From: Bigelowiella natans CCMP2755
Taxonomy: Eukaryota; Protista; Cercozoa
Assembly: GCA_000320545.1 (NCBI GenBank)
Contig: ADNK01000743.1
Location: 1 to 34,480 of the forward strand
Direction of reading: 5' to 3'
Length of the DNA: 34,480 nt
In this document: positions 1-34,480 of the stretch, piece by piece
Numbering within the stretch: the stretch's first letter is position 1
Layout: each line of letters opens with the position of its first letter
Notes under the pieces: model-generated
The model's input: the letters and a program-made list of their open reading frames with translations, nothing else
What the model was told of the DNA's origin: nothing
Databases searched by the model: none
Translations under genes and position numbers: made by a program

Positions 1-748
1 ACCACCCCCCCCCCCTCCCCCTCCCTTTTGCATCCCCACCCTCCTACTTACTGAGGAGTCGGAACATTCTTTCGCTAGCTCCGATCGCACTAATTAGAGT
101 TCCATACCTGTGTGTTTGTGTGTTTGAATTTGTGCGTATATGTATGTAGTGTGTGTGTGTGTGCCCTTTAAATTTGCTGCCAATCACCATCATCGTTGTC
201 ACTATCATCATTTTATGGTCTTCTGGTTTTGTAAATTTGTTCGTACAGGCTGGCCAGGCCGCCCAGGGCGAAGGCTATAAATATCGTATACAGCAGAAAG
301 GAGAGCAATCCGCCGGCCTGAATATATCAAAATACGCGAATATTACTTTTGAACTCGTCCTCCTTCTCATCACAGCATCTAGGTCGTTGCTTTTCCTCTC
401 CCCCCCCTCCCCACTCCATTTATCTTCTTAGGAAGAGGAAAAGTTGATGCTGGCACCTGCATATGGCCCTGGATCACCAGGCGCCCTCCATACCTTTGTC
501 GTTATTCATTTGCAGAAGGACACGGATGGTTAATAGAAATCGTGCACATTATCCCGAGTGTTAGGCTATTAGCATTTCGATTTGCGGTGCATCGGCGAAC
601 GCTACTCCTTCTACTACTACTACATTACCACAAAACCATAGTAATCGCCAGAAATGCCACCTTTAAACAACGGAAACATGACGAAGAATGATGAGGGATG
701 ATAAGGACAAGGAGGAAAACGACTGTATGAATTTGTGTTTATGTGTGT

Positions 749-782
<34 letters not shown>

Positions 783-2188
783 CCCAAACAACCATGCCAA
801 CACCAGAGCTGAAGATCCCAAAGGCCAAAGCGCGTTTCTTGCCGAATGAGAAGCTATCGCTGATCTTCTCCGCTGAGAAATGAGACAGATAAGAAAAGAA
901 GACAACATCTGGAGCTGACTAAAGATCGCCATCAAAAGCACGCACACCCAAACCAGTAACCACGTCCCCACAAAAATTTGTAAATTGGCAGCATTCAAAG
1001 ATTATTTTTTGCGCGCGGTGCGAAAAACGAAATACATAAAAAATAATAAAATAAAGAAATTCCGCCTTCTTCTTATAAAACCATCAGCTGTTCGGTATTT
1101 CCTATCTAACGGTGGAAGCTGTGGTAATTGTCATTCTAGTGCTATCGAAAGGACGGAGCAAGAAAACCGCAGCAGCAGGCAGCAGTGAGTGCTCATTACT
1201 CACAGTAGCGGCTAATTTCCTTCGGTTCGTTGGCAAAACTGCGGACTGTGCGGATGCTTCCAAGGGACTCACCCGCCACCATTCCTGATGCAAAATGAGG
1301 AGGATGAGTTGGCAGCAGACATCTACCTCCTCGATTTCCTTCTCACAATCCCTTTTCTTCCTCCCCTCTCCCCCTTCCTTATAGTCGCCTTCCTCCTCCT
1401 CCTCCACCACCACCTCCTCCTCTGCTTGTGTCGTATCTGTTATTTCTGAAGATAGTCCACCCGCTACATCTGTCACCACTACTACTACTACCACTACCAC
1501 TACCACTAATAAATACCTGCGTCTGCCAATGCCTTTTGATATGCTCTCGAGATGCTTCTCACAAAGCGCCCGAACACAACAGCGCCTTGGCAATATATCA
1601 ACAATAGTTTGCACCAGCATACCCGGCTTTAAGAAAGAACGGCTTGAGAATAGGGGGGAGGGGGGGCGAGGGGGGGGAAAGCGATGTGCGGACAGACATC
1701 TACCGATGGCAACAGCTGGGACTACCGCCATCATTATTCCAGTGAGAGTGGGGGAGAGAACCTGCATCATTATGACAAGCATCATCATCATTCCCTCATC
1801 GTTGTCGTCATTTCTATGCAACGTACTAAGTCATATATCAGGGTGGCGGAGGGAGGGTCATGATTCTGTGTGTGTTAAGATTTAATTCGTACGAATAGAA
1901 TCGCAAGTCCAACCACCGATTGCACCTTTGCATGTTCACACATCGTCAGCTTTTGATACATTGGCCTCGACACGGACACTAGGCGTAGACATGCGAGTAG
2001 ACGGATTTATACAGCGATCATTATGCGTCTTCGCTACGGCTTCTTCTTTTCTTTCTTCTCATCATGTTATTGTTGTTGTTTTCGTCGTTGTCTTACTATC
2101 CATCGGAGCGCCATGCTGAGGTTCACAGTGAGCACACTCTGGATCGACGATGTATCTAGGGAGGTGTGGTGGTCAATGATGGGGACGA

Positions 2189-2220
<32 letters not shown>

Positions 2221-5200
2221 ATAATGGTGATAATGATGATGATAATAATGTTGGTGATGATAGATGGCCGTGGTTATAAAGTTCAAGGAGGCTGAAACAT
2301 GGTGCTTTTTGAACGCGACGACGACGAGATTGATTATCTATTCAGCGCTACATGTTTATTACCGCTAGCCAGTCTGTTTACCTATCCAAATAATAATAAT
2401 CATCATCAGCAGCAGCAGCAGCAGTTACGCCAAAACGAACATCTTTTACATAAAAATTTTCGCGAGCAAATTACTACTTTTTGAAAATGCTATTTCGCTG
2501 GAGGGGAGCGATACTAGCGATGCATAGTCAAGTCGTGTCGCAGAAAATGATTCACAGGTTGGTACACTCCTCCTCTGCACCTCCTCCCCTCCCCTCAAAA
2601 CCGATAGCAGCATACGAATCCTTCGAGTTTCCATCGACGCCCCCCACCACCACTACCACCACCACCACAACTAACCAGCTCAGACGAATTCGTTTTATCG
2701 AAGAACGCAATGTCCTGGTAAGCTAGAGACTCGAATACCTAAAAGAAGAAGAAAAGAAGGTGTTTGTCTACGCACGAAGAAGGAAAAGACACTGCCTCAT
2801 CGCAATACACTAGTGTGCACTCTGCTGGTCGTCGTCGTTATCATCATCATCATCAGAGATCTATCGTTTTCTAGGCAGGTGAGAGTGTAGTGGTGAAATA
2901 GTAGTAGTAGCAGCAGCAGCCCACCTCCCTCCGAAACCTCGAGACAAGACGCTCCCCAGCGAAGTTGAAGAGCCAAACCCGAATAAACGCAAATCTGTAG
3001 TCAGTCAGTCAGTCAGTCAGTATGCAAAGGTATATGTAAAGGTGTATATGTAAAGGTGTGTGTTAGTAGTAGTAGTCGTCGTCGTCGTAGTCGTAGTATT
3101 TCTAGAAATAGAATAGTAGCATACACGTTCAGGATGATGAACACTAGGAGCATCAACAGTGCGATCTGAATAATAGGGTAAAACACACATATCAGATACA
3201 CAAAAGGCATGTGGAAATGCGGCTAGACAATACACGATGAAGGGCAGTTGCAGCGGGATACGTTCACGCAATGTGATTCCAATCCACCTGATCGAGTTTT
3301 CGATTGGCTTTTGCATTGTCGTCATCGTCGGCGGAAATACCCGATATCAGCCTCCCAAATAAGGCGGGGACAACCTGCGAGAAGGAAGGATCGTACACGA
3401 GAGCTTGTTTTCATCAATCGCAGAAGGCCAAAGGTCAGATATCGATAATATCTATCCAGGACATGCATTGGGAGGAGAAAGCTCTGCAAACAGAGAGCAA
3501 CTGCAAGATACAGTGCTGAAAAAATTATAGTAATGGTGGTAGTAGAAGTTGTAGTAGTAGTAGTAGTAGCAGTTATATTACCATCTGTGCTCCAGAAGAG
3601 ACAAACAAGGCGCATGTTCCTACCACCAAGAGGCACGTCTGCAAATAAGGGCGATTAATAACGATAATGAATAGCGATAATAATATCAAAACACACATCG
3701 AAACATATTACGTGTGTGCGTGTGTATGCGTGCGTGCGTGCGTGTGTGTGTGTGTGTGCGTGTGTGTGGTGTATTAATTACCTCGGGCCTGGCCAGTTTC
3801 AGCATACGGGACAAAGCTACTAACGGGGCTTTTGTGCGACCATTCATCGACAGCCTGTCGTGACCACCAGCGTTAAAATGTAAACTTATAAATTCTTAAT
3901 ATCCAATTCACAGATACAAGAGAGGAAAAGGGGAAATTAGAGGCGATGTCTGCAACTACCCTGCGTCATCATCGTCCTCATCTTGCTGCTCAGCTGGCTT
4001 CTCGTCACTGTCGGCCTTTTGTCCCTTCATTTCCCCCTCCCCCTTCTCTCCAGCGCAGGCAATATTCTTACCGTCCACGGGGTTGTGCAGTCTGGAATAT
4101 CCTGATCAATCAGAGTAACGACAATGACATTGCGCGTCAAATCGAGCAAATTAGTGGTGATACATCTTTGTGTGTGTGTGTGTGTGTGTGTTTATGTTTA
4201 TAATTTAGTCGATCTAGATGATAATGATAATGATGATGATGATGATGATGATGATGGATGATGATTAAGAAATATTTGCATTTTTCCCTTTTAGGCAGAC
4301 GTACCGTTGACTTGGTGCTGCTGCTGTATGAGTCCATCCTGCTCTTGTCTATGCTTTGGTTTTGTGAGGGGGCCGGAGAACAACGACACGAGTGCAACCT
4401 CGCTTACTCCTCTGCAGATCAAACACTCGATGAGATATGTTACCGACGACAATCAGGACCAAAAAAGCGAAGAACCCTCTCAAGTTGTGGTAGTGACAGC
4501 GATACATCATTCACTCCATGAGAATATTTGCTACCCTGCGACGGCGAAGATCATAATGGCTTCTTGCCAGTGCGATCCCCACAATTGAAACATCGAGCTC
4601 TTCACGACAAGGACAGCACCTGACGAAAGGCAAAAACTGTTATTCACCACCGCTATCTTGAGAGTATAAGAAGCTTCTGTTCTCATGATTTCCCACTAAC
4701 ACGTCATGTTGTTAGGAAGCATCAATCGTCCATCATCGTACAAATCCCCACGCCTCAGCCTCCTACGTGTCGATCCGATTTGTAATTTTGGAATGAGACG
4801 AAGATAGGACGCGACGAAAGACGAGGTTGGGTGCATTGCAATTCATGGCTGCATGCGGAATTCCCTATGGAGGTACGGTACCCGATACGAACAGCATAGC
4901 TCTAAGTAGGGCGACTCGGCAGTATGTAGGATTCACCGATGCAGCCATCAACACTAGCCCGCGAATGGAGCAAATTCTGCATAGAACACCAATCTATCAC
5001 TCTGCTGCCGTTTTTATTATCGTCGTTGTCGTCTCCATCGTCATCGTCAACGTCTCAAAAACATTTTGCCTCTAAAAACCTATTCCGTTGAATAATAACG
5101 ATGCTAAAAAAATAGCCGAAATTTACATCGCTGTGTCTCCCACGGACGTTTCCCAGTCGTATCCACCACCACCAAACTCGCTCTGGTACATGTCCGAGGC

Positions 5201-5572
5201 ATGCCTTCCTCCATAGCCGTCGAATATCACGATAAGCCATGGTACCTTGCAATAGACAACGCATCGGGGAAAAGAAATCGATGAACGGTTCATTTCTACT
5301 GCATGCACAAGCTTCTCAGCATGAGCGGCAGCTTTCTTTTTGATAGGGAAATGAACATACCACAACGTCTGCCAAACCAATGAGCAAGGCTGCAGCCCTT
5401 TGGATAAGAGCTGTGCTCCCCTCTCCGCCTGTTCCTTCATACAATTCCGCTTCCATAGTGGAGAAGAGGTGATGTGGTCGACACTCGTCCACTTTCTGTC
5501 CCAAGGCTTCTCAGCGTACATCCGCGGATACGTCATCGCCGCCACCTTCATTTCGAGCACAAACAAGTGCAT
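1..5572 (-). CDS. ABCB-family half-transporter (TAP/TAPL/ABCB10-like) with an extra N-terminal membrane region; about 20 small exons; 3' part (nucleotide-binding domain) lies left of the window
   Basis: Manual GT-AG splicing gives a continuous ABC transmembrane domain: LSRMLKLARPE|TCLLVVGTCALFVSSGAQM|VVPALFGRLI...FAFIRVWLFNFAGERLVSRFRRE|VFESLAYQDIAFFDKTNSSEL|VNRLAS|DTSSIQSVLTVNLSMALRWI|VQSVVGLAILF|VLSPTLTGIMMAVVPAVAI|GAVVFGRFVRSISRAYQKALADA|GMVAGESLGSIRTVRSFANEPKEISRY...YGGRLVIQGHMQ|AGGLLSFLLYTIFIAFALGGLASL|YGTLISAIGASERMFRLL. Start codon uncertain (in-frame ATGs at 5536, 5551, 5572, 5737). Confidence 0.93.
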
Positions 5573-7149
5573 TATTCCATGTCGCTTCTCACAAAACAAA
5601 GGCAATCCTGCAATCTCCGAAAGAATCCAGTTCCAACCACCACCTTGGACGCTGCTGCCTCTCTGCTCGTAGGTTCCGAGTTTTCTCGCCCAGAATTCAA
5701 AAGAAGGAAAATGTAGGGCATATATGAAATACGACATCGAGAATACTTCTTAGAATTGTTGTCGCTTGTGCAGAAATGAGGTGGTTTGCTACAGCAGGGC
5801 GGGACTCGAAGATTGGGACGGGCCGGCCCCGCTCGCTTCCAACAAAGATAAAAGACTGCTCATAGGCTCCAGCCTCTTATCTCTGAAGATCATCTTAAGG
5901 CAGAGTGCCTCACATTCTCTGTGACAAGGGCCACGATGCATGAGCCATCGAGCTATTCGCTGAAGGACATGTTCAGGAACAAAATCTAAATAGCCTGCTA
6001 TTCGATTTGAGAATCCGAAAGATTAATGTCATATCGATGGAATGTGCATCCACCTCGTCTTCTCATAGATAATATGCAGTGACGGTAAAAAATTTCACGC
6101 AGACAGATGTTCGTGCAATGTAAGGACCATGTGTCATGGCTAGCCACTTGCGTAATGTCCTCTGTCTCTAGGCCTGGTGTCGGCGTTTCCAATCCTTATC
6201 GATCATCGCCGGACACCTTAGATCAGTAAGAATAAGGCAGTCGTATCATCGTTATCACGAATCGTGACAACGAATGCCGCATCATTGCGAATAACATGTT
6301 GATGTGCATGATGTGCCTGCACCCGGCCTGCATGCTCTAGTGCTGTGCCATAGCTTGACGCGCTGCTAACAATGGATCGGGAAGCGGCATGGCTAGTTTA
6401 GTTATACTGTGAGAACTTGTGCTGTGTTGATACCTGGCAGAACATGTTTGTGCTCATGATGCATGTAATGTGCAAGGAGGAGGGCAAAGTTTGTACAAAA
6501 TTCAACATGGCGGATCAATCGCGATCGAGTCCAGTTTTGCTGCGCAGCATGTACGACATGCACATGCGATGGCAATTGTGCGTAGATGCCGTACTGTGGC
6601 TACGAGTGACACACATGCGTAGACACATATGTGCTGCGTACGCAGCGTCAACGCTTCATTAAATGAAATCGAATGAACACCGAGTTGAACGTAGTAACCG
6701 CAATGACAGTTTCTAAACTCATTCCTAACGCACAATGCTACGCTAGCAGCATTATGTTAGATGCGACATGCTACAACCATTCGGTGCTGAGTGTAAGAGC
6801 AGCAGATGCAATGAGAGGAATTTCGATTCAATTATGCGAACATTTCCAATTGTAATTGTCTAATACAAACCCACATTTCAAGTAACTACCATGCATGCAT
6901 GCATAACAATGCTAGAATGGTTGCCTTCATGTAGATGCAATTCCATGATTCCAACAAACTGAATACATGCTGTTTATTATTGCAACAACTCCCGCACAAG
7001 AAGGAACACGCATCGCGCACCTTCGCATTCTCTCCTACTTCAAGTAAACACGGTCAATATCTTTACCTCCATAGACCTCTCCATCGCTCTGATTTTGGAA
7101 AGCAAATCGGTGACTGAGAAGGACTCTTTCTGTACGGCATGCGTTGCGA

Positions 7150-7818
7150 TCAATCATCTTGGCCAGGGGGGTCGAAGTCCTGGAATATCTCTTCATTCAC
7201 AAGTCGCAGCTGCTCTTCTGGGTTCATGTCCTATTTCAAATGGAGGAGAACGGCAGTTTCAGAGTGCTGACTCAAAAAGGGGATTGGTAGGGGTCGGGGG
7301 TGATAGTCATCTACAATCCATGGGTTTCGTGTACCGTTGACGAGGCAGCTCTGGAAGCTTTGGGGATAGCGACTGAAGCCGCGGCGGCAGTTGCAGCGAC
7401 ATTATTCGGATGAGAAAACGCTTGCTTTGACGACGACGACGATGATGATGATGCAAAAGCAATCTTCTGTCTGTGGAAGGATCTGTGCGCTGCTGCGGTT
7501 CTGTTGTAGTTGGGGTTAGTGCACATCTTTACCCCACACACGTGCTGCCGCTTCTGCGCGGTCATCAACCTCATGCTATTATTGCTAGCGTGGCTAGAAG
7601 AATGGTGATGAGCCAAGCTGCTGCTTCCTTTCTGCTGTACTTCCCCATCATCAAGAGTCCCGCCTGCCGCTAAGATGCGTATCTGCTTCTCCGCGCAGGT
7701 GCATCCACATCCGCTTCGGTCATCTTTTATTTGTTGTGGTGTACATGGAAAATGAGAATTGGATGACCAAGCATATGATTCTTGTTGCTAATAATACTCT
7801 CGTGTGCAGAATCGTGAG

Positions 7819-7902
<84 letters not shown>

Positions 7903-9306
7903 GTGTGTGTGTGTGTTTGTGTGTGTGTAGTACCGCTATCTAGAACCACAAAGTATACGGTCGCATGCCTGGTGTAGTATCATTCAGGATGGTTAATACA
8001 TATATAACGATAGCAAAGATCATGGTCATAGTTCTAATATAGCCCTGCTTCCCTTCCCCCCACCCCACTTTTCATGCAAAAGAAGGGGGGCTAAACGAGA
8101 GAGGGCCCATCGAAATTCCCCCAATACAACGCTGAGCTCCATGAAGGATGCTGCAGGTTTGATGTTGCTGCCTAAGGCCCGAGAAGGTGTCTAATGCTTT
8201 GAAATGCTGCAGCACCTCATCGAGTTTTGTTCAAGGGTGTAGGTGCCCAAATCCACGTGTGTCATGAAGATGGCTCCTTCTCCCAACTCCGTATTTCCTG
8301 AATGTTTGCGAGTGTGCGTGCGTATGTGTGTGCGTTGCAAAGCTCTTTGTGGATAGTCTCATATTTGCTCAGGATCTCTCTCTCTCTCTCCCTCTGGCGG
8401 CTATTATTGTCTGCTGTGGCTTGACGTTGCTGTTTCTTCTATGTTTCTCACCAACGCCATAGAGTTCCCATCCCTTCGGAGCACGTTGTTGTGGTGTCTG
8501 GTTGTGACGTGGAGTACACAAAGAAGGAGGAGAATAAGAAGAATTCTGCTATCTCTCACCGCAATTGTTTAGGTGGTGGGTGTTAGTTCTCGGCCTTATT
8601 TATTTTTTTTGGGGGGGGGGAGTGCTAACTGCTGCACAGTCGGAAAATAATGATTCTATTTTCGAATGACTATCATTCTTTAACACCCCCTTCAACTATG
8701 TGTGTGTGTAGAGAGAGAGAGAGAGAGACAGAGAGAGAGAGAGAGGGAGAGTCATTGCTCCTATCACCTCGGGGAATTGGTCATTCCATGCGAAGATGTA
8801 TCCGCTATATGTTCCACGTAAATGATCAGTTACTAGCATCTACCATCATCACGGTTATCCTCCTTATCATCATCATCATCATCGTCATCGTCATTATCAT
8901 CATCATTGTTGTTGTTCGTTCACTTTTGCTCGATAACTTCATCAAACGGCGAAGAAGAAGAGGAAGAAGAAGAAGAAGAATAAGGAGGGGATAATCGAAT
9001 GACTAACCTAGTCGGAATCGTAAGGTTCACGAATGGCCCTTTCCTGTAGCTCAGATGCTGATCATTCATCATCATCATCATCATCATTATCACCACCATC
9101 ACCATTGCGAAATGGTGCAACATGTCGATACAGAAATAAAGCAGATACAGAAATAAAACACCTACGAATATCATCGAATACGTGAGCATCACCACCTTGG
9201 ATTTTATCGCATAAGTGAGCTTGGCCGGTGCTTCCGACTTGAACTTATCAAAGTCCTCTCCGGTGATCTTGTATTTTCGATCCTAACATCATATTTACAC
9301 AGAGTT

Positions 9307-9350
<44 letters not shown>

Positions 9351-11390
9351 TGATATGGAATTACACAAGTTTTCGAAACACACACAAAGAATACGCATAG
9401 AGGAGCGCTTTCCTCTTTGGTTAGTGATATTTTGCCCCTATCATATCTCTCCGAGACGAATTACTGCCAAACAGCCTCCCGCTAGCGACCAATGGACAGC
9501 CCTCCGCCCCCCCCCCCGCGCAACCTACCGAGTAAAGCTCGAAAGCGTCCTCCCCGAAAACATCGGGGCCGATGAGACTTGCTTCGTAGCCTTTCATTAC
9601 TGATAAAGAGAATATGCGAAAAAAGAAGAGAACTCTGATGAATGAATGCCCTTGACGATATGATCTGGGAAAGAGGGAGGGAACGACACTAGCTGCCTTT
9701 CACTTATGCACGCCATATTTATCTTCCGCACGGGCATACAAAGCACATCTCGACAGCAAGTATCGTGCAAAGCAACCTGTGATAAATGGGGCGGGTTTCG
9801 GGCAGGGAGCATCTATCGGGTCAACCTGGAAGTAGTTGACGGAAGATGATGACGGTGGTGATGATAGATTCATTCTACTACGATACCATCACATGCTATT
9901 TCTTGTTGGGGATATATCGTGAAATAAGAGCAGCAAGCAGTAAAACAGAAAGGGGCCGGAAAAGCAAAAAAGGGTTGTTCACAATAACAATAGTAATTAT
10001 CGAGATGGCAAGAAGAGAGGGAGGCGTGGACGTACCTCTTGTAGGGGGGAGAGATGATCAAGATGGCCTGGATGATCAACTTTCTTGTGAGTAATCTGCA
10101 TACATTAGATAGCGTGATGATTTTCATCTGAGTCAGCACTCAGAGCGAGATTCAGAGTTTGTTTCCCCCGATCTAGCGCCCTTCCCTCTCCCCACCTTCG
10201 CCAACTTTGCAGCTTCGAAATGCGTCTTTGCAGCGGGAAGTTGCGGGTTCGCTGTCGCTGTCGCTGCTTTTGATGTCAATGTTGGTGCTGGTAGCGGTGG
10301 TGATGACACGGCCGAGGAGGAAGAGGAGGGAAGAGGGGAAGATGGTACCGCACCGACACCGGCGGCATCACCGCTTGGTGATGGCGAGATGTCCTCCTAG
10401 ACACGACATTAGCACACCAAAAGACACACGCATATCCAACGTTTTTCAGCATGTGTGCCATCAACCTTTCCCAACTGCCCGTCTACATACCAACATTCGG
10501 ACTACAACAACAACAACAACAACAACAACGGGGTATTATACTGACCGTTCGGATTACAGGGCCTGGCATGAAGGGGGGCGGGAATCCATTCGAGAGCGGC
10601 TGCTTCGGGGGGGTCGGCGTTGCTGCCTCTCCTCCATTAGCCGGCGAGGGTACTGGGCTTGATGTGCCAAGAAATGAGGAGGCCGGCGATGAGACCTTAA
10701 CTGGATTTTTACCCGTGACAACCGCGCTCTCTCCAGCTTTACGTGTATTGGCCAGAAGTGGCCCATTGCCCCCTTTCATCATCATCGTCGTCATCATCCT
10801 CATCATCATCGTTACTATCATAATCACTATTAGATCTCACCACGAGTTAAATCTGCATTCAATGTCCATGGGGTACTACCTGGGACGGCTGCCATTGTCG
10901 TTGCTTCAGGTGCTTCCATTGTGGTTGCTGGTACTGCTACCTTTTCTGCTGGTACTGCTACTTCTGCTCCTGGTACTGCTACTTCTGCTCCTGGTGCTGT
11001 CGCAGCCGTCGTTGCGGGGATAGAAGCAAGGGGTGGGAGGGAAGAGGCAGTTGTTGTCGGTGCCGCTTCTCGTTCCACAGGAGGGTTGGTAGGCGGGGGG
11101 GGGGACGAGGCAGTTGCAGGTACCACCCCCGGTTGTGCTGCTGCTCCAGGGGGAATTGATGATGACGCCATCACCGGCGATACTGATGCTGATGATGCTG
11201 AAGGTTTTAAAGGAGGTAGAGCAGCTGCGCTGCTACTGCTATCCCCAAGCATCTCGGCTGCTGACTTCTTCGTTGTCGGGGTCAAGGCTCCCAACCCACC
11301 TGTATTTGTGGCTGCTGGCGATGAGACACTGGATGGATTACCGCCAGAAGCTGCATATGTACATAATGATGATGATGATGATGATGATGG

Positions 11391-11421
<31 letters not shown>

Positions 11422-14320
11422 AAGTTGTAGTGTCACATCCATTCGTCATCATCACCACAGAGTCGCTTAAGATCATATTTGATTCAGGACGGCTGTTAGA
11501 GGAGGTTGTAGCTAACTAGCTGGGGAGGGGGGGAAGGGGTGAAATGCATGTTTGAGTAGAATTTAGTAAGATCTTACTGGAGTCGACAACGCTGCTGCTG
11601 CTACTGCAGCATTTCTTCTCCTTCGTAATGGAGTCGACGCCGTTACAGCATTTGGCGTTGCAGCATTTGCAGCATTTTTTCCCCTCTGAGGACTCCTCGT
11701 CGTCATCATCATCACCACCTATGGAGGACAGCCTTCGAAGCTTTTTCGTAAGCTTGCCGAGACTGCCCTCCAGCATCTGGACACGGAGATCGAGGTCGTT
11801 TATCGACGCCAAAGTAGATCCTAAAACAATACCATTCATCATTATCATCATCATCATCATCATCATCATCGTTGCCTATCAACATCATTCTAGCAGAAAG
11901 AATGAGAACCAAAAAAAAGGGTCATCGTCCGTATCCCCGACGATGAAGATAATCTATTGCTTTTTAGCTAGCACCTATAGGAGTTGCTGCTGTTATGTTG
12001 TAGCTGAGCGCGTTTTCTCTTGTCAAAATCTTCTGTAGAGGAGGATGACTTAGGGCAGTATAAGTCTCCCCGAGATTCGTTCCCGGATGACCAGTAGGTA
12101 GAGAGGCAGTCGCAGGTGTCGCAGCCGTCGTTGCGGGGATAGAAGCAAGGGGTGTGAGGGAAGAGGCAGTCGTTGTCGGTGCCGCTTCTCGTTCCACAGG
12201 AGGGTTGGTAGGAGGGGGGGGAGATGAGGCAGTTGCAGGCGTCGATACCACCGCCGCGGGAGCAGAAGCTGGAGGCGGGGGAGAAGAGGCTGCTACCACC
12301 GCCGCCGCCGCAGGAGTAGAAGCAGGAGGTGGGGGAGGAGAGGAATTCGTAGGTGCTGTCACCACCGCCGTGGGAGTAGAAGCAGGGGGTGGGGGTGGAG
12401 AAGCTGCCGATGCCGCCACCACCGCAACAGGAGAAGTGGCAGGAGGGGAAGGAAGTGGTGCAGGTGCAGCTACCACCCCTGCAGGAGTAGAAGCAGGAGG
12501 TGGGGGAAGAGAGGAATTCATAGGTGCTGTCACCACCGCCGCGGGAGTAGAAGCAGGAGGTGGGGGTGGAGAAGCTGCCGATGCCGCACCACGGGGGGGG
12601 AAGGGGCGGTGTGCAGGTGCGCGCTACCGCCGTCACAGGGGAAGAAGCAGGAGGTGGGGGAAGAGATGAATTTGTAGGTGTTACCACCACCGCCGCAGCA
12701 GTAGAAGCAGGAGGTGGAGAGGAGGCAGTTGCTGCCGGTGCCGCCACTATCGCTGCAGGGGTTGAGACAGGAGGTGGGGGAGGAGAAGCTACCGTCGCCG
12801 CCGCCAATACCTCAGGAGAAGAGGCAGGAGGGGCGGAGGGAGGAGTTGCTGATGCCGCAACCCCTGCCACAGGAGAAGTGGTAGTTGCAGGAGGAGAAGC
12901 GGGAGGGGGGGACGATGCCACAACCTCCCCCGCCCCCTCTGCAACCTCTTCCGGAATAACTGCTTCTTGGACTTCCTCTGCAGCCTCTTCTGCGACCTCT
13001 TCCGCAGGGAGAGAAGCTGGGGCTGGGGCTGGGGGAGAGGAAGAAGCGGGAGTTACGCTGTTTGCAACCCTGCTCACCACCTCCTCAACTGTCTCTGGAG
13101 GAGAATCTTCCGGGAGCTGCTTGTGGACTGAATGGAGTTTATGCTGCGGATGACTTGGAGGGTTAGTACTCCCTCTTATTCCACGAGGTAGGCTGGTGCT
13201 GTTGATTGGTCCTTCTTCGAGAGACACGAAGGCAGCATGGCGAGCGACCTCAACCTTTTCGTACAGATAGTACCATTTAAAATTTGTTAATAGGAATATA
13301 CTTTTTTCTATTTCTTTAAAATTTCTTCTTAATGTTTTTTTCCCCAATTTTTTTCAATATACTCTTTTATTTAGTAAAGTATATTGTATTTACTGTTTAT
13401 ACGATTCAAGCACATGAAGTCTCAGGGAAGAAAAGGTGGTTCGTGCATGGAACGACTCTATTTTTCTGTGAGTTTGACTATCAACGGCAACCTGCTGCAC
13501 CAACTTCTGAGCGTCCGCAACGCTGCTCTCAATCTTGGAAAATATCATAATAAAGGGACGAAAAATTAAAAGTTTGTTCTTCTGCAGCAGCCCACTGCAT
13601 TCAGTAGCAGCATAGTTTCCACTAAACACCAATACCCCTACCCATAGATATATCTTGCTAGACCGACACATCAAAACGACTAAAGATGTTTGAGTTGGGG
13701 CATTTACGTACGTCTTCGTAAAGTTCCTTAATCTTTGCCTTTGCGGAGTCGCCGGTACTCATCGAGCTTGGAGAAGAAGGCTGATCGTCGGTCACATTGA
13801 TAATTACTTGATGTACGAGAGGGTCTTGCTTCGCTGCTTCCAGTCTGCGAACGATAGAAAGTGACAGACATTCAGAGGCTACGATAGGAACTGAGAATGA
13901 TTGCACCCACATTTCCTTAACGTCTCTGTCGAGGAGTATTTCATCGGCTATGCTGTCCCAATGAGCTTTTCCTTTCTCCCCACGACCGTGCATGGCCTCA
14001 CTGTCAAGTAGCCTGTTATCAAGAATGTGGAGCTTGATGTGCTCTATTCCTGGAATCTTCGAGGATTCTTTAGGTAGGATTCTGCAAGAAATCAAAGCAA
14101 AAAATGTTAGTATGCGAGTTCGTCAGAGTCATAACACAAAAGTCGAAGAAATGTCGCGTTAATCACTGCATGCAGGCTTATTAAATCCACCTGAATCTCC
14201 CTGAGACCGGGTGCCCAGACATAGTCCCGTTGACACCAACAAACATGCCTGCAAATAAAAGAAAACCTGCGAGGGTTTCCACCGTCCTTGCAAGCATTGT
14301 TCTCGTTTGTCCCTTCATAT
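7150..14320 (-). CDS. Large multi-exon protein of unknown function: long Pro/Ala/Ser/Thr-rich repeat region and a C-terminal globular region weakly resembling a discoidin/galactose-binding-like fold
   Basis: Phase-compatible exons run from IPGIEHIKLHILDNR...KELYED|IESSVADAQKLVQQ|VEVARH through PAST-rich exons (12090-13250, 10880-11350) to ...MKGYEASLIGPDVFGEDAFELYS|DRKYKITGEDF...|GYIFAWNDQFPE|TPQQRAPKGWELYGV|GNTELGEG...|DMNPEEQLRLVNEEIFQDFDPPGQDD* (stop 7150-7152). The 5' end is ambiguous (about 14300-14740). There is an apparent frameshift near 12585-12625. Confidence 0.75.
7821..7928. repeat. Compound microsatellite (AC)n-(AT)n-(GT)n, self-complementary, intronic
   Basis: Read directly; the AC arm is the reverse complement of the GT arm. 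Confidence 0.95.
10998..11120. repeat. Copy 1 of a 123-bp near-identical coding duplication (copy 2 at 12117-12239)
   Basis: Both copies encode PATASSPPPPTNPPVEREAAPTTTASSL(P/T)PLASIPATTAAT on the - strand, with only a few substitutions. Confidence 0.95.
12117..12920. repeat. Copy 2 of the 123-bp duplication, followed by a degenerate ~55-60-bp coding tandem repeat (SSPPPPASTPAAVV-type units)
   Basis: Recurring gcaggagtagaagcaggaggtggggg-like cores at roughly 60-bp spacing. Confidence 0.9.
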
Positions 14321-14774
14321 TACAATAAGTAGCTTTGATCCTGTCAGAATTTGTTTCTAATGGTCGCTCTTGCTGCTTCCGATCGTCTCTTATCTTCCGA
14401 GTAGGGAATGCTCAGGGGAGAGGGCAGGAAGCCATACTTCAGCTGAGATACAAATATTTAAAATTTGCCGAAATTTATATTAAGGAACGTGGGTCCCGAA
14501 AAACCAGCGATTGGATTTAGGCGTTCTTCTCATGCTTTTGGTAATTTTTCCTTGTCGCAACTCAAAAATCGCCATATTTACCAAGATCGCACGGGTTTCG
14601 TAGGTGTAGGTTCCGTTTCCGCTTTTGAATTTTTAAAACTTTCTCGGGTCCGACATCCAGAAAGAGCCAGGACACAACAGGGCGGCCGATCGAAGATCTC
14701 TCCCCACGGAACCGAAGTCGCCGACGATACGATTCGTCGCATAAGGCTCTGAATACAGACCAAGAAAATCGATC

Positions 14775-15968
14775 ATGCGTTCCAGAAGCCTCTGGTCCGA
14801 TGTGTATAGAGTATACGTTTTCGGGGCACGTTGTACTAAGCCGCTTCTTTCTTTTAAAGGATTTTCGCATTGGCCGCAGTCGCCTCCCATTCCACTACGG
14901 TTGGAAGGAGAGTAAAGCCAGCTATTTTGGGTATGCGATACGCTACACTCGCTGCACACTGATTAGCGCCCCCTGAATCACAAAATATATGATTTTGCAG
15001 ATATCAGTGGGCACACCGCAACTCCGAAACGGTCAGCCGACAGTCTCCTAGTTGCTTAGTCCCTTTCCCCCCTTTGACAATTTTTTTTGATTTAGGTCAA
15101 ACCCCATTGGCTCGAGCGTAGACAGAGATATCAAGGACATCGAGGAGATCCTCGCTTCCGTCGCACGGCAGCAGGAGTCACCTCGAGACTACTACTCAGA
15201 GTACAGATATGCCGAAGCCAGGAAGCAAAGTGGCCACAAGAAAAAAGAAAATAGGGAACGAAATCGAGAAGGTGAATGAAGAATCCTGAATCTGATAGTT
15301 TCCCCCTGAAAGCTAATGATTTACAGCAGGAAGCTATTCCACGGTCAAGACCCACGAAGCTACCGATAACGCTAATCATATGCAGCATATCCATAGCGCA
15401 TCATCCGAGGTGGTTGCTCTCAATTCACGTTGACGGAATATAATCTCTCTGGCAGGGCCTGACGTTTTATTTTGCAGGCTGTAAAGGGGAACATCATCAG
15501 CCAGATGAGCAGGGAAATGGAAACGCTGGTACGGTTGCAGAACCAGCAAATACAGAAAGATCATGCCAACAGGTAGGGAATCACGTGTGTTATAATAATA
15601 CAGTGGCTTGCGAAGCTGGTATTAGCTAAATTATTGCGCTTGAACATAAAGTTGAAAGAAAGCTCTTATTGAGGACGACATAGTCATTATCATCATCATT
15701 GTCATCAACAACATCTCGATCATCATCATCATCATCGTCATCAATGTATCTGGCAAAAGGCCGTCTGAAATTACTCGGCAAGTTCAGAATGTTTCGGTTC
15801 CGAAGGTAGTGAATATTCAGCACCACCCACTGATGATCTCCTTCGTCAGATATGGAACTGATTCAAACATGAATTAGATTGCGCAGAACCTTGACCAAGA
15901 TAACAACATGGAGGACAATTCAACTTCTCTGGGTATTCGCACCACCCAAATCTTGCGTATGCACGAGA

Positions 15969-16007
<39 letters not shown>

Positions 16008-16665
16008 GAGTATTAGTAGTAGTAGTAGACGACTGGTTATTTTGTATTCATATTTTCTTCAGAAGGAAACTCGGGAGAACTCGAAGAATCTACCCTGAAG
16101 CTCCACCAGCACTACCATGAATCTCAATTTTTGCACAGTCCGTCCGCCAGTACAATATGTCAACTGGATTCGTAGCTAAAGTTGCTGCTTGCTTTTACAA
16201 CAGAGATGAAAAGTGTGGTAGCAAAGCACCTGGAATTCCTCCAAAGGTGCAACATAGATGTCTCGCTCGTGTGTCCATTCTTCTTCCATTCTTCTTTCAT
16301 GACGTTCTTTGTTTGAACCAACAGAAATCTGAGCGCTGTCGTAGACAAAGAGACTGTATTGGAACGAAAGTATGAAAACTCTTAGAATCGATTGCGGAAG
16401 TCGAAATAAACGACCAACTTACACTTCTCAGATTCAAAGGCGCAATGAAAGAGCTCAAAATGAGGGAGCAGAACATAAAGGTGACATTTAGAGGACATAG
16501 CAATATAGCAATACCCGTCACCATCTGAGTAGTCCGCTTCATTTTGAAGGTTGGTGAGAGTAACTTATAATGTTATTTTCTCCAACAGGAAGAGATACTC
16601 GATGTAAAAGCCTTTGCATCTCAACCAGGAGAAGAATCATAAACATATACCTTAAATCGATGTGA
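14775..16665 (+). CDS. Secreted protein of unknown function, probably helical/coiled-coil; about 13 short exons
   Basis: Splicing gives MRSRSLW|IFALAAVASHSTTVGRRVKPAIL|DISGHTATPKR|SNPIGSSVDRDIKDIEEILASVARQQ...|AVKGNIISQMSREMETLVRLQNQQIQK...|KMKSVVAKHLEFLQR|NLSAVVDKETVLERK|FKGAMKELKMREQNIK. The N-terminus is signal-peptide-like. The last-exon frame is uncertain. No family recognised. Confidence 0.7.
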
Positions 16666-17476
16666 CCTGTCAATGCAGATATTATTTCGCCGCAATTATG
16701 TCGTCGCAACAATGCTATTCTTGAACTCGTTTTAAGCCCTCTCAGTGTTGCTTCTATACATTGAGAAACAAATCGTGACAAAATGCAAGACATTTGATGT
16801 ACTGCTTTTACATATCTCCATGAACTGTGACGTGTACAGGCTGCGCATAGCATATACATGAATGCTATGTAAAATGGGACTAGTAGCATGTATATGGACA
16901 GAACGTGTATATGTAGCTATGCTGACGAGACTACACAGCACAACATCGCAGCTAGCTTAGTGTGCAGCTGATATATAAATTATTCATTTTATTACGTTGT
17001 CTATAATTACAAGTCCTAAGTGCGCTGCCGCGCAGTCGCAGGTTTTTAGCCTGCTAGCCTGAGACTGCGTGTGTGAGCACGACGACATCGAATACGTACA
17101 CAGCGTGTTACAGCACATACATAGCCATACCTAGATGAGCAGGAGGCTGCGCGCGTACGTTGCTGATATGCTACAAACAGCGACACTGATTCAGCATTTA
17201 TTTGCAAATGTGGGCTGGCCATCCTGTTAGTCTCGCGCTCGCTATCATGGTGTTGTATGTGCTTTTACATATCTCCTCTAAATAAAACTTGAAGACGCAT
17301 TTTCCACAATCCACGACATTCGAGCTATACCCAATGGTGTGAACATCTGGACACATGGCTGCAGCATGTTTTATTGACATCATGCCGCACAACCACGTAC
17401 ATGCGACACACAACTGTACAGTACATTGCACCCCATCAATATCTTTGCTTCCACGAAGTAAAGGGGTCCCTTCCTT

Positions 17477-18283
17477 TCAACCTTTTCTACCGGGGCGAAG
17501 CACCCAGATCGATCCATCCGACGGCTCTACCTCCATACGATATCCCTGGCCGTGCGACAACTATTCGAAGCACACAGAGATTCATACTGTAAAGTGGCAG
17601 CTATAGATGGTGAACAAGTCGCAAACGATGGGATTTTTCTACATATCGAAGATAGGTTGCGGATGATGCACTTTATGCCCACAGTGCTAGAAAGAGGTGC
17701 CATAATCCATCATCGAAAATCTTCCACGTCTCCTTGCTGCTGCTTTGTGATCCCCCACCCTCTACTGCTAGACAAGTACCTCATTGAATATTGTCATTGC
17801 CCAGTGCTTGTCGTCGGCACTCGCGTGATTTACCTACATGATGCAGCATTTTAGATCTGTGTAATTGCTAGGATCCTCTCGCAGTGTTGTGGCAGTGATA
17901 ATTATCCGATTTGGTGAAGGGCACAATCAGCACAGCGGCTAATGCATAATGTTTACTGAGCTTCGTGTCGTCGCTGGAATAGGCGCTTCCTTTTACATAA
18001 AGACTGAGAAGAGATGTACGCGCTTTTATCTTTACTGACCGTGAAATTGTCATGGCTAGTAATGTGAGCCCTGATAGCCTCAAGTTTCGGACGACGGCGC
18101 TGCTGCTGCCGTGGCAGTCCTTTCCTTCCTTCTCCTCCATTCTTATTCTTCTTCTTCGATGGCCCAGCACAATCATCATCCAGAGCATCACTTAGAATGA
18201 ATTCATACACGACCTGATTGAAAGGAGGGTTACGAGTTGTGAAGTCTGGAAGATGACTTCGAGTATATTATGTGCGAAATTAT

Positions 18284-18317
<34 letters not shown>

Positions 18318-18847
18318 CCGAAATTTCTGGGCGGAATTGTTCGCACGGGCTCTGTCCCTGCTCGCACGCCGTGGGGAAGGTGACGCCAGGAATGAACCGA
18401 AACAAGAGGTCTCCCACCCCGTAAATGATGGGCACTCCTGCATGCTCCTCCATACGCTATCATAGCAAAGAAATATGAGAGATAGCAGATCAAACATTCC
18501 GCATTTTCGCTGTATTTTTCCAAGTCTCATATCAAGCCAAATAGACTTACTTGGATGTGGTGGCTCGATGTGCCCCAGATCATATCGACGGAGCTTCTTG
18601 CTGCGAGAGCCCTCATGAAAGTTTCCCTCTCTCCCGATGGGTTCCATTCAAAGTTCGGGCCTGATGGAGAAGTGTTATGCTGCTCATCTGGCTGAGTATG
18701 CACATATAATATTATATATAAAAAAATATATATATAGTGTGTTTATGTATGTGAGAGTGTGTGTGACTGTAATATTCTCCACGTCATCAAGACAATACCA
18801 TTTCCACAAGTACTACTCAAACGTGCTACCTGCTACTGAAACTCCTG

Positions 18848-18881
<34 letters not shown>

Positions 18882-19429
18882 GACTACAACCAGAATGCAT
18901 GTATAGTACGATGAAATCTCCCTGTCCCTCCTCTGTATCTCGATGGCGATTGATCTAAACATTATCCAAGGATTGGAGTGGAGTGAGGATTATGTGGTGG
19001 TGGGCGGCTACTAGTGCCAAGTGGTAGCAAGCACGGGATGATATTGATCAATTAATAAAATATTCAGTGTGTTATGCTGTGTGTGTGTGCGCGCGCGCGC
19101 GCATATTAATTATTTAGGTCGCAGTTTCACACATACTAAGGCAATGTTTAGTTGATATTTTGAGCTGTAGCTGTAGTCGTGTGCTCTCTTACTACCGCAT
19201 CAGCAATCTCAGTCACCGCTGTTTCCCCCACGGGGAAATCGAAGTACCACAAACCGGGCGCCGTCGCGTTGGCAGCGTAGCACTGGCGCGGGGGAAGTCC
19301 TGACATGGAGGATGGGAGACCTTCCCGAGGGAGAAGAGGTTATTGTTGTTTGAATAGCAGCACATCGAGAAATCGTAAAATTTTAGGATTCGATGATTCC
19401 TTTAATAGGCACTTCAGAGCGCTACATTG

Positions 19430-19477
<48 letters not shown>

Positions 19478-19478
19478 T

Positions 19479-19528
<50 letters not shown>

Positions 19529-19839
19529 GCCAGGATGGGGAATTGGAAGGAGAAGGACAACGGCAAGCATGTAATACATCATTCTTTATTCTGTTTTCCC
19601 GCCTTATTACCACATGTGCAGCTAGTCATTATTGCGCTCCCATTCTCCCTTCGATGACATGTTTGCGCTACGAGAGAGAACACAGCGAGCCGTCGGTTGA
19701 TTCCCGAATTATTGCCAGGGATGGGAATCAACACCGGCTTGCGAACCTCCTCGAAGCTTCCTAGCCCACCATAAAGAAGACGGTGCTTCTGGAGTGTCGA
19801 AATGGTATGGTTGACACCTGTTTGTTCGTTTATGTTTCG

Positions 19840-19883
<44 letters not shown>

Positions 19884-20689
19884 AAGTGAAAGTGCCTCGT
19901 GCTAGTTATCGGGGGGTCCTTTTGGTGGATAAATTCCGCAATATGTAATATTAAGCAGTGACCTTCACCCCAGAAGTCAAATTGATGGTTGTTTGCCTGC
20001 CCGATCCAAGTCACTAATTATACCGAAAAATGGCATGATGGTGATGGCGATGATGAAGAATCTTTTGATGTTACGGAAGCGTACAGAGAAGAGAGAAGAA
20101 ATTATCTCATCGAGGGGAACAGAAAAATGGGAGGGGGGGATGAGGGACGAACATGGTGAAGAAAGATGGGAAATATATGGCTGTGTCTCGTATATAAGAA
20201 CTAGCTCCGAACTATGAGATAACCATTGTTTGCAGCGGTTAAAGCTCGCAAAAAATGCTTCGGATCTTCGTATCTGTAGCCGCTAGAGTGCCGATCAGGA
20301 TATATGCTAGCAATACTCGATTCGTGATTCATCAGCAGAGCATCGAACCCTGTGCAATCATTCATTACCCTCACCGTTTCTCATGATGCAAATGTCAGCT
20401 AAACCTCTCAATGTTGTGAGAAGGTCTCCCCAGACGTCTTCTGGTTCGTTGACGCCCGCAATGCCCGACTTTGGGTCCGTGAAAAGGTTGAAATCACCAG
20501 TAACTCCAAAGGAAAACAAGCGCCGATTCGCCACCACTTTGGCCGCAGCCGAGGGCTTTTAGAATAATCAAAATGCATCAATTATAAGGGGTATGGAGGA
20601 TTTATGCTCCAAAGTTTGACCTGTGATCCGAAGTTGATAAGTGCAAGCATTATCATGAATCCACGAATCGCCACCCCCTCCATCGCCAT
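17477..20689 (-). CDS. CapA/PGA_cap-family protein (metallophosphoesterase fold) with signal peptide
   Basis: The spliced product has the family motifs in order: MAMEGVAIRGFMIMLALINFGSQ|PSAA (signal), FGVTGDFNL, PEDVWGDLL, LMNHE, QANNHQFDFWGEG, LYGGLG, YAANATAPG, VLYMHSGPNFEWNP, VDMIWGTSSHHIQ, PIIYGVGDL, FRPEISVVY, FTVNHA, ending ...DGSIWVLRPGRKG*. Confidence 0.88.
19432..19522. repeat. Compound microsatellite (CT)n-(CA)n-(GA)n, self-complementary arms, intronic
   Basis: Read directly. Confidence 0.95.
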
Positions 20690-21112
20690 GGCTGTCGAAG
20701 CGAGGTTAATTTTTTTGCTAATCAGTGCTCACATTACTCAGATTAGCTAAAAATATTCGGATATTTATGGGATACTTTGACTTCGTGTCGAAATTATTGT
20801 TTTCGTTATTGCATTGAATTTCTTTGTCTGGCACGTTCAGCTTGGTCAAGCGTTGCTAGATTAATCCAATAAAAATCTAAGATCTATAATTTTTGTCGTA
20901 GACCAAAATTACCTTGGGTTCTTTAACCTAGATCTAAGAAAAATTTGGTCAGAGTTTTTTTTCAACTTTTTGCTTTTGAAGTGCCACGCGACGGCCTCGT
21001 AGCACCGCAAATTGCGAGAATAGGGACATCATTTTCCATGACGACAATAAAAAATATGCCAGAATTTCTAGAATTGAATTAAACGGGGTGTGATCTAGCA
21101 GCCACACTTCGA
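20690..21112. promoter_or_regulatory. Probable bidirectional promoter between the CapA-like and glutaredoxin genes
   Basis: 423-nt AT-rich, microsatellite-free interval between two divergent start codons. Confidence 0.55.
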
Positions 21113-22342
21113 ATGATAGGCCGGCAGCGTACGGGATGGGGGACATTGGTCCCCCTTCTTCTCGCCCTGGTGGTGGCGGTGATCTTCTTGAGTGGGGGAA
21201 GCTTAAACGGAAACCTATCCCGCGGAATCGTTCGACCTCAGATTCGAGCACATGTTTCACAAGGCATGATGGTTCCGCGAGGATCCTTTGCAGCCTCAAA
21301 ATCCCAGCGGTACTCCACCTTCGTGCGATCTCAAGAAAAGCCGGAATACGAAAAGTTCATGGTCGTAATAAGAGGATATATGATAAAATTCAAGAAAGCA
21401 GCTCCTGAGATATGTATGCTGATTTCAGGATTCTCCCATTGGAAACTTCATTCAGGGACTGTCGAAGTCCCTCTCCTCTGGGTTCATGGGACAGGGAAAA
21501 GTCGCAATGATCAAAGCTATGGCAGGCGAGTATGATGAAGCAAAAACACAAGCCTCTATTGACAGGTAAGCAAGAACAAAAAGTCCAAATTTGCACCTAC
21601 TAATTAAATGATTACTCAGCTACATCAAGGACAACAAAGTCGTGATGTTCAGCTTCACTAAATGACCCTTCTGGTATCGCAAACCACACAGAGAATGACA
21701 TAAAATTTTAGTCTGAAAATTTTCTGCTATTGTTTGCCGGTTCTCACGTAATTTACTCTATAAATGCAGCCTGAAAGCGAAGGCTCTTCTGGAGGAGAAG
21801 GGCGCTAGCTTTCAGGCCATTGAACTCGATCAGATGGGAGGTCCTACCAACTACTACTTCTTGACCATATTCCTTGTAGACTTTTTTTACAATAGTACGC
21901 AATATCATATTTGCACATGTTTTTGGATTTTTCTCGCGAACCTAACTCCTTCTTGAAACACAAAGATGAGGGGAAAGCCCTCCGAGCACAGCTAGGTGTG
22001 ATGACGGGTCGCACCAGGTAATAGTTGGTATTAAACTTATGCTGTTTATTTGCTACTCTTGTGACTGCTTCAAACATCCTCACCACAATTATACTATCCT
22101 GGCATGATACTAAATCAATTCTCTTATAAGCGTGCCGAACATCTGGATCGATGGTGAAGGAATTGGCGGCTGCAACGATGGGCCCGGTGATGAATGAGAA
22201 CATTTCTAATACCGCAATCGTACTCCTGTACTAATTTGTGTATCGTGTGGTACCTTTCTAATTACAAATATATTCAGGTATTATGACCCTTGACCGAGAG
22301 GGTAAGCTGGATCCCCTGCTGAAGGCAGCTGGAGCACTCTAG
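21113..22342 (+). CDS. GRX: Selenocysteine-containing glutaredoxin (UPFC active site) with bipartite signal + transit-like leader; 227 aa
   Basis: Exons 21113-21361, 21429-21565, 21620-21673, 21770-21840, 21966-22017, 22131-22186, 22278-22342 (684 nt; all introns GT-AG, phases consistent). Product: MIGRQRTGWGTLVPLLLALVVAVIFLSGG...AGEYDEAKTQASIDSYIKDNKVVMFSFTK-U(TGA 21663-21665)-PFCLKAKALLEEKGASFQAIELDQMGDEGKALRAQLGVMTGRTSVPNIWIDGEGIGGCNDGPGIMTLDREGKLDPLLKAAGAL*. The class I Grx motifs SVP and GGCND are intact downstream of the TGA. Confidence 0.95.
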
Positions 22343-22428
22343 ACGGATGATCAAGACAGCCAACACCAACGGTGTTTAAAGCAAGCTTTTCTCCAAATAT
22401 ATCTTGCAACAAGCTCTTGCGATTGATC

Positions 22429-22555
22429 CAGGTCCATGCATATGATCGCTATGATGCTAAAACAATCCTTCGGGTCGCCTTTCGATAGTGCCATTTTCTC
22501 ATAATGGTGCATCATCATGGCTAGCTTCATAGCGGGAGAAACCCTTGTGGACCTG
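22429..22555 (+). promoter_or_regulatory. SECIS-like element in the glutaredoxin 3' UTR
   Basis: Helix I: CAGGTCCA (22429-22436) pairs with TGGACCTG (22548-22555). Core: ATGA (22442-22445) opposite GA (22536-22537). Helix II: CGCTATGA-T-GCTA pairs with TAGC-T-TCATAGCG. An AAAA run (22459-22462) sits at the top of helix II. The apical region is about 60 nt, longer than canonical. Confidence 0.8.
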
Positions 22556-23776
22556 AACTCGTATCTGAGCCGCACAGACGTATTGATAGGAAGCGTGTGA
22601 TGAACACAGGTGTATGTCGAATTCTATCTTAACAATGCTCCATACGCTACATATATATTTTCTATAGCCTATATAATGCTTAGGTTATAAACACGAGAAA
22701 TGGCATAAAATAACGACGAAGTCGTTCAGATGCATGTGTCTAGATGTGCGCAGCTCGCCCAAAGCACATCGGAAGCACAAAATGGCATGATTATGTGGTT
22801 GTTATGTAGTTACGCACGCGCGATGATTGCCACGGTAGTAGGACTAGCTGCAAGGGTTTGCGTACGCTAGTCACTCGTGCTCATCGTGCACGTTGAATCC
22901 CACGCAAAATGACCGCATGCATCGTCCAGCCAGATTGCTCGCCAGACACGAATTCTAGAATTCCCATTCACTGTGACATCACAAATCTGAAATGCTGGTC
23001 AGTGAACCATTGCATCATTTTGCCCAGCTAGCCTTCTACCAAGGTACCACTGACAAAATGTGCACATTGTGCATGTTGCAATGTGCACTGTGCGCTTGTG
23101 GCATTGTCTAGGCACGGTGTTGTCCTGGTGCATTGCTGGATTGGCTTCCGATGCCGCACACGCGGACTGCAAACATTTTTTCAGAGGTCTAAGCCTTTGA
23201 CTTTTTTGTCTTTGGGTGCCTGACAATTGGCATTCATTTCCATGTCAAATCAAATTCTCATGTTTGTTGTCTGAGCTAACTGACGATTCCTTTGCGGCAA
23301 TGAAGGGCATTGCCTGCTGTCCTGCTCTCTTTGAATGGCTTCGTCCATGCGAGCTTCTCTTTCAGATGGAATGACCACGATCCCCACAACAACTGCGGGC
23401 ATTGTGTCTGCGATCTCGCAGTCCGTTGATGCGCATGCCTACACTCAGTGTCAGCCGCGCATCACGGGAGCTGAGCACTCAAATCAACCATCCGGTAGCT
23501 CGCTAAACGGGACCACAGATGGATTTACTGCGTCAAAGGAGTTTTGTTGTCGCACATGCAAATCATCAGAGGTACACCACATTTCGGAAGAGGGGTACAC
23601 ACGCGATGCCACCCGAGCGATGTACGGAAGAAATAAATACCGGGAGTATGTCGTAGATTTTGGACATTTAATGGCATTTTTACCTGAGCGACATCTGTAA
23701 TATCCGATTTAAGGAAAACATCACCTTCTGGCCTTCCAACAGGGGCACATAAAACCCCAAAACCCAAGAGCTACCA

Positions 23777-25835
23777 ATGAGGTCAGGAAGACGAGTGGAG
23801 GGGAAGGGGTCGGCATAGCAGCTGATATATGTCATTCAATTAATATATTGTGGTCACTAATCGTATTATCAGGGTCTTGGTGGGCTACCACCGTCATGGC
23901 TCTTCTTGGCGACGCAAAATTGCTGCTGCAACATGTTCCGCCTTGGCCAGAGAATTTGGCCCAGTGAGGATAAACAGGCATATCTCCAATTCCGCGCAGC
24001 TTTCAACCAGGGAGCAGGTTCAGAAAGACGCCCGTTCTATGGTAAAATTGCTGCACAGTGTACATGTTGTGCGTGTGCGTGCATGGGCGTATGGTGCGAA
24101 GTTTGTACTGTTGTATGTATGCGTGTGTGTGCGTGTGTGTGTCTCGTGTGTTGTGTGCATTTGCTGCCCATTTCATGGAAATCTCGATACAATTATGCAA
24201 TATCTAAATTACAAACCTGGATATGTCATATGCACACGCACCTTCTTCATCCAACGCACGGAACATTAGAGTGCTAATTCCTTGAGTCATATTTTGTCCT
24301 TGTTATCGTTTTGAACACAACCTCTCTGTTTTTGCTCTTGCCAGCATCTACAGAAGTTGCTCAGGGAGTATGGAGCAAAGCATACAACCCCACTCAGGTC
24401 CATTGAAACAAAGTCGAAATACCATCAAGATGCTGAGGAAATGCGTGATAGATAAGCGTCACCCGAAAATTACTGTATGTGTCGTGTTGGCAAACGTATG
24501 ATTTTTCCCTATTTACGCAACTTACAGCATCAACCAGATGTTCGATTTTGGGCAATATGACTCCCCTGGAAGGTGATATAGTTTACATCCGCCATAAGAA
24601 CGCGGCGCAACATCATCATCATTTTGCTATTGTCTTCAAATCCTCATGTCTTCATCTCCTCAAAATTGTGCATCCCCCCCCATCCCCCCTTCCTCAGAAA
24701 CAGATCGACAACACTCTTGGCAGCCGCACAAGTAAATCATATATTTCTTTTAAGGGACATGGGGCCATTTACTCTCCTACGCCCCCCCCCCCCCCCTCCT
24801 CTGCTTGGTGAAACGAATGGGAATTTGCACACCACCCCTTCTCTAATTGTTTCATCCCCCCCCCGCTCACCTCCCACACAGTTTGTACACGAAGAGCTGC
24901 CGGTTCGAGTGGCTCATCTAATTCAGGTTACTACATCGATTCGAATTTTACCCGGAGTCACGGGCTTATTTATGTCAAACAACTTGTTTAATAAACGTTG
25001 GATCGCTGCTGTGCCGAAGCCAATCAGTCATCGTTCACTATTGCCCACTCATCATCAGGACCTGCTGGCTCTCCCCTTCGGCTTGTCACAGAATTCAGCC
25101 ATACAAGAGGTAGGAGGGCGTGCGTGGGGGGGGGGGGGGGGAGCTGCAGCCACTTTACTGGGCGACCAGAACAAAATTATGAAAATTATTACTTCTGCAA
25201 CTGCGTTCCATATTTTAAGTTAGAGTATGCATACTCCTCAGGTTGTAGAGCTATTTCACACGACGATAAATGAAGTCACGGAGCATCCACGGCCAAAGAG
25301 CTCAAAGTCAGTGTAGTGGTGGTCGCGGCGGTGGTGGTAGAAGCTGAGTAGAATCTGAGCTGCTGAAAGGAGATGTGCTCGGTGATAGGAACCCGACCTC
25401 GCCCCTCTACAATCCGTGCCGCAATTATTGCACGTTTGTGGCATCTTCCACGACTTCTCCTTTAATTACTGCTATTTTTATTTTAATTAGAGAAGAAAGG
25501 GAGCTTAGAGAGCGAATCAAGAAGATGCTGAGGTATGGAATAAGAGCAGCAGCAGCCGACACCACCCATCGTCAATTAATTTGAGTAGCATATGCAATAT
25601 GGCTAACACAAATACGATAACTACTGTTTTCACGGTGTGGCTAGCACTGTTTCTACGACAAGGATCCCCATTATATTTTGCCTGCACTTTGAAGCTCATT
25701 TTCGAAAATGATACGCATCATCATCATCAATGATCATTATATCAAAATAATATTACATTACACATCGGTATATTCTAGGAGACACCGCAATATCGTCACG
25801 CACATGCGGTCAGCGTTAGCAAGCGGTAGTAGTAA

Positions 25836-25870
<35 letters not shown>

Positions 25871-26297
25871 ACTAAGTCGTTATCGTTGCTAGGAGCATGC
25901 TCAAGCACGATTCCGTGTATATCTTCAGCCTGCTCCTCGTGTTTCTCCATAATTCTTTTCCCTATATCTCTTCCATCATACCCATTACGCGTCTACAATT
26001 CACCGAATGAGCGTTCTTGGAAGTCGAACGAAAATTGTCACCATCACCAGCATTATCATCGTTACAAGCTGCTGTGTCGCCATCGTTCAAATAGCTTGCT
26101 ATCTTACAACAACAACTACTACTACTACTACTACTACTACTACTGGTGTGCTGCTGTACCGGGCAGACCTACTATCTGAAGACGAAAAACTCTCCCTCCA
26201 GCCCTTCCTGGATCGGTAGGCAAGTAGAAAGAGAGAAGGAAGAAGAAGAAGAAAAAGAAGAAGGAAGATAAAGAAAGAGCAGACGAAAAAAAAAAAA

Positions 26298-26341
<44 letters not shown>

Positions 26342-27610
26342 CGTAATACTACTACTACTAATCATCATCACCATCATCATCACCATCATCATTGCCGACA
26401 GATTTTACGCGACTCGTATTGGAAACCGCACCATGCTCGCTCACTACGTCGAACTAGGTAGGGATCTGGTGAAAGAGACGGGGTGGGGGGGGGGGGTTGC
26501 TGAACATTTGTCAATCTCTGTAGATAATTAAGAAGAAGAGGTACAATGACGACGATAAATAATCTGCAGGACAAGCAAAGAAGGACAATTGGGTAGGGCT
26601 CATCAACGACAAGTGCCACATCTCAAAGGTGAGGAAAAGCAGATGATGACTCGAAGAACTAAGAACAGCGCACATTTAGCATGATAGCTGTTAGAAAGAT
26701 GATGAAGTTCCCTCTGCTTCCTCTTCTCCTTTCTTCTTCTTCTTCTTCTTCTTCTTCTTTCACCTTTCGTCTCTCCATTTCCCCCCAGGTCGTCTCGAGT
26801 GCTTATTCTATCGCAACGGCTGTATGCACGCAACACCACCAGGTGAGATGGCTAGCAGTAATTGTGTACATACGCGGGTATACTCCCGCCACATATTGTC
26901 ACCGTGTATATTCCATCCTGCCCCACCCCCCATTTTGCACTTTGCTCATGACCACCAAATCGTGCAGATTCAGCCTCCTAGCTTAGTGGTGGTGGGCGCA
27001 ACGGACACGACAGTAAGGTACTGTCGATTCTCAGCTCATCTGATGTCTCACACCCCGTACCGATGAAGATCTGTTTCACTTCAAATTTATTGTGCGGCGG
27101 TAGCAAACGTCACACTTCGTGTTCTTTCTTCTTCCGTAATTTCGCCCCTGCGGTGAAGTTGTCCTATTTTATTACCTTCCTTCTCCTCCTCCTACTCCTC
27201 TTTCTCTCTTCTTCTTTTTCTTCTTTTTCTTCTTGTTCTTAGCGAATGCTGTTGTATTGTGTGATGAAGGTACGTGGAGTCACACCTTGAGTACATGCTC
27301 ACTGAGGTACTACTGCTAATAGGAGAGGAAAAACGAAAAGAAGAAGAACAAGAAGAAGAAGAGATATTAGTTTCACAAAACCAATCATTATGATGACGTG
27401 GTGATGCGTCGTGGAGGGGTTAAAGACCGAAAATGCCTAAGATTTTTGGTTTTACGACACGCATCTCTGGCTGTGACAGAGAGCGAAGAACATCCCTCGC
27501 GACCGGCACACACAACATCCGTCCCGATGTGTATTGTTAGTATCGCTGCATCTGCACAGCCACGCATTGCTGTTTATTGTTAAAATGAATGGAATTTCTT
27601 TTCTCTTATG

Positions 27611-27696
<86 letters not shown>

Positions 27697-27708
27697 GTTC
27701 ATATATAC

Positions 27709-27742
<34 letters not shown>

Positions 27743-28079
27743 GTTTGCTCCCTCTCTCCTTTCATTTAGGTCTTACACAACTCCATCTACTCGACGTGGC
27801 AGCACCACACGGCGAAGACTGAGGTACTACTACTGAACGATGAACGAATGAATGGGCCATCTAACTAGCATTATTTGAGATATATCTTGAAATCAGCTGA
27901 GTTCTCTTTGTTGTGACCTTCCCGCTGCTTTCAGATGAAATCTGTATCTCCTCTGCCAGAAATCAAAGGTAGTAGTAACTTGCCGGCCTTCTACTCTACT
28001 CACTAGCCAATGGCCTTGAGCGCTGCTGCATGAACTAATCGTCTCTTGCTTGCATCTCTCGAGTTCTTCTTGTCGCATG

Positions 28080-28130
<51 letters not shown>

Positions 28131-28386
28131 CAGTTGTGATTGCAGAGGGGGAAAAGGACATTACTGTCGCGATTTTAGATCAAGGCGGAGGTGAGGCAAT
28201 ACGCAGTGCTATTACATGCCAGCAGAAGTAGAATAGAAAGAGGCGGGGGGGGGAGAATGGGACTTAGGCGTGAGATCTAATCACCGAAGCAGCAGAAGGT
28301 TATTGTTTGGAGAGATGGTACGGCACGAGATCGCCGTGTCTAGTAGTTTCTTTAATCATAGTTTCATTGGGTGAGGAGGCTAACCA

Positions 28387-28444
<58 letters not shown>

Positions 28445-29049
28445 AAGGGTTTGGCCGCAAGAACTTCGATTCAATATGGACACATCTGCATTTTCCAGAC
28501 TCTTGTTTTATCACGGTAGCGTAGAAGAAGAAGAAGAAAGAGAAGAGGGATATATAGAAGAGGACGAAGTGAACCCTTGTAGAAAACAGATGACCCTGTT
28601 GTCTAATAACCATTTCGTATTTGCTTTCACCCTTTATCCCCCCCCCCCCCCCCCTCTTCCCCTCTATTGGATATTTTTTATTTTGGTCGTATTCACACCA
28701 AAGCATCATCACGGGAATGGCTTCGAGAATAATATTCTGAGCAGTAGTAGTAGTAGCAGCAGTACGGATGATAGTAGTAGTAGTAGTAGTAGTAGCAGCA
28801 GCTGCAGCACTGAAGGTGACTCGATGCGGGATAACTGTTATATCAACAAGAACCACGATAGTGATAGTATTAATAGTAAGGACACTCTCGGCGTCAATGC
28901 TCATGACCTAAGTCCGTTGATCAATGGGTACTCGAGAGCCGCACCAAGGTTCAGAAATGTGCTTCTACACTACCTGATACGCTTGCTATAGAATGAATAT
29001 TAGAGATGGCTGTTGATGATAAAACAGCTCACATTAACCAGAGCACTGG

Positions 29050-29097
<48 letters not shown>

Positions 29098-29686
29098 GCG
29101 CGCGTGTGTGTGTGTGTGTGTGTGTCTGTGTTTGTGTGATGTGGAGAGAGAGGGGGGGGGGGGGGGGGGGGGGGGACTCGGGGATGAGAAGTTTTCCCGG
29201 TTGATTTGCTTTATCTGAACTCAAAATAAATCATGAATCAGGCTCTCGCAAAATGGCCTGCCAGTGTGTCGTCTTTATGCGAGGCATTTTGGAGGAGAAT
29301 TGTCGATACAGGTTGGTTAATTGTGGAGAAAACAGAAAAAAGAAGAACAGGAAGAAGAAGAGCTGCTGGGGAGTGGAGAGATTAGAAAGGAAAATGGAAT
29401 GATTGATATTGAGTTGAAACCCGCTTCACTCATCGTTTTCACGAATGTTAATGCACCCCTGTAGCAACGAACAACATTGAAACAACACAAACATATGTTA
29501 TTTACCGCCCTGCATTGAGACCAATGCAAACGTGATGAATATAAAAAGGCTATGGAGAACTACGGGTGCGATGTTTTCATAACGCTGCGAAAGGATGGCG
29601 ACTTTCCAGAAGCCATTCCAGCTCTGGATTATAGCGTTCCGGGGAGCAGCCTTGATATGCCGCAGCCGAAACATCTCCTCATATAA
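23777..29686 (+). CDS. Mitochondrial pyruvate/branched-chain alpha-ketoacid dehydrogenase kinase family protein (PDK/BCKDK), divergent; more than 20 exons
   Basis: Spliced motifs: MR|VLVGYHRHGSSWRRKIAAA (presequence-like), TPLSINQMFDFG, AAQFVHEELPVRVAHLIQDLLALPFGLSQNSAIQEV, RRHRNIV, LQPFLDRFYATRIGNR, WVGLINDKC, YVESHLEYMLTEVLHNS, LPEIKVVIAEGEKDITVAILDQGGG, GLPVCRLYARHFGGELSIQAMENYGCDVFITL; stop TAA at 29684-29686. Confidence 0.92.
29052..29175. repeat. Compound intronic repeat (AT)n-(GT)n-(GA)n-poly(G); representative of the many intronic microsatellites in the window
   Basis: Read directly. Confidence 0.9.
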
Positions 29687-30717
29687 GTAGCTCAAGACCC
29701 ACCCAGCAAGCTACAAACTCGTTCGCATACTCTCCATCGAGACGTGAGATATGGAGAGCAGTGCCTGAACGTAGCTGAGAATTTTCGCAAAGGAAATGGC
29801 TGCGCTCTGCCAATCGGTTGGCGATGTGGCGCATACTTCGCTTACTGGCTACGCTACCTACTTGTCTGTCTCGATGATGCATGGATCTGTGAAAATATTA
29901 CAGCCATGTTCCGGTACATGCACATGCCGCGCTAGCGCGAGCTAGTGGGCCAACATGTGCGCATTGGTCGCATTGTGAACACGTGATGCATTTATTCGAG
30001 CATCATACACACGCTAGCCATGCATTGGCTGTCAAGCTGTGATGTGCTTCGTCGTCACATCCAAAATGTGCTTTTGTGCAGTGTCATGGCAAACGCAATT
30101 TGCCATTTCATGTGTGAAATCATGCTGTGCAATTACATTGTGCATGTCATGTGCACAGTCTAGACAGTGTCCACAGTCACACATCGATCTTCACTTGCTG
30201 TGCAAACAATTGCATGCACTCATACTGACGTCTGACGGCGTGCACGCAGGTGGTTCGTGCCCACGCGTGTGTCAATGTGCCATTTTTTGAAGCTGATCAA
30301 CTGATCAACACGCTGCGTCGATGCTCTGTCAGGCACTGCTCATGCACTGGACGGCAGGTTCGATGCACGCGCGCAGCAGCTGCTGCGCATTTGCACACGC
30401 ATCATGTGTGCGTTGAATGCCTGGCAATGCAAACAACAGACACACGCATGCATCACTCATCTCATGCACATCATTGAACGTGGCTCTGGAATATGTGTGT
30501 TTGAATGATTGAATGCGAAAATGTCAAAATGGTTGGAGATCTCTAGAGAGTTTCTTTGCTCGCCAACATCGCGCAATCTTGTTTTCGTGCATTGCATTGT
30601 CATTGTTGACCGAGGATCAGACGCCGGGGTACACACAATGAAGCTATTCACATTTGTTGATTGCACGTACACCTATACATGCACTCATACATTTTGAATT
30701 GTCGCACAACCTCGCTC

Positions 30718-32166
30718 TCACAAGCCAGGCAACTCCACTCTTTTCAACAGTATTTTCTCTTCCTTCAGCCTTTCTCCAATTCCTGGCGGTCCTGCGAGCA
30801 TGACGGCTAGCTTGTCACCTCGAGGCCGAAACACACAACACATGGCTTCCCCGGGAGCAGTCTCGCCAACAAGATCGTACACAGGAACATGCATGAGCTG
30901 CTTGCAGCCTGGAAGCTCTAAATCCCCGTAAAAAGAGCACCAATTGCTAATTATCGACATCCTACCGTCACACAACAGCTCCCAAAACGATGGAAGTTGC
31001 GTTCGTGGTCTCCCCGCGCGGGTAAATCTAATAACCGATTGGCGAATGAGCGCGGGAGTTTGGTAATCTCTCGGCCGATATGCAAGGAAGTTCTCGTAGT
31101 TTCCTACGTCCTTCGAATCCAAGTTTGTGATCCTGCCGCGCATGTTCATCGCCATTCCAGCCAGGCTCATCTTGTTGAAATTGAACCACCAGGATGTAAT
31201 TATATCGTTGGTGGAAATGAAGGGAGCACTATTCGCAGCAGCAGCAGCAGCATCAGCAGCATCGCTGGCTTTCTTCTCGTCCTCGCTGTGCTTAGCGTTC
31301 TTGGTGAATTCGCTCTTCTGTGCCCTGACCCACTCCTCGTCGACGTAAAAGGAAGCTACTTCACACTGGTAACCTGTAATAGCTTTACGTATCTGGGCGA
31401 GAACCATCTTCGCAATCATGGAGTACGTGAACCAGAATCCGTGTTCTTTCTCCCCCATCTTCTCGACTTCCGCCTTCGCGGCGGCGTGCTTTCGCTCCGG
31501 CCTGAGGCTCTCCACCACCGTGCTCTGGCTAAGCATTTTGTACACTGAGTAGAATGTATGACCGTCGCCTATAGTGTGACTGAGAGACACGACCACTGCG
31601 AATCGATCTACAGGAGCATCGCAATCCGGGACTGCTGATACTAAGAATAGTGGCTGCTGCTGCCGCCCTCCCTCCTGGAGGCATTCGGAGCCTTTCCTCA
31701 CGATGGCATTTGACAGTTGGTGTATTAAATCATTGTACGGTGTCTTCATTGAGAGACCAATATCTGTTGGATCGAGGAGCTGGAACCCGGGGTGTTGACC
31801 GGCGGCTGCGGAGGATGAGGGGAGGATGGAGAGTGCAACTTCCCCCCCTTCTTTCTTCACCAGCTTTCCAGCAAGCCACGGATTGGCAAAAATTACATCT
31901 CTGACTCGCTTTCGTATGAAGTCCAACGGTAGCTTGCCTTGGTAGAAGGTGACTGTCGTAGTGCTCTCAAACTCGTTGATGAGCATCGAGCCTTCCTTAG
32001 AAAGGAGCTTCAGGACATTTGACCGTTCTTTCTTCTCCTCCCGCACTCTCTCTCCTCGAGCAGGGTCGGTCCTCTCCTTCACATTTTCCCGAACCCGGAA
32101 TAACAGCCTGATGGTGGCCACGCAGGTCACAGCGACGGCTGCGCGAAGCACCAGGGTGCGAGCCAT
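30718..32166 (-). CDS. Intronless CoA-dependent acyltransferase/condensation-fold protein (HxxxDG) with N-terminal hydrophobic segment; about 482 aa
   Basis: Uninterrupted ORF; first ATG at 32166 (MARTLVLRAAVAVTCVATIRLLF). Motifs: NPWLAGKL, FAVVVSLSHTIGDGHTFY (HxxxDG), ISTNDII, MNMRGR, VGNY, ISNW. Confidence 0.85.
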   Translation of the reverse strand: MARTLVLRAAVAVTCVATIRLLFRVRENVKERTDPARGERVREEKKERSNVLKLLSKEGSMLINEFESTTTVTFYQGKLPLDFIRKRVRDVIFANPWLAGKLVKKEGGEVALSILPSSSAAAGQHPGFQLLDPTDIGLSMKTPYNDLIHQLSNAIVRKGSECLQEGGRQQQPLFLVSAVPDCDAPVDRFAVVVSLSHTIGDGHTFYSVYKMLSQSTVVESLRPERKHAAAKAEVEKMGEKEHGFWFTYSMIAKMVLAQIRKAITGYQCEVASFYVDEEWVRAQKSEFTKNAKHSEDEKKASDAADAAAAAANSAPFISTNDIITSWWFNFNKMSLAGMAMNMRGRITNLDSKDVGNYENFLAYRPRDYQTPALIRQSVIRFTRAGRPRTQLPSFWELLCDGRMSIISNWCSFYGDLELPGCKQLMHVPVYDLVGETAPGEAMCCVFRPRGDKLAVMLAGPPGIGERLKEEKILLKRVELPGL

Positions 32167-32582
32167 CGGAGTGCTCTGGTTCTTTGGTTTCTGATTTTTC
32201 TTTTCATTTCTACTCGTCGTCCGTTCAAAATCGCATGCATTTTGGCCACATCTCACCCCTCCGAGGAACAACTCCGACCAGCGTCTGGTTCTGCCAAACT
32301 TCTTGGAACGTTCTTCGGAACACTGCTGCTCTCCCGAAAATGAAGGTAAAATTAATAAGAATTAGTGTGACGATACAGTGCGACACAATTTTCGCACTGT
32401 TCTTCGATGTAACAAGGAAGGCATTTTCTCGTTGCGACAAGCTTTATTGTGCGGGAACTCCTTACTCCGAGCACCGGCCAATGGTGCAAAATCCAGAGAG
32501 AGGGTAGGGAGGAAAACACCAACGGGCAGAACAGTCTTTACAAGAGAGTTCTCCGCCTGGGTAGGACACATTTCCTGGAGCA

Positions 32583-33903
32583 ATGGAGAGCGCTGATATG
32601 AAGGCGGAGTTTCTCCATGGCTTCTGCGACGGAAAGGGGCTCGAGGCTCACATTACTGCTGTCGTTAACCGGTCGCCACTTCCCTCTAACTTCCGGGTGG
32701 GAGTTGAGGATCGCTTACGCGCCTGGGCAGATGCACCCCCAGGCAATATCTCGGCCTCCTAATACTATAAATCAAAGCATCGCCATTCTTAACATTCGTA
32801 ATATTCTCCACGTGGGCGCAAACGTGTTGTTGTTTATTGTCGTACGTAGATGTGGTCAAGCTCCGTGGCTTTTCCGTACTGCTAGTAAAATGGAAGGAGG
32901 AACTCGAGGCTGTGCTTGATGTAGAAACTCCATCATCACCATTGTCGTTATCATCGAGGTAGCAAAAAGCAAGCCAAAACAAAAGCAATGGATTTCTTCA
33001 CTATGTCACTTCGAAGAAGTCTCTGAAGTCAACTAAATTTCGCTCTAATCTCTGCAATACCTCACCGTACAGAACATTTAACCATATCACCCAAGATGAT
33101 CGTGGGAAAATTCTCATAGTCACACTTGAGTCACCCGATGCTTACTTCACTCGGTAAGCTACAAACAGTGCAATTATGATAGATGACACAAAGGTGAAGT
33201 ACCACTAGAGGAGTTATTCATCATTGCTGCCGTCTCCCATTGACCCCTCCCATTCTACCTCTGCAGTGATCTTCGTAGGAAGGCGCTAGCGCTCGCAGGA
33301 GCAAAATCTTGTGTTCAAACAGCTACCAATAATAGCAAACATGCGGCGAAAGACACTCAAACTCCAAGCACTACATCCCCCGGGATTGGTCGCAACGACG
33401 AGGAGAGCGAGGAGAAAGATGTTTCTGATAATAAAAAGATTACTCGTATGAACGATGAAGGCAGCGTCGCATCTGTGGTCGAACTATTACCGCTTCAGAT
33501 AAAGGTGGTTAGCGTGTTTTCGCTGGTAGAAAGAGCTCGGGGAGGCAGCCCCGATGCTGTGCACGCACTGTTCCCGCCTCTGAAAGAGATGAAGAATGAG
33601 GGGGGGGGCAGGGTGAAGACAGTGGCTTCTTTCATCTTCGAATCAAAGGAGTGGAAGGAGCTTCGGGAGGGGCACGATCGCAGTGGCAGCAAACAGCATC
33701 CGCTTAAGTTTGAAGTGACAAGAACCTATTTGAAAGCACTGCATGAGTGATTCACACACATCATCATAATCATCATCATCATCATCATCATCATGAGAAG
33801 GAGAAGGAGAAGGAGGAGAAGAGACAAGAGAGGAAGAATAAGAAGAAGAGAAAGGAATGAGAGAATGCAAAAAACGCATGGGAGTTGTCCATACATATAT
33901 GCG

Positions 33904-33977
<74 letters not shown>

Positions 33978-34454
33978 AGCAGAAAGAGAGTGGAAAGCAA
34001 GGAAGGAGGGGGGTAAGAGCCAAGTTATATCTCGATCGATTTTGTAGATGAATGTAATTATCCCGCCGTGCCTCCGGCGCTCATCAACGCTTCATTAACA
34101 CAAACATTACTACGTGCTAGTTTTTCCACGGGGATATATCGTAGTCTGACTGTGTCCAGTAAGATAAAGAAGAAAAAGAAAAAAATGAACGCATCACCGA
34201 GGAGGCGGAGAAGAATGGCGGCGAGGGCTTTGCTGTCATGGTCACTAGTGGAGAAGATTCTGCAGGCTAAGCGGAGAGAAAGTGGCAGTGGAGGGGGTGG
34301 AGGGGGTGAAGCAGCAGCTGCCATAGAAGTGGAACGAGGAGAATCTTATTATCCCGAGTACAACCCTCTTGCCGAATATAAAGAAGAAGTCTATGTGACG
34401 ATAGCTAATAAGTACTCTAATGGAGCGAATGATAACAATCTTAGAAATTATTAG
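32583..34454 (+). CDS. Multi-exon gene, probably continuing past the window; N-terminus weakly resembles THUMP-domain RNA methyltransferases
   Basis: Clear exons at about 33072-33153 (TFNHITQDDRGKILIVTLESPDAYFTR) and about 33267-33746 (long open frame). First exon is either MESADMKAEFLHGFCDGKGLEAHITAVVNR (ATG 32583; recalls the FxxxxxGLE...GK pattern of THUMPD2/3-type proteins) or MASATERG (ATG 32617). The family call is weak. Confidence 0.55.
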
Positions 34455-34480
34455 AAGGAAAGGACTTATCTTTAACCCCC

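Follow-up and report, generated by a model that had tools for sequence, protein, structure and literature searches.

The locus studied here raises the question of whether a TGA codon, located in frame where the first catalytic cysteine of a glutaredoxin is expected, is translated as selenocysteine (Sec) in Bigelowiella natans CCMP2755, or whether it reflects a true stop, a nonsense mutation or a sequencing error. The window, as the term is used below, is the whole stretch of DNA that was analysed, namely the 34,480 nucleotides of contig ADNK01000743.1. We consider it very probable that the locus is a functional nuclear B. natans gene for a class I glutaredoxin in which Sec takes the place of the nucleophilic Cys through UGA recoding and a SECIS in the 3′ UTR. 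The original prediction, which had read the locus as a Sec-glutaredoxin, is thus supported.

The seven-exon Sec-glutaredoxin gene seen on the + strand of the window was confirmed as real. Per-exon translation revealed that the seven exons, located within 21113-22342, encode a leader and a class I glutaredoxin. The organization of the gene is as follows:

Exon 1, 21113-21361, + strand: 83 aa, starting at the first ATG past an in-frame TAA (21080).
Exon 2, 21429-21565, + strand: conserved pre-domain helix region (..GQGKVAMIKAMAGEYDEAKTQASID..), present in Cys homologues too.
Exon 3, 21620-21673, + strand: active-site exon, ..YIKDNKVVMFSFTK-TGA-PF-C, with the last codon begun as TG; the Sec codon is at 21663-21665.
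Exon 4, 21770-21840, + strand: (C)LKAKALLEEKGASFQAIELDQMG.
Exon 5, 21966-22017, + strand: DEGKALRAQLGVMTGRT(S), based on the translation and the L028 mRNA.
Exon 6, 22131-22186, + strand: (S)VPNIWIDGEGIGGCNDGP, with the glutathione-site motifs (T/S)VP and GGxxD.
Exon 7, coding part, 22278-22342, + strand: GIMTLDREGKLDPLLKAAGAL, then TAG at 22340-22342.
3′ UTR, 22343-22648, + strand: minimum length, intronless; positions 623-983 of the L028 mRNA align as one block on 22277-22648.

All introns follow the GT..AG rule, are 54-125 nt in length and have consistent phases. The single in-frame stop is the TGA at 21663-21665, in the context ..KVVMFSFTK-TGA-PF-C.., and the reading frame terminates at the TAG at 22340-22342. 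The Cys codon that follows TGA-PF is interrupted by intron 3 (TG/C). With respect to exon 1, the leader that it encodes has a hydrophobic, signal-peptide-like stretch at about residues 10-27, followed by a basic Ser/Arg-rich stretch, and is presumed to be a bipartite, plastid-type leader of the chlorarachniophyte kind. The exon 1 protein gave no matches when used as a search query; it is conserved in the orthologues P0004 and P0006, and the P0004 match spans the junction with exon 2 (..SQEKPEYEKFM/DSP..). In addition, exon 1 is covered by the L028 mRNA at 21118-21362.

L028, a spliced mRNA contig of 1032 nt, comes from a close relative. It matched all six junctions, in seven alignment blocks that stop at the proposed exon borders; the final block covers exon 7 and the 3′ UTR without interruption as far as 22648. 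The predicted seven-exon model, its coordinates and its sole in-frame TGA at 21663-21665 proved correct by sequence reading, per-exon translation and this spliced mRNA, which also bears out the six junctions and the retention of exon 3. The same mRNA bears on the possibility that a TGC or TGT was turned into TGA by faulty assembly or sequencing. Over exon 3, this independently sequenced relative was 57/57 identical to the window, TGA included, and the TGA is found in all other orthologues too, so that the probability of such an error is negligible.

A search with exon 2 led to a Lotharella oceanica MMETSP ORF ending in ..VVMFSFTR, and this ORF, used as query, gave more ORFs, all of them terminating at the same position and one of them annotated at NCBI as a "hypothetical protein" of Amorphochlora amoebiformis. 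All nine transcript contigs thus gathered, from at least six chlorarachniophyte lineages, read ..FSF(T/S)(K/R)-TGA-PFC.., followed by 82-84 residues up to the real stop. The Amorphochlora genome carries TGA CCC TTC TG/gt at this place, with an identical intron phase and split Cys codon, and its later exons are all intact. Gene finders had been expected to truncate the gene, and in public gene calls the orthologues are indeed cut at this codon; public protein sets contain the gene solely as "hypothetical" pieces, truncated or split (e.g., Amorphochlora AAMO2058_000392200 and UniRef A0A7S2TYQ9).

These gene calls could also be taken at face value. The UGA would then be a true stop, the only product would be a 143-residue N-terminal protein, and the glutaredoxin part would remain untranslated or be made from an internal start. 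Automatic ORF callers divide the orthologous mRNAs into exactly those two pieces, as this explanation requires. However, the pieces are always in frame and one codon apart, and that codon aligns with the catalytic Cys. A glutaredoxin deprived of strand 1 and of its nucleophile would be non-functional, and the N-terminal, pre-TGA piece alone showed no Pfam domain match. Therefore, we regard a true stop at this codon as very improbable, and recoding of the UGA as the better account of the two-piece gene calls.

The part of the gene located downstream of the TGA belongs to the glutaredoxin family. Family searches were carried out with single exons of the window and with the natural spliced mRNAs of relatives, split in two at the TGA. 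The post-TGA part of L028 (L028:437-684), at least 95% identical to the exons of the window, matched PF00462 with 47.8 bits over profile positions 10-60 (cut-off, 22.9), and the corresponding piece of the L025 mRNA did so with 40.6 bits. Exon 4 of the window alone reached 16.9 bits (E 0.0075) and matches residues 16-34 of Escherichia coli Grx3, right behind the CPYC of that protein. Against solved class I glutaredoxins, the post-TGA part of L028 gave E values of 1e-11 to 1e-13 over its full length, and the alignment with E. coli Grx3 begins at residue 12 of that protein (Pro12). Since the PF00462 match begins at profile position 10 and the Grx3 alignment at residue 12, the TGA codon lies one position before the aligned Pro. 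The active-site motif is U-P-F-C, which by its alignment position is of the CxxC type with the first position as nucleophile. The glutathione-binding motifs are present as well, RTSVPNIWI and IGGCNDGP aligning with the TVPNVFI and IGGCDD of solved glutaredoxins. It must be noted that a six-frame search of the genome with PF00462 did not pick up the gene, because its exons are too short.

The nucleotide differences between the window and L028 are mostly synonymous. From exon 2 to the stop there are 17 synonymous and 5 non-synonymous changes, of which exon 2 holds 9 and 2 and the post-TGA part 8 and 3, respectively. The post-TGA pieces of L028 and of the more distant L025 align without gaps at 63% identity. 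The glutaredoxin fold had been predicted to be intact past the TGA, and this is borne out by the PF00462 score of 47.8 bits, by purifying selection and by the open frame in the nine transcripts. In this regard, a pseudogene must be considered, that is, a Cys-glutaredoxin with a recent nonsense mutation in its active site (TGC or TGT to TGA). Pseudogenes are usually recognized by an in-frame stop inside a conserved domain, and the Rfam model reports no SECIS. Against these two points, the TGA is common to at least six lineages and two genomes, the downstream frame has remained open with mostly synonymous change, the mRNAs are expressed in many transcriptomes, and the SECIS-like fold described below is conserved. 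A pseudogene is hence even less credible than a true stop, and we retain the reading as a functional selenoprotein gene.

With respect to the codon itself, the original prediction had placed the TGA at the first Cys of CPFC. Homologues with CPFC share the subfamily signature GGCNDGPG; a protein of Chlorella ohadii is among them. In their alignment with the chlorarachniophyte sequences, one column is left vacant between the end of the N-terminal pieces and the beginning of the C-terminal ones, and this column is that of the first Cys of CPFC; the alignment of Grx3 from Pro12 agrees with the predicted position. A CEFC glutaredoxin paralogue in the B. natans genome showed the same alignment pattern. 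Thus, algal homologues provide a Sec/Cys pair, with Cys forms (CPFC, in Chlorella and others) facing the TGA. A DNA-level search of the B. natans genome found no second copy of the gene and therefore no Sec/Cys paralogue pair of the kind known from Fragilariopsis cylindrus.

The genome was also searched for the factors that insert Sec (91.4-Mb assembly, 3736 contigs). A tRNA-Sec with anticodon TCA was found with 68.5 bits (cut-off, 47), and exons of SepSecS and of SelD (SelD/SPS) were detected. The presence of tRNA-Sec(UCA) and SepSecS supplies the machinery on which the predicted recoding depends. A SelB-like GTPase scored 184 bits vs. 106 bits for other translational GTPases; this score is under the bacterial cut-off, and by sequence the protein is consistent with eEFSec. 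In addition, several glutathione peroxidase (GPx) genes have an in-frame TGA, and one of them reads NVASK-TGA-G (NVASKUG).

A SECIS-like element is located past the stop codon. Its parts are the following:

SECIS-like element, 22429-22555, + strand: about 100 nt past the TAG; from a pair list and a constrained fold of -31.2 kcal/mol.
Helix I, 22429-22438 with 22546-22555, + strand: 10 bp, then a 3-nt loop.
Core AUGA, 22442-22445, + strand: opposite the GA at 22536-22537.
Helix II, 22446-22459 with 22522-22535, + strand: 13/14 pairs.
Unpaired AAA, 22460-22462, + strand.
Mini-stem (helix III), 22465-22475, + strand.
Extra hairpin, 22477-22521, + strand: 45 nt on the 3′ side of the apical loop, which makes a three-way junction.

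A strict scan for pattern plus pairing, run on the two strands of the window, gave this element as its sole match; 40 dinucleotide shuffles gave none. Its minimum free energy has a z-score of -3.96, and 0/200 shuffles folded as well. The background of the fold-based scan is about one comparable match per 69 kb. The prediction of a SECIS hairpin past the TAG was borne out, the hallmarks being present at 22429-22555 and unique in the window, with the qualification that the element is non-canonical and is missed by Rfam SECIS_1. The criteria of canonical type I and type II elements exclude it on two points, the 62 nt between the arms of helix II and the 3′ core, which is G-GA-G vs. KGAW. The consensus KGAW has A or U after the GA, and SECISearch3 drops candidates with an over-long apical loop (PMC3753652).

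The mRNA of the close relative (L028 776-890) retains the fold (91.5% of cells paired). The window and L028 do not differ in the core, the AAAA, the mini-stem or the 5′ arm of helix II, and the remaining UTR is about 82% identical. Variation concentrates in the extra hairpin, with G-C and U-A in place of two G-U pairs. The changes within the fold are one-sided only, with zero double compensatory changes, and proof by covariation is therefore lacking. Assembly of the SECIS by splicing, with the apical loop as an intron, was also considered and is ruled out, because the mature L028 mRNA retains the whole apical part.

Elements of the same class, with AUGA, AAA and GA, are present in the orthologous mRNAs L031, in which the apical part takes about 70 nt, and L036, in which the element is of normal size and likewise has a G after the 3′ GA. 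An element of the same design, whose interior measures 114 nt, is located about 195 nt past the stop of a GPx gene of B. natans; the first strict scan at the GPx loci yielded nothing convincing, and the fold-based scan was needed there. In Amorphochlora only a weak SECIS-like element was seen, and none was convincing in the short, perhaps truncated 3′ UTRs of L025, L026 and L035. Large apical insertions were observed in the B. natans glutaredoxin gene, in its L031 orthologue and in the B. natans GPx gene.

The Rfam model SECIS_1 (RF00031), at E<=10, matched neither the window nor any orthologous mRNA, and the Rfam search was equally negative at four GPx selenoprotein loci. Across the Rfam scans the one exception was a canonical element in L002; genome-wide there was one weak match, which shows how insensitive the model is in this genome, although it does give 24.8 bits to a canonical SECIS at another genomic site. 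Given that the GPx, L031 and L036 elements also escape Rfam, its silence is weak evidence against function.

Another reading accepts the selenoprotein gene and holds that the hairpin at 22429-22555 is not its working SECIS, the true element being at another place in the 3′ UTR or only part of the structure being used. The oversized apical domain, the G at the W position of KGAW and the silence of Rfam speak for it, and the 3′ GA could also be set in a second register (22538-22539), at -26.9 kcal/mol. In contrast, no further candidate was found in the 3′ UTR or the window. The invariance of the core, of helix II and of the AAA, set against the other UTR, also opposes this reading, as does the design shared with the L031 and L036 mRNAs and with the GPx gene of the same genome. 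Taken together, we consider a different SECIS unlikely, although it is the least improbable of the rival explanations, and the element at 22429-22555 as the probable SECIS.

According to the mechanism that we propose, the eukaryotic Sec pathway would read the UGA at 21663-21665 as Sec. Sec-tRNA, formed on tRNA-Sec by SepSecS and SelD, would be delivered by an eEFSec/SBP2-type factor recruited by the SECIS at 22429-22555. After Sec insertion, translation would continue to the UAG at 22340. This would yield a U-P-F-C glutaredoxin expected to reduce glutathione-mixed disulfides, in which a selenolate, not a thiolate, makes the attack. The signal-plus-transit-like leader may direct the protein to the complex plastid or to its surrounding compartments. 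The closest Cys forms, which are those of green algae, would fit an endosymbiont-derived, plastid-directed enzyme.

With this gene, B. natans, and chlorarachniophytes generally, gain a well-supported selenoprotein. The Sec/Cys pair that it provides is clean and falls in a distinct glutaredoxin subfamily (GGCNDGPG), of which green algae have the closest Cys forms. The survey of the algal selenoproteomes included B. natans (ADNK01000001-ADNK01003736) and reported 23 selenoprotein genes in it; its text names no glutaredoxin (GRX) of B. natans or of chlorarachniophytes (PMC7539508). An extra-hairpin SECIS is invisible to Rfam, and surveys based on canonical SECIS will consequently miss such genes of Rhizaria. 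This lesson of method, that the requirement for a canonical SECIS loses genes, is a more useful outcome than the added gene. On a more tentative note, it is conceivable, and for us an almost balanced question, that the SECIS of chlorarachniophytes commonly carry large branched apical insertions (three-way or multi-way junctions, 60-100 nt) that the Sec factors tolerate or use and that standard models miss. If this were true, the published selenoproteome counts for Rhizaria, including the 23 genes of B. natans, would be underestimates.

The gene can be compared with several known systems. With the class I dithiol glutaredoxins (E. coli Grx3, 1FOV/3GRX; Synechocystis ssr2061; the plant GrxC/S12-type proteins 5ZVL and 3RHB) it has in common the fold and the motifs xPFC, (T/S)VP and GGC(N/D)D. 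The solved class I glutaredoxins have a Cys as nucleophile, whereas the B. natans gene has a UGA codon there; unlike them, it also has a conserved pre-domain region of about 45 residues, the GGCNDGPG signature and an organelle-type leader.

The RNA element resembles the type II eukaryotic SECIS (RF00031; PMC3753652) in its AUGA/GA kink-turn core, helix I, internal loop, helix II of 13-14 positions, unpaired AAA and mini-stem. It differs from the type II SECIS in the extra 45-nt hairpin, which separates the mini-stem from the 3′ arm of helix II, and in the G past the 3′ GA. This SECIS architecture is the sole feature of the B. natans glutaredoxin gene that is moderately unusual.

Finally, Sec-glutaredoxins have already been described. 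In bacteria, the selenoprotein glutaredoxin of Clostridium oremlandii reduces a selenoprotein MsrA, as cited in PMC4479559 and PMC4333827. According to these citations, Sec replaces the catalytic Cys in that enzyme as in the B. natans gene, and a selenolate is thus workable in a glutaredoxin active site. Its recoding is bacterial, with the SECIS within the coding region and SelB, and in this it is unlike that of the B. natans gene. Closer to B. natans, Sec-glutaredoxins (GRX) were reported in algae of the SAR group (diatoms, e.g., F. cylindrus) and in haptophytes (PMC7539508). The B. natans gene agrees with these algal proteins in having Sec for the first active-site Cys, a UGA together with a 3′ UTR SECIS, and Cys homologues in other algae; it differs from that catalogue in its SECIS, which is enlarged by a 45-nt hairpin and goes undetected by the Rfam model. 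The Sec-glutaredoxin kind is therefore already known, and the B. natans gene is a new, or newly documented, member of it.

The top genomic match of the SelB model in the B. natans assembly (G000) was located at G000:C2539:68378-69268, with 184 bits over positions 1-273, a score far higher than those of the remaining translational GTPases. This locus probably represents an eEFSec gene.

Regarding the public protein records of the glutaredoxin (Grx) family, the gene or ORF calls of P0002 (UniRef A0A7S2TYQ9, Lotharella oceanica), P0003 (Amorphochlora AAMO2058_000392200, 97 aa) and P0007-P0013 either stop at the TGA or separate the N-terminal from the C-terminal ORF, and no full-length record was seen among those examined. 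SECIS-like elements were found in two orthologous chlorarachniophyte Grx mRNAs:

L031 941-1043: SECIS-like element
L036 724-778: SECIS-like element

The L031 element has a perfect helix II of 13 bp and an apical part of about 70 nt, and the one in L036 has the size usual for type II; neither gave an Rfam hit. In addition, tblastn matched portions of the exon-2 region a second time, in more diverged form, within introns of the Grx gene of Amorphochlora amoebiformis (genome stretch L029); these copies may be pseudo-exons or alternative exons:

L029 10376-10450 and 10597-10650: diverged exon-2-region copies
L029 10905-10979 and 11056-11109: diverged exon-2-region copies

Other features were observed in the window itself:

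~328-370, minus strand: weak SECIS-like candidate from the fold-based scan
11968-13347, minus strand: 459-aa ORF, overlapping a GC-rich stretch (12001-13000, 62.5% GC)
19300-20000: dinucleotide microsatellites (CT/GA, CA/TG), showing as SLSL/THTH/RERE pseudo-ORFs

The weak candidate, with ATGA, a helix II of 11 bp, a helix I of 5 bp and just -2.5 kcal/mol, may be due to chance and serves as a background example for the scan.

Two further B. natans genes are associated with SECIS or SECIS-like elements:

L002 (G000:C970) 1501-1571: canonical SECIS (Rfam SECIS_1, 24.8 bits)
L021 (G000:C3223), minus strand, active-site exon ~1530-1520, stop ~441: GPx selenoprotein gene, reading ..NVASK-TGA-G..
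L021 (G000:C3223) 245-127, minus strand: SECIS-like element in the GPx 3' UTR

The L002 element, the sole Rfam SECIS_1 match in the B. natans genome, lies about 130 nt 3' of an ORF ending at ~1368 with the C-terminus ..APKDEL*, and exons upstream code for a thioredoxin/PDI-like motif (..GWPTIKYF..). This gene probably encodes an ER-resident selenoprotein of the PDI type. The GPx element comprises AUGA, a helix II of 12 bp, AAA, a mini-stem (CCCCC/GGGGG) and a G-GA-U core, with about 75 nt of extra hairpins between the mini-stem and the 3' arm. It shares its oversized, branched apical design with the Grx SECIS of the window.

Follow-up and report, generated by a model that had tools for sequence, protein, structure and literature searches.

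A transcribed and unspliced SECIS element with a predicted Y-shaped apex in the 3' UTR of a selenocysteine-glutaredoxin gene of Bigelowiella natans

Positions 22429–22555 of a 34 480-nt stretch of Bigelowiella natans DNA (the window, to whose numbering all coordinates without a contig name refer) probably form the functional SECIS element of a selenocysteine (Sec)-glutaredoxin mRNA, used in its unspliced form and carrying, in its predicted apex, a 45-nt hairpin (hairpin B) as a tolerated expansion. The element is a transcribed, unusual SECIS variant; what it reveals is not a new mechanism but a gap in the reach of SECIS finders. Genome searches were performed on the B. natans assembly (91.4 Mb, 3736 contigs, ADNK01000001–ADNK01003736), in which the locus is contig C2994 and in which a tRNA-Sec gene was found with 68.5 bits. 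The species is reported to have 23 selenoprotein genes, and glutaredoxins (GRX) that contain Sec form an established family among SAR and haptophyte algae (PMC7539508; Jiang et al. 2020). The tRNA-Sec gene and this published selenoproteome lend indirect support to UGA-to-Sec recoding in the glutaredoxin mRNA.

The host gene lies on the plus strand at 21113–22342 and consists of seven coding exons (21113–21361, 21429–21565, 21620–21673, 21770–21840, 21966–22017, 22131–22186 and 22278–22342), separated by introns 1–6 of 67, 54, 96, 125, 113 and 91 nt, all with GT..AG ends. The joined coding sequence was only translated, as a frame check, and homology was searched exon by exon. The translated product has a hydrophobic leader at its N terminus and a glutaredoxin domain of the dithiol type, in which an in-frame UGA (21663–21665) replaces the first active-site cysteine in the motif FSFTK-U-PFC; past this UGA the frame remained intact for 83 codons, over four further correctly spliced exons, up to a TAG stop codon (22340–22342). 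Glutaredoxin paralogues in the same genome were matched by exons 6 and 7 with E values of 2e-6 and 2e-5. The closest paralogue, on contig C2807 (L014; G000:C2807:2601-5723), carries CPYC where the Sec-glutaredoxin has its UGA motif, and the UGA is thus at the CPYC-equivalent, cysteine-homologous position. The C-terminal exon of this paralogue is very similar to that of the Sec-glutaredoxin (GIVPLHASGKLVPMLKEAGSL), and the two genes are a Sec/Cys paralogue pair within one genome. Exon 1, used as a protein query for orthologues, gave no match, and the exact 22-nt pattern of the SECIS core gave none in metagenome contigs. In another part of the window, positions 12001–13000 were a compositional outlier (GC 0.625, GC skew +0.27, AT skew +0.18; GC about 0.45 elsewhere), overlapped on both strands by long ORFs without a Pfam match.

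Expression was assessed in public RNA data. Twenty runs from eight studies contained about 0.44–0.49 of the sampled words of 21100–22700, which is roughly the level estimated for exon-only RNA. Four runs were aligned to 20900–23300 (2401 letters): transcript contigs from three studies (X1, X3 and X5) and raw reads (X21). All six predicted coding joints, each with GT..AG ends, were carried by the contigs of X1, X3 and X5, and the seven-exon gene model is therefore confirmed. Word depth in the three transcript assemblies was 104–470. Across the 3' UTR the contigs matched the genome colinearly, free of differences and gaps, over 22277–22647 (X1), 22342–22641 (X3) and 22277–22664 (X5). Run X21 comprised 60-nt raw reads, apparently 3'-end-biased, that spanned 22358–22681 at a mean depth of 18–63; its sole joint was one read over intron 6. 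Three of its reads ran into 18 A's after 22653 and the contigs ended at 22641–22664, placing the poly(A) addition site at approximately 22653 on the plus strand. From the colinear contigs and this poly(A) site it follows that the mature mRNA ends about 100 nt past the SECIS element and holds it whole. Polyadenylation upstream of 22555 had been named in the original prediction as an observation that would speak against a SECIS element; the tail begins well downstream of that position. Loose ends of X3/X1 contigs at 22371, 22641 and 21105 had no map place in the window and were taken as assembly chimeras. Further downstream, a weakly expressed neighbour transcript covered 22963–23300 and beyond; one contig linked 23222 to 23317, probably over a 94-nt intron.

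The whole element, from the 5' arm to the 3' arm of helix I (22429–22555, plus strand), was folded with RNAfold and gave a minimum free energy of −46.8 kcal/mol (z = −3.96, 0 of 200 shuffles equally stable); this stem-loop is far beyond chance. Helix I pairs 22429–22437 with 22547–22555 over 9 bp (pair probabilities 0.92–1.0). Between helix I and helix II the sequence has the K-turn quartet, of which the 5' half is AUGA (22442–22445), 99 nt downstream of the stop codon, and the 3' half is GA (22536–22537), in the context G-GA-G. Helix II joins 22447–22459 to 22522–22534 in 13 positions with 12 pairs and one U.U mismatch, namely a perfect 8-bp stem (22447–22454/22527–22534), the mismatch (22455/22526) and a 4-bp extension of GCUA with UAGC (22456–22459/22522–22525); a test hairpin of this helix had −17.3 kcal/mol. 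Pair probabilities were 0.9–1.0 in helix I, in helix II with its extension and in the base and top of hairpin B, with the exception of the first pair of helix II (0.68) and the middle 3 bp of hairpin B (0.84–0.85). AUGA, the helix II arms and GA were all found where the original prediction had placed them, and the distance of about 60 nt that it gave between the arms measured 62 nt (72 nt between the 8-bp arms). In run X21, a T>A change at 22526 was seen in 3 of 52 reads, which would convert the U.U mismatch of helix II to a U-A pair, and a T>G change at 22480, in the internal loop of hairpin B, in 3 of 17 reads; these variants could be alleles, strain differences or errors.

Within the apex, AAACA (22460–22464) is unpaired in the predicted fold, and its first A's together with A22459 make an AAAA run (22459–22462) that was taken as the AAR motif, 13 nt after A22445 or 14 nt if A22459 pairs. 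It is followed by hairpin A (22465–22475), a mini-stem of 4 bp closed by a loop of 3 nt (or, in an alternative form, by a cUUCGg tetraloop; pair probabilities 0.65–0.75), which in this fold occupies the place of helix III of a type II SECIS. One unpaired base separates hairpin A from hairpin B (22477–22521; pair probabilities 0.84–1.0), the extra arm that makes the apex a three-way junction; hairpin B is predicted to start from a 3-bp base and an internal loop, to rise through 3 bp, a bulged A and a further 8 bp to a 7-nt loop, and to be followed directly by the 3' strand of helix II. As far as the fold can be relied on, the apex is best described as that of a type II SECIS with a 45-nt hairpin in the 3' strand of the apical internal loop, and the same model without hairpin B (helix II, AAA, mini-stem) is a textbook type II SECIS. 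A non-canonical SECIS with a long apex had been one of the two options of the original prediction; this option fits the predicted fold, and it is refined here to a Y-shaped apex. When 22456–22525 was folded alone, the same apex was obtained with z = −1.73 and 11 of 200 shuffles equally stable. This is only a modest excess and counts against the apex, and because of it the Y shape is treated as a prediction rather than as a demonstrated structure.

In the mechanism proposed for the element, which is that of eukaryotic SECIS elements in general, the SECIS-binding protein SBP2 would bind the AUGA/GA K-turn between helix I and helix II, with the unpaired A run 13–14 nt above the core acting as AAR motif. 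K-turn and AAR motif together would direct Sec-tRNA(Sec) to the UGA at 21663–21665, which in the mature mRNA lies 351 nt farther upstream. Hairpin B would stand out on the far side of the junction, leaving the recognised parts undisturbed; since it is predicted to stand opposite the AAR motif and away from the K-turn, we infer that it is a tolerated expansion.

For comparison, Sec genes elsewhere in the genome were located by means of TGA-containing Pfam matches, and the 3' regions of these genes were then searched for SECIS elements. For ten B. natans selenoprotein genes, the Sec-glutaredoxin included, this yielded seven compact elements, the long element of a methionine sulfoxide reductase (MsrA), one glutathione peroxidase (GPx) candidate and the one branched element. 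Compact elements (41–63 nt from AUGA to GA) follow three GPx genes (C2359, C1529 and C3163), a KDEL-ending ORF (C970), a Sep15-like gene (C3304), a Sec-MGMT gene (C1380) and a gene with an Rdx fold (C1943). Most of them share the layout of the glutaredoxin core, with AUGA or GUGA, about 12 nt, AAA and mostly G-GA on the 3' side, and this likeness to SECIS elements of Sec genes in the same genome argues for function. GUGA appears to stand in place of AUGA in the core of one GPx element (L003:1136-1206:-) and of the Rdx-fold gene (L010, reverse-complement 1920-1978). The G-GA at the 3' side of the quartet, as in the glutaredoxin element, was seen in 6 of the 9 other elements or candidates; in animals, U/A-GA is common at this place. 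Contig C970 has an ORF ending in PKDEL, followed after about 130 nt by a compact type II SECIS (L001:1496-1573:+; G000:C970:12179-12256), and this ORF presumably encodes an ER-resident selenoprotein. TGA-containing Pfam matches to thioredoxin (C2337) and AhpC-TSA (C2467) were rejected as cysteine proteins with the TGA in introns, and no further usable Sec gene came from searches with Redoxin, AIRS_C, Thioredoxin_4, Pyr_redox_dim and PUB.

The Sec-MsrA gene (GUFW motif) is followed by a SECIS-like stem of 96 nt (G000:C3223:18732-18862, minus strand; L074:1339-1469) with a minimum free energy of −39.0 and z = −2.88. Its predicted fold has a 7-bp helix II and then a very long unbranched upper stem; A-rich sequence is confined to an ACA internal loop, 9 nt past AUGA, and to AUAAA near the tip. 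A 120-nt GPx candidate on the same contig (C3223 15130–15279, minus strand) was not counted as a SECIS element (z = −0.75; constrained fold −26 against a minimum of −44). The MsrA and GPx selenoprotein genes of this region (C3223, about 15000–19400; L009 and L074) share a strand in head-to-tail order with about 2 kb between them, and selenoprotein gene clusters in B. natans are mentioned in a published algal survey. The MsrA element shows that Sec genes of B. natans can bear oversized apices, and this too argues for function of the glutaredoxin element. The original prediction had proposed a survey of the genome for the same layout: oversized apices recur, in the unbranched form of MsrA, and among the ten genes the glutaredoxin element was the only clearly branched one.

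The recurrence of an oversized apex at MsrA would also agree with an apex that is not passive, that is, with a working SECIS in which hairpin B is a regulatory module or in which the apex takes a different fold in the cell, for example one large loop. In the regulatory version, hairpin B could be the site of a lineage-specific protein and tune Sec insertion, mRNA stability or localisation, and a well-defined 14-bp arm with high pair probabilities is what such a site might look like. Against this stand the modest z-score of the apex alone, the compact form of 7 of the 10 SECIS elements of the genome and, as compared by eye, a lack of sequence similarity between the glutaredoxin apex and either the long MsrA apex or the weak GPx candidate on C3223. 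A search of the B. natans genome DNA with the glutaredoxin element returned only the element itself, which is thus single copy with no similar sequence in the genome, and on this result a dispersed repeat as the source of the apex was rejected. Taken together, an apex of either kind is unlikely. A wider proposal, under which Y-shaped SECIS elements would be a functional and uncatalogued class of chlorarachniophytes and perhaps other protists, with hairpin B as a handle by which Sec insertion into this plastid-type glutaredoxin is regulated, be it by a lineage-specific binding factor or by its own rare, conditional removal, is likewise considered unlikely. The favoured reading remains that of a functional SECIS element with a passive hairpin B.

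Recognition of the element by search models was then set against published limits. Published SECIS rules require 10–13 nt from the quartet to AA and an apical loop of 6–23 nt or an AA-to-GA distance of 15–39 nt, and explicitly remove Y-shaped candidates (PMC1802603, PMC2375036, PMC3753652). The glutaredoxin element agrees with the first of these rules and fails on the others, with an AA-to-GA distance of about 75 nt, an apex of 62 nt and a Y shape of two hairpins; it is outside the canonical apical limits of SECISearch. The Rfam SECIS covariance models gave no match on it at E <= 10, either in 2.5 kb of sequence or in a 156-nt cut-out. This is a test of low sensitivity, by which the compact B. 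natans elements were mostly missed too: in the whole genome, with eight other loci also searched, the models gave a single sub-threshold match (RF00031), at the KDEL-ending gene on C970, whose element was the sole SECIS_1 match genome-wide with 24.8 bits, below the cut-off of 35. The expectation that the element would evade SECIS searches was thus borne out for the Rfam models and for the published SECISearch rules. A MAFFT alignment of six B. natans SECIS elements was misaligned, and a single-sequence covariance model placed true SECIS elements at 7.5–10 bits amid noise and misplaced the long elements in its alignment. Conclusions were drawn with a helix-energy scanner, which scores the helix II and helix I arms around each [AG]UGA...GA pair. 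The glutaredoxin element scored −30.9, the best reversed-sequence control (about 230 kb, both strands) −24.2, and 22429–22555 was the sole SECIS candidate of the glutaredoxin 3' UTR.

The pair probability of only 0.65–0.75 in hairpin A and the failure on the two canonical size limits (AA-to-GA distance and apical loop) count against a functional SECIS element. The size limits, with the silence of the Rfam models, and given that we infer Sec insertion itself, leave room for a different account, in which 22429–22555 is an incidental or differently used structure of the 3' UTR and translation stops at the UGA, so that the gene either yields a 143-residue product or is decaying. This account is very unlikely. 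It would leave to coincidence that the UGA falls exactly on the catalytic cysteine of a conserved CPYC-type motif in a frame that continues over 83 codons and four exons, and that AUGA, an AAA at the right distance, GA and both helices occur together 99 nt past the stop and outscore every control. In addition, the mRNA is well covered although the UGA precedes four exon junctions.

The other option of the original prediction was that a 3' UTR intron builds the SECIS by its removal. The segment in question, 22474–22524 on the plus strand, is indeed 51 nt long and is bounded by GT (22474–22475) and AG (22523–22524); its GTC start is like that of introns 1 (GTCGTA) and 4 (GTCCTA), its length is near the 54 nt of intron 2, all three of these introns being confirmed by transcripts, and by coordinate arithmetic alone the form with the 51 nt deleted would be inside the canonical size limits. 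Such ends and such a length are plausible for a spliceosomal intron, but their occurrence is not beyond chance and is uninformative: 54% of the 73-nt windows of this contig, and 62% of shuffled versions of the region, contained a GT..AG pair 40–70 nt apart. Transcripts of three studies in which the six coding introns are spliced run colinear through the segment, and the 22473^22525 joint was absent from the contigs of X1, X3 and X5, which drop rare variants, and from the X21 raw reads at a reporting threshold of 1% and a depth of 17–63, at which an isoform below about 10% would escape. Three X21 reads diverged after 22478 for about 10 nt with low agreement; their letters do not fit a clean 22473^22525 junction, and these unexplained ends were not interpreted because most X21 reads have loose parts. 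Given the read and contig evidence and the frequency at which GT..AG pairs arise by chance, the segment was rejected as a 3' UTR intron; every transcript seen in the four runs retains it. Assembly of the SECIS by splicing is not supported, and its remaining version, in which 22474–22524 is removed in a minor or condition-specific isoform (for example in response to selenium supply) and only the compact form is active, is extremely improbable, since the well-covered mRNA is the unspliced one and it is this mRNA that must support Sec-glutaredoxin synthesis if the protein is made. In the searchable literature, a phrase search gave no mention of SECIS elements split by introns and no description of a functional Y-shaped SECIS, which is not proof of novelty for either.

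SECIS prediction underlies all selenoproteome censuses, and standard tools reject branched apices and long AA-to-GA distances. That a SECIS of otherwise textbook form, transcribed and belonging to an evident Sec-for-Cys glutaredoxin, bears a predicted 45-nt side arm suggests that genuine selenoprotein genes of protists can be lost through these filters, and that large insertions into the apical loop, on its 3' side, are tolerated by the Sec machinery. The glutaredoxin element is a simple, naturally occurring substrate on which to find out what parts of the apex are important.

Among known systems, the type II (form 2) SECIS is like the glutaredoxin element in its location in the 3' UTR of a UGA gene, its helix I, internal loop and AUGA/GA quartet, its helix II of about 12 bp, the unpaired A run 13–14 nt from the quartet and the short mini-stem that follows, here hairpin A. 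It differs from the glutaredoxin element, which has a predicted 45-nt hairpin where the mini-stem would lead into the 3' strand of helix II, an AA-to-GA distance of about 75 nt where SECISearch allows 15–39 nt, and no response from the Rfam models. A spliceosomal 3' UTR intron would share with 22474–22524 the GT..AG ends, a length (51 nt) near that of the shortest intron of the gene and a G preceding the donor, but the segment is unremoved in the transcripts examined and its boundaries occur at chance frequency. The Sec-glutaredoxins of SAR and haptophyte algae (PMC7539508) are likewise of the dithiol type with Sec for the first active-site cysteine and likewise come from selenoprotein-rich marine algae, although what has been described there is the protein family and not the architecture of a glutaredoxin SECIS. 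SECIS elements with a long mini-stem have been reported from Ostreococcus, Chlamydomonas and the deiodinase-like gene of Dictyostelium (Lobanov et al. 2007, PMC2375036); like the glutaredoxin element they are of protist or algal origin and have an apical part much longer than that of animals, and the MsrA SECIS of B. natans is predicted to be of this same unbranched long type. In those elements the extra length is a single continuous extension of helix III, whereas in the glutaredoxin element it is predicted to form a side arm beside a normal short mini-stem.
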